A DNA stretch of 64,000 nucleotides from positions 106,116 to 170,115 of the IMG/VR virus record IMGVR_UViG_3300047378_000694. One strand, 5' to 3'. This DNA is from a virus. Position numbers and translations under genes: made by a program. Below, piece after piece: positions 1-64,000 of this stretch. Under the pieces are notes generated by a model. That model made no database searches and was not told where the DNA came from. It was given only the letters and a program-made list of their open reading frames with translations. Within the stretch, counting starts at the first letter, position 1. Each line of letters starts with the position of its first letter.

Positions 1-582
1 AAATATATCTCCGCTAAATGTTGTTTTCCAGTCTAACATCCTTTGTTTTTTTGGATTTGGAAAATGTTCAAATTTATAATCTTTGCTAACTTCATATGCG
101 TTCCAAGATACATGTCCATAATCTTGTAATTTAGACTTGTACATAGTGTCAATAAACATACACCTGTGTGGATGCCCTTTACCGTTTGTTGATACAAATA
201 GTTTATTAATTGTTTCGTGTGTGGCCAAAGGAAGTTTGTGTTGTATTAGTCGACTAATACAGATATTTGCAAAGAAATGCATCAAGGGTGTTTGTCTTGC
301 ATCATTAATATAATAACGATTATTTAAACTGCCTTTGTATGCCGGAGATATTAAGTGTACTTTAACATCAACCGAAGATGCATATTTAGAAAACTTCTTC
401 CATGTTTTTGCACTATCAAAAATATAAACTGCTTCGTATTCTTCAAACGATGCAATAATAACTTGTTTGCAATTTGGATGTGCCATAGTACGCTTTAAAT
501 CTTGAAACATTTTCTCGCTTGTGGCGTGTTTCCACACAAACCACCAAACTGTGCCATTGTTATCTATTGGAAACGGAATCAT
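1..582 (-). CDS. Partial ORF running off the window start and absent from the ORF track; probable paralogue of 3144..4493 (hypothetical, glycosyltransferase-like)
   Basis: ATG at 582-580 overlaps the TGA of 579..1307 (ATGA). My translation, MIPFPIDNNGTVWWFVWNH...KLFVSTNGKGHPHRCMFIDTM..., is open to base 1. The KLF...HR segment resembles KKFFS...TRHF in 3144..4493. Confidence 0.7.
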   Translation of the reverse strand, partial: MIPFPIDNNGTVWWFVWKHATSEKMFQDLKRTMAHPNCKQVIIASFEEYEAVYIFDSAKTWKKFSKYASSVDVKVHLISPAYKGSLNNRYYINDARQTPLMHFFANICISRLIQHKLPLATHETINKLFVSTNGKGHPHRCMFIDTMYKSKLQDYGHVSWNAYEVSKDYKFEHFPNPKKQRMLDWKTTFSGDIF

Positions 583-1307
583 TGCATAAACTCTCTTGGA
601 TTAAACGGATACCCTAACTCATCTAGTACTTCATAAATTTTTCTACCTTTGCGTAATTCGTTTACACAAGTGTTTTGTATATCGATCCAATACTGTTCAG
701 TTTTTCTATCTATTTCAATAGGCATTTGTTCTTTTACAATTTGTAGATGTGCAAGGATATCTGGATGTGGATCGTTGTGCAACCCTTCAAAACTAGGATC
801 TCCTGTTTCTAAATTTTTGTATAGCATATCAATAGTAAAATCTTTAAAATGGTCAAGTAGTGGTAAACCGACAACTGCATCTTCATAATGCTGATCAAAT
901 CCACACGCTTGGTACATAATCATATCCCCGTATGTTTTGTTTACATAATGCATTGCAGTAATATTTTTTAATGCATCGTGGCTTGGGCTATTAAATTCTC
1001 GCATAAACTTGCTCCATGTACTGCCGCCATTGCCACTAAACATATTTCCATGCTGTAAATAATTGCCGCCCATTAATCGATCTTCGCGATTCCAACTAGT
1101 CCACATTATAATAATTTTGTCTTCGGGTGTAAATTTATGCATCATATTAGCTTCAAGGATACGATAGCTTATACCAACATTACCAATTCCAGCCATGCCA
1201 TAATTATACACCTCGGTTTGATTTTCCAGTTGCTTTTGTATAATTTCAGGCCAGCAGGGCCATAGATAATGTGTAAAGCTACAACCAAAAGTAAATAATC
1301 TACGCAT
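579..1307 (-). CDS. SGNH/GDSL-like hydrolase or acyltransferase (GCS variant)
   Basis: N-terminal FTFGCSFT (block I-like), NYGMAGIGN (block II-like), C-terminal DPHP (D-x-H). Confidence 0.55.
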   Translation of the reverse strand: MRRLFTFGCSFTHYLWPCWPEIIQKQLENQTEVYNYGMAGIGNVGISYRILEANMMHKFTPEDKIIIMWTSWNREDRLMGGNYLQHGNMFSGNGGSTWSKFMREFNSPSHDALKNITAMHYVNKTYGDMIMYQACGFDQHYEDAVVGLPLLDHFKDFTIDMLYKNLETGDPSFEGLHNDPHPDILAHLQIVKEQMPIEIDRKTEQYWIDIQNTCVNELRKGRKIYEVLDELGYPFNPREFMQ

Positions 1308-1316
1308 ATAATTCCT

Positions 1317-1322
1317 TAAATA
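1317..1322 (+). promoter_or_regulatory. T4-type late promoter core TAAATA, 4 nt before the ATG
   Basis: TAAATA-ctgt-ATG with no Shine-Dalgarno. Confidence 0.55.
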
Positions 1323-1326
1323 CTGT

Positions 1327-2331
1327 ATGAGTATTTATAGCACCAATGAGTGGGATCCACTAAAGAAGGTTTGTGTCGGCGTTGCTGATTACTGCCGTAT
1401 ACCCGAAATGGACGAAAGTCTAAGAGTTATCAACTACGCTGATAGAAAAGATGTAAGCGATGTTGTTCCTGGATTGTATCCACAACAAGTAGTTGACGAA
1501 AGCAACGAAGATCTTGAAACATTTGTAAAGTTTCTCGAAGGCGAAAGTGTTGAGGTTGTAAGGCCGCAGCGTACAGAGGATGTAAAGTATTACAACTACT
1601 GTCCAAGAGACACTGTGTTTGTACACGGCAAACGAGCATTAGCTGCGCCTATGGCACTTGAAGCAAGAGCCGAAGAATGGAAACACTTGATGCCTGGAGT
1701 TGCACCGATTGAGGTAGGACATCGTACGGATCGTACTGGATTATATGACGAGTCGTGTGTAGGCGATCCTGACAAACTAGCACTAACAGAAACTGCTCCG
1801 TGTTTTGATGCAGCAAATGCTATTCGTGCAAACGATGATATTATGTATTTGGTTAGTAATAGTGGAAACAAAGCAGGTGCTACATACTTGCAAGACTGGA
1901 TGAATAAACCTGCTAGTAGTTTTGACGAACCTGGAAACTTCAAAGTACATACGCTAGAAGATGTGTATAGTTATATGCACATTGACAGCACTATTGCTTT
2001 TTTACGTGAAGGGCTATTGCTTGCTAATCCGAGCCGTATCAAAAGCAAGGACGATCTCCCAGGACCGTTCAAAGACTGGGATATTATCTGGGCACCAGAC
2101 GCAGTAGACGCTGGACATTATCCAGGATTGTGCAATAGTAGTATTTGGACATGGAATGTAAACCTGTTTAGTGTCAATCCTAATTTAGTAGCACTTGAGG
2201 AACACCAAGAACCTACACGTAAAGCACTAGAAGCACATGGTATTGAATGTGCTATGCTACCACTACGTCATGCACGTACACTCGGCGGGTGTTTCCATTG
2301 TTGTACATTAGATTTAATTAGAGAAACATAA
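1327..2331 (+). CDS. L-arginine amidinotransferase (AGAT / StrB1 inosamine-phosphate amidinotransferase family)
   Basis: NEWDPLK N-terminus, CPRD, FDAAN (catalytic Asp), HIDST (His), LGGCFHCCTLD (Cys nucleophile). Confidence 0.9.
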   Translation: MSIYSTNEWDPLKKVCVGVADYCRIPEMDESLRVINYADRKDVSDVVPGLYPQQVVDESNEDLETFVKFLEGESVEVVRPQRTEDVKYYNYCPRDTVFVHGKRALAAPMALEARAEEWKHLMPGVAPIEVGHRTDRTGLYDESCVGDPDKLALTETAPCFDAANAIRANDDIMYLVSNSGNKAGATYLQDWMNKPASSFDEPGNFKVHTLEDVYSYMHIDSTIAFLREGLLLANPSRIKSKDDLPGPFKDWDIIWAPDAVDAGHYPGLCNSSIWTWNVNLFSVNPNLVALEEHQEPTRKALEAHGIECAMLPLRHARTLGGCFHCCTLDLIRET

Positions 2332-3090
2332 AGTTTGTAAATACTTTTGTGTTTCGATATGAAAGTTAACCCCGTCATGTTCTCTGTCTCGGGCTTCGTG
2401 ATTTCCAGTATTTGGAGAGATTTCGTGTATCTTAGTAAACAGCGGAATCTCGATAGGTTCCCAAGAAAAATTAATTACTGGTACTCCCAAACTTTCCCAT
2501 ACTAAATTAAATCCTTCGATCTGCTGGATAACAGATTTATCACGTTCACCATTATCAACAATATAGCGTCTTTCCCACCATCTTCCATCGTGCGTTTTAG
2601 TTTCACTCATGTCTGCTATTTCAATATCATCTTGCTTTGTAAAACCAAACATTTTCCTGCCAATTTGTGGCCATTGACAGACTACTAGCTTAGGCTTTGG
2701 TAAATTATTTCTTTTCCATAACAATGCATTTATATACTGCGCTTCAGGGCTAGTTGATTGTTTAGCACAATTATACAAATCTAATTTTAAATTTGTTGCA
2801 AGCATACTTGCCCATATATCCTCTACATTTAACCCTACGCCCTCAGTATAACTACAACCGAATGTTAGTAAAAAATCTTTATCAAGACTTTCTATTTCTT
2901 TTGTGCGATGACCAAGACTGTTAAACTTATATTCAATAGTTTCTGTGTGATATTGCCAGTCTTTGTTTTTTAATTTTTTACAATTAAATTTAAATGTTTT
3001 TTGATCGTCGCTAGAATAAAAATTTACTGTTTGATTTACAAAAGGTCTATCAACTAACAAATTATAGTTTTTATTAAAACACAGGTTCAT
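2314..3090 (-). CDS. SGNH/GDSL-like protein (GCS variant)
   Basis: YKFNSLGHR, TFGCSYTEGVGL, C-terminal ARDREHDG. Confidence 0.55.
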   Translation of the reverse strand: MNLCFNKNYNLLVDRPFVNQTVNFYSSDDQKTFKFNCKKLKNKDWQYHTETIEYKFNSLGHRTKEIESLDKDFLLTFGCSYTEGVGLNVEDIWASMLATNLKLDLYNCAKQSTSPEAQYINALLWKRNNLPKPKLVVCQWPQIGRKMFGFTKQDDIEIADMSETKTHDGRWWERRYIVDNGERDKSVIQQIEGFNLVWESLGVPVINFSWEPIEIPLFTKIHEISPNTGNHEARDREHDGVNFHIETQKYLQTLCFSN

Positions 3091-3143
3091 TTTAAAATCT
3101 CCTACTAAATATATACGTACTTAACGAAAATTGGAGTAGTATT

Positions 3144-4493
3144 TTGCATAACTGGTTTAACTGTCTTTATTTCTTACCTCGAAATAAATCTAAGCCCGAA
3201 CTAATTCGAAATGATGGTAACACAACACCATTAACACAGATTGGTAAAATTGAAGGATTAATGGATTTAACTAATGAAAGTTTTATTGGAAAATTTACCG
3301 AGCCTACTATAATCTACAATGGCACACATAATATTCCAAATTTAGATAAACTTTTTATATCAGATAAGCATACTCAAATTCTAAAAACCCAAACTATACA
3401 TTTTTTCTTTTTTGAAGTGTTAACACACTATATTCCAAACAAGCATGGCAGACTTGAACCTCATATTTTAAAAATAGATAACGAACCTGAAAAAATGTCA
3501 CAAATTCGTTGTTATGAATTAGATACGCTAAATGCATGGGCAAAACAACACGATATAGATCTTGTTGTATATTGTACAGATCATAAAAGTTGGGAGTACT
3601 ATCAAGATATCTATCCAAATATTACACTACGTTCTCTAGACTTATTTGTAAGTTGGTTTAGCCAACGATTTAATATGCAAGAAGAATATAACCGAGCCGG
3701 AATGATACCCGGTGATGTATATCCTATTATTCAACACAAGAAAGTTATTAAGAAGTTTTTTAGTGCAGCATGGCGATACGATCCTACTAGACATTTTATC
3801 AATGCATTTTTAGCAAAAGAAGGAATTACCCAATCGAACGAAGTTAGTTTTTATCATAAAGTTAGCAATGACGATATGATAGCAAATATGTGGTTTGACT
3901 GGAAAAAATTTGAAAAAAGACATCCGCAAATGGCAAGTGATTTGATTGAAGGTAATGAAATATTACAAACACAAGTTCCGTTGAGTTTTGAAACAAAAAA
4001 TCCAATGGCTTGTGATATAACACAATCTGATCCTGATTATAATACACCTGGGCAATATAATAGACGACGAACACAAGATCCCAACAGGACATATTCGCGG
4101 TGTTTTGTTGCTATTATTAATGAAACAAGAGTAACACAACCATGGCCAAATATTAGTGAAAAAACAATGAATCCAATAAAGGCATTTCGACCAATGATTC
4201 ATGTTGCTGCGCCAGGTACATTAAAATATTTGCAAACTATGGGCTTTAAAACATTTGATGATTTTTATCCCGAAGACTACGACAACATCAAATGCACCAG
4301 TGACAGATTAGTTTCTATATGCGATACAATTAAGTATGTAAATAGCTTTGATATTAAAGATTTGCGTAAAATGTATGTTAAATTAATACCACGAGTAATG
4401 CACAACTACGAAGTATTGCAGCACACTTATAAATGGTTTGACGAATACAACTTAAAACTCGATTCCCAAAGTTCATCTGCCCAATATGTATGA
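3144..4493 (+). CDS. Hypothetical protein, putative glycosyltransferase (GT10/exostosin-like C-terminus)
   Basis: AIINETR...SEKT.NPI...RP.I...PG.LKYL..MGFKTFDDF..E.YD motif, as seen in glycan-related ORFs of T4-like marine phages; TTG start with GGAG SD. Confidence 0.45.
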   Translation: MHNWFNCLYFLPRNKSKPELIRNDGNTTPLTQIGKIEGLMDLTNESFIGKFTEPTIIYNGTHNIPNLDKLFISDKHTQILKTQTIHFFFFEVLTHYIPNKHGRLEPHILKIDNEPEKMSQIRCYELDTLNAWAKQHDIDLVVYCTDHKSWEYYQDIYPNITLRSLDLFVSWFSQRFNMQEEYNRAGMIPGDVYPIIQHKKVIKKFFSAAWRYDPTRHFINAFLAKEGITQSNEVSFYHKVSNDDMIANMWFDWKKFEKRHPQMASDLIEGNEILQTQVPLSFETKNPMACDITQSDPDYNTPGQYNRRRTQDPNRTYSRCFVAIINETRVTQPWPNISEKTMNPIKAFRPMIHVAAPGTLKYLQTMGFKTFDDFYPEDYDNIKCTSDRLVSICDTIKYVNSFDIKDLRKMYVKLIPRVMHNYEVLQHTYKWFDEYNLKLDSQSSSAQYV

Positions 4494-5185
4494 GCCGGTA
4501 ATCGATGATGCCAATACATTTGTCCTTCAACACTATGCCCTTGTGCTAAACAATTTTCAAAAAAGCTATAGCTTTCATCATCCCAGTATAAGAAATTTTG
4601 TTTATCAATTTTACTAGCATAGTACTTGTATCTTTTTGTATTTGAACATGCTTGAAGACTATTTCTAAAAGTATAACTAAAATTATTTGCTTTTAAAAAA
4701 CTTTGTAACTCAATAATATTCATGTATCGATTAATCTGCCACTGCACCGGATTAATAAACAAATGATCACCTAGTATATCTAAATTTTTGCGCCAAGCCT
4801 TGGGTGCCCAATCAGGATAATGCTGAGGATGCAAATGCAGTACTTTTTTATCTGGAGTATAAGGAATAAATTTATTTAAATTATATCTGTTATTGTCCCA
4901 ATTATCATAAAAATATTCAGTGCGTTCGGCACCAGTCCAGTTAATAAAAAAATGTGTATTTTTAGCACGTTCTGGATTATCAAGTATCCAAAGCATAGTA
5001 GTACGTTTGATATAATCGTTACTTCCGCCAGGCATGGCAATATTAGTATATTCCCAATTTAACTTTTTAGCAATTTGTGCTGCATAACAATTTTGTCTAT
5101 TATAATTGCCTTCACCAACTCCGCTGCCTTCGATTTCGCTACCGGCGGTATGACTACATCCGTTTACAAGTAGATGACTATGCAT
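4427..5185 (-). CDS. SGNH/GDSL-like protein (GCS variant)
   Basis: VNGCSHTAG, NIAMPGGSN, WTGAER, C-terminal HH. Confidence 0.55.
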   Translation of the reverse strand: MHSHLLVNGCSHTAGSEIEGSGVGEGNYNRQNCYAAQIAKKLNWEYTNIAMPGGSNDYIKRTTMLWILDNPERAKNTHFFINWTGAERTEYFYDNWDNNRYNLNKFIPYTPDKKVLHLHPQHYPDWAPKAWRKNLDILGDHLFINPVQWQINRYMNIIELQSFLKANNFSYTFRNSLQACSNTKRYKYYASKIDKQNFLYWDDESYSFFENCLAQGHSVEGQMYWHHRLPAHTYWADELWESSFKLYSSNHL

Positions 5186-6149
5186 TAATTGGTTCCTTTG
5201 GTATAATAATATCTGTGCCGCAATGACAGTGTTGTTTACTACATATAACAGGTTTCATGTCAAATGTCAAGTCTTTATCTAAAATATTTCCATGAGTGTT
5301 GCCAACGCCGCAACTTGCACTTGACATTTCTCCTCTTGGATTGATAAACAATGCATCGTCAACAGAGCATTTCCATCCTGTAAAGAAGTTCTGTCTATCA
5401 GCAATAATAGTGTTGCTGTTTGTTGGCACAATTGTTCCGTTATCATAATGGCTATTACTAATTGCTTTGTTTTGTCTATACGGCTTTGGTATAGATATTT
5501 TAGTTTCAAACTGAGCAGCTTCTAAAAATTTTACTTTATCAGGATCTTTGTATTGCCACGGACCAGCATTAACACTCATTTCGTCAAACAACGGTGTCCA
5601 TTCTAAATTGTAATTAGGCACTTCGGCTTTTACACGTTTGCCAAATTCAACTACTTCCCAAAAGCGCTCTTCGTGCATCAACATCTTTGTGCATAGATAG
5701 TCAACTTTGTTGCATAAAAATTGTGCATTTTCAATATAACGATCTTTCTTACAAAATTCTACATGAAAACTAGCAACAATATCGTCAAACAAGTGACAAT
5801 GCTTTTCCCAATATCTTACTGGACGTGATAAGTTTGTATTTACTGCTACTGTAAGATTGTCACCTAATTCGTCTTTTAAATATTCTGTAAGAGGAATAAA
5901 GTTTTCCCAGTGTGTAGGTTCGCCGCCGCTGTAAAATATCTTAAAGTATTTGTATCCTTTGTCTTGATACTGCTGAAATATGCCACGTACATTTTTCATA
6001 TATGTATCAAGATTACTGTTGTTACGATTTGATCCTGCCCAATTACCTGGATTGCAGTATGTACATTGAAAATTACAGAAGTTGTTTACTTGCCACGTTA
6101 TTGTAGCATATGGTTCTGCCATTGGAGTAATTTTTGTTAAGTTAGACAT
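5178..6149 (-). CDS. Radical SAM enzyme with C-terminal SPASM/twitch-like Cys cluster
   Basis: CNFQCTYC (CxxxCxxC), SGGEPT, NTN; C-terminal GWKC...SC...C..HCHCGTD. Confidence 0.9.
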   Translation of the reverse strand: MSNLTKITPMAEPYATITWQVNNFCNFQCTYCNPGNWAGSNRNNSNLDTYMKNVRGIFQQYQDKGYKYFKIFYSGGEPTHWENFIPLTEYLKDELGDNLTVAVNTNLSRPVRYWEKHCHLFDDIVASFHVEFCKKDRYIENAQFLCNKVDYLCTKMLMHEERFWEVVEFGKRVKAEVPNYNLEWTPLFDEMSVNAGPWQYKDPDKVKFLEAAQFETKISIPKPYRQNKAISNSHYDNGTIVPTNSNTIIADRQNFFTGWKCSVDDALFINPRGEMSSASCGVGNTHGNILDKDLTFDMKPVICSKQHCHCGTDIIIPKEPINA

Positions 6150-7425
6150 ATTTTCTTAACCACTCTAGTTCAGGAAACGTACTCCAAAAGTCTTCTTTAC
6201 GATGCTGATCAAGTCCATGATTTTTGTCAAAGAACTGTTTTAATTTATCTTTGTTTAACTCGCCTGTGTTCATAAATTGTATCACACTATCAATTTTACC
6301 AAGTACATCTTTTACTACTGCTGGATTGTTTGCTATGCGATCTTTAATTTTGTCGTATGCCCATGCTTTATAGTCAATGTATTTACTACGTAACTCAATC
6401 TTATAATCATTTGGAATATTATCTAAACGCATAAAATCTGGATCAGTTAACATGTTTAATCTACAATTTTCAATATCAACCAATCCACGTTCAACCCAAT
6501 CCATATGGAAGTCGGGCCAGTTCCAAGCATTGTACATACTTATTGTTGGTGTTAGTTCAAAATGAATATTAGGCAAGTGTTCAAGCATTTCTTGTCTATT
6601 ACGTTCAACAGTATCCCATACTGTGCCAAACCGCATAAACTCAGCTCTTGCACCCATTGCATCTAAACTTGCACTAACTTGAATATCTGGAAACTCTTTC
6701 CAATAATCAATAATGCTTTTTTGTTTAAATCTTAGATTACTAAAATTAGTTGTATAACGTAGTCGCACATCAGTTTTACCAATATCAATCCAATGATCTA
6801 ATATTTTATAATGTTCGTCTGTAATAAGCGGCTCGCCGCCTGCCCAATATACTTCTTCAACATCTGGCAAGTATTGCTGTAGTTCGTTCCAAAAGTCTTT
6901 GTGCTTTGCTACATTAACAATATTACTGCCATTATTTTTAAGTATGTTAGCAACTTCATGTTTTCCATATAGCTCGCCATGTTCTTGTGCGTGTAGACTA
7001 CTCAATTCAGGTCCACATGTTCTACACTTCATATTACATATGTTACTAAATCGTATATCCATATACGCCATACGCATTTCATCAATGCTGCCATCTGCGT
7101 TTGTTTTTTCAACTAGATCAAAATGTTTATCGCCGAACCACTGATTATGATTTTTACGCAGTGTCCAGATGTAAGTACTATCTTCGAGTTCGTAGCAACG
7201 TCTGCAACAATCTAGTTTTTCACCATTAAGCATTGCTAAACGTAGTTCTTTGTATTTGTCACTATTCCAAACTTCTTTGATACTATTTTCTTTAACATTG
7301 CCAAAAGGCTGATCGCTATCCGCAATACAGCAAGGCATTGCCCTGCCATCGGGCCAGGCGTGCATATGTATCCACGGAAGAATACAAAATGCTTTGTTGC
7401 GTTTTAGTAAATTATCTTTATCCAT
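6142..7425 (-). CDS. Radical SAM enzyme with N-terminal twitch/SPASM domain
   Basis: FCILPW...PCC...CRRC, then CNMKCRTC, AGGEPL, YTTN. Confidence 0.9.
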   Translation of the reverse strand: MDKDNLLKRNKAFCILPWIHMHAWPDGRAMPCCIADSDQPFGNVKENSIKEVWNSDKYKELRLAMLNGEKLDCCRRCYELEDSTYIWTLRKNHNQWFGDKHFDLVEKTNADGSIDEMRMAYMDIRFSNICNMKCRTCGPELSSLHAQEHGELYGKHEVANILKNNGSNIVNVAKHKDFWNELQQYLPDVEEVYWAGGEPLITDEHYKILDHWIDIGKTDVRLRYTTNFSNLRFKQKSIIDYWKEFPDIQVSASLDAMGARAEFMRFGTVWDTVERNRQEMLEHLPNIHFELTPTISMYNAWNWPDFHMDWVERGLVDIENCRLNMLTDPDFMRLDNIPNDYKIELRSKYIDYKAWAYDKIKDRIANNPAVVKDVLGKIDSVIQFMNTGELNKDKLKQFFDKNHGLDQHRKEDFWSTFPELEWLRKYV

Positions 7426-8635
7426 TTATCATTGATGCCAGTTCAGGAAATGTTTCTACAAAATTTTCATTTCGTATTTTATCTCTTCTTACAGTATTAT
7501 GTATAAATTCTTTGCCGTTTTGTTCCCAGGTATGATCGCTATTGGCAAAATTCAATGCATTTTGTATATGCTGTGTACACCAAAAGTCATCCTTAATTTC
7601 ATTAATAACTTTTAATAATCCAAGTGTGCCTTGTTCTTTTAATTCTAAAGGAAGATTTTGCGCACTGTAAAAACTAGGATTTAACAAATGGTAAATGCTA
7701 ATGTAATCGTGCTTACGTAATAAGTCTTTATCAATCATATATCTAAAAAAGTCACCAAGTGTAACATAATTTAAATTACTCAATACGCAATTGAATTGGT
7801 AGTTGATAAAATCAACATCTCTAATTGTACGTAAATTATTTTCTACTGTAAACCAATGAGTACCGTTGCGAATATATTCGGCCTTTGGACCAAAGTGATC
7901 TAAACTAGCACTAACTTCAATTTCTTTAAAATTACTCCACATGTCAAGTATGTCGTATTTTTTGTATCTAAAGTTACTCATGTTTGTATTGTAGCGTAAT
8001 GTAATATCTTTACAACTACCATTAGCAATCATTTCATTGAGTATTGTATAGTGTTCGTCTGTAATAAGTGGCTCGCCGCCAGCAAAGTATGCTAATTCAA
8101 TATTAGGTATCTGTTCTAATACTTGATCTAATAATTTGCCACTACTATCTGCATGTTGTACAACTTTAAATCCTGGAGGGGGCGCATCGTGTTCTTTGTG
8201 TTCTTGTCCCCACTTGCTACTAAATTCACTGCCACAGGTTCTACACTTAAAATTACAAATGTTACTAAAGCGTATATCGTAATATGCCATTGTAAATTTA
8301 TCTAAGCTGCCGTCTTGATTAGTATAGGGTACTAATTCTTCGTACTTGTCTGCAAATTTCTCAATACTATATTTTCTAAAACTGTAAGGAGAACTTTCTT
8401 CGTGTTTATAACAAAATGTACATGCTTCGTTTTTACGACCAGCTAACATATCGAGTCGCAACTGTTTCATCCGTTCAGTATTAAATGCTTGTTCTAATGT
8501 TGTGTCTTTTACATTAGCAAAAGGTTCAACATAGTCGCTACTACAACACGGATATACATCTCCCTTGGGTGTTACATTTAAGTGTAGCCAAGGAAACATG
8601 CAAAACGTTCCATTTCCTAAATGTTCTTCCTTCAT
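7418..8635 (-). CDS. Radical SAM enzyme with N-terminal twitch/SPASM domain (start probably 8635, ATGA-coupled; ORF track gives 8650)
   Basis: FCMFPW...PCC...CTFC, then CNFKCRTC, AGGEPL, YNTN. Confidence 0.9.
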   Translation of the reverse strand: MKEEHLGNGTFCMFPWLHLNVTPKGDVYPCCSSDYVEPFANVKDTTLEQAFNTERMKQLRLDMLAGRKNEACTFCYKHEESSPYSFRKYSIEKFADKYEELVPYTNQDGSLDKFTMAYYDIRFSNICNFKCRTCGSEFSSKWGQEHKEHDAPPPGFKVVQHADSSGKLLDQVLEQIPNIELAYFAGGEPLITDEHYTILNEMIANGSCKDITLRYNTNMSNFRYKKYDILDMWSNFKEIEVSASLDHFGPKAEYIRNGTHWFTVENNLRTIRDVDFINYQFNCVLSNLNYVTLGDFFRYMIDKDLLRKHDYISIYHLLNPSFYSAQNLPLELKEQGTLGLLKVINEIKDDFWCTQHIQNALNFANSDHTWEQNGKEFIHNTVRRDKIRNENFVETFPELASMING

Positions 8636-9798
8636 ATCTTGTCCAACCAATCAATAATATAAGAATTAAGATAATCTCGATAGTTTTGATTTCTATTTTT
8701 ATCAAACTGCATTACTTCTTCTTTAATTTCTTTCCATTTGTCTTTATCGTAGTCATTGTACTTATTGTCTTCCATGCATTGCACTATGTAGTTTTCAAGA
8801 TTTTCAGTTTGATAAACTGTATCTAATATCATTTCTCTTGCCATAAGCAATATTGGTATTGGTAAATGACATATATCAATATTACGTTTAGCAGGAAAAA
8901 CATTTGTAATTATAAAATTGTTAATTGGATATTGTTTTGCCCAATACTGTGTGTTGCGTATATCTAACACATTATATATAGATACTACATAATTAATTTG
9001 TGCTGTATATTTTTTTACTTTGTCAAAAAAATTCTTAAGGCTATTTTCTAATATTTGAAATGCAAAAGGGTATCTCACATATTCATAAATTTTACGTACA
9101 CCGTCAATACTAAATGTAACATTTACATGTTTAAACTTGCTTAATCTATCTACATTAGCATTATTAAATTTTGTAGCATTAGTGTGTAGTTCTAAAGTAA
9201 TATTATGTGCTAGATTATTTTCTATACAATAATCCAGCAACTCTAAATATTCATTTGATAACAAAGGCTCGCCACCGCTGACACGTATATTTGTTATTTT
9301 GTGTAGTACAGGATACAACACAGAAATATCATGCGGAGCAATATCAGGAACACTATCCCACCAATATTTGTAACCATCTTGTTTAAATTTTTCTGCATCT
9401 TTGTTGAGTTGATTGCTCAATGCCGGATGACACATTCTACATCTAAGATTGCACTTATTACCTAAGTGTATATCTAGCCATTCTAGTTCATTGTTTACAT
9501 TTGTATCTAACATTAGTCTAGGACTAGTTCCGTGCTTTTCTGCTTCATAGCAACCATTGCAAGCCTTTGGATATTCTCCATTTAGCATTTGTGTACGAAT
9601 ATTTTGCAGTTGCGGTAGATCGAATAATTTCTCTACATCATTGTGTATATCTTTTGCTGTGTTTAACGGATCAGGGTTCAACGGACTTGCCATATTGCAG
9701 CAAGGATTTACACACTGAATACCTTTGCTATTCCAATGACTAATAGCAAGTTGTTTAAAAGGATAATAACAATATGAATTATCTTTAGAAGGTATCAT
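8632..9798 (-). CDS. Radical SAM enzyme with N-terminal twitch/SPASM domain (true start probably 9798, MIPSKDN; ORF track gives 9915)
   Basis: YCYYPF...PCC...CNGC, then CNLRCRMC, SGGEPL, HTN. Confidence 0.88.
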   Translation of the reverse strand: MIPSKDNSYCYYPFKQLAISHWNSKGIQCVNPCCNMASPLNPDPLNTAKDIHNDVEKLFDLPQLQNIRTQMLNGEYPKACNGCYEAEKHGTSPRLMLDTNVNNELEWLDIHLGNKCNLRCRMCHPALSNQLNKDAEKFKQDGYKYWWDSVPDIAPHDISVLYPVLHKITNIRVSGGEPLLSNEYLELLDYCIENNLAHNITLELHTNATKFNNANVDRLSKFKHVNVTFSIDGVRKIYEYVRYPFAFQILENSLKNFFDKVKKYTAQINYVVSIYNVLDIRNTQYWAKQYPINNFIITNVFPAKRNIDICHLPIPILLMAREMILDTVYQTENLENYIVQCMEDNKYNDYDKDKWKEIKEEVMQFDKNRNQNYRDYLNSYIIDWLDKI

Positions 9799-11170
9799 TT
9801 GCTTCCTTGCATAGCGCAAAGAAGTCTGCCATTTCCGGAAATGTTTTTTCAAAATCGAGATTGCGTCTGCGATCATGTTCCTTGAAAAAGTTCCAAAAAT
9901 CTTTGCGACCTTCACGTACTTTGTTTACATCATAAGTTGTATTTTTCATGTAGTCAACTACTCGGCGAAACTTTTCATATTCCATTTCGCTAAAATGTTC
10001 TTTACTGCCTTCTTTGGTGTTATCTTTAATAAATTGTAAATGACTTTCCATGTACGGCAAATACGTTTCTTTAGGCAAAATATTAATATCGTGCTGCAAA
10101 GGCTCTTTTAGATAAGGAGTATCAAAGTGTATACGCTGCCAACGTCCACTATCTACATTATTATACTTACGTCTTTGTTCTAATATTTTTTCTAGCAATG
10201 TTTCAAATGTTGTTACACTAAACAAACTAAACGTAATCATATATGTTACTGGTGCTGTTGTGCTTTGCATAAAATAATCAAAGTTGCGTTCAAACACATT
10301 AAGATCAAGTCCGTCTCTAATATACTCAGCACGTTCGTTCCATGTGTCTAAACTTGTAAACAACTTAAATGATTTAATTTTATTTTGTGTAAGCAAACTG
10401 TTCACACTATCAGTAAACTTAGCCAGCTGACGTTCTTTGCCGCCAAAGTTACTGTTTACATTAAGTTCAAGATTTGGCTTAGGTTCTTTTTCAAGTTCGT
10501 CAAATAGTCTATATGTACTTTTTTGCATCGTAGGCTCACCGCCTGTAACACGTAAAATGTTTAGTGTTTTACTAACTTCAGGCCACCAGTTCCACCATGC
10601 ACGTACATATGGATTGCTGTCTTCTTCATATACTTTAAACCAGTCAACATCGCATCTATGATTCTTTGCCATATCGTAAGGACCGTGTTGTCTAATTTCT
10701 TGGTGAAAGCGACTGCTTGCTTTTGGATGACAATAACTACACCGGAAGTTACACTCATTACCAAACGAAACTTCAATATACTCAGGATTTACATTAAAGT
10801 CCCAAGGATTAAATTTAATTTCTTGCAAACGTTGTTCGTTATAGATACTACCACTGCGAATGTGTCTATCACTAATATAGTCATCGCCCATATTTTCAAT
10901 ATTCCAGCAATAGTTACAACCAACACATTGCTTGCCTTCTAACATCTCTTTGCGTTCTTGTTTTTTATGTTTGGTGTTGTGTAACGCACTTGGATTGGTT
11001 AACAGTTCGTCAACATCGATCTTGTGTGGTGCTGGATGATAACAACTATGTGTTTCACCTGTTTGTAAATATATTGTTGTATGATACCATTTTGCAAAAC
11101 AAAAAGTCGGCGAAAAATGCCGAGTAGTAATATCATTAATGTGTTTTACTCTATCTGTTTGATTTGACAT
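9785..11170 (-). CDS. Radical SAM enzyme with N-terminal twitch-like domain
   Basis: FCFAKW...HSCYHP...CNYC, then CNFRCSYC, TGGEPT, NSN. Confidence 0.9.
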   Translation of the reverse strand: MSNQTDRVKHINDITTRHFSPTFCFAKWYHTTIYLQTGETHSCYHPAPHKIDVDELLTNPSALHNTKHKKQERKEMLEGKQCVGCNYCWNIENMGDDYISDRHIRSGSIYNEQRLQEIKFNPWDFNVNPEYIEVSFGNECNFRCSYCHPKASSRFHQEIRQHGPYDMAKNHRCDVDWFKVYEEDSNPYVRAWWNWWPEVSKTLNILRVTGGEPTMQKSTYRLFDELEKEPKPNLELNVNSNFGGKERQLAKFTDSVNSLLTQNKIKSFKLFTSLDTWNERAEYIRDGLDLNVFERNFDYFMQSTTAPVTYMITFSLFSVTTFETLLEKILEQRRKYNNVDSGRWQRIHFDTPYLKEPLQHDINILPKETYLPYMESHLQFIKDNTKEGSKEHFSEMEYEKFRRVVDYMKNTTYDVNKVREGRKDFWNFFKEHDRRRNLDFEKTFPEMADFFALCKEANDTF

Positions 11171-12099
11171 TATCGACCTTTGCGTGGTATCCTTGACGGA
11201 TTTTGATATAGTGTTTTAAAGAAATGACTTTGCTGTGCATTTAGACATTCTTCGGCAATCGGAATTTCAAGTTCGTTAATTAACATACTTCCAAGTTCTT
11301 CAATTGTTTCATTTAGATTTTCTTCAGTTACTTCTAACGATTCCCAATACCGATTGAGCCATTCAAAGTCACGAACATTTACAAAGTCCCAATCTGTACA
11401 CATTGTTTTGTATAAGCCTTCTCTAGCACCGTATATTGCCCAACGTCCGTTTTCTGCATCTGCGCCAATCATTAGCCAGACATACAATCGGTGTAAGTTT
11501 TTCCAATGATTTTTCTTAAACGCATCTACACTAGGCTTCATGCCTCTATCAAGTGCCATTTTAACACCTTCTCTAAATCCGGCACGCCATGCTTGGTGTG
11601 GTGTATGATTATTCATAATTTCACTGTGGCACTGATTAATCTGGATATATTCCATATCCCAACAAAAGTCAACTTGTGCATGTGGATTATTTGGGTCTGC
11701 ATTTTCATGTGTGCGCATGTTAAGCACTTTTTCTTTAGGCCAACACTTAATACCGCCATTGCCATACATTAATCCGTTGATAGTGTTTTTTGCACTCCAA
11801 CTTACTACACAGTCTTCAAACTTAATTGCCTTATTCCAATGTGCATCTTCGTGTGAATCTAAATCAAACTCTCTGCCAAGAAACTCTGCATTAACAATAT
11901 TATCGCCATCAATAGTAATAAAGCGATCAGTTTCGCTTAGTTCGGCACAAGCCTTGTGTGCAGCGTCTGAGCCTTCGACTCCATGCACACGTTTAGCCCA
12001 AGGAACTTTACTACACAAATCTGCATAATTTTTTTCTGCATTTGGCTCGTCATAACTTAGATAAATGATATCATAATCTAAAATACGGAATTTGCTCAT
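11170..12099 (-). CDS. Putative GT-A fold glycosyltransferase
   Basis: DIIYLSYDEPNAE.N, AHKACA, IDGD (DxD), YGNGGIK, AWRAGFREGVK. Confidence 0.6.
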   Translation of the reverse strand: MSKFRILDYDIIYLSYDEPNAEKNYADLCSKVPWAKRVHGVEGSDAAHKACAELSETDRFITIDGDNIVNAEFLGREFDLDSHEDAHWNKAIKFEDCVVSWSAKNTINGLMYGNGGIKCWPKEKVLNMRTHENADPNNPHAQVDFCWDMEYIQINQCHSEIMNNHTPHQAWRAGFREGVKMALDRGMKPSVDAFKKNHWKNLHRLYVWLMIGADAENGRWAIYGAREGLYKTMCTDWDFVNVRDFEWLNRYWESLEVTEENLNETIEELGSMLINELEIPIAEECLNAQQSHFFKTLYQNPSRIPRKGR

Positions 12100-12668
12100 A
12101 GTAAAACCTCGTGATAATATTCTTCGAATCTCTTTATAGTATAAATGCTAATTGCATTTGCGTCAAGTTCTAAATCACTTGAAAATTCAAATTTAAGAAC
12201 ATCGTTTGCTAAATCGGCTGTGTTAACACTAATAAACTGATGCAGTACATGCGGATCATTTTTATTTGTAATACTAAATCCTAACTGACTTTTATATACA
12301 AGTTTACCTTTGCGTAAATTATCAGATATAGCTTCGTCAAGTTTTATTTGCCAACAACTATTTTTTATATCTTGTGTAATAGTAATATCAGGACGAGATA
12401 AGGAAATATTTGGAATTTGATATATTTGATCGTTAATATCAAACCGATGTTCGTCTTCGATAAATCGATGCATTAATTTATGTGCTTTTGTTAAATTATC
12501 AAATATTACAACATAATTACTTACAACTTCTTTGCCAGTAATTAAATTAGCAACTTCGTCATAGTCAACTTTGATATAATTACTACCCTCCTTGAAACTG
12601 TTGCCAATTTGAGTAATTGAGCCTTCTTCATCGAAATATACATATCGTGTTGTTGATAATTGTAGCAT
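12096..12668 (-). CDS. Hypothetical protein in the glycosyltransferase cluster
   Basis: 190-aa ORF translationally coupled to both neighbours. Confidence 0.6.
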   Translation of the reverse strand: MLQLSTTRYVYFDEEGSITQIGNSFKEGSNYIKVDYDEVANLITGKEVVSNYVVIFDNLTKAHKLMHRFIEDEHRFDINDQIYQIPNISLSRPDITITQDIKNSCWQIKLDEAISDNLRKGKLVYKSQLGFSITNKNDPHVLHQFISVNTADLANDVLKFEFSSDLELDANAISIYTIKRFEEYYHEVLL

Positions 12669-13510
12669 TATATTCCTAGTTGTGTTTCGTATGTTTTTAT
12701 AATTTTTTCATTACAAAAATTATCTTCTGTATAATGAAAAATACCTTTTTGTGTGTAATTTCCAATTGTTAGTTGACACTTGTTATTTAAGTAAACACCT
12801 AGCTGTTGTTGCCAGTTGTTGACATATAATTTATCCCAATTTTGGTTGTGTAATTTCATGTGAGTGAACGTAGGATAACTTGTGTTTAGTGTAACGTTGT
12901 GTTCGCATCCTAAAATTTTTGTAGCAATTGCACAACTGACGTCCATACTTGGCCATTTTTGGAAATACTTACCGCCGGCATATTGCCCATAAAATAGTTC
13001 CCAATTGTGCATAATAAGTTCAACTAATTTAAAAAATTCATGTGCAGTATTGCTTTTTTTAAACCAATGACACCCAACATATATATTAGGCAAATGATGA
13101 TTTCTAAATGCTTTTCTGTAATATGTATTATCAGCTATATCGCCACGGTATGTCAACACCTTATTTACAAAATACAAATCTTTGTTTTTCATTAAATCGT
13201 GCCAATGTGAAATATCAGATAACACCAGCATATCAGTATCAATTACTACTGTTTCATCAAATGGAGTCGCATGATATATTTTCCATCTATTTTCAATTTT
13301 CCATTGACTGCTTTCAGCTTCGTCTTTCCACGGAATGTCAACAACATGATCAAATAACTGTTTGTATTTTTCTGGAATCTTGTCGTTTGTAATTAGTGCA
13401 ATTTTACTTTTTGGATTTGTTAGTTTAATGCTCATAGCTGCAACACTAGCTTGTTGTACGTAATCAACTTCGCTATTTTGTGCAAACATTGTAAAATTAA
13501 TACTCATCAA
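12668..13510 (-). CDS. Putative GT-A glycosyltransferase (GT8/mannosyltransferase-like)
   Basis: DYVQQA..AAMSIK, TPFDETVVIDTDML (DxD). Confidence 0.65.
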   Translation of the reverse strand: MMSINFTMFAQNSEVDYVQQASVAAMSIKLTNPKSKIALITNDKIPEKYKQLFDHVVDIPWKDEAESSQWKIENRWKIYHATPFDETVVIDTDMLVLSDISHWHDLMKNKDLYFVNKVLTYRGDIADNTYYRKAFRNHHLPNIYVGCHWFKKSNTAHEFFKLVELIMHNWELFYGQYAGGKYFQKWPSMDVSCAIATKILGCEHNVTLNTSYPTFTHMKLHNQNWDKLYVNNWQQQLGVYLNNKCQLTIGNYTQKGIFHYTEDNFCNEKIIKTYETQLGI

Positions 13511-14339
13511 TCATCCTATTCAAACTAAATTTATTCATGATATGAACATTACAATCCTTTATGTAAAGCGGAAAATAATCTACTCTATCTTTCTTTTGCA
13601 TCAATAACTTAATAGTATTATCCTTAATTTCATAACATACATCTTTATCAGTTGAATAATACTTTTTACCAGGCATTTGTCCAATAAAGTTTCCTGACAT
13701 ATGTCCGTTGAGTATATGTGCTGCAATACTAAATGCAAAGTCATTTCTAAATGTTAATGATTGTATTCTATATAGATTACGATAGTGTGCCCAATTATCT
13801 TTTATATGTGTAACTAAATTAAAGTACATTTTAGTTTTTGGAGATTTTTTAAAATAGATAATAGTTGCCCAATAAAAATCAATACCGTTAGGAGAAATGT
13901 GATTAAATTCAGCAGTATCTCGCCAACCCGATAAATCAACTGCATCTTTGTACAACAAAAGATCATTATGTTGTTCGAAGCAATGTTTTAGTGTATCATT
14001 ACATAATATGTAATCAGTGTCCATTACGATAGTTTCGTCATAAGGAGACAGATCGTAAACTTTATCTCGACTAGCATTTTTCCATTGTAACTTATATTCT
14101 GTATGAGCACCGTCTCGAAATGTTTTATAATTGTTTATACTAGAATTGTCAATTTCAACGATGTTATCAAACACAGATACTTTATCTTTATAATTTTCAT
14201 AAAGATATCCACTGTTACTTGTAACTAGAGTAACAGGTATTTCTAAGTAGTTTTTTATTCGTTCTGCACAAAATATTGCTTGTTTTATATAATCGACTTG
14301 ATTGTTATTACATGCAATTAAAAGAGCACCTTTGCTCAT
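13497..14339 (-). CDS. Putative GT-A glycosyltransferase, paralogue of 12668..13510
   Basis: DYIKQA, SPYDETIVMDTDYI (DxD), FRNDFAFSIA. Confidence 0.65.
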   Translation of the reverse strand: MSKGALLIACNNNQVDYIKQAIFCAERIKNYLEIPVTLVTSNSGYLYENYKDKVSVFDNIVEIDNSSINNYKTFRDGAHTEYKLQWKNASRDKVYDLSPYDETIVMDTDYILCNDTLKHCFEQHNDLLLYKDAVDLSGWRDTAEFNHISPNGIDFYWATIIYFKKSPKTKMYFNLVTHIKDNWAHYRNLYRIQSLTFRNDFAFSIAAHILNGHMSGNFIGQMPGKKYYSTDKDVCYEIKDNTIKLLMQKKDRVDYFPLYIKDCNVHIMNKFSLNRMIDEY

Positions 14340-14680
14340 GTTTCGATAATACCTTCAACTGATCTATTTGATATAAGTTTGTCGTATTCGACAAAGTACT
14401 TGTTGCTTGCTTGAAAGTATGTGTTACTAATACCTTCTTGAAAATTATCAATTTCTACATTTACTGGAATGTTATTATTGTCAGTAATTACAATTTCGTC
14501 TTGACCAGAATTTTTCATTGAATAACAAAATGTAATCAACTCCTTCGTAGCTGTAAAAGTTCCACCTTTATAATAATAAAGTAAATCTTCTTGATATTTT
14601 TCTTTTAATATGCGCCGCTGATTGTCTAGAGTAATCATATAATTACTAAATTCAAGTGCTTTTTGTAGCCGTTCGTCCAT
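14336..14680 (-). CDS. Hypothetical protein (possible tail-fibre-associated chaperone)
   Basis: 114 aa, GGAG SD, first gene after the sigma70 promoter. Confidence 0.55.
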   Translation of the reverse strand: MDERLQKALEFSNYMITLDNQRRILKEKYQEDLLYYYKGGTFTATKELITFCYSMKNSGQDEIVITDNNNIPVNVEIDNFQEGISNTYFQASNKYFVEYDKLISNRSVEGIIET

Positions 14681-14702
14681 TACAAATCTCCATTATCGTT
14701 TT

Positions 14703-14731
14703 ATTATATACGATAAATGAACAAATGTCAA
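14703..14731 (-). promoter_or_regulatory. Perfect sigma70 promoter driving the glycosyltransferase/radical-SAM operon
   Basis: Minus strand reads TTGACA-tttgttcatttatcgta (17 nt)-TATAAT. Confidence 0.85.
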
Positions 14732-14734
14732 CGA

Positions 14735-15769
14735 TTATTCTGGTTGTGGATTTGCGTCTTCGAGTGTGTGTATGTTTGTAATATTAGTGCCATTTACAGG
14801 ACCTGTATTATCTACCGCAGTATAGGTTGCACTATTGTAAGTAAATGAACTGTCAGCATCATATGTAGTTACAGAACTATTAAGTGTACCGTTTACTGTT
14901 TCGTCAATTGGATCGTCATCGCCGCCTGGATCAACACCTTGGCCACCTGTACCAGTATCGCCATCAACAAAGCGAATTTTTAAACGTAGTTTGTCAGCAG
15001 TAAAATATCCAAGTATATCATAACGGTTATCTGAGTATACTCCACTGCCCGTTTTACGAAACAGTATTCTGTATTCAGTTGTTGAAAGGTCTTTTAACCC
15101 TCTGTATACTGTTCCTGAATCGGCACTAGTATTGCATTTATCTATTTTAATTGTACCACAGGCCGATAGTAGATCAGCCCAGTCTAACGACTTAGCTCCA
15201 GATGCGCCTGTGAGAGAAGGATTGAAATAAATGCGTCCGCCGCTGTCAATCCATTTTTGCATACGATTTGCAGTACTAAAATTAATTGTCAAAATGTGAT
15301 GCAGTGTAGCATTATTTGCAGCTACACCCCAATTTGAAGTTCTTCCGGCGCCGGCACTAGCAGCAAGAGCAAAACTAGCATCAGGAAATCTTAGATGGTC
15401 TGCATCAACACTAAACGAAAATGCTTCAATGCTAGTTGCTACTGCTTCGTAATCGTTATAACCCATTTGTGCAGAGTTTGCTACTGCACTTTGAGATCCA
15501 TCAGATTGATCATGTGCTAAAGAAGTATCTGCGCCAATTGTTTGTCCAGTTGCCGGAGGTGTAAGTGCAGGCAAGCTATCATTTTGATGCACGTATGCAC
15601 TGGTTAGATCTAAAAATAAATTAACATGCTCATCATCTTCAACAGTAGTATCGTCTACTTGATCAGCACAACGTATTGTCTGACCGTACAAGGTGTCATA
15701 CACATTATCAACCGAGTCTTTGATACTATTGTAGTTTGCTGCTGTAATTGATCCACCGACAGCTACCAT
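14735..15769 (-). CDS. Virion structural protein (tail/baseplate-associated), paralogue of 15771..16703
   Basis: MAVG..I.A..YN.I, YGQ, AY.HQN.SLPALT, FNSGG/DSGG motifs shared with the neighbour. Confidence 0.6.
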   Translation of the reverse strand: MVAVGGSITAANYNSIKDSVDNVYDTLYGQTIRCADQVDDTTVEDDEHVNLFLDLTSAYVHQNDSLPALTPPATGQTIGADTSLAHDQSDGSQSAVANSAQMGYNDYEAVATSIEAFSFSVDADHLRFPDASFALAASAGAGRTSNWGVAANNATLHHILTINFSTANRMQKWIDSGGRIYFNPSLTGASGAKSLDWADLLSACGTIKIDKCNTSADSGTVYRGLKDLSTTEYRILFRKTGSGVYSDNRYDILGYFTADKLRLKIRFVDGDTGTGGQGVDPGGDDDPIDETVNGTLNSSVTTYDADSSFTYNSATYTAVDNTGPVNGTNITNIHTLEDANPQPE

Positions 15770-15770
15770 G

Positions 15771-16703
15771 CTATACTCCTAGTGTTTGTGTATTTGTATA
15801 AACCGGAGATACAACTTCAACATAGTCGCTTGATAATGCGTTTGAATAAGTTGCACGTTGTTGTTCTACAATACTTCTAAATGTGCCGCCTACTGGTTCG
15901 TCAATGCCAGAAGCACCATTGCCTGGATCTAATGGTTCTCCGTCAGTGTACGATACTTTAAAAGTTATTTTAGTTGATGTACTATTCATTTTTGCTTGAT
16001 AGGTGATATTATTATTTTCATATGCACCTGCTCCTGGTTCGTAATACCATATATTAACATAGTTTCCGCCTGGTGTCAAGTCATAAGCACCAATATTATA
16101 ATCAGTACCAGAGCCAGCAACTGTATCTGTATAACTAAACTTTACAACTCCTACAGTAGTGCAGATGCTATTCCAGTTTGAATATTTTGCACCAGATCCA
16201 TCAGATATTGACGAGCGAGTTCTTACTTCGCCGCCACTATTAAAAAATGCACGTAACTGATCAGCATTACTAAAAGTTACTTCCCATTCGTGTATAATGA
16301 CAGGAGTTCCAGGCTGCCCCCAATCAGTGCTGCGGTTTACTGCTAGTTTAGATTCAGTTGATACTTGATTAATATTATAGCTTAAGGCATTGGTTTCAAC
16401 GTCAACTGCAATTGATTCGTATTCGGCGTATACACTATCAGTAATATCGTCACTTGTAACAATATCAGTTAACGCCGGAAGACTATTATTTTGATGTGCA
16501 TATGCTTTTGTTAAATCAGTTTTAAGAGTTTGCATATGAGTAGAATTAACCACAGTTGGGCTATTATTTACATTTGTAGGCAAGCTACTACTTGAAACAG
16601 CTTGTCCATATCCAAATGTTGTTGATCCGATACCCAATACTTTGCTTGCTCTTGCTTGTATTTGATTGTACCTTGCAACAGAGATAATATCTCCGACAGC
16701 CAT
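15771..16703 (-). CDS. Virion structural protein (tail/baseplate-associated)
   Basis: Shares motifs with 14735..15769; TATAAATA late promoter upstream (16726-16733, minus strand). Confidence 0.6.
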   Translation of the reverse strand: MAVGDIISVARYNQIQARASKVLGIGSTTFGYGQAVSSSSLPTNVNNSPTVVNSTHMQTLKTDLTKAYAHQNNSLPALTDIVTSDDITDSVYAEYESIAVDVETNALSYNINQVSTESKLAVNRSTDWGQPGTPVIIHEWEVTFSNADQLRAFFNSGGEVRTRSSISDGSGAKYSNWNSICTTVGVVKFSYTDTVAGSGTDYNIGAYDLTPGGNYVNIWYYEPGAGAYENNNITYQAKMNSTSTKITFKVSYTDGEPLDPGNGASGIDEPVGGTFRSIVEQQRATYSNALSSDYVEVVSPVYTNTQTLGV

Positions 16704-16729
16704 ACGATTCTCCTATTTTATGTGTATAT

Positions 16730-18223
16730 TTATACCTTTAAAATACACTCTACTAATTTTTCGGCTTCGTCGCTGTTTGTTTCTAATGCTACACCTACTA
16801 ACGATCCACCGTTGATTGCAGTATTTGCACATCCATTATCGTGTACATATACTGCCTGTCCTTTTTTAACTGGTCCAGTAATACGCACCGGAACACGGCC
16901 TTTAAGACCAATGTATTGTCCTTCGGCTTCACTATTCATCATAATTGCAGGGTCAGTTGATACAACACCTATTGCTATACAACCCATACTAGTTGCTTCT
17001 ACTTCATACTCTTCGTGTGAAGAAACACAAACTACTGTTCCAGGAATTAATTCTTCTGCTGTTGTATACTTTTCTGCTAAATCAGCATAACGTGCCTGTG
17101 TTGCTGTTCCAGTAAAAATATTTGCAGTTAAATTACCGCTTGCATCTCTGGCTGCAATTGTATTATTATTTGCACTAGTCGACGCACTTCGATAATTTCC
17201 TGATACTTCTAGTGTATTTGCTTGTGTTGCTGTTCCAGTAAATGTTGTAGCATACATATTAACTAATGGGTTAGATGATGTGCCTATGGTACTAGTTGTA
17301 ATTCCAGGAAAAATTGCTGTATCTGTAATTATCCAACGATCAGAATCAGCATTGTTTGAGATACGTATTTCGTCTCTATGCATTTGCATTCTTGGTGTTT
17401 CATTGTCTGCGCCAATTTTTACTGTTAAGTCAGTGCCATCGCCTAATGTAAATCCAGCATCGCTAAAATTTGCAATGCTGCTAAAGTTTAACGAGCCAGT
17501 CTGAACAAAATCACTTGGACTGTATGTGTTTGTTCCGTCAGTAAGTTTTAGTGATGCGCTTGATGTACCCCAATAATAATTTACATTACCCCTTGAGTCG
17601 GTGTTTGATTTACCCGAAACATCAACTGCTCTTAGTGTATATCCTGCTTTGATAGTAGTCCAATCACTCGATGACCATTCATCACTTAGTTCAGGTTGCG
17701 TAGCATTTACTGTAAATTCTGCCTCGCTAATTATTCCAACAATAAAATCATCTGCATATGCTGCAATTACATTACGATCAACATTTGCACTATCTTTAAG
17801 TTTGATTGTTTTCATTTCAGTTACTTGAGCAGCAGTTGCCTGCGGTCCAATTAAGTTCCATTCATTGTTTGAATTTTTACCATATAACTGATTGGTTGTA
17901 GAATTCCACCATAGATCACCTTCTGCAAAACCTACAGGCTGCAAATCACTGACTTCGGCACCAGCTGTTGTTTTAAAATTAGTTCCATCATATACTTTTA
18001 ATCTTTCAGCAGTTGCATCATACCATAGTTGGCCTGTAATTGCTTTTGTAGGTGCAGCAGTTCCTTGGAAGTTTTCTAGTAAGAATAAAAAGTTTTCGTT
18101 TTGTTGCTCGCCATAACCAGCAAAGTTTTTACCAATTAACTTTAATTCGGTCGTGTTATCAACTGTTCCATCTTCAACTGTAACTAGTTGTGAACCATTA
18201 TATTTGTTAATTATATAAGCCAT
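16730..18223 (-). CDS. Tail fibre protein with C-terminal intramolecular chaperone/autocleavage-type domain
   Basis: Shared baseplate-binding N-terminus (GYGE..NENF..LLENF...GQLWYD); C-terminal ARYADLAEKY...GRVPVRI.GPV.KG. Confidence 0.75.
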   Translation of the reverse strand: MAYIINKYNGSQLVTVEDGTVDNTTELKLIGKNFAGYGEQQNENFLFLLENFQGTAAPTKAITGQLWYDATAERLKVYDGTNFKTTAGAEVSDLQPVGFAEGDLWWNSTTNQLYGKNSNNEWNLIGPQATAAQVTEMKTIKLKDSANVDRNVIAAYADDFIVGIISEAEFTVNATQPELSDEWSSSDWTTIKAGYTLRAVDVSGKSNTDSRGNVNYYWGTSSASLKLTDGTNTYSPSDFVQTGSLNFSSIANFSDAGFTLGDGTDLTVKIGADNETPRMQMHRDEIRISNNADSDRWIITDTAIFPGITTSTIGTSSNPLVNMYATTFTGTATQANTLEVSGNYRSASTSANNNTIAARDASGNLTANIFTGTATQARYADLAEKYTTAEELIPGTVVCVSSHEEYEVEATSMGCIAIGVVSTDPAIMMNSEAEGQYIGLKGRVPVRITGPVKKGQAVYVHDNGCANTAINGGSLVGVALETNSDEAEKLVECILKV

Positions 18224-18256
18224 GTATATCTACCCTTTTTATGTTACAGTATTTAT

Positions 18257-20110
18257 CTAAACGCTGCTTGTTAGGTCTTCTTGCCAAACCCAAGCGCCTG
18301 CTACTACTGCAAATCGTTTTAATGTCCTAGTTACAGTTAGTGTTACTGTATCGCTAACATCAGTAAAACTAAAATCAGTAACAACCGATTGGTTCTGTAC
18401 GCCCGCACTGTCAACTGCTGTAAAACTTTTTGAAACTCCATCGGTTGCATTATAGGTATACGCACCTGCATAACTTGTACAATGTACTCTAGCATTTACT
18501 CCGTTATTTTTTGTAGTAGACGGACATAAATCGTTTACTAATAATGCAAGTTGAATGTCAGTTAATCCAGTTGAGTCAACACTAAGTTCAATATCGTGTT
18601 CTTTATAGATATCGTCGACATATTTTTTATGAGCTGCATCGTTGTCAGTACCAGGTGTTGCTAAGTTTCGAATCTTTGTTGTACCCGACATAGTTATATC
18701 ACCGTTGATATTTAGACTCATATCGTTGGTACAAGCAATAGTTGACCCATTTAAATTAATATTGTCAACATCAAGAATTGATAGTGTACCAATACTTGTA
18801 AGACCGCTTGCTGTTGTAACACTTGAATGCAGTTCATTAATAGTTAGTATATCGGTTCCGTTAATTTTATAACCAAGGCCATCAGCAACATCAATGTTCA
18901 CACTCGAAGTCCAAGAGTTAGTAGAATTTTTCCAAATAAGTTCTTTGTCAAGCCCTGACGATTTTAAAATTATACCACCTTCGTTGGCTTGGGCATCGGT
19001 TAACAACGAACTATCGTCATTGATGCCAAGTTCAATTTGTTTGTCTTGTACTCTTAAATTAACTACTTCAAGTGCAGTGTTCGAACCTTTAACTGTTAGA
19101 TTGCCTTCAATAATTACATCACCGTTTGATGCAGTAGTGCCGACATGTAATGCTGCTTGTGGCGCAGAATTAAATATACCAACATGTTGGTTACTTGTTT
19201 CAATTTTAAACGAGCTTGACTGAGCACCAGAACTTGACGTTTGAATATCAATATTTGCATCGTCACGTAAAGCAGTAAGAACAATATCTCTATCTACTGA
19301 TGTAGTATCGGTTGCTATACTAAATCGTGATACATCGCCTGTTAAGAATCCTCTATCATTGTTAATATGTAGATGCTGATTGGTAGTTTGATAAGTTGCA
19401 ATTGGCAACGAAGGACTTACTTGCAAGAAACTTGCAGCACTATAAGAAATGCCTCCGGAAATTAAATTATCTGCATTAGTAGCACTACCATTCCAATAAA
19501 AGTCACTATATGTTGGAACAATATTTACACCTTGTTTAATAGCATACGGTGTTGGAAATCCGGTTAGTAATACAGCGTTTACATCAATTACTGCTGGAGT
19601 AAATGCTTCTTTACTCACAAGAGCAACAGTACTGTTGCCAACACTCCAGCGTCCAACAATTTTGTCAACGCCGTAAATATCAACCAATGTAATAGCATCG
19701 TATTCTGTTTTGCCTTGTGTTCGAGTATAGCTCGGTCCTGCTAAAAATTCTGTAGTACCATCACTAAAATAAAGTTGTTTATTAGTTGCGTCAATCCACA
19801 AATCGCCTGCAACCATCTCAGGCTTTAGAGCTGCATAAGTTGTAGTATCGGTGCCTCGGAATTGTGTTCCGTCCCATACTTTTAATCTACCTGCTGATGT
19901 ATCATACCATATTTGTCCTCTTAGAGGATTTGCTGGAGCACTAGTAGCAGCAAAGTTTTCCATCATCTTAATAAAGTTTTCGTTAAAGGCTTCGCCGTAT
20001 CCTGTATAGTTTCGACCTACAAGTGTTATATCAGTTGTTGTAGAGTCAACTGACCCATCAACTAGGTCTACTAACAATGTTCCGTCAGTTTGGTTTAGTT
20101 TATAACTCAT
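18257..20110 (-). CDS. Tail fibre protein
   Basis: Same N-terminal module; G/T/S-rich beta repeats, DAAHKKYVD motif. Confidence 0.75.
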   Translation of the reverse strand: MSYKLNQTDGTLLVDLVDGSVDSTTTDITLVGRNYTGYGEAFNENFIKMMENFAATSAPANPLRGQIWYDTSAGRLKVWDGTQFRGTDTTTYAALKPEMVAGDLWIDATNKQLYFSDGTTEFLAGPSYTRTQGKTEYDAITLVDIYGVDKIVGRWSVGNSTVALVSKEAFTPAVIDVNAVLLTGFPTPYAIKQGVNIVPTYSDFYWNGSATNADNLISGGISYSAASFLQVSPSLPIATYQTTNQHLHINNDRGFLTGDVSRFSIATDTTSVDRDIVLTALRDDANIDIQTSSSGAQSSSFKIETSNQHVGIFNSAPQAALHVGTTASNGDVIIEGNLTVKGSNTALEVVNLRVQDKQIELGINDDSSLLTDAQANEGGIILKSSGLDKELIWKNSTNSWTSSVNIDVADGLGYKINGTDILTINELHSSVTTASGLTSIGTLSILDVDNINLNGSTIACTNDMSLNINGDITMSGTTKIRNLATPGTDNDAAHKKYVDDIYKEHDIELSVDSTGLTDIQLALLVNDLCPSTTKNNGVNARVHCTSYAGAYTYNATDGVSKSFTAVDSAGVQNQSVVTDFSFTDVSDTVTLTVTRTLKRFAVVAGAWVWQEDLTSSV

Positions 20111-22203
20111 ACTACAATATCTCCTACGTAAATAATATATTCAACTGTTGTAAACGGACTTGTATGATAGTACGGATCATTTTGTATATCAAGCATTGCG
20201 CCAGTTTGGCTAATGCCTGTGCCAGTTGTTGTTCCAATAATATTTTGCGCACTTGCACCGGTATCTGTTCCGCCTGTAACATTAGTGCTTGCATAATATT
20301 GTTCACCGTTGTCGCCTTGTAAACTGTGTTGATGATCTGGTAGCATAGGTTGTGTAATTGTACCTGTTTCGCTACCGCCAGTTAAACCTACAGTATTTGC
20401 TGCTGCATCATTTAGTAAACGATTGCCAGTAGTAGCGTCACCCAAATGACCTACTAAGCCTCGTCCTCTAAAATCTGGTAAATTAAAAGTAGTTGCGCCG
20501 CCGTCTGTTGAACCGTATAATATTCCAATAATTAAATACAACGATTCTTCGCTACCTCCACCACGGGTAAGTTGTTGTCCGTGGCATAGTGCCCAACCTG
20601 TTGGAGCTGCTGTTCCTGCATATGGCATTATCATACCTAATTGAAATGATGGTACTGTGCTAACAATTTGTGCTTGTGTCATATAACGCAAGCCTTCGCT
20701 GTTTTCAACTAAAAACTTATCACTGCTTGCTACATCAACTGCAATTGCAGTTTGGTCAGTAACAAAACTTGGCTTAATATTAAGTGTCCACTCTTTTGTA
20801 GTTCCACCAACTTGCCCATCAAATTGCACACTACCAGTTGCAGTAACATCGCCAGTACTATTAAATTGGAATGTAGTTGGACTTGCTAGTTTACCTGCTG
20901 TTTGAGCACTGCCACTTACATTACCTGTTACATTTCCGACTAAATTACCGTTGAATGTATTTGCATAAACATTTGCATATCTTAAAATAGGTGTACCAAT
21001 GTTACTTGCTAAGTCTTCGTATGGCTGAATATTTCGAGCATAAATTGAATCTGATGATTGTCCGTCGTTTACATTAAAGTACGCATCGCCGCCAATATTT
21101 AAATCACCGTTAATACCTGCGCCGCCTGCTACAACTAATGCGCCAGTTGTTGGATTACTACTAGGATTCGTATTTGTTGCCTCAATTTTACCACTGTTAG
21201 CTCCGGACATTGTAGCTTTTATATTACCACCTACATCAAGCACTTCAGTAGGCGATGTATTCATCAATCCGTGTTTTCCGTCTGCTGTAATTAATAATGC
21301 TGTTGTGTTTGCGCCAGCATTGTTTACATTAAAGTTAATCGGGCCATCTGTTGCTTTGTTTCTAATAATAACACCGCTACCTGTAACACTAGCAGTTAAG
21401 ATGCCATTTTCACCAATTGTCAAACCAGTATTTGTTTGGATGCGCACATCTTTGTCAAATCTATTTGCTGTATCAAGTCTTGCTACATTTTCATATACTA
21501 AACTAGCTGTACCTGCTGTATTTACAAGTGCTTCTGCTTTTTCACTAGTTCCATAATACTTTGCTTTTGCACCATTAAACGCAAGTTCTGTTGGAATATT
21601 TACACCAGGTTTTACAACATACCCAGTTGGAAATCCTGTAATTTTTAATTTTGGCGTAAATTCAATATAACTATAAACTGACATTATGTTATTTTGCACA
21701 TAATTAATTAATACTGTATGATCAACGTCGGTGCCTAGCTGTGTACTGGTACCTACTAGTGTAGCAATTTTACTACCAGTTGCAGTTGATTCACTGTAGT
21801 CAGGCCCAATCAATACCCATCCACTACCACTGTAAATGTATGCTTGTAAATTTGCAGTATCAACCCATATGTCGCCAAGTACACTTGCACTTGCTTCAGG
21901 TTGTGCTTGTGCTTTTTTAATTCCGCCTGCTGCTACCCAAGCTGCGCCATCGTAAACTTTTAACTGGTCAACTCCAGTTGTAGTATCATACCAAAGTTGT
22001 CCTTCTACTGGACTAGCAGGAGCTGTTGTATTTGCAAAGTTTTCTAGTAAATGTAAAAAGTTTTCATTGACATACCCGCCGTAACCTGTTAGGTTTTGAC
22101 CAACTAATTTTAAACTAGTATCAGTATTGTTAAGTCCGTTTTCTTCAACAGTAATACTACCGTTGTTTGTAAAATCAGTAAATCGTACGGTGTAGTCTGC
22201 CAT
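20107..22203 (-). CDS. Short tail fibre-like protein with phage tail-collar domain
   Basis: Same N-terminal module; C-terminal LGMIMPYAGTAAPTGWALCHGQ...TTFNLPDFRGR. Confidence 0.8.
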   Translation of the reverse strand: MADYTVRFTDFTNNGSITVEENGLNNTDTSLKLVGQNLTGYGGYVNENFLHLLENFANTTAPASPVEGQLWYDTTTGVDQLKVYDGAAWVAAGGIKKAQAQPEASASVLGDIWVDTANLQAYIYSGSGWVLIGPDYSESTATGSKIATLVGTSTQLGTDVDHTVLINYVQNNIMSVYSYIEFTPKLKITGFPTGYVVKPGVNIPTELAFNGAKAKYYGTSEKAEALVNTAGTASLVYENVARLDTANRFDKDVRIQTNTGLTIGENGILTASVTGSGVIIRNKATDGPINFNVNNAGANTTALLITADGKHGLMNTSPTEVLDVGGNIKATMSGANSGKIEATNTNPSSNPTTGALVVAGGAGINGDLNIGGDAYFNVNDGQSSDSIYARNIQPYEDLASNIGTPILRYANVYANTFNGNLVGNVTGNVSGSAQTAGKLASPTTFQFNSTGDVTATGSVQFDGQVGGTTKEWTLNIKPSFVTDQTAIAVDVASSDKFLVENSEGLRYMTQAQIVSTVPSFQLGMIMPYAGTAAPTGWALCHGQQLTRGGGSEESLYLIIGILYGSTDGGATTFNLPDFRGRGLVGHLGDATTGNRLLNDAAANTVGLTGGSETGTITQPMLPDHQHSLQGDNGEQYYASTNVTGGTDTGASAQNIIGTTTGTGISQTGAMLDIQNDPYYHTSPFTTVEYIIYVGDIVV

Positions 22204-22206
22204 GGT

Positions 22207-22815
22207 TTATCCCTCAATTCCGCTTAAACTTTGAATTCTCACAGTATAATCAACTTGGATTAAACGGTTTAAACTCTTTTGTACAGGATGAAAAATAACA
22301 TGTGTAATTAGTCTACCTGTACCGCTTGCCGAATAGCTGCGTAATCCTAGTTCGTCAAAAACATAAAGATTTTCATTACTACCGGCTGTATCAAATGCAT
22401 CTTGTCCTGCTGGTTCACCGTAGTCTAACAAACATCTAACTAATATGTCAGTATAGTTTGTACCACTTACATGACGAATTTCTGTCTTGTTTCTTATCGG
22501 ATCGTTGTTGTTTACACTACGCTCGTCTACTACTTTAGTGAACGTTTGATTGTACAAACTTGCATTTGTACCTGTGCTGTTTGGTGTTAGGTATGTTACA
22601 ATACCTGTTGGATCAACACTAGTTCCGCCATTGCCAAAACTCATATCGCTAATAAAGCCTTGTCCTTGATTAGCCAAACTTTCAGCAAGTGCTAAACTCA
22701 TATTTTCATAATGAATAGCATTGCGTTTGTTTACAAAAACTTCGCCATTATCAGGATCTGAAATCTTGATATGTCCTTCTACGTGTATTCCATTTAAGTC
22801 ATTAAACTGTGTCAT
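22207..22815 (-). CDS. Baseplate/tail structural protein
   Basis: Position in the baseplate operon; FDELGL...LITHVIFHPVQKSLNR motif. Confidence 0.55.
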   Translation of the reverse strand: MTQFNDLNGIHVEGHIKISDPDNGEVFVNKRNAIHYENMSLALAESLANQGQGFISDMSFGNGGTSVDPTGIVTYLTPNSTGTNASLYNQTFTKVVDERSVNNNDPIRNKTEIRHVSGTNYTDILVRCLLDYGEPAGQDAFDTAGSNENLYVFDELGLRSYSASGTGRLITHVIFHPVQKSLNRLIQVDYTVRIQSLSGIEG

Positions 22816-22836
22816 CTTTTTTACCTTATACTGTAT

Positions 22837-25800
22837 TTATTTAGGTAGCTCAATAGTTGCTCCGCGGATAAATCTTGCAATTGCAGAATTGCTGTTTCTT
22901 AATGTTTCACCGGCAGCAATCCATTTTTTTCCGGTTCTTTTAACTACACGGATCTCTGTATCTACTGCTGGCGTTGTTGTAAATTGAATGTACTTGTTAC
23001 CTCCAACTGTTACAACTTCATATTCTTTTGTTTGTGTTTGGTCTGCTTCAGGACTATCTTGTGCAAGTGTTTTATTGTAAACTGAAATATCAACTTTACT
23101 TAACTTGCGTCCTCCCACAAACACTTCAATTTCGTTTGCATTATCAATATCAAATCCTAAATCAACAATTTGATTTGAACCATCGGCTCTGTCTCTGTAT
23201 ACACTATATGTATCCCTATAGTCAATAGTTTCAGCTGAACCTTGGCCATACGCTATATCGCCAGCTGCGTGTAAATCTTTTACACCAGTTCCTAATGTAC
23301 CTCTTCTAAGCTGAGATAATGTATTTTCTTGTACTGCAAAATACTCAATACGTTCTCCGTCTATCCAAATAATACCAGGTAAGTTTAATACAATATCAGG
23401 TTCTTGAATTCCGGTAGCATCAACTAGAACAATTTTATTGTCATACGGACTAACAGGATTAGCAATCATATAACTGTTTTCTTTACTAAGACGTTTATAA
23501 TGTGTTCTGCCTAGCATGTCTCTAAATATTCTATATCCAAACTTATCTGACGACACTGGTGCTGCCCAATGCATTACTTGGATACGATCGTTTTCGTTTA
23601 CAATATCTTTAAGACGTACTGCATTTAAATTTTCCATTACTTCATAATCAACAATTGGATGCAATAGTCTTTTGTTTTTAACAACCCAAACATATTGAGC
23701 ACCAGCAGCCGCTGATTCAAGTTGTACAATTCCACTTGATAATAAATTTCGTCTAGCAAATTCATCAGTGTTTTCATTAACTACTGTTTCAGTTAAAACA
23801 TCATATGTGAATCTTCTAAATTGATTAATATCGTGGTTACTAAAGTGCATTGCTCTATATGTAGTAAAGAGATCGTCGTATATTTCAGGATTAATACTGA
23901 TACTATCGCTATCGATAAATTCAACTTCACTAATTTTTACTGCGGTTGAATCTGCTGTTACATAAAAATCTTCGTCTGCTATAAATTCATCTCTTATGTC
24001 TTTAGCCATACTTTGTACAACAACAGTATTTCCATTTACTGATTTTACTATAGGTTCAAAACGTGTTGAAGTAGCTCCACTAACTAATAGCAACGGTTCG
24101 CCTACTGTTACTTGAGATTCCATATCAAATGCTGTACTGCCATCAAGTGTAGTAAATGTTAATGCAGTATCAATAAAATAATAGTCAGCGTTTTGTAAAC
24201 AGTAAATATCTAGCTTACTTCCTGCCGGAGCAACATTAGTATTAAGTAGTGTAATTCTAGCGTTTACATTATCCCAAGACCATTGAGAAACATCAAGTCT
24301 TACATCGTTTACATATACCATAAAATCAATTTTTGCCACTGATGATAAATTTGCAAATTGCCATCCGTCAATATCGTAACTTAAACTACTTGTAGTTGTA
24401 AACCTAATACTATATCCAGGGCTTAAAATATCTTCGTCGCCAAACACTAATAAGTTGTGTCCTAATGGCAAGTCATTAATTGGTGTAAATGTATCAGTAA
24501 AATTCCAATAATTTCCAGTGCCGTTTGACCAAGAATAATCATTATTAATTTGACTATACGAAGTAATTCCACTGTCGTATACAGCATATTGTATAACATT
24601 ACCCTGATCTAATCTTACTCTGCCTCCTGAGATCTCAATTACCAATTTGTCTGCAGGTTCAGTTGTATTGCTAGTATTCAAGAAATAGTCACTACCCTCT
24701 GTTTGAACAGAGCCATTTAATATTACAATGCAACTTGCATCGCTGCTATAATCCGCTGCTGTTACAAAACGCCAGTTATCGCTTTGGATTGCACTTGAAT
24801 CCTGTAAGTCAAACTCGTTAATTTCAATTGTTTTACTATCTATTAAACTATTACCGTTTGCACCAAATGTCATTACAGTAATAATTGATCCTACATTAAT
24901 GTCAATATCGCTGTCAATAAATACGCTTTCTAAACTGTAATCGTTACTGTAAGTATCAGTTCTTAGTACAACTTTATCAAGCATTACAACAACATTATCT
25001 TCACCAAATGGCTTTTCAGGATATGCAAATTCTCTAGTCGAGCCATCAAAGATATAATGAGCTACATTTATTTGCGCTTGTCCGTCGTTTTGTCTAGTAT
25101 AAACTTGTAAATCAAGTGTATCAGTTACAGTACCTGGAACTAGTTCTTCAGGGCCGCCGCTGTTCGTTGGAGTAAAGAATCCGTCGCCGTCAACTGTTAT
25201 TTCACCTGACGGTATACCTGTAGCAGTTGTTCTGTCTAATGCTCCGCCTTGAAGTGCAGTATCAAATGTTGATCCTACTGGAGAGAAGCTGCCATCACTT
25301 GATTGTTTTCTAATAATAATTTCGTCATCAGCAGTTGTACTAAATGCTCCATTAATATCAATTTCTGTTTGTACACCATCTCCGGTAATTGTAGCCATTA
25401 CAGCATTTTTATTAGCAGTAATGGTGCTTCCGTCATATTGAGGATCATCAAGTCTTACACCGTTTAAGTATAGATTGTACTCTACGCCGCTTTCTAATGG
25501 AGAAGACAATGTGATTATATTTGTGCTACCGTCTAATTTGATAATTTCATCATCATATGTATTATCAAATGTGTCCCACGGCAGATCACTAAATCCGCCT
25601 ACGCCAAACCCTTGTTCGCCGCCAAAGTCAAAGCTATCATACAATGCGCCTTCGTATTCAACACCGGTCATTAGTTGGCTAAATTCTTTGCCAGGCATGC
25701 CTGTTGTTGGATCATATTCGTAGAATATTCTATCTGCTGCGTGTAACAATGCTGTATCTTTTTTGTATTTTACAACAAGTGTATCATCAATTTTTGGTTC

Positions 25801-28800
25801 AGTAACTAGTGTAATTTCACCTATGTATCTGTCGTAACCTTTTGTAGTATCAAGTTTATTAACAACACTATATTCAGTATCTAATAATTCAACATTGTTG
25901 AGTAATACAGAGTATGTTGTAATATTTTGATTAATTGGCCATTGTAGTGTAAAAATTTCCTGGGCACCTGTGCCTGCAAATGTTTCAGTTTTGTCAATTG
26001 TTTCAAAGTACTTTTTACCGCTAATACGATCAAATTTTACAGTCATATGTGTGCTTCGCACATTTGGATTACCTAGTACTGCGGTTGCTCTAACTGATGT
26101 GCCGTCATTTGATTGATTGCCCGAAACTGTAATAGTCGGTGCAGATAAAACTCTACTACCTTTATTTAAGATTTCAATACTCTTGACTTTACCCTTGGCA
26201 ACATATGCTTTTGCAGTTATTCCACTTTCGCCACTTATAGTAACCGCCGGTGTATCATAAAAGCCACTGCCGCCATCGGCAACGTCAATTCTTATAATTT
26301 CGTATGTGTTGTTATCAACCCAATTTTTATAAGGATATGTAAAATATTTTTCCCAAAGATTTGTTACTTCGTTGTTGTTAAACTTAGCAGCACTTGGAGT
26401 GATTTTCCCGCCAATATAACTTGGTGGCAAATCAAAGTCAGAAATTATACTTTGCGTTGGTTCAATCTTTTGATATGCACTAATGTACTCTCTTACTTTT
26501 GTTTTAAATGGTTTTACTTCGTTGATATAATCTTGATAATTTTCAAGATTATCGTTTTGATATGCAACTTTTTGTGTTAGATCTCCAACATTGTGTTTGG
26601 CACGTAAGAAACTAGACTTAAATACCCAATCAACGTTATCCTGTTCTGATAGAACATATCTAACACTTGCAAAGAATAATTTATTATATTCAACTGCTAA
26701 ATCACTAACAAATATGTTAGTTTTAATTGCATCAATAATATTACGCAATTCGTTTACTGGTTCTCTATCGTAAAAAGTAGTATCATAAACTCCAGCATCG
26801 TATCCGGTAGTTTCTGTAGTATAATTGTAAATTACATCTAATAATTTAATTGTTCCATTTTCTCGACCAACTGTATCGTAATTAATAGTGTAATCTTCAG
26901 TGTCTTGGTTGTCTGTTTTCTTTAATAACAGCCAGCCGCCTGTACCAATGTTTTTAATTTTTACTACATCGCCAATTGAATTATCTAATCCAAATAGTTG
27001 ATAACTTCCATCTATAACTTGATGAATTACAGTTGACTCACTGTACCCCGGTGCATACCAATCAGCGTAATTCCAATACTTTGTTGTATCAAAACTTTGG
27101 TTGTCGGTTCTTTCCCAGGCTGCTGTAGTTTTATTATAAATGTAAATTGTCCAGCGTCCGCCAATTGTTTCATCAGCTGTGACCAAAACACTAAACGGTC
27201 TTACTTTTAAGAAAGTAGTTGGTGTATAATCGTATCCTTGATCTTTCACCGTAACACTAGTAATTTGTCCATTGCTATTAATTGTAGATATTATCTCAGC
27301 ATTTTTACCGGTAACATCTTCAATTTCAATACTTGGTGCTGTTTTATAACCATTGCCTGGATTATTAATAGTAACACCAGTAATTTTACCAAATTCAACT
27401 ACAGGAGTTAGAACTGCTTGTGTATTCTTTGCAGTACCAACAAATTGCAATTCGCTAACAGTATCAATTTGTCTATCAAAGTTTCCTTCAGCAGCCAATG
27501 GTAATGGATCAACTAATAAAAGTTTGCTTATATCGTAGTTGTCAACAATTAAGTTTTTAACAAATACACTGTTTATTCTATCAACAAATTGTTTAACTGC
27601 TTCAACACGATTAATAAACATACTCTGACGTGGCTGATTTAGAACTCCGTATTTTTTTGTGTCTGATAGTGTAATATCAGGTACTGGATTTCCAACATTA
27701 TCGTAACCAATTAAACTATCAATCCATTTTTGTTCAATAGAGGCATTTGGCATTGACAAATCAAGACCTTCAGTCATTAAGTCATATTCTCTATGAATTG
27801 GAACATTAATTGTTGTATCTTTTTCTTTTCTAAAATGCAAAATAGTATTAGTTTCTTGTACTAAATTTTTACAATTATAAAGTGCAAATTTATTATTTTC
27901 TAACAACGAAACAAATCTATATCCTGTACCAGCCGGATCTGCTATTAAGTTTGATATAGATTCGCAACTTAATGAGCGTCCTGCAACACGAGGTACAATT
28001 TGTGCATTTTCAACCCAATAGTAATATTTGGTTGTAAACCCTTGTTTTGTTCTATCATAAACTTGCTTACTGCTAACTGTGTCGTCGTCATATAAAGCTG
28101 TACCGCTTATGCCTTTTGTGTAACCAGCAGTTGTACCTGTTTGTGCATTCCACTCACTTGGTAATAAGTTAGTTTCAACCCATTCGCAAACTTGTATACG
28201 TGAGTTAGGCAATAATTTATTAAATGTATTTGTTCGATACTGACTATTACCTTGATAAGGGTTGTACCAACTTGCTTCCTTAAGGTTCCACCAAAGTTTT
28301 CCAACATAACGATCGGTCCAATTTGATTGAACATCGACAATAACATCACTAGTATCACTAGACGACGAATATGTAGCTGGATCGTACCATGTTTTAAAAC
28401 TTAGCTCTTGTTCTGCAGGTCCTGCAATTTTACCCTGTCGTGGATCAATTACGTCTAATCTTTGAATTATGTCAGCAGTATCTTTTGCATATAAAAATAC
28501 TTGTTGCAATTGTTCAATATTTGGTTTAGCAATTTGTGTTGTAAGTTCGCTCCAAGTATTTTTACCTGTTGCAAAACTAAAGTCAACTAGTAGTCCCGGA
28601 TTTGGTGATGTTACATACCTTGGGTCATTATTGTAAGGCCTAGGCATAGCTGTTGCAACTATTGTTGGAATATTTAAATATAGATGATTGTCATTTAAGA
28701 CAATATTTTCCATTTCGTGGGTAGCAGTATTGCGGCTATAGTCAACATCTTCGGCATACACATACAAATCATTAATTTCTTGGAATAAAATAATTCTTCC

Positions 28801-31800
28801 TGTATCTGGAATAATTTTTTTAATATCTGTATTACCGTTATCTAATAACATTCCGTTTTCATCAAATGTTGTCATTTCAACTAAATCACTATTTTTACCA
28901 GTAATTGCTAATTTGTTTTTACTAAAACTTACACTTGATCCAAACGCTTCGCATTTGTCGGTATACGGACTTCTAATATTTTGTTGTAGTTCATACACAT
29001 TATTTGAATTTTGTTTATATACATAAACTGTTCCTGCATCAGTGTCAACATCATCGTTGTAAGGTGCAGCAACGGCAATTTTTGTACCATCGTCGTTGAT
29101 ATCAAAATTCTTGCCCCAAGTTTCTCTTTTTAATACATCTTCGTCAAACGATTGAATAAATTTCCATCTATCTACTGGTTGGTGATAAACAGTTAATCTA
29201 CGTAATCCATTTACTGTTGAGCTAACAACAATTTTATCACCTAAAGTATCAATTGCAATTTTTTCACCAAAATTTTCTTCACCAGTGTCTAAGTCTCCGT
29301 CAAGATCCTGATCTCTATTTGGAACAAATCCTGTGTGTTCGATATCTTCACTTATTTTCCAACTTGCAATATCGGTTGGCAATTTTTGTCCTGTTGGTGT
29401 TGATGACGGTCTTTCAACTAGTGCTTCGTATAATTGTCCTTGATAGAAAACAATATCAGTTGTTCTATACTCTTCGTTTTGATCAAACACACCTTTATAA
29501 TTACGGTTGCGTGTCCAGCGCCAGTCTGTATCATATTCAAAGAAATACACTCGTCCTTGTCCTGCGCCAGTTGCACCAACAAATAATTTATAGATACCAT
29601 TACTAGTTTTTCTAATTTGTAAAGTTGTACCAAAATTTTCACTAGCATTTGGATCAGGACTTGTCATAACAATTTTTTGTTCATATTGACGGGTTTTGTC
29701 ATCAAGTTCGTAAATATAAATTACACCTTGATTACTCAATCCTGAAGATGTTCCAACTCCGGCAGGAATATAATATGCTGGTTCCCAATCTCTATTGTCG
29801 CTAGTTCCAATTGAACTACTATCACTTGCATCAGTGTGCCAATTGCTTACGTCATTTTTAGCACGCCACAAGGTACCTCTATCAACAACAATATCTCCTG
29901 TAAGATATGCTTCAGTAGGATCTAGTGTTCCTTTAAATTGTGATAGTGCATTATCGGCTAATGGTGCGCCAACTACAATAAACTTACTGTCAGGTGATAC
30001 AGCAACACTTGTTCCGTATCCACTATTGTCGTCAGTAGCATCAGTTGCTGACAGTATTTGATCATTTGTAAATGCAAAGGTTGGCGAGTTTCTACGCTTA
30101 ATTGTTGCAGTGCCTGTAAAATCTAAAGACGCATCGTTAGGATCTCCAGTGACTAAAGTTGTATTTGAATTGTTTATATCAGTTGATTTAGCAAATGTTG
30201 TATTAGCATTAGCATATTCTTGTTGCAAACTTACAATACTGTTATTTTCGTATACACTAAAGTTTCCAGTACCGTTGTTGTCAATCCATAATCTGTCTTT
30301 TTGATCTTTTTGTATATCTTCAATAAGATTATTTAAATCTTCAATGTTTGCAAATCTACGCTCAACAAATCTACTTAAACTTGCTCCGCCAACTCCACTA
30401 AAGCTATCATCTTCTTCTTCAAAATCAATTTCACCGTCAGTGGTTGATACTGCAAATGTAATAGTGTTTGCTAATACATCTGATACTTTATAGAATCCTT
30501 TAAAATTTGGAATACTTGAAAAAATACCAATTATATCGTCTTTGGCAATATTTTCAACTTGTCTATCAAGTGTAATTTTTACAGCAGATGATCCATCTGT
30601 GTTTGTAATATTAACAAATCCAGTAACCTCTAAATCACTTCTTGTGTGTTTTAGTACTGTCCATGATTGTTTGTCTTTTGTAATCCAAACATGTTTTCCA
30701 ATTTCAAGCTCGTCAATATTAATACTAGTAATATCGCTTCGAGATGTTACAATATATTCAACATCGTTGTTTCTTACATAGCCCGAATCTTTTGTATAGG
30801 TTGAAGTCGATGTTGTTGAAGATACGATAGTATGATCATAATCATCTGGAACTTTGTATCCTCCAGTACTAGGTATTTCAATAATTAAATCCGAACGCCC
30901 AATTGTTTTGCTTGCATTTAATTCATAAATCTGTGGTTCTAACTTATAATCTTTTTCAGTTAATTGATATTCAATTTCTGCAATATTTTCAATTGATCCA
31001 TATTGTCCTAGTCTAATTGCCCATTCTTCGTATAATTCGACACTGTCGTTGTCAGCACTACTAAGTGCATCAAATAATTTTGTTACACTATTTGAAGTAC
31101 CCTTTTCTTGTATAAATCCTTGATAGAATTTATATTGACTTACACTATCGGTAATAATGTTTTCTAAGTACTGTCGTTTTTGATAGCCAATCAAATGCTG
31201 TGCAAGACGTTGCTGTTCACTGTCAAAGTTATCAGTATCAAGATCATAAAAATCAGCAAATTGGTTTGCTTTGTAATCCCAATTTGGATAAATTTGAGAT
31301 ACAGGACGTTCATCTAATCTACGCCATTTGCTATCGTTAAATGTTTCTCCTGATGTATGATTTGCAAACGCACTATAATAAAATTCTTTATGCTTTACAA
31401 CGTCACTAACTCTATAATCTGAATTTGGAACCCATTGCATAACTTTAGCTTCGTCATAAAAGAATCCCGGAATTGATAAACTACCATTCCAGCCGTCTGT
31501 TCTATATCCAACAAGTTTTATTCTTTCTTGTCTAAATCCTGCTGACTTATCATAGATTGTATCGGCAAAGACTGTTTTGTTATCAAGTAAGACAGTGTGT
31601 TCTTTTTGTACTAACGGTAATTTAATTAAATAAATCGGTCTATCAGAATCAACTGTTCGTATAGTAAACGTATTGTCGTCGTTGCGGAAGATACTTGTAA
31701 CGCTGCTATCCATAAAGTTACCGCTACTATCAAGTATGTTTACATCATAAAATGCATCAAACAAATTATCAATTGTAAACTTATCACGTTTAAATTCTAC

Positions 31801-34800
31801 TTTATTTGCAGCTGGACTTATTGCTAATACAGTTTCGTTGTCCCAATTTTGTGTTGTAAAGAATAAAAACTCTTTTACAAGTAGCAAGAAATCTTCAGGT
31901 AATCCACTTTCAGGATTTAAATTTTCAAAATTCCATCCTTGTACTTTTAGATATTCTTCGTATCCTAATAAAAAGTCAACAACTTCTTGTTCTGTTTTAT
32001 AAATTGTACCATAAGGAATTGTAGTTTGATTATCTTTATCAAACATTTTTCTAATAATTGCATCTTTGCCGCCAGTTATTGGAAGTTCGGCAAGTTTAGT
32101 ATATTTTTCAATCTCAAAGGTTTCTTCACTCTCGTGACTAACTTTTGCTCTATAAAAATTATTTTCAAATCTTACAATAGTACCAATAACATAAGTTTGA
32201 TCAGAACTCCAATTAACAAAATCTTCACTAACGCCGCCAACATTAATTGCACTATCGCCATTACGATTCATATATGGATAAATTGTAAATGTTGGATTTA
32301 AAGTATCATATCCTCCAATAATATATCCATTTTGTGTTTTAGTAATAATTACACCTGACAATACTGCAATATCTTGTATTCCACTGGTGTTTAAAAATAT
32401 TTTGTAATTTTCATCAGGAACAAATACTGTAGTTTTGTTTAGTGGGCTACGACTATCAAGTAATAATTTTAATTTTGTTTTTTCTGCAAAGCCCCCGAGT
32501 TTTACAGATAATTGATTGTCAAGTCCGTTTACTATTGTTTGATAATTTGCATACTTGCTTTCTACAGACCATTTTACGTAGTTTGCAATATAATTTACAA
32601 GTCCACTAGTGTAAACTTGTGTTGTCTCATTTGCAATACTTGGAAACACTAGATCCTTTGTAGAAATTTGTTGGTTAGTTTCTGAGTAGACATAATTTCC
32701 AGCCATATCTTTTTTGATACGACTTGCATCAAACCCAAGTCCAAATACTTTACTAGGCTGTGTTAGTGTCCAGGCTTTTAGTAATCCAAATCTATATTCA
32801 CTACTATTTCTAAATGCTGATTCAACCGGTCCTTGGTCGCCGTAAGTAAAATCTTCAGACGATGCAGGTAGCAAAAATCCTTTAGCAATTCCGCTATCAA
32901 GCGGACTTTGTAGCTCGCCGCTGTCATTTACTGGAATAATACTTAATAGATTTGGCCTCATATATTTTGTTAATTGTACAGTTGCTTTGCCAGGTTCTTT
33001 AACAAACCCGTCTCTTAAATCTTGCCACAGCACTGTGTTAGAATATGTGTAAGGAGCAGGGCCGTATTGTGTTTCCCACCAGCTCGGCTTAATTGAAAAC
33101 CCTAACATCTCCCATGGATGAGTATGCGGACGATCGGTATCATAATGCTGTTTAAAGATTGCTCTCCAACCGCCGGGTAGACGATTACCATTTTCGTCTA
33201 CTGAATTACGATAGTTAAATGTAAACCCATTTGTGCCGTCCCAATTAGTATTTTCAGTATAGTTTGGATTTCCAGCAGCACTTAACCAGCTACTAAATTC
33301 ATCTAAGATCAATCCATCGATTGTTTCTTTTGTAACATTTGTATCTCTATATGTTCCGCCGATAAATTCATGTATGTTTAGATATTCAGGATTATAAGGC
33401 TGTTTACAGTTGTTGTAAATACGTTTTTCAAGTTCAAGTAATAAGTCATCTCTGTAATCGCCAAATTCAACTGTATAGCTACCATCGTGTCCTACAATAA
33501 CATTTTGTGTGCCTAGTGCATTAGTAATGACAGTTCGCTCAGGAGTATATAGTGGATACAACCCTAATTTAGTAGGAGTTGGAGGAACATAACATCCGTT
33601 TGTATTTTCATATTCATATACAACTATGTCTTGTCCTACAGTTGGGTTAGTGTACTTAATGAAGCCATCTTCAAATGTATAATCAACATTGTGTAATTTT
33701 TGTTCATCATTAACATATACCAATACTGCTGTTTTACCTAATTTTGTTAAAGTAAAGTTTGAAAAACTAGTTGGTAGATATGCAGTTTCGTTGTATTCAA
33801 CTGTATTTGTTGTTGCTGTTGATGCATTAATTGGAATCACATCAGATGAAAAGAAAGGCGCCGACTCTGTTTTATCTTTATTCAGCGTATTCATAATCAA
33901 ATCAACATGTTGTCTTGCATCACCATGAAATCCTGTTCGAGATGCTTCGTATAAAAATGCACGTTTAAATCGGCTGTATTCTTTTGAAGCGTATTGAATA
34001 GACTTCATAATGTTTGCTTCTTTGTCAACAATATGATAAGCTGCTAGATTAAACGGTCCACTGTGTTTAACAAACTGAGTACCAAAAGAACTTTGTGTTT
34101 TTGGAAAAAGATCTCTTAGATTGGTGTTTCCAGGAGCTTGTCCTCTTCCGCTGGATCCAAGATTTTCAAGTATAGTATTAACATGCTTTGTAACCTCGCC
34201 TAGAGTAAAAGTAGTTAAATTTTCATTTAACGGATTGCTCTCTAAATTTTGAGGAATTTCATAATACCCATTTAAATTTTTAGTTGCAGCACTGTAGCAT
34301 TTAAGAGTTACAATACTTTCACTTGTTAAATTTTTAAGAAATCTAACACGCTTGTAAGGCACACTATTTTCAACTACGTAATCTGTATCTTGTATCTTAC
34401 GTTTTCCGTTAACATAAACTTTTACAATTAAATCAGTTAAATTATTACTATCATTAAACATATCAATGTCAAAGTTATTTAATTGACTGTTGTATTGTCT
34501 AATTACTGCTTGACGTGATTTAAATTTAGTTTTAGTCCATACATTTTTATATTCATAATTTCCATTAGGATCAAATAATTTAAAAAATCCACTATCAGTT
34601 TTTGCATTTATTTTATTTTGTATTTCGTCTTGATAATTCCAAGTATCTGTATGATAATTAAAATCAAAAACAATATCGCCAAAGTTGTTTATACTTTCGT
34701 ATGCAAGCGGAAATCCTAGTTCTGTATCGTTTGTACCTGTGCCAATTCTATAAGAAAATAATTTTGTTCCTGTAAAACTCGATGCTAGATATTGTGTTTT

Positions 34801-36582
34801 ATCGCCGTAGCTATTACCGTTGGTATCAAACAAATCAAAATGCGGCTGTTCGTTTACTTTTGTTTTTTCCTGTCCCGGTATCCATTTATTATCGTGATAG
34901 TGATACATTTTACCAGCATTAACATTACCTTGTTTTACTAATACCGTATCTCCTTGTGATGGTGTTGTATCACTAGTTTCAATTAAAGCAATTTGTCTAT
35001 TTTTTACAGTGCCGGTACCAAAAAGAATAAACTTAACTTCATAAATTTTTCCGTTTACTGTTATGTCAGGATCTGCTGAAAACAACACACGCATACCGTT
35101 GGTTACTTCTACTCCGTCAATTATATAACCTCCGGAACCTTCGATTGTACTAAACGCATCTTTTGTAAATGTATCGATTAAATCAACATTTGTTTTTGCA
35201 AGATTTCCGTGATTGTATAATTGTAATCCGGCCTTATATTCAATAATTGGACGTTTAGCTCTTGCAGTTTCATCAAACTTTATAGGTAGTCCGTTGGCTA
35301 CAAAACTCGATTCAATGATATCTCGGTGGAACCAACGATTGTATCTACTCCATGGATTTCTATCAGGACTAGCACGGTTAATACAAATGTAATCTTTTAC
35401 TGATAAAAATGCTGATGCATCTTCATAAGGATATTTGTCAAATCCAAACTCTTCTCCGTCAAAGGGTACCTCTTTTGTAGATGTAAATGTAGTTGGAATT
35501 TCAAGGTCTTGTTCGTTTACTAATTGTATACTGCTGCCAACACCTTCAACAAAATAATACCCTGAAGCATATTTTGTAGGAGTAACTTCACCTTGAAAAT
35601 AAACTTTCATACCATTACTAAGGTTTATAGTATCGTTTTCGTATGTTTCCATTCCAAGTATTTCTGTCTCAACGTTAATTTGAGAGTTTTCAACTATATT
35701 ATAAAAACTAAAAATTCCAGTTAAGTTTGCATTATTTTGACTTAGATAAAATAGTGTGTCCGGTACTTCGTCTGGTACAACAAAAACAATTTTACCCTGT
35801 TCAATAAAAGTATCTTGTGTTTCAATATAAGTGCCTTCTTCATTTACTTTATATTTTGTAATACCAGTGTTATATAGTGTACTAACATTTTCAGCGTCAA
35901 CTTGTAGTAAAGGATCGTTGTCAACAAAAGCAATGTTGCTTGCTATACTAAAAGGATGCCCAGGACAATCGATAACAAATTCGTATGTCTGTCCTTTGTA
36001 TAACTTGATGCTCGGATTCTTTGTAATACCGTCTGGCGTAAACAAATAACTTTCGACTTGATCGTCTTGTCCTAAAACAATATTGTAAACACTGGTTGTA
36101 TTTCTTGTTCGTCCTGCAATACCTACTGGTTCGGGTCCAAGCGGTAACCAAAAATATTCTCTAAAGTTTGTAAACTTATCCCAATCAATCTGCGGATCCC
36201 AGCTATAAGATTGCTGACTATTTAAAGCACTATGATTTGTACTAGCACCTTTGAATGTTTTTACCATTCCCATATAATCATTGTAGGTTGCAAAAAAATC
36301 TACATTATCAAGCTCGTCTTTGTAAACAATGCTTGATTCAAATTGATAATTTTCTCTGTCAGTTGAAATGTCAGGTAAGAAATTGTCTGTTACAACAGTC
36401 GACGGACTATTGCGTCGACCAACATATGCATCAAGTTTTTCAACAACACCCTCTGATATCATCGAGTCAATAGTTGACTGTATAAATTTTGAGTTTGTTT
36501 CGGTTCTGAAATACCTAGGAAGAAGATTTTTAGCCGAACGTTTGGTGTCGCCTACTGGCAAGGGATAATCTTGGTTTTCCAT
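22837..36582 (-). CDS. Giant (4581 aa) baseplate wedge / virion structural protein (gp7-like position)
   Basis: Follows gp6; contains INEVKPFKTKVR, FG-GAP-like propeller repeats, small CBM-like repeats and VyvNG beta repeats. Confidence 0.7.
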   Translation of the reverse strand: MENQDYPLPVGDTKRSAKNLLPRYFRTETNSKFIQSTIDSMISEGVVEKLDAYVGRRNSPSTVVTDNFLPDISTDRENYQFESSIVYKDELDNVDFFATYNDYMGMVKTFKGASTNHSALNSQQSYSWDPQIDWDKFTNFREYFWLPLGPEPVGIAGRTRNTTSVYNIVLGQDDQVESYLFTPDGITKNPSIKLYKGQTYEFVIDCPGHPFSIASNIAFVDNDPLLQVDAENVSTLYNTGITKYKVNEEGTYIETQDTFIEQGKIVFVVPDEVPDTLFYLSQNNANLTGIFSFYNIVENSQINVETEILGMETYENDTINLSNGMKVYFQGEVTPTKYASGYYFVEGVGSSIQLVNEQDLEIPTTFTSTKEVPFDGEEFGFDKYPYEDASAFLSVKDYICINRASPDRNPWSRYNRWFHRDIIESSFVANGLPIKFDETARAKRPIIEYKAGLQLYNHGNLAKTNVDLIDTFTKDAFSTIEGSGGYIIDGVEVTNGMRVLFSADPDITVNGKIYEVKFILFGTGTVKNRQIALIETSDTTPSQGDTVLVKQGNVNAGKMYHYHDNKWIPGQEKTKVNEQPHFDLFDTNGNSYGDKTQYLASSFTGTKLFSYRIGTGTNDTELGFPLAYESINNFGDIVFDFNYHTDTWNYQDEIQNKINAKTDSGFFKLFDPNGNYEYKNVWTKTKFKSRQAVIRQYNSQLNNFDIDMFNDSNNLTDLIVKVYVNGKRKIQDTDYVVENSVPYKRVRFLKNLTSESIVTLKCYSAATKNLNGYYEIPQNLESNPLNENLTTFTLGEVTKHVNTILENLGSSGRGQAPGNTNLRDLFPKTQSSFGTQFVKHSGPFNLAAYHIVDKEANIMKSIQYASKEYSRFKRAFLYEASRTGFHGDARQHVDLIMNTLNKDKTESAPFFSSDVIPINASTATTNTVEYNETAYLPTSFSNFTLTKLGKTAVLVYVNDEQKLHNVDYTFEDGFIKYTNPTVGQDIVVYEYENTNGCYVPPTPTKLGLYPLYTPERTVITNALGTQNVIVGHDGSYTVEFGDYRDDLLLELEKRIYNNCKQPYNPEYLNIHEFIGGTYRDTNVTKETIDGLILDEFSSWLSAAGNPNYTENTNWDGTNGFTFNYRNSVDENGNRLPGGWRAIFKQHYDTDRPHTHPWEMLGFSIKPSWWETQYGPAPYTYSNTVLWQDLRDGFVKEPGKATVQLTKYMRPNLLSIIPVNDSGELQSPLDSGIAKGFLLPASSEDFTYGDQGPVESAFRNSSEYRFGLLKAWTLTQPSKVFGLGFDASRIKKDMAGNYVYSETNQQISTKDLVFPSIANETTQVYTSGLVNYIANYVKWSVESKYANYQTIVNGLDNQLSVKLGGFAEKTKLKLLLDSRSPLNKTTVFVPDENYKIFLNTSGIQDIAVLSGVIITKTQNGYIIGGYDTLNPTFTIYPYMNRNGDSAINVGGVSEDFVNWSSDQTYVIGTIVRFENNFYRAKVSHESEETFEIEKYTKLAELPITGGKDAIIRKMFDKDNQTTIPYGTIYKTEQEVVDFLLGYEEYLKVQGWNFENLNPESGLPEDFLLLVKEFLFFTTQNWDNETVLAISPAANKVEFKRDKFTIDNLFDAFYDVNILDSSGNFMDSSVTSIFRNDDNTFTIRTVDSDRPIYLIKLPLVQKEHTVLLDNKTVFADTIYDKSAGFRQERIKLVGYRTDGWNGSLSIPGFFYDEAKVMQWVPNSDYRVSDVVKHKEFYYSAFANHTSGETFNDSKWRRLDERPVSQIYPNWDYKANQFADFYDLDTDNFDSEQQRLAQHLIGYQKRQYLENIITDSVSQYKFYQGFIQEKGTSNSVTKLFDALSSADNDSVELYEEWAIRLGQYGSIENIAEIEYQLTEKDYKLEPQIYELNASKTIGRSDLIIEIPSTGGYKVPDDYDHTIVSSTTSTSTYTKDSGYVRNNDVEYIVTSRSDITSINIDELEIGKHVWITKDKQSWTVLKHTRSDLEVTGFVNITNTDGSSAVKITLDRQVENIAKDDIIGIFSSIPNFKGFYKVSDVLANTITFAVSTTDGEIDFEEEDDSFSGVGGASLSRFVERRFANIEDLNNLIEDIQKDQKDRLWIDNNGTGNFSVYENNSIVSLQQEYANANTTFAKSTDINNSNTTLVTGDPNDASLDFTGTATIKRRNSPTFAFTNDQILSATDATDDNSGYGTSVAVSPDSKFIVVGAPLADNALSQFKGTLDPTEAYLTGDIVVDRGTLWRAKNDVSNWHTDASDSSSIGTSDNRDWEPAYYIPAGVGTSSGLSNQGVIYIYELDDKTRQYEQKIVMTSPDPNASENFGTTLQIRKTSNGIYKLFVGATGAGQGRVYFFEYDTDWRWTRNRNYKGVFDQNEEYRTTDIVFYQGQLYEALVERPSSTPTGQKLPTDIASWKISEDIEHTGFVPNRDQDLDGDLDTGEENFGEKIAIDTLGDKIVVSSTVNGLRRLTVYHQPVDRWKFIQSFDEDVLKRETWGKNFDINDDGTKIAVAAPYNDDVDTDAGTVYVYKQNSNNVYELQQNIRSPYTDKCEAFGSSVSFSKNKLAITGKNSDLVEMTTFDENGMLLDNGNTDIKKIIPDTGRIILFQEINDLYVYAEDVDYSRNTATHEMENIVLNDNHLYLNIPTIVATAMPRPYNNDPRYVTSPNPGLLVDFSFATGKNTWSELTTQIAKPNIEQLQQVFLYAKDTADIIQRLDVIDPRQGKIAGPAEQELSFKTWYDPATYSSSSDTSDVIVDVQSNWTDRYVGKLWWNLKEASWYNPYQGNSQYRTNTFNKLLPNSRIQVCEWVETNLLPSEWNAQTGTTAGYTKGISGTALYDDDTVSSKQVYDRTKQGFTTKYYYWVENAQIVPRVAGRSLSCESISNLIADPAGTGYRFVSLLENNKFALYNCKNLVQETNTILHFRKEKDTTINVPIHREYDLMTEGLDLSMPNASIEQKWIDSLIGYDNVGNPVPDITLSDTKKYGVLNQPRQSMFINRVEAVKQFVDRINSVFVKNLIVDNYDISKLLLVDPLPLAAEGNFDRQIDTVSELQFVGTAKNTQAVLTPVVEFGKITGVTINNPGNGYKTAPSIEIEDVTGKNAEIISTINSNGQITSVTVKDQGYDYTPTTFLKVRPFSVLVTADETIGGRWTIYIYNKTTAAWERTDNQSFDTTKYWNYADWYAPGYSESTVIHQVIDGSYQLFGLDNSIGDVVKIKNIGTGGWLLLKKTDNQDTEDYTINYDTVGRENGTIKLLDVIYNYTTETTGYDAGVYDTTFYDREPVNELRNIIDAIKTNIFVSDLAVEYNKLFFASVRYVLSEQDNVDWVFKSSFLRAKHNVGDLTQKVAYQNDNLENYQDYINEVKPFKTKVREYISAYQKIEPTQSIISDFDLPPSYIGGKITPSAAKFNNNEVTNLWEKYFTYPYKNWVDNNTYEIIRIDVADGGSGFYDTPAVTISGESGITAKAYVAKGKVKSIEILNKGSRVLSAPTITVSGNQSNDGTSVRATAVLGNPNVRSTHMTVKFDRISGKKYFETIDKTETFAGTGAQEIFTLQWPINQNITTYSVLLNNVELLDTEYSVVNKLDTTKGYDRYIGEITLVTEPKIDDTLVVKYKKDTALLHAADRIFYEYDPTTGMPGKEFSQLMTGVEYEGALYDSFDFGGEQGFGVGGFSDLPWDTFDNTYDDEIIKLDGSTNIITLSSPLESGVEYNLYLNGVRLDDPQYDGSTITANKNAVMATITGDGVQTEIDINGAFSTTADDEIIIRKQSSDGSFSPVGSTFDTALQGGALDRTTATGIPSGEITVDGDGFFTPTNSGGPEELVPGTVTDTLDLQVYTRQNDGQAQINVAHYIFDGSTREFAYPEKPFGEDNVVVMLDKVVLRTDTYSNDYSLESVFIDSDIDINVGSIITVMTFGANGNSLIDSKTIEINEFDLQDSSAIQSDNWRFVTAADYSSDASCIVILNGSVQTEGSDYFLNTSNTTEPADKLVIEISGGRVRLDQGNVIQYAVYDSGITSYSQINNDYSWSNGTGNYWNFTDTFTPINDLPLGHNLLVFGDEDILSPGYSIRFTTTSSLSYDIDGWQFANLSSVAKIDFMVYVNDVRLDVSQWSWDNVNARITLLNTNVAPAGSKLDIYCLQNADYYFIDTALTFTTLDGSTAFDMESQVTVGEPLLLVSGATSTRFEPIVKSVNGNTVVVQSMAKDIRDEFIADEDFYVTADSTAVKISEVEFIDSDSISINPEIYDDLFTTYRAMHFSNHDINQFRRFTYDVLTETVVNENTDEFARRNLLSSGIVQLESAAAGAQYVWVVKNKRLLHPIVDYEVMENLNAVRLKDIVNENDRIQVMHWAAPVSSDKFGYRIFRDMLGRTHYKRLSKENSYMIANPVSPYDNKIVLVDATGIQEPDIVLNLPGIIWIDGERIEYFAVQENTLSQLRRGTLGTGVKDLHAAGDIAYGQGSAETIDYRDTYSVYRDRADGSNQIVDLGFDIDNANEIEVFVGGRKLSKVDISVYNKTLAQDSPEADQTQTKEYEVVTVGGNKYIQFTTTPAVDTEIRVVKRTGKKWIAAGETLRNSNSAIARFIRGATIELPK

Positions 36583-39500
36583 TAATAACTGCTGCCTCCG
36601 CTCGAGCTACTTGTACTTACTACTACTTCGGCTTGACTTCCAACAGTTTGTCCTGTTTGCTCAGCTGAAGTTACAATAGCACCATCTGCTTTTAATCTAT
36701 CAGCTGTGATTGCTGTGATTATTTCAACATTATCAACAGTTGCACCGCTGATAAAAATTTCGTCGTTTTCACTTCTTACTTCAAACAAACTGCCAAATGT
36801 ATCTGTTGCTGAATCAGGTACAAGAACAATACTATTTAAATTAGGCGCTAGTTGTTGCATAATATATGCACTTAGTTCGCTCCAATAAAAAGTATCGCCA
36901 AATTCCCAATTTTCTAAAGCAAAGAATCGATTTGTTGCTTCAATAACTTGTGTTTTGATATCTTGATCATTAACAACACGGGCAGAATTTTTTACTACCT
37001 TCATTGTAGCTTGCAATCCTGGTTTAGCTTTTTTTCCAAATAAAACTTTAAATTTAACTGGATGATATATAACTTCGTCGCTAATTGATTTAATTTTGTT
37101 GATATCAGTGCCGTAATTTCTATAAAGTTGATCGGAACTTTGAGGAAGTGGTTCAGTTTCAAGTGTGCCTGCAAGGTATTGTCTATAGTTTGTATCATAT
37201 GTTTTTGTTAAAAGATATGTGTCCATAATATTACTACTACTTGGATCAATTCTAGCATTTTCATCACTAGCATGTGCATATTGGAATTTTAATCCACTAC
37301 GTCCTTCGTATGCTTTATAATTAAAAACTTGTGTTCGTGTTCTGTTTGTACTATCAATTTTTAAAAATGCATCATTTGCAATTACATAATAAATTGGATT
37401 ATTTGGTGTAGTTACACTAGCTGCTGCTTCAGATTGTACAACTAAAATATTTTCTGTAGTTTGATCTACATAACTATAAAACTCGTTGTCATCGTTTGCT
37501 TTTTTTACAAATACATATTTGTTAGTATCACCAACTGATATAGGTGCAACAATATCGTTAAAAATTTGTGGATTATCAACTACACCATCATCATCGCTAT
37601 CAAAAAATACTACTTCAACTTTTTTACTATTTACATACCCAATGCCGTCTGTAAATTCTGCACTTACTGCCCACGGATAGTCAACTGTAAAAGGCAACAA
37701 GCCGCCGGTTGACGCTAAATCTTTATTAATGTTTAATACACTAATTTTATCTCGAACAATTTCACCGGTTTTACTGTCATATATTTTTTTACTTTTTTCA
37801 AAAAAGAATCTTACTTCATTATCGCTTTCAAATACATAACGTAGCGATCTACTTGTAATAGTGTAATCAACTCCATTTGTTTCAAATAAGAATAACCAAC
37901 TTCGGTCCAATGACTGTTGTGTAGAATCTCCTGATAGTGCATACGACCATGTGTCGTTTACATTTAAGTTTTCTTGTGTTACTACCTGCCAGCGACGATT
38001 GTTAGTGTCGTATCTTAATCCTACTGTTCTGTATGCAAACAATTGGTTAACTAAAGAATTTTTAACTTCATTGATTAAATCTCTAGTAAATTTTGGTTTT
38101 ACACTATTAATTACTGCACCTGCTGGAATTGCATCGTTAAGAACAATTCCGCCTAAGCCTGTTGCTGATAATTCGTTACCGCCGTTTGTAACACTTATTA
38201 CCTTTGTCCAAAGATATGTTACAGCGCCTTCGTGATCTGGAAGACCTTGCATTAATTTGTTATTATCAGTTTTCATAAAATGATAACCCGATGGTGCTGT
38301 AAATTTAATTAGTGCGCCAGGCTCAATGTATCTAAAAACTCCTTCGGTAAACGAAGAAACTATATATTTAAATGCAGTAGTATCATTTTCATTATTAGCG
38401 TCAACTACAAATCCACTACTGCGATTAGTGTCCTGTGTTGTTTGCTGCCAAACAATATTTAAATCTGTATAATCTTGATCTGTAAATTGATCATAATAAA
38501 AATTGCGTGTATTTTTATCCTGCAATAATGGCTCAATTGTATTTGCTACAATTCCTTCAACATCAGTTTTTGTAACAAAACTAAATTTTGTTTTTTCTTC
38601 TTGGTAATCTTTGTAGACTACACCATCAGTGCCAAATAAATTTGTTGAACTGTACTTGCCAGTGCTATCACGCAGATCATAGTATCTATTAATGCCGCTG
38701 CTGGTTCTATTAACACTCTTTACTTTAATAATATTTTGACTTATTCCAAGAGGTCCAAGATTATAATCTTCTGCTGTAATTAAACGATTCTGTGTATAAT
38801 ATGTACTAGGTGCATTGTCTTTAATACTTTGTGTTGTTTCGCTACTGGATGCAGTTGCTACTGATTGTTTTAAACTACAAAGCATTGTAAGAGTTTCGTT
38901 TTTGCCATTTGCACTTATATACGGAATTGAAATTTTAATGTTTTGTACATTATTTGGAAAAATTGTATAGTCAAGATTTGCACTTGTTCTGTAGTAAGAT
39001 CTAAAATTGCCTTTAGGAAGATTACCAAATACACCATCAGCAAAAATTAAATTTATGCGGTCATTTGTTCTTGATAGCACACTGTAGATATTTTTAATTT
39101 TTTTACTAACACTATTATAAATTACATTGTTGCCTTCGACAGCATCGACCTTTGTCCAAAGATCTTGTTCTTGTCCACTACTATCTAAACTATATAACCA
39201 TACATCAGTATCGTTTACATTTGCAGCATCAACTTCAACTGTTTGATTTGGTGTTGGTAAATCAATTTGAAAATCGCCACGCTGCAAGCTACCTTGTCTA
39301 AAATGAATAAAAAATCCAGTGTTTGCACTGCCGGCACCTTGTCCGTTGTCTTTGTATAAAAACGAAAATTTATTTCCAACACGAGGTGCTTCTTCAACAA
39401 TATCATTTTTGTCAATGTCTGCGCCAACTGCTTCAAAATCTAAATTAGTTCCGTTTATCACTTTACTAAAACTATAAACAGGAAATGATTCTGGAGATGA

Positions 39501-40070
39501 ATTAATATTATATTTTTCAGTCGGAATACCGCCAACAATAGCTGATTTTCTTGGAGATCCAAATTGGTTAGTATCAAGCATACTTGCATTAAGTGCTTTA
39601 ATAAATTGATCATACCAATTTTCGTTTGTTTGATCATTCCATTTAATTGATCTACCTGATAGGTTAGTACCTGTTGTATCCGATACACTTTCAGTTGTAG
39701 TAATACTATCAACTTTTAAAAATCCAGCAGCTGGTTGATTTCGAGTTACATTATAACTAATTAAACGAGCTAGTCTAAGAACACTTTCTCTGCGCTCAGC
39801 TAATTCAATAAAGTTTTCTCTTGCATTTAAATCAACTCGGAAACTAATGTTTTGTCCAAGAAATGCAATTAGATCAATTAATGAAAGATATTCACTACTT
39901 TCAATATAATCGTTAAAATCTTCTGGATAATTTTGTCTAATATAATTAACCATTGTTCGACGTAGATTGTCAAAGTCGTAACTTTTGAAATCTGCATACT
40001 TGAAACTCTGGTATATTTTCTGCCAGTCTTCGGCTAATAAAAGTCTATTTTGTCTATCGGTTGCAGACAT
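36582..40070 (-). CDS. gp6: Baseplate wedge subunit, gp6-like
   Basis: YDFDNLR..M..YI, FNDY.ESSE..LID..AF, E.F.E.A..R.SV.RLA....Y, QNRLITAEDY. Confidence 0.85.
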   Translation of the reverse strand: MSATDRQNRLLLAEDWQKIYQSFKYADFKSYDFDNLRRTMVNYIRQNYPEDFNDYIESSEYLSLIDLIAFLGQNISFRVDLNARENFIELAERRESVLRLARLISYNVTRNQPAAGFLKVDSITTTESVSDTTGTNLSGRSIKWNDQTNENWYDQFIKALNASMLDTNQFGSPRKSAIVGGIPTEKYNINSSPESFPVYSFSKVINGTNLDFEAVGADIDKNDIVEEAPRVGNKFSFLYKDNGQGAGSANTGFFIHFRQGSLQRGDFQIDLPTPNQTVEVDAANVNDTDVWLYSLDSSGQEQDLWTKVDAVEGNNVIYNSVSKKIKNIYSVLSRTNDRINLIFADGVFGNLPKGNFRSYYRTSANLDYTIFPNNVQNIKISIPYISANGKNETLTMLCSLKQSVATASSSETTQSIKDNAPSTYYTQNRLITAEDYNLGPLGISQNIIKVKSVNRTSSGINRYYDLRDSTGKYSSTNLFGTDGVVYKDYQEEKTKFSFVTKTDVEGIVANTIEPLLQDKNTRNFYYDQFTDQDYTDLNIVWQQTTQDTNRSSGFVVDANNENDTTAFKYIVSSFTEGVFRYIEPGALIKFTAPSGYHFMKTDNNKLMQGLPDHEGAVTYLWTKVISVTNGGNELSATGLGGIVLNDAIPAGAVINSVKPKFTRDLINEVKNSLVNQLFAYRTVGLRYDTNNRRWQVVTQENLNVNDTWSYALSGDSTQQSLDRSWLFLFETNGVDYTITSRSLRYVFESDNEVRFFFEKSKKIYDSKTGEIVRDKISVLNINKDLASTGGLLPFTVDYPWAVSAEFTDGIGYVNSKKVEVVFFDSDDDGVVDNPQIFNDIVAPISVGDTNKYVFVKKANDDNEFYSYVDQTTENILVVQSEAAASVTTPNNPIYYVIANDAFLKIDSTNRTRTQVFNYKAYEGRSGLKFQYAHASDENARIDPSSSNIMDTYLLTKTYDTNYRQYLAGTLETEPLPQSSDQLYRNYGTDINKIKSISDEVIYHPVKFKVLFGKKAKPGLQATMKVVKNSARVVNDQDIKTQVIEATNRFFALENWEFGDTFYWSELSAYIMQQLAPNLNSIVLVPDSATDTFGSLFEVRSENDEIFISGATVDNVEIITAITADRLKADGAIVTSAEQTGQTVGSQAEVVVSTSSSSGGSSY

Positions 40071-40122
40071 GATTACATTCCTCGGCTAATACTATATTTA
40101 TGTATATTAAAATGTACGCACA

Positions 40123-40569
40123 TTAAAGTATGGCGTTTGACTGATTGTCAAATTTTAAAGTCATTTGTTCACTGATGTTATATTCAATGTACGTAAGCTC
40201 TGCATATATTTGTATACCTGATTCGTATGCATCAACAATAATATTACTTGCATTTACTCTTGGATCATAATTTACTATTTGGGTTACATTATCAAGCACT
40301 GCTTTTTTAATCGAGTCGGTCATTGGTTCAAATAGTACGTCCCAAATTATAGTACCAAAGGTTGGATTCTCAAGTTTTTCACCAATTCGAATATGAAAAT
40401 GATTTAATATATCTTGTTTGATTAATTCTATATTTCTTAATTTAAAATTTTTATCTTCGGTGTTGACTGTGCTCAGTCCTTTGTAGCTTTTATCTACCAG
40501 AGGCTGATTCATAGTCTTAGGTGACGTAATTTTTAAATTTTTATAAAGATTTTTCTCTAGTGTGCTCAT
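40123..40569 (-). CDS. gp25: Baseplate wedge subunit, gp25-like (sheath nucleator)
   Basis: LIKQDILNHF.IR.GEKL.NP.FG..IW..LFEP, YDPRV. Confidence 0.85.
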   Translation of the reverse strand: MSTLEKNLYKNLKITSPKTMNQPLVDKSYKGLSTVNTEDKNFKLRNIELIKQDILNHFHIRIGEKLENPTFGTIIWDVLFEPMTDSIKKAVLDNVTQIVNYDPRVNASNIIVDAYESGIQIYAELTYIEYNISEQMTLKFDNQSNAIL

Positions 40570-40581
40570 ATTGTATTTACC

Positions 40582-41376
40582 CTATAAAGCTGAGTCTGTT
40601 TTAAAGACGTTTGTGTTTTGTGGCTGGGGAGGTTGGTTATTTTGAACTTCAACTAGAGGTAAATCAAAACCTGCAGGAATGTCCCAGTTTCTACGAATTT
40701 GATTTACATAAAGTCCTGATTGCCCAGCAGGGCGAAAAATAGCAAAGTTACTTAATTTGTAATTATTTGCCTGATTGCCACCAAATACTTTTATTTTGTT
40801 GTTTGCAGGATCTATACTGTGTACAAAACAGATATGCCCTTTACTAGAGTTTTCTCTACGTGTCATTACACACAAATCGTATTTTCTAATTTTTGTAAAA
40901 TCTCGCCAGTCAATAGATCTGCCATAACGCAAATAAGATTGACTACCTACTCCTGGAACATTGTGCTCTTGTCCTGCTTTCCAAAGTACCCAGGTAGCAA
41001 ATCCGCCGCACCAAGGATAATTGTTTCCGTCGTTTGGCATTGTTCCTCCTCCAGCAACTCCCCATGCTTCTGCAATCAATGGATTTGGAGGGGTTCCTTT
41101 TTCTGTCCAATCTAATTGCAAATTATCTTCTAACACAGCCTGAATACTTGCATATGCTGTTCCTGCAGGTGCTGGATTTGCAGGAGGTTGTACTGGAGTT
41201 ACTGCGCCGCCTACACTTGGATTAAAATCGCCGACACCAGATAAATCGTCAGGAGCACCTGGTTGAAACCCAGGTGTACTTGTACTAGCTGGTAAAAAAT
41301 ATCTATCTATTTCTGTTGGCTCTAACGCTCTTGCCGGTGATCCTACTTCGCTTGCTGGAATTACTATTTGACACAT
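40582..41376 (-). CDS. TIGR02594-type CHAP/NlpC-P60 peptidoglycan amidase/peptidase
   Basis: PWCGGFATW (Cys), KGHICF (His), FGGNQ; Pro-rich N-terminal linker. Confidence 0.75.
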   Translation of the reverse strand: MCQIVIPASEVGSPARALEPTEIDRYFLPASTSTPGFQPGAPDDLSGVGDFNPSVGGAVTPVQPPANPAPAGTAYASIQAVLEDNLQLDWTEKGTPPNPLIAEAWGVAGGGTMPNDGNNYPWCGGFATWVLWKAGQEHNVPGVGSQSYLRYGRSIDWRDFTKIRKYDLCVMTRRENSSKGHICFVHSIDPANNKIKVFGGNQANNYKLSNFAIFRPAGQSGLYVNQIRRNWDIPAGFDLPLVEVQNNQPPQPQNTNVFKTDSAL

Positions 41377-44357
41377 TATGCTGTAAACCTTCCGTTATTT
41401 GATACTGTTGCACGACCAAGGGCAACATACTCGTCTATTTTTGTTCCGTACCCGTCTGTGCCAACAGAATTTCCTTGTCTCCATTTTCTAGCATCATTTG
41501 GACCTTTTAGATGAGCTCCCATTAGTATTCCTGCAACTAAAGAAACACTGTCGCCATCTTTAATAGCACCGTTACTTTTGCAATATCTTAGATTTGCATT
41601 TGTATAAAGTATCATGGCTTTTTCTTGACAATCGTTTTTGTTTGCAAGCCAATCTTCAACATTATTAATTCCGTCTTTACCAGTGTAATTATTTGGATTC
41701 AATCTAAGTCCGGTGCCTCCGCCTCTTGCTGACATTTTTATGTAGCCGCCTTCTTTTAGAGCATATCCACCAAACTGATATTTGCCTGCAAAGCCAATAC
41801 TATTTGTACAATTATATTTTAATCCACTTTCTCTAAATCCTAATGCATTTAAATAGGCAACTGTTTCAGCTTCGTTGAGTCCGTTGATTGCACCTGCTGG
41901 AGCAGCACTTAGTGGTCCATCACTTGGTCCACTACATCCGTAAGAGCCACCTTCTGTGCCTGCTGCTGGATAATCCTGCTGCAAAGATGCGTTAGCTACA
42001 TCTGCTGATTGTTCTGAAATATCTTGAGTGCTAGATGCGCTGTTAGCTGTAGCACCACTTAACCCTGCTACTGTTTGAGCAACTGTATCGCCGTAGTAAA
42101 CTGCTGTGCTACGATATTTGTCTGCAATTTCTTGTGCTGCGTCTGGATCGATTATTAATGGATCTTCTTGAGTATATTTTGGATTTTCTACAATAGCACC
42201 AAGTTCTGTACCTGTAGCGTTTATAGCATTTCCAAGTATACGCAAATCGTTTTCTAACGGATGCCCAAATGCTGGATTAATATTTGGAGCGATAACAACT
42301 ACACGATAACCAGCAGCAGATAGGTTAGCATAACCTTCTCTAAGATTTTGTTTGGCTTTTTCAACATCTCCAATATCGCCTACGCCAACTTGTATAATTG
42401 CATACTGTCCTGATGTTGAGTTTGGAAATGCAGCCGGATCACTTGCTACACCAGCATTTGTATCAGCTTCTGCTGATGAACTAACTGCTGGAGTTTGAGA
42501 TCCTGTACCTACAGCGGCATATGTATCTGGTAGTACATTCTGCAAGAATGAATTAGTTTGTTGTTGACCGGCTCTTGTTCTATCTGGAGTGTATGCTGCT
42601 GGATTAATATTTTCATGTTGCGGCCACGGCTCGTGTTCTGGAATTCTTGCTGCAAGATTTGCTCTTACTGGTGGCACTGGAATAAACGGATTTGGTGCAG
42701 GAGGTAAGGTTGCTGGGCGAGACTCTATCGATACACCAGCTGTTGCTGCTGGACTTCCAGGTGAGTTTAAATGTATTTGCGCATCTGAAGATAATTGTAT
42801 GTTACCTTCAGCTTTTACACTTAGTACACCTTTTGCTTGTACATTGACTGTGTTTGCTATACTCGATATATCCATTGATTCTTGCGCAGTTACTTTAACT
42901 GCGGCAGCAGTACTATATAATTCTAGTGTATTTGCGGCTGTAATATATGTTTGTAATCCACTGCTAGAATGAGATTGTCCGTCAACTTGATTATAACTAT
43001 TACCAAGTGCTTTCATATGATAATCGCCGTCGGTTGAAACTTTTACAAAACTACAACCTTCAATACCAACACTTTCGGCACTACCTAGTGCTAAATGCTG
43101 CTGACTTACTACATCTAGAGATCCTTTACTTGTAACTGTAACTTTTGAATTACCATAAACTGCAACACCATCTTGTCCTGTTAAACTTACATTAGCTCCA
43201 GCATTTAATGATATTTCGTTTTGTGCCGATACACCATAACTACCACCTACATCAATTGCAAGGTCTTTGCCCGAACTAATATTCATATTTTCCATTGCTG
43301 TTAGATTTATATCTCTATCTGCGGTGAAGTTGATATCATTTTCACTGTGTACACTAACACTATCTTGCGCATACACATCAATTTTACCATTGCTGGACAT
43401 TTCTATCCAGCTAGAGCCTTTGCTGTTACTGATATAAATTAAATCTTCGGTGTTATGCAAAAGTATTTGATGTCCGGTGCGTGTTCTAATTCTAAACAAT
43501 TCGTTTGCTGGTCTAGTAACATCTCCAGTATCAGTTGTCTTTTCAATGTCTGCATATTCGAATGGCGTTGACTCAGGGTGACCTTTTCTTAAAAATTTAT
43601 CATCGCCGTCATCCATTACAATACTTGATCCGCCAAGTCTTGCTTTATAAAATTCTGTTTCGTTTTCACCGTGTTGATACAATGGAGCATTAGTACGTTT
43701 ATCAAACGGACCAGGCGTATTCATTCCAAATACTGTACTCGGAAGTTCTCTTCTTGCGCCACTAGTGGTTAGTCCTCTAACATCGTCGGTTATTAATCCT
43801 GCACGATTTAATCTTTCAACAAAATCTGTGTTTACAGGCTTTAAGAATTTTGTTGGTTGTGTTTCGCCATCAGGTGATGTAATGGCTTTGTTGTATTCAC
43901 CTACTGGTAATTTTTGTCCTAGATCATTTAGATAAGTTGAAGTACGCCCGTCTGGAACTGTAAAGTTTGTAAATGCATCAGGAACGCATGCCATCCAAAA
44001 ACCAAAGTCTTTTCTGCCTTCAACAACTAACACAATTACCTTTGTTCCAATGTCCGGAGGTACTGCCCAGAATCCATAACTCTGTTGTGAACTAGCAAAT
44101 GTATTATCCGATCCTGTTTGATGCAACGGAGTTTGTCCAGCAAAAGGACTTGCATATTGGCACTGTAAACTTTGTCCTATTTCATCCCAATCACTGCCAT
44201 TTGCGTTTGCTGTTAGCAACGAAACATTTAGTCCGCCCATAAATGTTTGATCAAGATGACCAATTACACGCCCAATGTAAATACCCGGATCAGCTGGACG
44301 TGCGGCGTTGTCACTTTTTCTTGTAAATTCACTGCGTATGTTTTGCGGTTCGGGCAT
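41376..44357 (-). CDS. gp5: Baseplate central spike, gp5-like (OB fold, beta-helix, C-terminal lysozyme/SLT-like domain)
   Basis: YASPFAG, SYGFWAVPPDIGT.V.V, RIRTRTGHQILLH, beta-helix repeats; C-terminal FRESG..Y...N..GFAGKYQFG...GAHLKG. Confidence 0.8.
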   Translation of the reverse strand: MPEPQNIRSEFTRKSDNAARPADPGIYIGRVIGHLDQTFMGGLNVSLLTANANGSDWDEIGQSLQCQYASPFAGQTPLHQTGSDNTFASSQQSYGFWAVPPDIGTKVIVLVVEGRKDFGFWMACVPDAFTNFTVPDGRTSTYLNDLGQKLPVGEYNKAITSPDGETQPTKFLKPVNTDFVERLNRAGLITDDVRGLTTSGARRELPSTVFGMNTPGPFDKRTNAPLYQHGENETEFYKARLGGSSIVMDDGDDKFLRKGHPESTPFEYADIEKTTDTGDVTRPANELFRIRTRTGHQILLHNTEDLIYISNSKGSSWIEMSSNGKIDVYAQDSVSVHSENDINFTADRDINLTAMENMNISSGKDLAIDVGGSYGVSAQNEISLNAGANVSLTGQDGVAVYGNSKVTVTSKGSLDVVSQQHLALGSAESVGIEGCSFVKVSTDGDYHMKALGNSYNQVDGQSHSSSGLQTYITAANTLELYSTAAAVKVTAQESMDISSIANTVNVQAKGVLSVKAEGNIQLSSDAQIHLNSPGSPAATAGVSIESRPATLPPAPNPFIPVPPVRANLAARIPEHEPWPQHENINPAAYTPDRTRAGQQQTNSFLQNVLPDTYAAVGTGSQTPAVSSSAEADTNAGVASDPAAFPNSTSGQYAIIQVGVGDIGDVEKAKQNLREGYANLSAAGYRVVVIAPNINPAFGHPLENDLRILGNAINATGTELGAIVENPKYTQEDPLIIDPDAAQEIADKYRSTAVYYGDTVAQTVAGLSGATANSASSTQDISEQSADVANASLQQDYPAAGTEGGSYGCSGPSDGPLSAAPAGAINGLNEAETVAYLNALGFRESGLKYNCTNSIGFAGKYQFGGYALKEGGYIKMSARGGGTGLRLNPNNYTGKDGINNVEDWLANKNDCQEKAMILYTNANLRYCKSNGAIKDGDSVSLVAGILMGAHLKGPNDARKWRQGNSVGTDGYGTKIDEYVALGRATVSNNGRFTA

Positions 44358-44359
44358 AT

Positions 44360-47101
44360 TTAAAATCCTAAGTTTCTTGTTATTCGACTTACTTCTGTAT
44401 TAAATTGATTAGCAGCAGTATTAATAGTGTTGCTGGCTTCATTAATATATCCAGGAATTTTTCCTGCACTTACACTACCAAGTAACTCTTGTTGTGCTGC
44501 TGCTAATGATGTATTTAATCCTTGCGAAAGTTGCTGTTGAGCTTGCTGAAGTGCGCTGCCTGATAGCCCTGAAAGCGATCCAAGTAATTGATTTGTTGCT
44601 GGATTGGTGCCAAGATTTTGAAATATTCCAGGTACTTGAGAAGTAATGGCGCCAATTGTAGTATTTAAGTTTGCTGCAATTGCATTGACTTGACTAAAAG
44701 CGCTGAAAACATTTTCAGCAAGGTTAGCTACTTCAGTTCCCGATAATATATTTTCAAAATTATTTAAGCCGTTTTGAGTAAAGCCAGTTAGTAATTGCTG
44801 CTGTGCTTGCTGTAACATATCTTGAGTTTGGTTACTAGCAGCAGATATTTGATTGTTAAGTTTTTGCATAACAAGATTTGGATTGCCAAGTTTAGTAGCT
44901 TGGACAACTGAAGTTGCTGCATTAACATCGTCGAGTGATTGATTTGGCATTCTCAATAGATTTAGTTGTTGTGTAAACATTCCATTTGAAAATTCATTTT
45001 TAAATGTCGTAACTTTGTACAATCCACTAAATGCACTAGCAGGATCAAGTGCTGTTAAATTACCAAAAAAGTCAACTGCTGTTTTAAAACTTATTAGTAC
45101 ATAAATTTCGCCTCTTGTAAAATCTAATTGTCCTTTGGTTGTGTACCCTGTTGCAGATGGATTAGGATGGTTATTTCCGATATCAACTTCAGTAAAATAA
45201 AAAGGATCTCCCCAAATTCTTAAATCTAGTGTAACATTATCAGTATCACTGTTTAATACCATTTTATTAAAATGATTTGCAATACGTACCTTTGCTGAGT
45301 CGTCGCTGCTGCCTCCTTCGGGTGCAGTAGTTCCGCTGCCTATTGCAACATTAGCTGATGCAATGGCGCCTGTTCCTTGAGGATTAGGTCCTGCGCCAAC
45401 TGACGGAATTCTTTGTGCAACTTCTTCAGTAACTACTGGATTTCCAGAATTATGCTGTGTATCTTGGCCACCTTGGCTACCAATACGTGACATTTCTTTA
45501 TAAAATGCATTATTAATGCTAAAATTAAAATCAATAATGTCAGTGTTTAATCCAGTATAGGTGTAATTGTAGTGCTTGACTGCATCTTTAATTTGTGGAG
45601 AATAACTCTGTGAACTTGATTGGTTAGACAAGCGACTAATGTGAATTTCATAAGGCGTAACAATATATTCAAATCGTGTTGCAGGCATACCTGTTTTTGC
45701 AATCATGCCAGTATCAATAATAGTGGTTTTTGAATGTATTTTAAACCATGTAATAGTATTTCCTCTAGCTCTTTGTAAAAATTCTGCTTTTGATTTCCCC
45801 CATTCACTACCAAGCAGCACACTTTCAATAATTTTTTCAATTTTTTGTCCTGTGCCAAACTGAAATTCTCTTTGATCTTGATCGTATGTCATTCCGGCTC
45901 TAGTTACAATTCGTGTTCCGTCATCTTTAACAGTTACAGTAGTGTTATCAAATGCTTTAAAAGGAATAGTTCCATAATCAAAAGCTGATGAAGTAATAAG
46001 AGACTGTCCCATTTCATTATCGTTGGTGTTAATAACTGTGTTAGCAGGACTACTTGTTAGATTAGTTATAGCAGACGCTCTATTACTAATTGCATTATTA
46101 ATTTGATTATTAATTGCTACGTCTTCTAAGGCAGTGTCTAACCCAAGTGTAGATTCTAATGCTGAAATTCTATTTTGATAAGTTTGATTAATTAAGTTTC
46201 TATCTGAAGCTATATTATCTTCAATAGTGTTAACTCTATCTCTAAGAGATTGTTCAAATGAGTTAGTTTGCGAACCAGCCCATATGCCGCCGCCACCTAT
46301 GCTTTGATCAAAAGCAGCTATTTCATAATCTGATGACAAGTTTGAAACTCCAGCTGCGCCTCTTGGTTGACTTCTTATAGAAATATCTTTTGGAAAATTA
46401 ATTTCGTATTGATGAGGAACATAATTTGAATCAGCTTCTGCCATGTCAGTTTGTATTTTATTTAGATAGGCTTCTAAACTATTTTCGCCCCAACTTAGTA
46501 CTTCACTTACACTTGCTCCTTGTAGTTTAGTTTCAGTTGGTATTTTTTCAACTTGATCAAAAAATGCTTGGTGGTTCCAAGGAATTGCTGTAACATGATA
46601 TGTTGATCCAGCGGCTGTAACATCAAAAGTTACGTTAACTAGACTTAATACTAGGTTAGTACTTGGTAATACTTGTGGATTGTTGTTGTCATCAAATCCT
46701 TTAAAAGTTCCTTGTAGTAAGAAAGGAGCATTAAGATAACTTACTCCTGTTCCAAGTGCTTGTTCAGCAGCAATACTCAGTGACTGGAAAAACAATCCGA
46801 CACTTTGCGGTTCAGTAACTGTAAATTCTATTTGAATAGCATTACTAAAGCTAGTGCCTGGATTAGGAGCAACTAGATATTCACTGATAACATTATCAAT
46901 AAAAAATTCGACATTAGTTTTGGTTGCATCTTCAATTAAAGTTGTAACTGGTTTATCTGGAAAGCCTCCAGATTTAATAATTGGAACTGCTGGACCGTTT
47001 TCGTAAGATTCAGGATAAGGCACTTGTTGAGGGCTTAATACTCCAAATACCCAATTGTAATTGTAAGTGGCAAGATTATTTAGAGTATTCTCTAATGTCA
47101 T
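44360..47101 (-). CDS. Baseplate hub protein (gp27-like / contractile-tail hub)
   Basis: N.L...ATYNY, FFIDNV, F.VTEP, K.YNY.YTG.NTDI, L.IWGDP.Y, FSGLYKV....N.FS.G.FTQ.L. Confidence 0.6.
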   Translation of the reverse strand: MTLENTLNNLATYNYNWVFGVLSPQQVPYPESYENGPAVPIIKSGGFPDKPVTTLIEDATKTNVEFFIDNVISEYLVAPNPGTSFSNAIQIEFTVTEPQSVGLFFQSLSIAAEQALGTGVSYLNAPFLLQGTFKGFDDNNNPQVLPSTNLVLSLVNVTFDVTAAGSTYHVTAIPWNHQAFFDQVEKIPTETKLQGASVSEVLSWGENSLEAYLNKIQTDMAEADSNYVPHQYEINFPKDISIRSQPRGAAGVSNLSSDYEIAAFDQSIGGGGIWAGSQTNSFEQSLRDRVNTIEDNIASDRNLINQTYQNRISALESTLGLDTALEDVAINNQINNAISNRASAITNLTSSPANTVINTNDNEMGQSLITSSAFDYGTIPFKAFDNTTVTVKDDGTRIVTRAGMTYDQDQREFQFGTGQKIEKIIESVLLGSEWGKSKAEFLQRARGNTITWFKIHSKTTIIDTGMIAKTGMPATRFEYIVTPYEIHISRLSNQSSSQSYSPQIKDAVKHYNYTYTGLNTDIIDFNFSINNAFYKEMSRIGSQGGQDTQHNSGNPVVTEEVAQRIPSVGAGPNPQGTGAIASANVAIGSGTTAPEGGSSDDSAKVRIANHFNKMVLNSDTDNVTLDLRIWGDPFYFTEVDIGNNHPNPSATGYTTKGQLDFTRGEIYVLISFKTAVDFFGNLTALDPASAFSGLYKVTTFKNEFSNGMFTQQLNLLRMPNQSLDDVNAATSVVQATKLGNPNLVMQKLNNQISAASNQTQDMLQQAQQQLLTGFTQNGLNNFENILSGTEVANLAENVFSAFSQVNAIAANLNTTIGAITSQVPGIFQNLGTNPATNQLLGSLSGLSGSALQQAQQQLSQGLNTSLAAAQQELLGSVSAGKIPGYINEASNTINTAANQFNTEVSRITRNLGF

Positions 47102-47401
47102 TTAAGCTCCAAGCACTGTGTCAAGTGTTGTTTTTTGTGGTAAACGAATAGTAGTTCCAGCAACAAAATCAAACACTGGATCTTTTATAGTATCTATATT
47201 TCTTACTGCAAATACCCACCATAATTTGGATGTACCGTATAGATCATACGAAAGCAAATCAGGTCTGTAAGTATATTGAGGTTGAATTGTGTATGTAACA
47301 TCATTGTCAAGTGCAGGAATATCTCTTTTTTGATAGATATCTAAATAATCACTTCTTAGTCTTGTTTCAGCATAAGGACTTGATGACGAATATTTAATCA
47401 T
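47102..47401 (-). CDS. gp53: Baseplate wedge protein, gp53-like (LysM-like)
   Basis: YRPDLLSYDLYGTSKLWWVFA.RN. Confidence 0.8.
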   Translation of the reverse strand: MIKYSSSSPYAETRLRSDYLDIYQKRDIPALDNDVTYTIQPQYTYRPDLLSYDLYGTSKLWWVFAVRNIDTIKDPVFDFVAGTTIRLPQKTTLDTVLGA

Positions 47402-48297
47402 TAAATAAACCCTCCTGGTTTTTTGTTGCCAATATATTCACCTTTTATAAACGATTCAAGATTAAAATCTTTTGTTGCTGTTCTGCTGTATGCTGGCGAC
47501 ACTGTTACGTTTAGTGTACTCAAAGTTGGCACATAACAATAATCACCAGAGGCAACAAGATTAGGATCTCCAAATGAATCAAAAGAATTTTTGTTAATTG
47601 GTACTTGGATATAATCAACTGCATTTGGCAAATCAAGGTTAAACATTTTAACAATTATTGGAGTTTCGTCAAATATAAAATTACCATATCCACTTAATGC
47701 AACACGAGGAGGTGGATGCCCTTGTAACGGTCCGTCGCCGTAAAACATTTTTGTAATACTGCGTAAAAAATGCACTGCGGCAATCCAATACTGCCCATCT
47801 GATTCATTTTCTACAGGAAATTCTGCACTAATTGTAATATCTTCAATTCTACTTGATTCATAAACATGATAAGGATAGTTTGTATGTACAGGCTGCACTG
47901 TATCGTAGTTTGCCATGCTGGATAACAATATTTGCGGAGTTGTAGGAAAAACTAAACTTTGATTACTTGTTTGTAATGGAGCAAGTATTGGAGAATTTAC
48001 AAAATAATCTGGAGATGCAGGTAAATGTATTCGTACACGCCAATCTTGAGAATTATTATCTGAAGAAGCCGATAATTGTGCTGTTTGAGCAAAAGATTGT
48101 ACCGGAGTTGCTCCAAAATTTAAATCGCTTCCTAATCTACCCTGACTAATAAACTGAACAAAGTCAGAAGCATTGCCATTTGTAAATACCCGATTGATAT
48201 TTTGCACTGTATTAACAGCTCTTCCAATTGGAGTACTATTAAAACTGTTTCGTAAACTGTTTGTAACTGCACTTCCAATAACTTTAAATAAACTCAT
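47401..48297 (-). CDS. Tail-tube initiator / baseplate-tube junction protein (gp48/gp54-like); start probably 48297
   Basis: LVFPTTPQI, ANY....PVHTNYP, HFLRSITKMFYG, PPP...LSGYG; AGGAGA SD before 48297. Confidence 0.55.
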   Translation of the reverse strand: MSLFKVIGSAVTNSLRNSFNSTPIGRAVNTVQNINRVFTNGNASDFVQFISQGRLGSDLNFGATPVQSFAQTAQLSASSDNNSQDWRVRIHLPASPDYFVNSPILAPLQTSNQSLVFPTTPQILLSSMANYDTVQPVHTNYPYHVYESSRIEDITISAEFPVENESDGQYWIAAVHFLRSITKMFYGDGPLQGHPPPRVALSGYGNFIFDETPIIVKMFNLDLPNAVDYIQVPINKNSFDSFGDPNLVASGDYCYVPTLSTLNVTVSPAYSRTATKDFNLESFIKGEYIGNKKPGGFI

Positions 48298-48321
48298 GTG
48301 AATCTCCTGCATAGTATTTAG

Positions 48322-48350
48322 TTGACAAAATTAACTACGTGTATTATAAT
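48322..48350 (+). promoter_or_regulatory. Perfect sigma70 promoter for gp55, overlapped by a TAAATA late core at 48350-48355
   Basis: TTGACA (48322-27), 17 nt, TATAAT (48345-50). Confidence 0.85.
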
Positions 48351-48371
48351 AAATATAACATAGGAGAAAAC

Positions 48372-49202
48372 ATGGCAAGAAGAGTAAATTATCTTAACAA
48401 TAAAGATATGTTGGCAGAGATACATAAATCAAAAAATACATTTGCTAGTTACGTTGACCCAACAAATGCAGATTACGATATTATTCTGCCTAGTGTTGAC
48501 AAGATTAACATACGCACAATTGCAGAAGCAAAGCGTAATAAAGCAAAAAAACTAACAACTAGAAAATACGAAGCTGAAAAAGCAGCTGGCAAGAAAGTAA
48601 AGCAAGCTGACTGCGAGGTAAGCTATCAAAGTATTACAAAAGAAGAATTAATTTTTCGTGTAATGACGTTTGACCATATACCTGAAGAACCAGGACGTAA
48701 AAAGAATCCAAAAACTGTTGCAGATACAAAAACTAAACTGCCATTTCCGCCATATGTACATTATAAATTTGACAACGATGGAAATTTACAACTAGTTGGT
48801 AAATCACACTGGGAAGGTGGCATGGAGAACGGACACTTTTCAAAAGAACACGGCAAAGCAACAAATAAACTTGCTATGATGTGGATGAAACTTGTTGATC
48901 GCTATGCTACAAGAGGTAATGTTCGTGGTTACACCTACAACGACGAAATGAAAGGTCAAGCAATTCTACAACTTGCACAGATTGGCTTGCAATTTGACGA
49001 ATCAAAGAGTCAAAATCCTTTTGCTTACTACACAGCAGCCGTTACTAATAGCTTTGTGCGTGTTATCAACTTAGAAAAACGTAATCAGAACATTAGAGAC
49101 GATATTCTCGAGATGAACGACTTAAATCCTTCGCATACAAGGACACATTCTGGAGAATGGGAAGCTGCTCTTAAAAGAGAAGCAGAAGCAGCAAAAAAGT
49201 AA
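48372..49202 (+). CDS. gp55: Late-transcription sigma factor (start 48372; ORF track gives 48339)
   Basis: NYLNNKDML, N.RGYTY.DEM, FDESKSQNPFAYYT; AGGAG SD. Confidence 0.88.
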   Translation: MARRVNYLNNKDMLAEIHKSKNTFASYVDPTNADYDIILPSVDKINIRTIAEAKRNKAKKLTTRKYEAEKAAGKKVKQADCEVSYQSITKEELIFRVMTFDHIPEEPGRKKNPKTVADTKTKLPFPPYVHYKFDNDGNLQLVGKSHWEGGMENGHFSKEHGKATNKLAMMWMKLVDRYATRGNVRGYTYNDEMKGQAILQLAQIGLQFDESKSQNPFAYYTAAVTNSFVRVINLEKRNQNIRDDILEMNDLNPSHTRTHSGEWEAALKREAEAAKK

Positions 49203-49231
49203 TTGACAACTTAACTAAAATACCATATAAT
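49203..49231 (+). promoter_or_regulatory. Perfect sigma70 promoter for gp47-gp46
   Basis: TTGACA (49203-08), 17 nt, TATAAT (49226-31). Confidence 0.85.
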
Positions 49232-49256
49232 AGTATTCTATGATAGGAGTATTTCT

Positions 49257-50270
49257 TTGTTTAAAAAAGCTGCGGTCTTTACAGACATACACTTTGGATT
49301 AAAAGGCAATTCACGTGTTCACAACCAAGATTGTGAGGATTATGTGGATTGGTTTATCCAAACGGCCAAGGAACATGGGTGCGAGACTGCCTTGTTTACT
49401 GGTGATTGGAACCATAATCGCAATAGTTTAAATTTAACTACTATGGATGCTGGGCTTCGGTGTCTTGAGAAGATAGGTGCAGCATTTGATAAGTTTTATA
49501 TGTTTGCAGGTAACCACGATTTGTATTATAAAGATAAACGTGATGTAAAGTCAACTGAGTTTGCTCGACATATTCCTGGTGTTACTGTAATTGAAGACAT
49601 ACTTGTCGAGGATGATGTTGCATTGGTACCGTGGTTAGTAGGCGATGAGTGGAAAAAGATGAAAGACATCCAAGCAAAATACTTGTTTGGACACTTTGAA
49701 CTGCCTAGCTTCTATATGAATGCAATGGTACAGATGCCCGATCACGGAGAACTAAAGAGCGAGCATTTTGTAAATCAAGAGTATGTGTTTAGCGGACACT
49801 TCCACAAACGTCAAAAACAAGGTAAGGTGCATTACATTGGTAATGCATTCCCCCATAACTATGCCGATGCATGGGACGACGATCGCGGTATGATGATACT
49901 TGATAAAGAGAATGATGCAGAACCTGAATACATTAATTGGGTCGATTGCCCTAAGTACCGCACTATTAAGCTATCGCAACTGATTGATGAGAAAGATACA
50001 CTTCTCAAAAGCAGAATGTACCTAAGAGTTACACTTGATTTACCTGTAAGCTACGAAGAAGCAAGTTTTATCAAAGAAACATTTATAAACGATTACGATT
50101 GTAGAGAGATTACACTAATTCCTCACAAACAACTTGAAGAAATTAACACCGAACTTGATATTGCACAGTTTGAAAGTGTAGATCAAATTGTTTCAAACGA
50201 AATACTAGCAATTGACAGTGATAACTTTGACAAAGCAATGCTACTAGATATCTATAACGGATTAGAATGA
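49257..50270 (+). CDS. gp47: Recombination endonuclease subunit (Mre11/SbcD-like)
   Basis: DIHFG, GD, GNHD, GHFE, SGHFH metallophosphoesterase motifs. Confidence 0.92.
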   Translation: MFKKAAVFTDIHFGLKGNSRVHNQDCEDYVDWFIQTAKEHGCETALFTGDWNHNRNSLNLTTMDAGLRCLEKIGAAFDKFYMFAGNHDLYYKDKRDVKSTEFARHIPGVTVIEDILVEDDVALVPWLVGDEWKKMKDIQAKYLFGHFELPSFYMNAMVQMPDHGELKSEHFVNQEYVFSGHFHKRQKQGKVHYIGNAFPHNYADAWDDDRGMMILDKENDAEPEYINWVDCPKYRTIKLSQLIDEKDTLLKSRMYLRVTLDLPVSYEEASFIKETFINDYDCREITLIPHKQLEEINTELDIAQFESVDQIVSNEILAIDSDNFDKAMLLDIYNGLE

Positions 50271-52045
50271 TAAAAATTAAAGACTTAACAGTAAAGAACT
50301 TCATGAGTGTGGGTAATGTTACCCAAGCAGTTGACTTTGACGAAGAGCAACTAACCCTTGTGTTAGGCGAGAACTTGGATCAAGGCGGTGACGATACTGG
50401 ATCACGCAATGGCACTGGTAAAACCACTATCATTAATGCACTATCCTATGCATTATATGGACAGGCTCTTACAAATATCAAACGCAACAACCTTATTAAC
50501 AAAACTAACTCAAAAGGTATGCTTGTTACTCTTAACTTTGAGAAAGCTGGAAATCAATATCGTATTGAACGTGGTAGATCGCCAAACATACTCAAGTTTT
50601 ATGTCAACGAAAACGAACAAATTGATGAATTAGCTGATAACAGCCAAGGCGATAGTCGTAAAACACAGGAATCAATTAAAGACCTGCTAGACATGAGTCA
50701 CGATATGTTTAAACATATTGTTGCGCTCAATACCTACACCGAACCTTTCCTTAGTATGCGGACAAATGACCAAAGAGCTATTATTGAACAGCTTCTTGGT
50801 ATTACGATACTAAGTGAAAAGGCATCATTACTCAAAGACTCGGTCAGACTTACTAAAGATACCATTACCGAAGAAACTTTAAAGATTGAAGCTATACAAA
50901 AAGCAAACGAAGGTATCCAAAGTACTATTACTAACCTTGAAAAAACACAAAGAGCCTGGAAAGCCAAGCAACGTACCGATATTGACAAGCTAACAAGTGC
51001 AATTGAACAACTTGAAAAGTTAGATATCGATAAAGAATTAGATTCACACGACAAATTAGCAAACTGGACCAAGCATAACAATGCTATTTCGTCACTAAAG
51101 AAAGAATTAGCTACATTAGAACCTGCATTGGTACGTGCTGATAAGAGTGTTAGCAAATTAAACAAGGATATTGTTGAATTAAAGGATGCAACGTGCTATA
51201 CTTGCGGACAAGAGCTTCATGCAGACAAAAAAGCTGAAATTGAGTCAAAGAAAGCAAAAGAACTTGAAGATGCAATAGCGTATCAAAAAGAAATTACTCG
51301 AAAAGTAACAGATGTTACTGTTGAACTAGATACAATTGGTGATATTAACGGTAAGCCTACTACATTCTACGAAGCTGCTAAAGAAGCATACGAACATAGA
51401 AACAACGTAGATAACTTAAAGCAAACACTGCTAAGTAAAGAGCAAGAGGCAGACCCATATCAGGCACAAATTAACGATTTAACAAACACAGCACTACAAG
51501 ATATCAACTGGTCAACAGTTAACGAACTTACTAATGTAAAAGAACACCAAGACTTCTTGCTAAAGCTATTAACCAACAAAGATAGCTTCATTAGAAAGAA
51601 AATTATTGATCAGAACCTAGCATATCTTAACAATAGGCTAACATATTACTTAGATAAACTTGGTTTACCACATCAAGTGGTATTCTTAAACGACTTAGCA
51701 GTTGAAATTACACAGCTAGGACAAGATCTTGACTTTGATAACCTGTCACGTGGCGAACGTAATAGGTTAATTCTTGGTCTTTCGTTTGCATTCCGTGATG
51801 TTTGGGAGAGTTTGTATCAAAGTATTAACTTACTGTTCATTGATGAGCTTATTGATAGCGGAATGGACACAGCAGGCGTAGAAAACAGTATAGGCGTACT
51901 TAAAAAGATGACTAGAGAGCGTAATAAGAATATTTTCCTTATCTCACATAAGGATGAACTAGTTGGCAGGGTCAACAATGTTCTAAGAGTGGTAAAGGAA
52001 AATGGGTTCACTAGTTATGCAACAGACATTGACATTGTAGAATGA
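50267..52045 (+). CDS. gp46: Recombination ATPase subunit (Rad50/SbcC-like)
   Basis: KNFMSVGN, Walker A NGTGKTT, CYTC zinc hook, LSRGE signature, LFIDE Walker B, ISH. Confidence 0.93.
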   Translation: MIKIKDLTVKNFMSVGNVTQAVDFDEEQLTLVLGENLDQGGDDTGSRNGTGKTTIINALSYALYGQALTNIKRNNLINKTNSKGMLVTLNFEKAGNQYRIERGRSPNILKFYVNENEQIDELADNSQGDSRKTQESIKDLLDMSHDMFKHIVALNTYTEPFLSMRTNDQRAIIEQLLGITILSEKASLLKDSVRLTKDTITEETLKIEAIQKANEGIQSTITNLEKTQRAWKAKQRTDIDKLTSAIEQLEKLDIDKELDSHDKLANWTKHNNAISSLKKELATLEPALVRADKSVSKLNKDIVELKDATCYTCGQELHADKKAEIESKKAKELEDAIAYQKEITRKVTDVTVELDTIGDINGKPTTFYEAAKEAYEHRNNVDNLKQTLLSKEQEADPYQAQINDLTNTALQDINWSTVNELTNVKEHQDFLLKLLTNKDSFIRKKIIDQNLAYLNNRLTYYLDKLGLPHQVVFLNDLAVEITQLGQDLDFDNLSRGERNRLILGLSFAFRDVWESLYQSINLLFIDELIDSGMDTAGVENSIGVLKKMTRERNKNIFLISHKDELVGRVNNVLRVVKENGFTSYATDIDIVE

Positions 52046-52287
52046 GCGAATTAGACACACATGACAAAATAGTGTTAGCAGTACTTGAATATTTTGAACT
52101 AAACGAAATATTCAACCACAGGCCTGCAGAACTAAAGCGTAGGAAGGTACGTAAAAAGCTATCTGCACTACGTGATTTATGTACTGTAAGACGAGAAGAA
52201 ATACTACAAGAGCATGTTAGGCATGTAAAAGACGGCAGAGCAAAAAATAATCCAAAAAAGGCACGTGAGGCACTGAAGAAGAAGTAA
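52042..52287 (+). CDS. Small basic hypothetical protein (possible nucleic-acid binding)
   Basis: 81 aa, K/R-rich, ATGA-coupled to gp46. Confidence 0.6.
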   Translation: MSELDTHDKIVLAVLEYFELNEIFNHRPAELKRRKVRKKLSALRDLCTVRREEILQEHVRHVKDGRAKNNPKKAREALKKK

Positions 52288-52294
52288 CTACAGT

Positions 52295-52744
52295 ATGAAT
52301 TGGACATACAAAGGTGAAGAAATAACTGAAATACCAGATGAGTACGAAGGATTTGTTTATCTTATTACCAATTTAACTAACAATCAAAAATACATAGGCA
52401 AAAAACTAGCAAAGTTTAAAACTACCAAGCCACCACTTAAAGGCAAAAAGAATAAACGTAGAGGCTACAAAGAAAGTGACTGGAAAACCTATTGGGGATC
52501 CAGTGATAGGCTTAATGCAGACGTAGCCGCACTAGGCGAAGACAAGTTTACAAGAGAAATACTATACCTATGTAAAGGTAGGGGCGAAATGTCCTACATA
52601 GAGGCACGAGAGCAGTTTGACAGGCGAGTACTTGAAACAGATGATTACTACAACGGTATCATTAATGTTAGAGTGGGCGGATCAGACAAACTAAAACAGG
52701 CATTGCTAGAACATCACATACAGGCAAAACATTCCAACACATAA
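52295..52744 (+). CDS. Stand-alone GIY-YIG endonuclease domain protein
   Basis: GFVYLITN....KYIGKK, YWGSS, E in EAREQ, YYN; no C-terminal DNA-binding module. Confidence 0.8.
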   Translation: MNWTYKGEEITEIPDEYEGFVYLITNLTNNQKYIGKKLAKFKTTKPPLKGKKNKRRGYKESDWKTYWGSSDRLNADVAALGEDKFTREILYLCKGRGEMSYIEAREQFDRRVLETDDYYNGIINVRVGGSDKLKQALLEHHIQAKHSNT

Positions 52745-53210
52745 GGTTGGCGGGCCAGAATAAAAATACCGCTGTGGAAAAAGCTCTCGTATAGAAGCAC
52801 ACGTACATATTGATTGACACACCAGAGTGTGGAAGCCACCAAACAAATTGGGCTCACTAGTTGATATAGATTGCATGTTGGCAGTCAAAAAACACAAACA
52901 CAGTACATAAAAACTCTTTAGCAATAGGAACGAAGCAAGAGGTAGCGTAAGCGATGTCGACGTAGGTTGGGAAAGGTCAGAGCCCATTGTACTTTGTGTA
53001 TAAACAATTACCTACTTCCAAGTTCTCGGCTGGATAAGACTCACATGAAGTTTTTTTTGAGAAAGATGGGACCGTAACAGGTTCCGTCTGACTGAAACGA
53101 TCTACATGAAACTTAAACATATCACTTACGTGATATGCTATTATAAATATTATAAATAATAAAAATGTGTAGAGCGATAGCGATACACAGATGAACGTTA
53201 GTTCATCTTG
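52745..53210 (+). ncRNA. Putative structured non-coding element (ncRNA and/or replication origin)
   Basis: Only long intergenic region in the window; many hairpins, several with G-U pairs, and crossing long-range complementarities (see findings). Confidence 0.6.
53142..53158 (+). promoter_or_regulatory. Tandem T4 late promoters TATAAATA
   Basis: TATAAATA at 53142-49 and 53151-58. Confidence 0.6.
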
Positions 53211-53226
53211 ATAATTGAAAGTTATT

Positions 53227-53706
53227 ATGTCATCACCTTTGCTAAGAGCTCTTGTTAAAAAATCAAATGATCTACATAGTTGTTGGAAAACTGGAAACAG
53301 TGGACAGTGTCAAAAGTGTGAGCGTAATCAAGATAATAGTGATGGTTATCAGTTAACAGACTTTGACCATGAAGACTTAAAACTACTTGAAGAGATGATT
53401 GTAGATTATGAATATAATCAAATATCTCACCCAAAAAAAGTTACTGCTATCTACAACGGAGAATTTACACTTCCGGTTGGAGCAAAATCGTCTGATACAA
53501 CTCGACAACCAAGAATTGTTTGGGTGCTAGATCGAACTATTGGTAATGCAATTATATCTGGCAAAGTTATACAGGCAGCAAACACTTTAGGATGGGCAAG
53601 CACTTGTGAATCAAAAGATGATAAAATATTAATTGGTCTTGGATTTCGCGATAGAGGCGGTTCAGAAGCCTATGACGAAGCATTTGTCAAACAGATATAC
53701 AAGTAA
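53227..53706 (+). CDS. Hypothetical protein (start 53227 ATG or 53215 TTG)
   Basis: ORF with N-terminal H.C......C..C; no family recognised. Confidence 0.5.
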   Translation: MSSPLLRALVKKSNDLHSCWKTGNSGQCQKCERNQDNSDGYQLTDFDHEDLKLLEEMIVDYEYNQISHPKKVTAIYNGEFTLPVGAKSSDTTRQPRIVWVLDRTIGNAIISGKVIQAANTLGWASTCESKDDKILIGLGFRDRGGSEAYDEAFVKQIYK

Positions 53707-53745
53707 TTGTATAAATAATAGTAACACAAACAAGGATGTACTACG

Positions 53746-54372
53746 ATGAACGTATTTCAAATTATTGCTGAAGATCAAGAACTAGATGAAGTGATTCCAT
53801 TTACTAAAAAAGCTAAGATGATGAAAAAAGCTGGTAAAGCAGCCAAAGGTGCTACCAAAGACGAAGCACGTCAGCTAGAAGTTGAACTACTTACATATTT
53901 AAAAACATCTGGACAGACAGCAACAGCTGATGCTGTTTTGAAATACTTTGATCAAAAAGGTTATGGCAATGTTGCAGCGCCAATTATTGCTAATCTAAAA
54001 ACCAAAGGAAATAAAAAAGCTGATCGTCAAACAGCAAAAGCTGACAAGCGTCAAGCCAAAGCAGATGCTAAAGCAGCAGCACAAGCCGATGCAGAAAAGG
54101 CAGCAGGTTTAGAAAAACAACGTCAAGGTATGGCAGCAATGTCAAGTATGTACAGTGAAGCAGAAGGCCAAGATGTATTAACTAAACGTGAAGTGCGTGG
54201 TATTATCAAACAGGTTGTACAAAAAGGTTATGGCGGAGCAGCAGGATTTGGTAAAGGAAAGTTTGCAGCACCTGATCCAAAATTTAAGTCAGCAAATGCT
54301 AAAATTGATCCAGCAATCCAAAAAGCTTCTGACATGTTGAAAAAAGCAGGATACACAGTAACTAAAACTTAA
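53746..54372 (+). CDS. K/A-rich late protein, probable internal head protein
   Basis: TATAAATA at 53710-17 and AAGGA SD; acidic N-terminal leader ending ELDE (gp21-type cleavage site), then basic body. Confidence 0.55.
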   Translation: MNVFQIIAEDQELDEVIPFTKKAKMMKKAGKAAKGATKDEARQLEVELLTYLKTSGQTATADAVLKYFDQKGYGNVAAPIIANLKTKGNKKADRQTAKADKRQAKADAKAAAQADAEKAAGLEKQRQGMAAMSSMYSEAEGQDVLTKREVRGIIKQVVQKGYGGAAGFGKGKFAAPDPKFKSANAKIDPAIQKASDMLKKAGYTVTKT

Positions 54373-54599
54373 AAGTAAGGCTGTCCAGTTTTTTGAGCAG
54401 TCTCTAGATTTTCTGTGGCTAGTTTAGATATAACTTCTTTATCATCTGGCGAAAGCATATATGCATCATCATAAGATAGAGATCCTCGCATGTGCCAGCA
54501 TATTTTTGCCATATCGTATCTAATTTGTTTTACTTCGTCTTCAAGGACCTTAACTTCTTTAAGAATGTCTTCAACTGAAAGTGCTAAGATCCTGATGCG
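54369..54599 (-). CDS. -1 frame extension of the gp26-like gene (gpT/gp51-like chaperone segment), absent from the ORF track
   Basis: Open 77-codon frame RIRILALSVEDILKEVK...CWHMRGSLSYDDAYML...TGQPYF* that starts at the T TTT TTC slippery site. Confidence 0.7.
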   Translation of the reverse strand, partial: RIRILALSVEDILKEVKVLEDEVKQIRYDMAKICWHMRGSLSYDDAYMLSPDDKEVISKLATENLETAQKTGQPYF

Positions 54600-55447
54600 A
54601 AAAAATTTGAAGCATCAAAGTTGATTGGTATTTCCATAGTATCTGGAGCACCGTCAGCTCTGTCCTCTTCGCTAGTTACAATTTTTCTTGGCTTAACTGT
54701 AAACTTTTTTCTTTGTTCATCAACATGATCGAGAATTGATTTGTAAACATCAACTGGAGCATTTTCTAAAAAGTCAGCTAAGTGTCTTGTGTCGGTAACA
54801 GTATTTCCGTCAACTGTAATTGACTTTACACTATTAAACACATTAGCAATATTAATATCAGTTAAACGCTGAAATGTTTCGTTGAACTTTTGAATCTTTT
54901 CACCTTCGCTCATGTCGTCGTCGTTAACAATTTTAAGAATACGCTGTTCCTCAAATGTTTTAAGAGCAACATCGGTAAACTGTTTGTACGTCATTGGAGC
55001 AGTTTCGATTGTAAATTCGTTATGTGTAAAACTAGTTTGATATTCGTTAACAACTAATTCGTCTAAGATTTCAACTAGATTTGCTTCAAATGCACGTTCG
55101 TTTTCAGTACCCGGAATAGTAAACTCTAACGATAGTGACTCTCCGTATGTAGCAATACGTATTGCCGTTAACAATGCATCGAGATCAATATTTGGAACTA
55201 ACCAAGCGTTTTTAATACCAGGACAGCAATTTTGAATTACACTTACTGTACTTTGTCCATTTAACAAAGCATCTGGTGTTTTAATCATAATTTCATCTTT
55301 AGCTGTCATAGCATACACTGCAACTTTACCATCTTCGGTTAATTCAATTGTACCTTGCGGATAGAACAAACCTTTGCTAGGTAGGTCGATATATAGTTTA
55401 GGCTGACGAAAATGTTTCATCAGTGGATTTGGTTTAATCTCAGTCAT
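54584..55447 (-). CDS. gp26: Baseplate hub assembly / tape-measure chaperone, gp26-like
   Basis: NPL..HFRQPKLYI.LPSKG.FY, MTAKDEI..KTPDALLNG, DLD..L.AIRIATYGE, C-terminal FD.SNFF. Confidence 0.75.
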   Translation of the reverse strand: MTEIKPNPLMKHFRQPKLYIDLPSKGLFYPQGTIELTEDGKVAVYAMTAKDEIMIKTPDALLNGQSTVSVIQNCCPGIKNAWLVPNIDLDALLTAIRIATYGESLSLEFTIPGTENERAFEANLVEILDELVVNEYQTSFTHNEFTIETAPMTYKQFTDVALKTFEEQRILKIVNDDDMSEGEKIQKFNETFQRLTDINIANVFNSVKSITVDGNTVTDTRHLADFLENAPVDVYKSILDHVDEQRKKFTVKPRKIVTSEEDRADGAPDTMEIPINFDASNFFASGS

Positions 55448-55521
55448 AATTTCTCCGGATAAATACTTTGTTAAGTATATATCTATGTATTTAAGTGCGC
55501 AGTTAATTTAGGAACACAGTC

Positions 55522-58122
55522 GTGGCAGAAACAGAAATTTTAAATGTAGGCGGTCCTCAGGGCGTTGCTAGTGAAGCAACCCTACTAAAACTTATTGATT
55601 TAACACGCCAGCAACAGCGTGGCCAAGGATCGGCTGCCCAAGCTGAAGCAAAACTAAGGCAAACACACAATGCTGCAATCAAAAAAGGTTCAGATAATGT
55701 TGGTGTACTTGGCAAAGCAGCACAAGCCGGCGCAAAGGCATTTGATACATACACAAAGGTTTTAAAAGACGGTGTTGGCGGAGTAAGTGACTTCACTGAC
55801 TCAATGAAGTTTTTACCTAGCACAATGAAATCTCTAATACGTTTTGCAGATGCAAGCACACATCAGTTTAGAGAACTTAGTCAAGTTGGTGCAGGATTTG
55901 GTAATAGTATTTTTGAAATGAACAAAGTAGCTGCAACCAGCGGAATGGCAATGACAGATTTTTACGAAACTGTAAACGCAAATTCTACTACAATGCGTTT
56001 TTTAAGTGGCAGTGTACAAGAAGGTGCTAAACGTTTTGCAGAAGTGTCGCATGGATTGCGTTCAAGCGATTTAGGTGAAACACTTTTTAATATGGGTTTC
56101 TCAATTGGAGAAATAAACGAAGGGTTCCTAACCTATACAAATAATATGCAACGCCAGGGTATGCTGCAAGGCATGTCCAATCGAGAACTAATTGAAGGTA
56201 GTGCAGATTATCTAAAACAAATTGATTTGTTAGCAAAAGCAACCGGCGCAAGTAGAAAAGAATTTTTAAATCAAACTGAAGCACTACAAGAAAGTTCTCA
56301 GTTTCAGTCATTACTAGCAAGAGCCGGAGAAGGTGCTGACGATTTAACTAATAACCTTGCGTTTGCTGCACAAACTCTAGGCGGACAGTTTACAGACGAT
56401 TTAGTTCAAATTTCAAGTGGCACAGGCGGACTAACTGATCTAGGTATAGCACTACAACAAGTAAATGGCGGCAAGGCGTTTACAGATCTTATGAAAAATG
56501 CTGAGAACATGGATCCAAATGAGTTTATGAGACAATTTAGTGCTCTTGCTCCTGATATTAGAGACAGTATCAAAAGCCAGTTTAGCCCAGCCGAAATGAG
56601 ATTATTACAAGGTACACCTCTAGGTGCATTGTTTGATACACTCGGAGGGTTTTCAAGAGCCGCAGGAATTAATGTTGATAAAATAATCGAAGAACAAGAA
56701 CAACGAGATGCAGTTACCTCTGCGTTTGCAGGGTTCCAACAAGCTGTTGCTGATCTATCAAAGTTTATAACAGATAACTTTCTAAAAAGTGAAACATTTA
56801 AAAGTTTAAAAGAACTAGGTACTAGTTTGTCAGCTTCGTTTGCTACGTTGTTTGGTCCTGTTTCGCAAGACGGATCATTTAAAAATGCATCAGACGGCAT
56901 TTCAAAATTTGTAACAATGGTTGACACTTTTGTAAAAGAAAATTTAATCGATCCAATAACAGCAGAAGTTAACAAATTTACTACTCATATGAAAAACGAT
57001 GGCGATGCAGGAACATATTTTAAAGATAAATTAACAGCAGCTGGTAATAAGATTTTAGATTTTTTCTTAGGTGCAGTTGGTGAAAATGAATTTGGCGAAG
57101 CAGGTAGAGGACAACGCGAAGGCGGACTGTTTTCAAAAGTTGGAGATGCACTTTCAAGCGTATTTGAAAATGAAGGATTTAGAGCAAGAATAAAAGGAAT
57201 GTTTAGCGATGTTGCATTGTTAGCATCAGATTCAATTGCAGGTTGGTTTGACTCTGAAGCAGCAAAAGCCTCACTTGGAGAACTTAAAAACGGTATACTA
57301 AAAGCAATGGGCTTTAAAACCGAAGAAGGGTCAAAAACAGTTTTTGAACAATTAAAAGATAGAGTATTAGGCGAGGCAGCCTCGCCTAGTGATAGTTTAA
57401 TGAAACGAATAGAAACAAAAATATTTGGAGTAAGAGACGAATCGCAAGGAGAAATGTCAGTAATGGGTCGTGTAATTGATGAACTAATAACTGGTATTAC
57501 AAATGCGTTTGCTTCGGAATCGTTTAAAACTAAAATGGACGAAATTGTAGATACACTAAAACCTGTAATAGATTCTTCTATAAGAAAGTTACTAGAAGCA
57601 TTAAACAGCACATTTCTTGGATACTTTATTCCAAATTCATCATTTGCAGGTGCCGAAGAACAACAATCAGGACTAGCAGATCAACTAAGAGTATTGGCAG
57701 AAACACCCGGCTTGGGTTACTCTGCGCCACGCAATCAAGGCGAAACTGATCGTCAGTATATAGCACGAATAATAGAAAGTGGCGACTTAATGGGTGCATA
57801 TGCTGAGAGTGGTAGAAATATATTAGGACAACTTGGTAATCTTGAAGCTAATAATCCAAACTTAGTTCCTATAAGACATGTTGGTACATTGCGAGCTACT
57901 GGAAAAACTACAGAACCTGAAGGTGGTTTAATGAATATTAGTCAAGGTGAGCGTGTACTCAACCCATCAGAAGCAGCAGCATACAACAGTCAATCTGACC
58001 TTGGAGGTGCTATCAATAGACTAAATACTACTACCGCACAATTAGTAACACTAATGAAACAGAATAACAGAATCACCAGCGGTATCAGTAATGACTTCTT
58101 GAAAGGATCGTTAACAGTATGA
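55522..58122 (+). CDS. Tail tape-measure protein
   Basis: 866 aa, helical A/G/L/F-rich; ASEATL N-terminus; C-terminal GERVLNP; next to the chaperone gene. Confidence 0.7.
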   Translation: MAETEILNVGGPQGVASEATLLKLIDLTRQQQRGQGSAAQAEAKLRQTHNAAIKKGSDNVGVLGKAAQAGAKAFDTYTKVLKDGVGGVSDFTDSMKFLPSTMKSLIRFADASTHQFRELSQVGAGFGNSIFEMNKVAATSGMAMTDFYETVNANSTTMRFLSGSVQEGAKRFAEVSHGLRSSDLGETLFNMGFSIGEINEGFLTYTNNMQRQGMLQGMSNRELIEGSADYLKQIDLLAKATGASRKEFLNQTEALQESSQFQSLLARAGEGADDLTNNLAFAAQTLGGQFTDDLVQISSGTGGLTDLGIALQQVNGGKAFTDLMKNAENMDPNEFMRQFSALAPDIRDSIKSQFSPAEMRLLQGTPLGALFDTLGGFSRAAGINVDKIIEEQEQRDAVTSAFAGFQQAVADLSKFITDNFLKSETFKSLKELGTSLSASFATLFGPVSQDGSFKNASDGISKFVTMVDTFVKENLIDPITAEVNKFTTHMKNDGDAGTYFKDKLTAAGNKILDFFLGAVGENEFGEAGRGQREGGLFSKVGDALSSVFENEGFRARIKGMFSDVALLASDSIAGWFDSEAAKASLGELKNGILKAMGFKTEEGSKTVFEQLKDRVLGEAASPSDSLMKRIETKIFGVRDESQGEMSVMGRVIDELITGITNAFASESFKTKMDEIVDTLKPVIDSSIRKLLEALNSTFLGYFIPNSSFAGAEEQQSGLADQLRVLAETPGLGYSAPRNQGETDRQYIARIIESGDLMGAYAESGRNILGQLGNLEANNPNLVPIRHVGTLRATGKTTEPEGGLMNISQGERVLNPSEAAAYNSQSDLGGAINRLNTTTAQLVTLMKQNNRITSGISNDFLKGSLTV

Positions 58123-59840
58123 GTTGGAAAAAGCACTTTACACCAGTTGCAACCAGTATGAATGTTTCGGGTAGTTATTCTCCTTTTAGTTTTTCAAAAG
58201 GAACTGGCGTTGGTCCTGCGGCAGCAAATTATAGTAGTCATCTTCCTGATGTATATGTAGGCTCACCAAATCGTATCGAACGCTATGGCCAATACAATAC
58301 TATGGATAATGACAGTGAAGTTAATGCTGCATTGGATATCCTTGCAGAATTTTGTAGTCAAAAAAACAAAGAGAACGAAACACCGTTCAAAATGAAATTT
58401 AACAAATCGCCAACCAATAGTGAAGTACAAATTATTGGACAGTACTTGAAGCAATGGTGTAAGATTCAAGAGTTTGAAAAGCGTATTTTTAAAATTATCA
58501 GAAATACTTTTAAATACGGTGACCAATTTTTTATTAGAGATCCGGAAACACAAAAATGGTTTCATGTTGATCCTGCTAACATTACAAAAATTATTGTTAA
58601 CGAAAGTGACGGCAAACGTCCAGAACAGTATATTGTAAAAGACCTTAATATTAGCTTTGAATCGCTAAGTGCAACTAAATTAAATACCAACCAGGCATAT
58701 GGTCCACAGGGCGGCGCTGGTTATCAAACACTTGACCAAAAATTTATGACAGGCAGAACACCCGACGGTAGTAGCAGCAGATGGAGTACTGAAAGTAACG
58801 AAACTGCTATTGATGCACAGCACGTAGTTCACCTGAGTATGAGCGAAGGATTAGATCAAAATTTTCCTTTTGGCAATAGTTTACTTGAAAGTATTTTTAA
58901 AGTATACAAACAAAAAGAATTACTCGAAGATGCTATTATTATCTATCGAGTACAACGTGCGCCAGAGCGCAGAGTATTCTACGTTGATGTGGGCAACATG
59001 CCGTCACACCTTGCTATGCAGTTTGTGGAGCGTGTAAAAACGGAAATCCATCAGAGACGAATCCCATCCAAGACCGGAGGCGGACAAACTGTCATAGACA
59101 GCAGCTACAACCCTCTGTCAATCAACGAAGACTACTTCTTTCCTCAAACTGCTGAAGGTAGAGGATCTAAAGTTGAAACACTACCAGGCGGTACTAATTT
59201 AGGTGAAATTGACGATTTAAAATATTTTACCAACAAACTACTTAGAGGTTTAAGAATTCCTTCAAGTTACTTGCCAACTGGCGCAGACGATAGTGCAAGC
59301 CAGTACAATGACGGCAGAGTTGGTACTGCATACATTCAAGAGCTACGCTTTAATAATTACTGTGAACGCTTGCAAAGTATGATTACACAGGTTTTTAACA
59401 ACGAATTTAAATTGTACCTAACCAACAAAGGTATCAATGTTGATGTTGCTATGTTTGACTTAACAATTCAACCTCCGCAAAACTTTGCAAGTTATAGACA
59501 AGCAGAACTTGATAGTAATAGAATTAGTACATTTACACAAATGCAGCAGGTTCCGTTTATTTCTAACCGTTTTGCACTACAACGTTTCCTAGGAATGAGC
59601 AAAGAAGAAGTTGCTGAGAACGAACGTATGTGGCGTGAAGAAAATGATGAATTTTTCTCAGCTGGCCCAACTGATGCCGCAGCACAGCTAAGAGACGCAG
59701 GCATTAGCGGAAGTGACATTTCAGACGATACAGAAGCAGCAATGGGCGATGAACTAGACGACAACGATCCAATTACAGGAGATGCTGGAGATGTAGGTGG
59801 CGCTGGCGGCGGCACTCCAGATACTACACCAGAGGCATAA
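58119..59840 (+). CDS. gp20: Portal protein
   Basis: LLEDAIIIYRVQRAPERRVFYVDVGNMP, EDYFFP...GRGSKVETLPGG.NLGEIDD..YF, ELRF. Confidence 0.95.
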   Translation: MSWKKHFTPVATSMNVSGSYSPFSFSKGTGVGPAAANYSSHLPDVYVGSPNRIERYGQYNTMDNDSEVNAALDILAEFCSQKNKENETPFKMKFNKSPTNSEVQIIGQYLKQWCKIQEFEKRIFKIIRNTFKYGDQFFIRDPETQKWFHVDPANITKIIVNESDGKRPEQYIVKDLNISFESLSATKLNTNQAYGPQGGAGYQTLDQKFMTGRTPDGSSSRWSTESNETAIDAQHVVHLSMSEGLDQNFPFGNSLLESIFKVYKQKELLEDAIIIYRVQRAPERRVFYVDVGNMPSHLAMQFVERVKTEIHQRRIPSKTGGGQTVIDSSYNPLSINEDYFFPQTAEGRGSKVETLPGGTNLGEIDDLKYFTNKLLRGLRIPSSYLPTGADDSASQYNDGRVGTAYIQELRFNNYCERLQSMITQVFNNEFKLYLTNKGINVDVAMFDLTIQPPQNFASYRQAELDSNRISTFTQMQQVPFISNRFALQRFLGMSKEEVAENERMWREENDEFFSAGPTDAAAQLRDAGISGSDISDDTEAAMGDELDDNDPITGDAGDVGGAGGGTPDTTPEA

Positions 59841-59848
59841 ATAATTAC

Positions 59849-60100
59849 ATGATACTAAGAGAGCTATATTATTTTGATAAACAAACAATGGAACCTCAAG
59901 AAGACCAGAGGTATGTTTCTGATGACGATGAAACACCAATTTCAATCGATGATACTCGAAAAACACGATTAACTCTTAAAGACATCAATCGAGCACGTAG
60001 GGCGGACGATGCTCATAGAAAAGAATCTGAAAATGATTTATTATACATTAGGGCAATGTATGGAATAGCTGCTCAAGGCGGTGAAGAAGCTATAGCATAG
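59849..60100 (+). CDS. Small head-module protein
   Basis: DTRKTRLTL..IN..R...MYG; TAAATA 5 nt before the ATG. Confidence 0.65.
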   Translation: MILRELYYFDKQTMEPQEDQRYVSDDDETPISIDDTRKTRLTLKDINRARRADDAHRKESENDLLYIRAMYGIAAQGGEEAIA

Positions 60101-60109
60101 GAGTAAATT

Positions 60110-60871
60110 TTGCCCAAAATTTTTATTCCTGGTGAAACTAAAGCCCAACGGAAAGCTCGAAAGCGTGAAGAGAAAGCAGCTCACAATCAGCGACTTAAAG
60201 TTGCACAAAGAAGTGTACTTCCACCAAAACCAAAACCAGCTCCCGACAGCCCGGGCCCAAATGATCAAATCAAAAGAAGCGACATTGTTTTTGTTTTAGG
60301 CAATGGAACTAGCCGAAAACCAGTCAAATCAGAGGAATTGCGAGCGCACGGAACTATCTATGGCTGTAATGCATTATTTAGAGAGTTTATTCCTGATTAC
60401 TTGATAGCAGTTGATACTAAAATGATTAGAGAGATATCAACTGCTGGGTATCAGCACCATCATCCAGTTTGGACAAATCCTAACAAATACACTAGATCTG
60501 TTGAAAAATTAAACCTTTTTAATCCAAATTTAGGTTGGAGTAGTGGACCAACTGCACTTAACTTTGCAAGCAATCAGTTCCCTAAAGAGGTGTATATTTT
60601 AGGCTTTGATTATCAAGGAATTGGAAGAAAGAACGAATTAGTAAACAATGTGTATGCTGGTACCGAAAACTACAAAAAGCTACATGATAGAGCAACATAC
60701 TTTGGAAACTGGGAAAGACAAACATCTACAGTAATTCAAAAAAATCCTAGAATTAGATATATAAGAGTAGTTGAAGTTGAACCGTACTTTGTACCAAATT
60801 CATTAGAAGGACATGATAATCTTAGACATATTACTGTAGAAAAGTTTAAACAAAAGTTCAAATTATCATAA
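60110..60871 (+). CDS. Rossmann-like sugar/nucleotide transferase-like protein (Maf/DUF115/sialyltransferase-like)
   Basis: VLGNGTSR, YGCNAL.R, PDYLIAVD, WSSGPTA, YILGFD; basic Pro-rich N-terminal arm. Confidence 0.5.
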   Translation: MPKIFIPGETKAQRKARKREEKAAHNQRLKVAQRSVLPPKPKPAPDSPGPNDQIKRSDIVFVLGNGTSRKPVKSEELRAHGTIYGCNALFREFIPDYLIAVDTKMIREISTAGYQHHHPVWTNPNKYTRSVEKLNLFNPNLGWSSGPTALNFASNQFPKEVYILGFDYQGIGRKNELVNNVYAGTENYKKLHDRATYFGNWERQTSTVIQKNPRIRYIRVVEVEPYFVPNSLEGHDNLRHITVEKFKQKFKLS

Positions 60872-60878
60872 AAATTAT

Positions 60879-60904
60879 AAAATGGGCCGTTTTGAGCCCA
60901 TTTT
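60879..60904 (+). terminator. Intrinsic terminator-like hairpin (potentially bidirectional)
   Basis: AAAATGGGC-cgttttga-GCCCATTTT. Confidence 0.6.
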
Positions 60905-60966
60905 CAGCGTATATTTTTCAAAAAGTGTAAATATAATAGACAGCCTTGACAATGAAGGAGAACGAC

Positions 60967-61944
60967 ATGACTGATCAAACAAAATTCGAGGAAATGCTCG
61001 AAAAATTAGTAAACGAGGATCGTGAAGGTGCAGAAGCACTATTCCACGAAATCGTTGTAGAAAAATCAAGAGAGATTTATACAAACATTTTAGACGAAGC
61101 TGACGAGGAAGTTGAAGAAACAACTGACGAAGAAGTAGATGAGTCCGACGACGAAGATCTAGATGAAACAACTGATGAAGAAGTAGACGAAGCTGCTGAT
61201 GAAGAAGTTGAAGAATCAGACGACGAAGACCTAGACGAAATGTTTGGCCTTAACGAACCAGAAATGGAAGCAGAGCCAGATCCAGCAATGGACATGATGG
61301 GCGATATGGAACCAGAAATGGGCGGTGACGAAGAAGGCGACGACGAAGAAGGCGAAGCTGACGGACCAGAAGCTGCAATGGATAACCTAGAAGATGCACT
61401 TGAAGAGCTTAAAGCAGCATTTGCTGATATGATGGGCGACGAAGAGCCAGGTGACGAAGAGCCAGAAGAAGAAGCAATGGCATTCGAAGCTGACGAAGAA
61501 GTAGAAGAAGCTGCTGACGAAGAAGTAGAAGAAGCTGCTGACGAAGAAGTTGAAGAAACAACTGATGAAGAAGTTGAAGAAGCAAGAACAACTCCAAAAT
61601 CAGCATCAGAAACAATGCGTGAATACGTAGAAAAAATTGCAGATCCATCAAACCAAGAAGGCGCAGACAACAAAAAATCAACAGTTGCTGGCAAGAATGA
61701 CATGGGCGGAACAGCATCAAATATGAATCAAGGCCAAGATGGTAATCATCCAGAAGCCGGTGCAGGTTCAACTGTACAAGGTTCAGCACTAAGTGATACA
61801 AGTGCAAAAGAAGATAACGCAGGGAATGTAAACGTTCCAGGCGGTAAGGCTTCAAAATCAATGAAGTCGCAACCTGGCCACGGCGCTGAGAAAAAGGGCA
61901 AGCCAGAGAACGCTGCTAATAAAAAGTCAATGACTGGCAGCTAA
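60967..61944 (+). CDS. Highly acidic prohead core/scaffold protein (start 60967; ORF track gives 60946)
   Basis: GAAGGAG SD; D/E-rich repeats; lies directly before gp21. Confidence 0.7.
   Translation: MTDQTKFEEMLEKLVNEDREGAEALFHEIVVEKSREIYTNILDEADEEVEETTDEEVDESDDEDLDETTDEEVDEAADEEVEESDDEDLDEMFGLNEPEMEAEPDPAMDMMGDMEPEMGGDEEGDDEEGEADGPEAAMDNLEDALEELKAAFADMMGDEEPGDEEPEEEAMAFEADEEVEEAADEEVEEAADEEVEETTDEEVEEARTTPKSASETMREYVEKIADPSNQEGADNKKSTVAGKNDMGGTASNMNQGQDGNHPEAGAGSTVQGSALSDTSAKEDNAGNVNVPGGKASKSMKSQPGHGAEKKGKPENAANKKSMTGS
61486..61581 (+). repeat. 24-bp tandem repeat encoding (A/T)(A/T)DEEVEE x4; related copies at ~61096-61240
   Basis: gctgctgacgaagaagtagaagaa-type units. Confidence 0.85.
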
Positions 61945-61957
61945 GATAGGACTGAAG

Positions 61958-62584
61958 ATGTTAAACTTAACTGAAACATTATCCTTCGACCAAGCTAGAA
62001 TGGTCGTTGAGTCTGCTGATAACGCTTCGGGTGGAAAGGACCTTCATATGAAGGGAATTTTCATTCAAGGTGGTGTTAAAAACGCTAACCAGCGTGTTTA
62101 TCCGGTAGAAGAAATTGGCAGGGCTGTCACCACGCTCAATGAGCAGATAGCTGAAGGATATTCGGTTTGTGGTGAAGTAGATCATCCAGAAGGACTTAAT
62201 ATTAACTTAGACCGAGTGAGTCATCTAATCACAGATATGTGGATGGACGGAGCAAACGGTTTTGGTAAATTAAAAATACTACCAACACCAATGGGAAACC
62301 TAGTTAAAACAATGCTTGAAAGCGGAGTTAAACTAGGAGTTTCATCTAGAGGTAGCGGAGAAGTTGACGGCTCAGGCAATGTCAATGGATTTGAAATAAT
62401 CACCGTGGACGTTGTGGCTCAGCCCAGCGCCCCCGGTGCATATCCTACACCAATTTACGAGCATTTAATGAACGAAAGAGGCGGGTATAAGGCATTTTTA
62501 ACTTCGAAAGAAGTAACAGGCGACCCAAAGGCACAAAAATATATTGCAGAGAGCTTATTAAACATAATAAGCAGGCTCCAATAA
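61958..62584 (+). CDS. gp21: Prohead protease
   Basis: GIFIQG..KNAN.RVYP, GEVDHP, LGVSSRGSG, DVVAQPSAPGAY. Confidence 0.95.
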   Translation: MLNLTETLSFDQARMVVESADNASGGKDLHMKGIFIQGGVKNANQRVYPVEEIGRAVTTLNEQIAEGYSVCGEVDHPEGLNINLDRVSHLITDMWMDGANGFGKLKILPTPMGNLVKTMLESGVKLGVSSRGSGEVDGSGNVNGFEIITVDVVAQPSAPGAYPTPIYEHLMNERGGYKAFLTSKEVTGDPKAQKYIAESLLNIISRLQ

Positions 62585-62595
62585 AGGAGAAATTA

Positions 62596-63684
62596 ATGGA
62601 AGCACTTAAATCCCTATTAGAGAGCGATGCAATTTCAGAAGCAATGAAAACAGAAATTGAAGAAGCATGGAACAAAAAGATCGATGAAAATCGTCTTTCC
62701 GTTACTTCTGAACTTCGTGAAGAGTTTGCAACAAAATATGAGCACGATAAAGGTGTTATGATTGAAGCAATCGATTCTTTGATGACTGAAAAGTTAGCAG
62801 AGGAAATGAAGGAGTTTGCCGAAGACCGTAAACAACTAGCTGAACAAAAAGCTAAGTATGCGGTAGCAATGAAAGAAAATGCAAATCTTATGAGTAGATT
62901 TGTATCGGAAACATTGGTAAAAGAAGTAAACGAATTACACGAAGACCAGAAAGCAATGGCTAATAAGTTCACTGTGCTTGAAGAATTTGTTGTCGAACAA
63001 CTAGCTAAAGAAATTGCAGAGTTTGATGAGGACAAAAAAGATCTTGCTGAAACAAAAGTACGTCTAGTACGTGAAGGCAAAGCTCACTTCGAAAAGGTCC
63101 GTAAAGACTTTATCGAAAGAAGTGCAAATGCAATATCTGAAACTGTTGACCGCGGCTTACGCAGCGAAATCAAACAGTTAAAAGAAGATATTGACTCAGC
63201 ACGTAAAAACGATTTTGGTCGTAAAATATTTGAAGCATTTGCTAACGAATATATGGGTTCACACCTAAATGAAAGATCAGAAACTAAAAAACTACTTAAA
63301 GTTGTAGACACTAAAAATCAACAAGTTGTAGAAGCAAAAGAACTAGCACTAAAAGCTAAAGCAATTGCAGAAGCAAAAGACGCACAAGTAAAGCGTTTAG
63401 TTGAGTCTAATCAGCGTAAAGAAGTATTAAACGAACTTACTGGACCACTTAACACGGCCCAGAAAGAAATCATGGCAGATTTACTGGAATCAGTTCAAAC
63501 AGCTAAACTACGTTCAGCGTTTAACAAGTATCTACCGTCAGTTATTGACAGTAAAGCTCCAGCGAAGCAGAAGGCAACACTTAAAGAAGGCAAAGAAATT
63601 ACAGGCAACAAAACAAACAGTTCTATCGAGTCAAGCGAATCAACACACAATGTAGTTGATATCAAACGCTTGGCCGGATTATAA
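62596..63684 (+). CDS. gp22: Prohead core scaffold protein
   Basis: Coiled-coil protein between gp21 and gp23; FGRKIFEAF; C-terminal IKRLAGL. Confidence 0.8.
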   Translation: MEALKSLLESDAISEAMKTEIEEAWNKKIDENRLSVTSELREEFATKYEHDKGVMIEAIDSLMTEKLAEEMKEFAEDRKQLAEQKAKYAVAMKENANLMSRFVSETLVKEVNELHEDQKAMANKFTVLEEFVVEQLAKEIAEFDEDKKDLAETKVRLVREGKAHFEKVRKDFIERSANAISETVDRGLRSEIKQLKEDIDSARKNDFGRKIFEAFANEYMGSHLNERSETKKLLKVVDTKNQQVVEAKELALKAKAIAEAKDAQVKRLVESNQRKEVLNELTGPLNTAQKEIMADLLESVQTAKLRSAFNKYLPSVIDSKAPAKQKATLKEGKEITGNKTNSSIESSESTHNVVDIKRLAGL

Positions 63685-63694
63685 GGAGATAAAT

Positions 63695-64000
63695 ATGTCA
63701 GAACTACTAACAGGTCGCTGGCAGGAGACAAAAGGTGCCTTAGTCGAAGGCCTTACAGGCAACAAAAAAGCAGTTATGGAAACAACTCTTGAAAATACTC
63801 GCAAGTATTTGTCAGAATCCGCAACTGCAGGTGCAACTTCTGCTGGTAACGTAGCAACCCTAAACCGTGTGATCCTTCCAGTGATCAGACGTGTTATGCC
63901 AACCGTTATCGCTAACGAACTAGTCGGCGTACAGCCAATGACTGGTCCAGTTGGTCAAATTCATACACTACGTGTACGTTATGCTGATGCTTTCAATAGT
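63695..64000 (+). CDS. gp23: Major capsid protein, 5' part (runs off the window end)
   Basis: My translation: MSELLTGRWQETKGALVEGL...ILPVIRRVMPTVIANELVGVQPMTGPVGQIHTLRVRY; AAGGAG SD. Confidence 0.95.
   Translation, partial: MSELLTGRWQETKGALVEGLTGNKKAVMETTLENTRKYLSESATAGATSAGNVATLNRVILPVIRRVMPTVIANELVGVQPMTGPVGQIHTLRVRYADAFNS

Follow-up and report, generated by a model that had tools for sequence, protein, structure and literature searches.

The question raised by this locus is what is encoded by the long non-coding stretch that directly follows the gene of a minimal GIY-YIG nuclease, and whether an RNA read from it serves that nuclease or another purpose. In the window (the whole stretch of viral DNA analysed, 64,000 nt, positions 106,116 to 170,115 of IMG/VR record IMGVR_UViG_3300047378_000694), the segment 52745-53226 is the longest without a plausible ORF, as the original prediction had noticed. 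The only longer gap between ORFs of at least 100 aa (59841-60421) is filled by smaller or TTG-start ORFs. The ORFs upstream and downstream of the locus are complete, the downstream gene varying by locus and the flanks by phage type.

The structured RNA and its covariation

Our comparative analysis revealed an RNA encoded on the + strand at 52745-53112, which is about 370 nt long, non-coding, and contains 12 helices and a true pseudoknot. Comparison of its relatives establishes it, at the level of sequence, as a family not described before, pseudoknotted and read from the + strand; its 5' domain is modular, the core near-invariant and the 3' domain constant. Its parts are as follows.

52745-52886, + strand: 5' domain, with hairpins H1, H2, H3 and H5 and the long-range helix H4
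52749-53/52769-73, + strand: H1, hairpin of the 5' domain
52774-76/52800-02, + strand: H2, with compensatory changes
52783-88/52794-98, + strand: H3, with compensatory changes
52807-15/52859-67, + strand: H4, long-range, with compensatory changes, enclosing a replaceable module (52816-58)
52869-74/52881-86, + strand: H5, hairpin with compensatory changes
52892-53020, + strand: pseudoknotted core, with H6, H7, H8 and H9
52902-07/52988-93 and a distal extension, + strand: H6
52914-18/52937-41, + strand: H7
52943-54, + strand: H8, GNRA-capped hairpin with variable insertions
52962-67/53010-15, + strand: H9, crossing H6
53024-53062, + strand: H10/H11 hairpin with a covarying stem, presenting box 1 in a 13-nt loop
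53043-53049, + strand: box 1 (ACATGAA), 7-nt variable box in the H10/H11 loop
53064-53089, + strand: H12, 10-bp G+C-rich hairpin
53090-53112, + strand: 3' tail containing box 2
53104-53110, + strand: box 2 (ACATGAA), the same 7-nt box

The original prediction had proposed a search for covariation downstream of the nuclease homologues, and such covariation was found. In the alignment A2, comprising 26 distinct relatives, 96.6% of cells were paired over the 67 proposed pairs, compared with 35-39% after the partners had been slid by 1-3 columns. Changes on both sides were observed at 19 pairs (116 cells), compared with 1-4 pairs (2-15 cells) in the slid controls. The core model, the 181-position covariance model used in the searches, gave an outcome resembling this test. 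We rate the covariation support of the RNA as equal in strength to that of accepted Rfam families.

Support is distributed along the molecule. All cells of H6 and H7 pair in A2, with 5-7 double changes per pair, and compensatory changes in H9 occur in the L119-type and L045-type sequences and in L332-334. The stretch 52955-52987 of the core is near-invariant, insertions of 60-180 nt are carried at H8, and the 5' domain differs in the RNAs of types B and C, with other hairpins taking the place of the module 52816-58 in sublineages. The stem of the H10/H11 hairpin covaries (e.g., TCTCG/TGAGA to TCTTG/CAAGA), its inner part is variable, and type C has the same architecture. In H12, 98% of cells pair and G·U, A-U and G-C alternate, which indicates an RNA read from the + strand; G·U makes up about 13.6% of cells in the RNA helices of this strand in A2. 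A further closing helix, H0, is tentative: GACU of the 3' tail may pair with the 5' GGUU, and 100% of cells pair in A2 with a one-sided change, while the pairing is broken in L098, L201 and L119.

Single-sequence folding energy was no better than chance against shuffled sequences (z = -0.92 for the + strand and +1.97 for the - strand), and stems spotted by eye are therefore by themselves no proof of structure. Seven of the nine stems originally drawn from the letters nevertheless survived the alignment. TGGCGG/CCGCTG, GATTGC/GCAGTC, CTCTT/AAGAG, AGTACA/TGTACT and the 10-bp hairpin at 53064-89 were borne out, GTAGGT/ACCTAC is the H9 helix described above, and CACAC/GTGTG was confirmed within the sublineage carrying that module. 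Two stems fell away. The 5' arm of TGGGCTC/GAGCCCA is missing in half of the family while GAGCCCA is invariant, and the changes that occur break the pairing. In TGGAA/TTCCA, pairing is broken in 8-11 cells and is nowhere restored by compensation, and a column of this stem covaries perfectly within a different helix. The predicted pseudoknot is real but is formed by AGTACA/TGTACT crossing GTAGGT/ACCTAC and not through the GAGCCCA stem.

Coding potential of 52745-53112 was rejected, as indels in the RNA come in lengths not divisible by three and its ORFs lack conservation. A decayed C-terminal nuclease domain was likewise dismissed on account of the base-pair covariation in the region and of the 148-aa form of the protein, which is the norm of its family. 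Across the whole window, none of the 4227 models of Rfam 15 (including group I and II introns, RNase P, tmRNA, 6S, HEARO, IS605-orfB, GOLLD, ROOL, OLE and raiA) matched at gathering score, and ARAGORN found no tRNA or tmRNA gene, in agreement with the early failure to recognise tmRNA, RNase P or a group I/II intron here. At E up to 10, the sole Rfam match in 52600-53350 was a sub-threshold one to Acido-Lenti-1 at 53118-53150, outside the RNA body, and the loci of types B and C gave no relevant matches. Likenesses to tmRNA, tRNA and RNase P seen by eye (GGGAAAGGUC versus the CR-I motif of RNase P) had no model support.

Several hundred IMG/VR contigs of uncultured marine phages carry the RNA, which comes in at least three structural types (A, B and C) and as a single copy per genome. 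None of the cultured phages matched it, and a 17-mer scan of prokaryote genomes yielded matches at chance level, three of them real and all three on phage contigs binned into MAGs. If transcript data confirm it, the RNA would be a new abundant family of large structured RNA in uncultured marine jumbo myophages and in at least one other phage type.

Matched boxes and DNA-type elements

The most unusual feature of the RNA is its pair of 7-nt boxes. The repeated ACATGAA had been noticed from the letters alone, and the two copies proved to change together as direct repeats through at least 20 variants. The two copies agree in 88 of 89 distinct sequences of types A and B and in all but 8 of 120 type C pattern matches, those 8 including at least 3 chance matches that are not the RNA; the identity holds also at loci without an adjacent nuclease. 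Since the boxes are the same in nearly all sequences across at least 20 variants, the loop of H10/H11 has the complement of its box in the template strand of box 2. Such parallel change of two direct-repeat boxes is an unusual signature and points to pairing of the RNA with its own template DNA. A complementary 7-mer is absent from -1100 to +700.

Three simpler accounts of the boxes were rejected. Pairing of box 1 with box 2 is contradicted by variants such as GTATGAA, which destroy the CAUG palindrome. A target-site duplication does not agree with the presence of the inter-box module in every sequence and with an identity that survives at least 20 changes, and a start codon or micro-ORF is contradicted by several variants that lack AUG.

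The RNA is followed by elements of another kind, and together they make up a unit of about 470 nt that extends to 53207 and consists of the RNA, an A+T-rich tract and perfect DNA-type mini-hairpins.

53118-53137, + strand: H13, perfect 8-9 bp A+T-rich hairpin directly after box 2
53138-53166, unstranded: A+T-rich spacer with two T4-type late-promoter words TATAAATA at 53142-49 and 53151-58
53167-88, unstranded: GAGCG..AGCGA box closed by GTGT/ACAC, conserved in types A, B and C and altered in L113 and L119
53190-96/53201-07, unstranded: H15, hairpin with C-GNA-G or C-GNNA-G loops

H13 is kept in all 59 distinct sequences essentially without G·U. H15 is a perfect hairpin in 47 distinct sequences (384 pairs) with 1.3% G·U, far below the level in the RNA helices. 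A 40-nt window in the spacer reaches 88% A+T, which places it in the top 0.13% of the 170-kb record, and the other phage type, too, has the DNA-type elements together with the RNA. A consensus scan for intrinsic terminators on the + strand of 52200-53400 found none, H13 being A+T-rich and followed by CTATTAT with no T-run; H13 could be either the 3' end of the RNA or a DNA hairpin. As the late-promoter words show, the A+T tract has a role in late transcription as well. In two contigs, the minimum of cumulative GC skew is found 4-9 kb away from the element and not on it, a pattern that probably follows gene orientation.

We favour, at a probability of roughly 0.38, a reading in which the unit acts in cis on its own locus as a portable R-loop or origin-like module, which takes up the replication-primer-like RNA that had been a secondary suggestion of the original prediction. 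According to this proposal, box 1 in the loop would pair with the template DNA strand of box 2, and this pairing would anchor the transcript on its own locus. The A+T tract would melt, and the C-GNA-G hairpins, as possible priming or loading signals, would form on the displaced strand. Several observations weigh against this proposal, the late-promoter words and the position of the GC-skew minimum among them. The match comprises only 7 nt and partial flanks and would give a short hybrid, and none of the known T4-type origin transcripts is as elaborate as a 370-nt RNA with an invariant pseudoknotted core. H13 and H15 could be plain strong bidirectional terminators, and of the adjacency of a nuclease gene the R-loop reading explains nothing beyond shared descent. 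We also know of no ColE1-type primers in T4-type phages. If the cis reading is true, the start of replication in T4-related phages outside the enterobacterial models becomes directly testable, as does the existence of structured primer or R-loop RNAs outside plasmids.

The alternative that fares best, though we consider it unlikely, is a trans-acting regulatory or decoy RNA, in which the body would be a scaffold, the two boxes duplicate seeds for one phage or host RNA, and the nuclease unrelated. Box 2 lies directly 5' of the terminal hairpin, the classic seed position of sRNAs, and several known sRNAs bear repeated identical seed motifs. The box differs by lineage, as expected with a co-evolving target, and the portability of the RNA between unrelated phages fits a host-directed tool. 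Against it, no co-varying complementary site was found in the 30-170 kb examined of five long contigs. The length of 370 nt and the invariant pseudoknotted core far exceed what is seen in seed-type sRNAs, H13 has no U-run after it and is not called as a terminator, and the DNA-type hairpins that travel with the RNA are left unexplained.

The nuclease gene and its link to the RNA

The gene upstream of the RNA belongs to a family of minimal nucleases.

52295-52744, + strand: stand-alone GIY-YIG nuclease gene, 149 aa, SegE-type catalytic domain only (Pfam PF19835)

Residues 3-123 of the protein cover positions 1-123 of the SegE_GIY-YIG model (PF19835, E 1.7e-35), and the match is limited to these residues, leaving no C-terminal DNA-binding domain; the best PHROG is phrog_447, a 148-aa profile. 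The description of the protein as a bare catalytic domain therefore stands. The basic insertion to which attention had been drawn lies inside the residues that match the model end to end, and it is probably a feature of the family and not special to this protein. Sequence searches of the PDB with both nucleases of this slot (GIY-YIG and PD-(D/E)XK) gave no match. A search of five records for Endonuclease VII (PF02945) yielded no informative signal, and the control genomes gave none either.

The gene is under purifying selection (median pN 0.08 versus pS 0.46) and sits among the recombination genes of the gp47-gp46 (SbcCD-like) cluster. By gp46, the nearest cultured relative is PA5oct, which carries a RusA-like resolvase two genes from SbcCD; model R1 found no RNA at its locus. 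At 4-fold sites, divergence of the nuclease gene is lower than that of gp46 in 47 of 51 loci (differences of 0.33 versus 0.52), with the order reversed in close relatives; these silent-site data suggest that the cassette of nuclease and RNA may be exchanged between lineages.

The linkage between the two is tight in the clade to which the phage of the window belongs, where they are nearly inseparable: of the 107 loci retrieved with the RNA core alone, 105 have the GIY-YIG gene just upstream, and of the 74 retrieved with gp46, 73 contain it, so that it is not sporadic. With type C RNAs, the same slot holds a GIY-YIG gene in 79 loci and a PD-(D/E)XK gene (PF24608) in about 25. Overall, about 210 of about 215 readable loci have a small nuclease gene as the direct upstream neighbour of the RNA. 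All nuclease-linked loci come from one related myophage group, however, and these high counts therefore represent few independent events. Elsewhere the RNA and the nuclease occur apart. RNA with intact matched boxes lies upstream of the terminase genes terS/terL in other phages, the loci without an adjacent nuclease being L113, L119, L332-334 and L452. The nuclease family (phrog_447) is present in phage Melnitz, in which model R1 found no RNA. At L113, a 166-aa protein is encoded upstream of the RNA, and a search of the ESM Atlas with it gave no usable match.

These data bear on the main idea of the original prediction, that the RNA may bind or guide the upstream nuclease or be processed by it. 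Such a system, in which the RNA could also be a scaffold and the variable box would set the specificity, we now consider very unlikely. In its favour, the adjacency is nearly constant, the RNA begins at the nuclease stop codon or within about 40 nt of it, the protein consists of a catalytic domain only, and at L243 a truncated nuclease gene and a deletion of the RNA core occur together. The slot with two unrelated folds may also be taken to mean that "a nuclease" and not one particular gene is retained. The same two folds beside one RNA type are hard to fit with a specific RNP, and neither the nuclease-free loci nor Melnitz agrees with a partnership. The only hypervariable segment at a conserved position is the 7-nt box, present twice inside the unit; this is all that was found of a guide-like segment, and as the element's own DNA it would make the system self-targeting. 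Stand-alone GIY-YIG and PD-(D/E)XK enzymes such as T4 EndoII, Slx1 and Hjc act without RNA. Hence the link is most likely one of synteny and not of partnership, and adjacency of a minimal nuclease to a big RNA is by itself insufficient to call an RNA-guided system. The GIY-YIG protein would then either act in recombination or the cutting of branches or be a homing nuclease of the Seg type that has become fixed; it would be replaceable by PD-(D/E)XK and not RNA-guided.

A variant of the partnership, highly improbable in our estimate, treats the RNA as the constant partner of interchangeable minimal nucleases (GIY-YIG or PD-(D/E)XK) with recognition through the 7-nt boxes. The RNA might, for example, form an R-loop that opens the locus it comes from or that of a competitor, and the nuclease would then cut this R-loop. 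If true, it would represent an RNA-programmed nuclease principle unrelated to Cas, IscB and TnpB.

Of all alternatives the most doubtful is a selfish intron-like or ribozyme element, a catalytic RNA with interchangeable homing-endonuclease ORFs spread by double-strand-break repair. The occurrence of the RNA with a GIY-YIG ORF, a PD-(D/E)XK ORF or no ORF mirrors mobile introns, the order H6-H7-H8-H9-H6'-H9' has the topology P3-P4/6-P7-P3'-P7' of group I introns, GNRA loops and an A-rich junction are present, many contigs break inside the cassette, and the lower silent-site divergence of the cassette relative to gp46 would fit, with its reversed order in close relatives; against it, no Rfam group I, group II or ribozyme model matches at E up to 10, no gene is interrupted and no exons are conserved between flanks that differ by context, there is neither a P8 equivalent nor an internal guide complementary to the boxes, the near-constant presence of the nuclease in related phages is not the sporadic one of such elements, and the G found at position 5 of the box varies and so cannot be the terminal G.

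Comparison with known systems

Among RNAs associated with nucleases, the HEARO/IscB omegaRNA and the TnpB reRNA share with the phage RNA the arrangement of a large structured RNA encoded next to a compact nuclease gene, the two forming what looks like a mobile cassette. OMEGA RNAs serve one nuclease family and have a guide of at least about 16 nt that reads into the flanking DNA, whereas one type of the phage RNA accompanies two unrelated folds or none and its 7-nt box is duplicated inside the unit; the Rfam HEARO and IS605 motifs gave no match to it. Mobile group I introns with a GIY-YIG ORF, such as T4 td with I-TevI, are likewise found in phages and combine a pseudoknotted RNA and GNRA loops with an ORF that is variable or absent. 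The phage RNA, in contrast, interrupts no gene, is not recognised by any group I model and lacks both a guide sequence and a terminal G, and its ORF precedes the RNA rather than lying inside an RNA loop. T4 SegB, encoded in a tRNA gene cluster, is a further case of a Seg-type GIY-YIG gene beside structural RNA genes, but the protein described here lacks the C-terminal DNA-binding part and is near-universal in its clade, not sporadic.

GOLLD and ROOL resemble the phage RNA as large, intricate RNAs of phages and prophages that were recognised in metagenomes and have no assigned biochemical role. Both are represented in Rfam and neither model matched; the phage RNA is smaller and carries the matched boxes and the DNA-hairpin segment.

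The cis reading favoured here has its nearest counterparts among replication origins. In ColE1, the pairing involves a G-run and a C-run. A persistent hybrid arises there when an upstream element of RNA II base-pairs to the template DNA close to the origin (PMC4555960). The phage unit is alike in its long, highly structured sense-strand RNA, in being a portable module, in an upstream element that matches template DNA near the 3' region of the RNA, and in stable downstream hairpins able to form on a displaced single strand, which in ColE1 concern primosome assembly. The two share no sequence or structural homology, and no equivalent of the antisense RNA I was noticed in the phage unit; the pairing element is a G-run in ColE1 and a hypervariable 7-nt box in the phage. 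ColE1 is a plasmid, whereas the host of the unit is a jumbo T4-related phage in which priming by the unit is hypothetical.

The T4 origins ori(uvsY) and ori(34) are R-loop origins. No middle-promoter signal was identified at the phage unit, and we know of no T4 origin transcript with a conserved, covarying, pseudoknotted 370-nt body. Likeness to them lies in the T4-related replication of the phage, in a transcript followed by an easily melted A+T tract, and in the position of the unit beside gp46 and gp47.

Genomic setting and structure of the RNA

The window forms the 3' part of an IMG/VR record of 170 kb, whose CheckV completeness is 48%. Since its gp46 is closest, among cultured phages, to that of PA5oct-type jumbo Pseudomonas phages (48% identity), its source is, as judged from sequence, a T4-related jumbo myophage of marine metagenomes. 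The genes run in the order gp47-like, gp46-like, 81-aa ORF and 149-aa GIY-YIG gene:

49257-50270, gp47-like, SbcCD-type recombination gene
50267-52045, gp46-like, SbcCD-type recombination gene
52295-52744 (+), GIY-YIG nuclease gene
52745-53112 (+), RNA

As noted originally, the GIY-YIG stop codon is followed by a stretch with no plausible ORF, the longest of its kind in the window. The stems drawn there by eye are by themselves no more than chance, because single-sequence folding gave z scores of -0.92 (+ strand) and +1.97 (- strand). In contigs with close relatives of the nuclease, the 370-470 nt after its gene share 75-91% identity with the window, against only 70-77% for the adjoining gp46, with near-invariant blocks and variable loops between them. 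Alignments of the RNA relatives revealed textbook compensatory changes. Twelve helices were derived and then scored across 26 distinct relatives: 96.6% of their cells were paired, compared with 35-39% when 3' partners were slid by 1-3 columns; two-sided changes occurred at 19 pairs (116 cells) versus 1-4 pairs (2-15 cells) in the slid controls, and none of 500 shuffles attained the observed values. Covariation downstream of nuclease homologues is hence present, as the proposed RNA element implied. G·U pairs occupy about 13.6% of RNA-helix cells read on the + strand, and the RNA is therefore read in the direction of the nuclease gene.

Helix H9 (GTAGGT/ACCTAC, 52962-67/53010-15) is invariant in the close family, carries compensatory changes in two separate lineages and crosses H6 (AGTACA/TGTACT, 52902-07/52988-93), so the pseudoknot is real. 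It differs from the one first drawn, and the TGGGCTC/GAGCCCA and TGGAA/TTCCA stems failed the comparative check.

Rfam 15 gave no match to the window or to the other RNA types, nor, with E values up to 10 allowed, to the RNA region; ARAGORN reported no tRNA or tmRNA, and the RNA sequence was absent from the cultured phage records searched. Three architectures were found: type A, that of the window; type B, with a different 5' domain and the type A core; and type C, with a strongly diverged core and the shared 3' domain, for which a word search alone yielded at least 120 further contigs. A covariance model of the core (181 positions) found a single copy in each long contig and had no match in phage Melnitz. 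We conclude that this is a new, abundant, modular and pseudoknotted phage RNA; the finding is real, and its interest lies more in the RNA than in a nuclease system.

The GNRA-capped hairpin H8 forms a hot spot, at its loop (52944-52953), where palindromic A+T-rich sequences of 60-180 nt have been inserted (e.g., loci L016, L038, L040 and L053, and type C loci L234 and L240). Families of these inserts recur at the analogous place of type C RNAs, sometimes inverted, and look like miniature mobile hairpin elements. The gp46, GIY-YIG gene and RNA also occur together on contigs filed under bacterial MAGs of Crocinitomicaceae (L287) and Neomarinimicrobiota RS350 (L325 and L329; 335 kb and 153 kb), most likely misbinned jumbo-phage contigs, and the 335-kb contig may be a near-complete genome of the window's phage group.

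Matched boxes and the elements that follow them

The repetition of ACATGAA noted originally was confirmed, and a series of DNA-type elements comes after the second copy:

53043-53049, box 1 (ACATGAA), loop of hairpin H10
53104-53110, box 2 (ACATGAA), 3' tail
53118-53137, H13, perfect 8-9 bp A+T-rich hairpin directly after box 2
after H13, A+T tract, with an A+T content in the record's top 0.13%
53142-53149 and 53151-53158, two tandem TATAAATA words (T4-type late promoter) within this tract, ahead of ORF 53215-53706
after the tract, conserved GAGCG..AGCGA box
53190-53196/53201-53207, H15, hairpin with C-GNA-G loops, after the GAGCG..AGCGA box

Of 89 distinct type A/B sequences, 88 have identical 7-mers in the two boxes, ten different 7-mers being represented, and eleven additional variants in type C are matched as well; the boxes thus co-vary as direct repeats. 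Pairing of box 1 with box 2 was rejected, because some variants abolish the small palindrome. Neither a 7-mer complementary to the box between -1100 and +700 of the core nor, in five contigs of 31-170 kb, a site co-varying with it was found. A trans-acting RNA with duplicate seeds is considered unlikely. Selection for identical boxes without a complementary RNA partner would be expected if both meet the same complementary strand; template DNA opposite the sister box is the simplest candidate, an antisense transcript a possible one.

Distinct versions with perfect pairing and almost no G·U number 59 for H13 and 47 for H15 (1.3% G·U of 384 H15 pairs versus 13.6% in the RNA body), a pattern typical of hairpins with a role at the DNA level or on both strands. 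ORF 53215-53706, downstream of the unit, has relatives in four contigs only; the genes at this place are therefore highly variable.

The nuclease gene and its linkage to the RNA

The GIY-YIG identity of the 149-aa protein is firm (Pfam SegE_GIY-YIG, E 1.7e-35, whole model covered), and more than 598 IMG/VR contigs encode a close relative. It does consist of the catalytic domain only, as noted originally, but because its best PHROG profile is 148 aa long this form appears to be the norm of the family, and the basic insertion falls within the matched domain stretch. The PHROGs label of this stand-alone family (phrog_447), 'NAD synthetase', likewise used in one GenBank record of phage S-SRM01, is probably a propagated annotation error; the RefSeq copy of this phage (records MW015081.1 and NC_070963.1) says 'homing endonuclease'.

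The suggested linkage of nuclease and RNA holds as adjacency: of 107 loci retrieved with the RNA core, 105 have the GIY-YIG gene upstream, and of 74 retrieved with gp46, 73 have it, although the nuclease-linked loci all come from one group of related phages and so represent few independent events. As a partnership it fares badly. In distant relatives (gp46 50-69% identical) a PD-(D/E)XK nuclease of 168-185 aa (PF24608, E 1e-23 to 1e-29; L437:717-1226, L347:2614-3126, L464:2511-3029 and about 20 further loci) precedes type C RNA, replacing GIY-YIG in the gp46-RNA slot with orientation and distance to the core unchanged. A specific RNP does not fit one RNA type accompanied by two unrelated folds. 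In another phage type the RNA has no nuclease next to it: unrelated ORFs lie on one side and the genes for the small and large terminase on the other, and its core, matched boxes and H13, A+T tract, GAGCG..AGCGA box and H15 are kept; locus L452 is a further nuclease-free context, and in Melnitz a member of the nuclease family adjoins nrdB and the RNA is absent. A nuclease-RNA system is consequently improbable.

In one phage of the other type, an HNH endonuclease gene (L113:5023-5424) precedes the nuclease-free RNA copy by about 1.3 kb, and L119-type relatives are without it. At L243:4203-4719 the GIY-YIG gene is truncated (residues 66-149 alone match) and the RNA has lost the part of its core that runs from H8 to the 3' strand of H9, a single case of joint decay. 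One subgroup (L086:4129-4437, L104:4380-4658, L128, L152) has an extra ORF of 87-104 aa between nuclease gene and RNA, with a weak QSregVF_b-like motif (PF12843, under cut-off).

Junction-cutting enzymes occur in each of the RusA, PD-(D/E)XK (Hjc-type) and GIY-YIG (Slx1-type) folds. In PA5oct (L467, NC_071039.1 69650-77398) the late sigma factor gene is followed by SbcD, SbcC, a structural gene and a RusA-like Holliday-junction resolvase; the resolvase gene lies two genes from SbcCD, and after it come about 1.4 kb with tiny annotated ORFs only. The core model had no match in this locus. It is therefore plausible that a recombination nuclease of the gp46/gp47 cluster has undergone non-orthologous displacement. 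Alternatively, GIY-YIG may be a fixed homing nuclease: its gene is under purifying selection, its 4-fold sites have diverged less than gp46's in 47 of 51 unbiased loci, in the closest relatives it is more diverged than gp46, and many contigs end within the cassette. Together, these four observations indicate that the nuclease-RNA cassette recombines between lineages. Dozens of metagenomic contigs in IMG/VR terminate within the nuclease gene or at RNA positions ~52885-52945 (L005-L010, L027, L030, L036, L046, L049, L052, L068, L208-L279), an assembly break point consistent with a cassette common to co-occurring strains whose flanks diverge and whose H8 insert is polymorphic. The RNA's place is hence in a recombining cassette, adjoining an interchangeable nuclease gene.

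Proposed function

An intron-like ribozyme element is the least probable of the readings considered. We tentatively favor, with a probability of roughly 0.38, a cis-acting R-loop or origin-like module, in which the loop box of the structured transcript would anneal to template DNA of the downstream box, the meltable A+T tract would come next, and the displaced strand would form stable hairpins. Such a unit would follow the same logic as T4 R-loop origins and as ColE1 RNA II with its downstream primosome sites. The general ColE1-type mechanism is described in PMC4555960.
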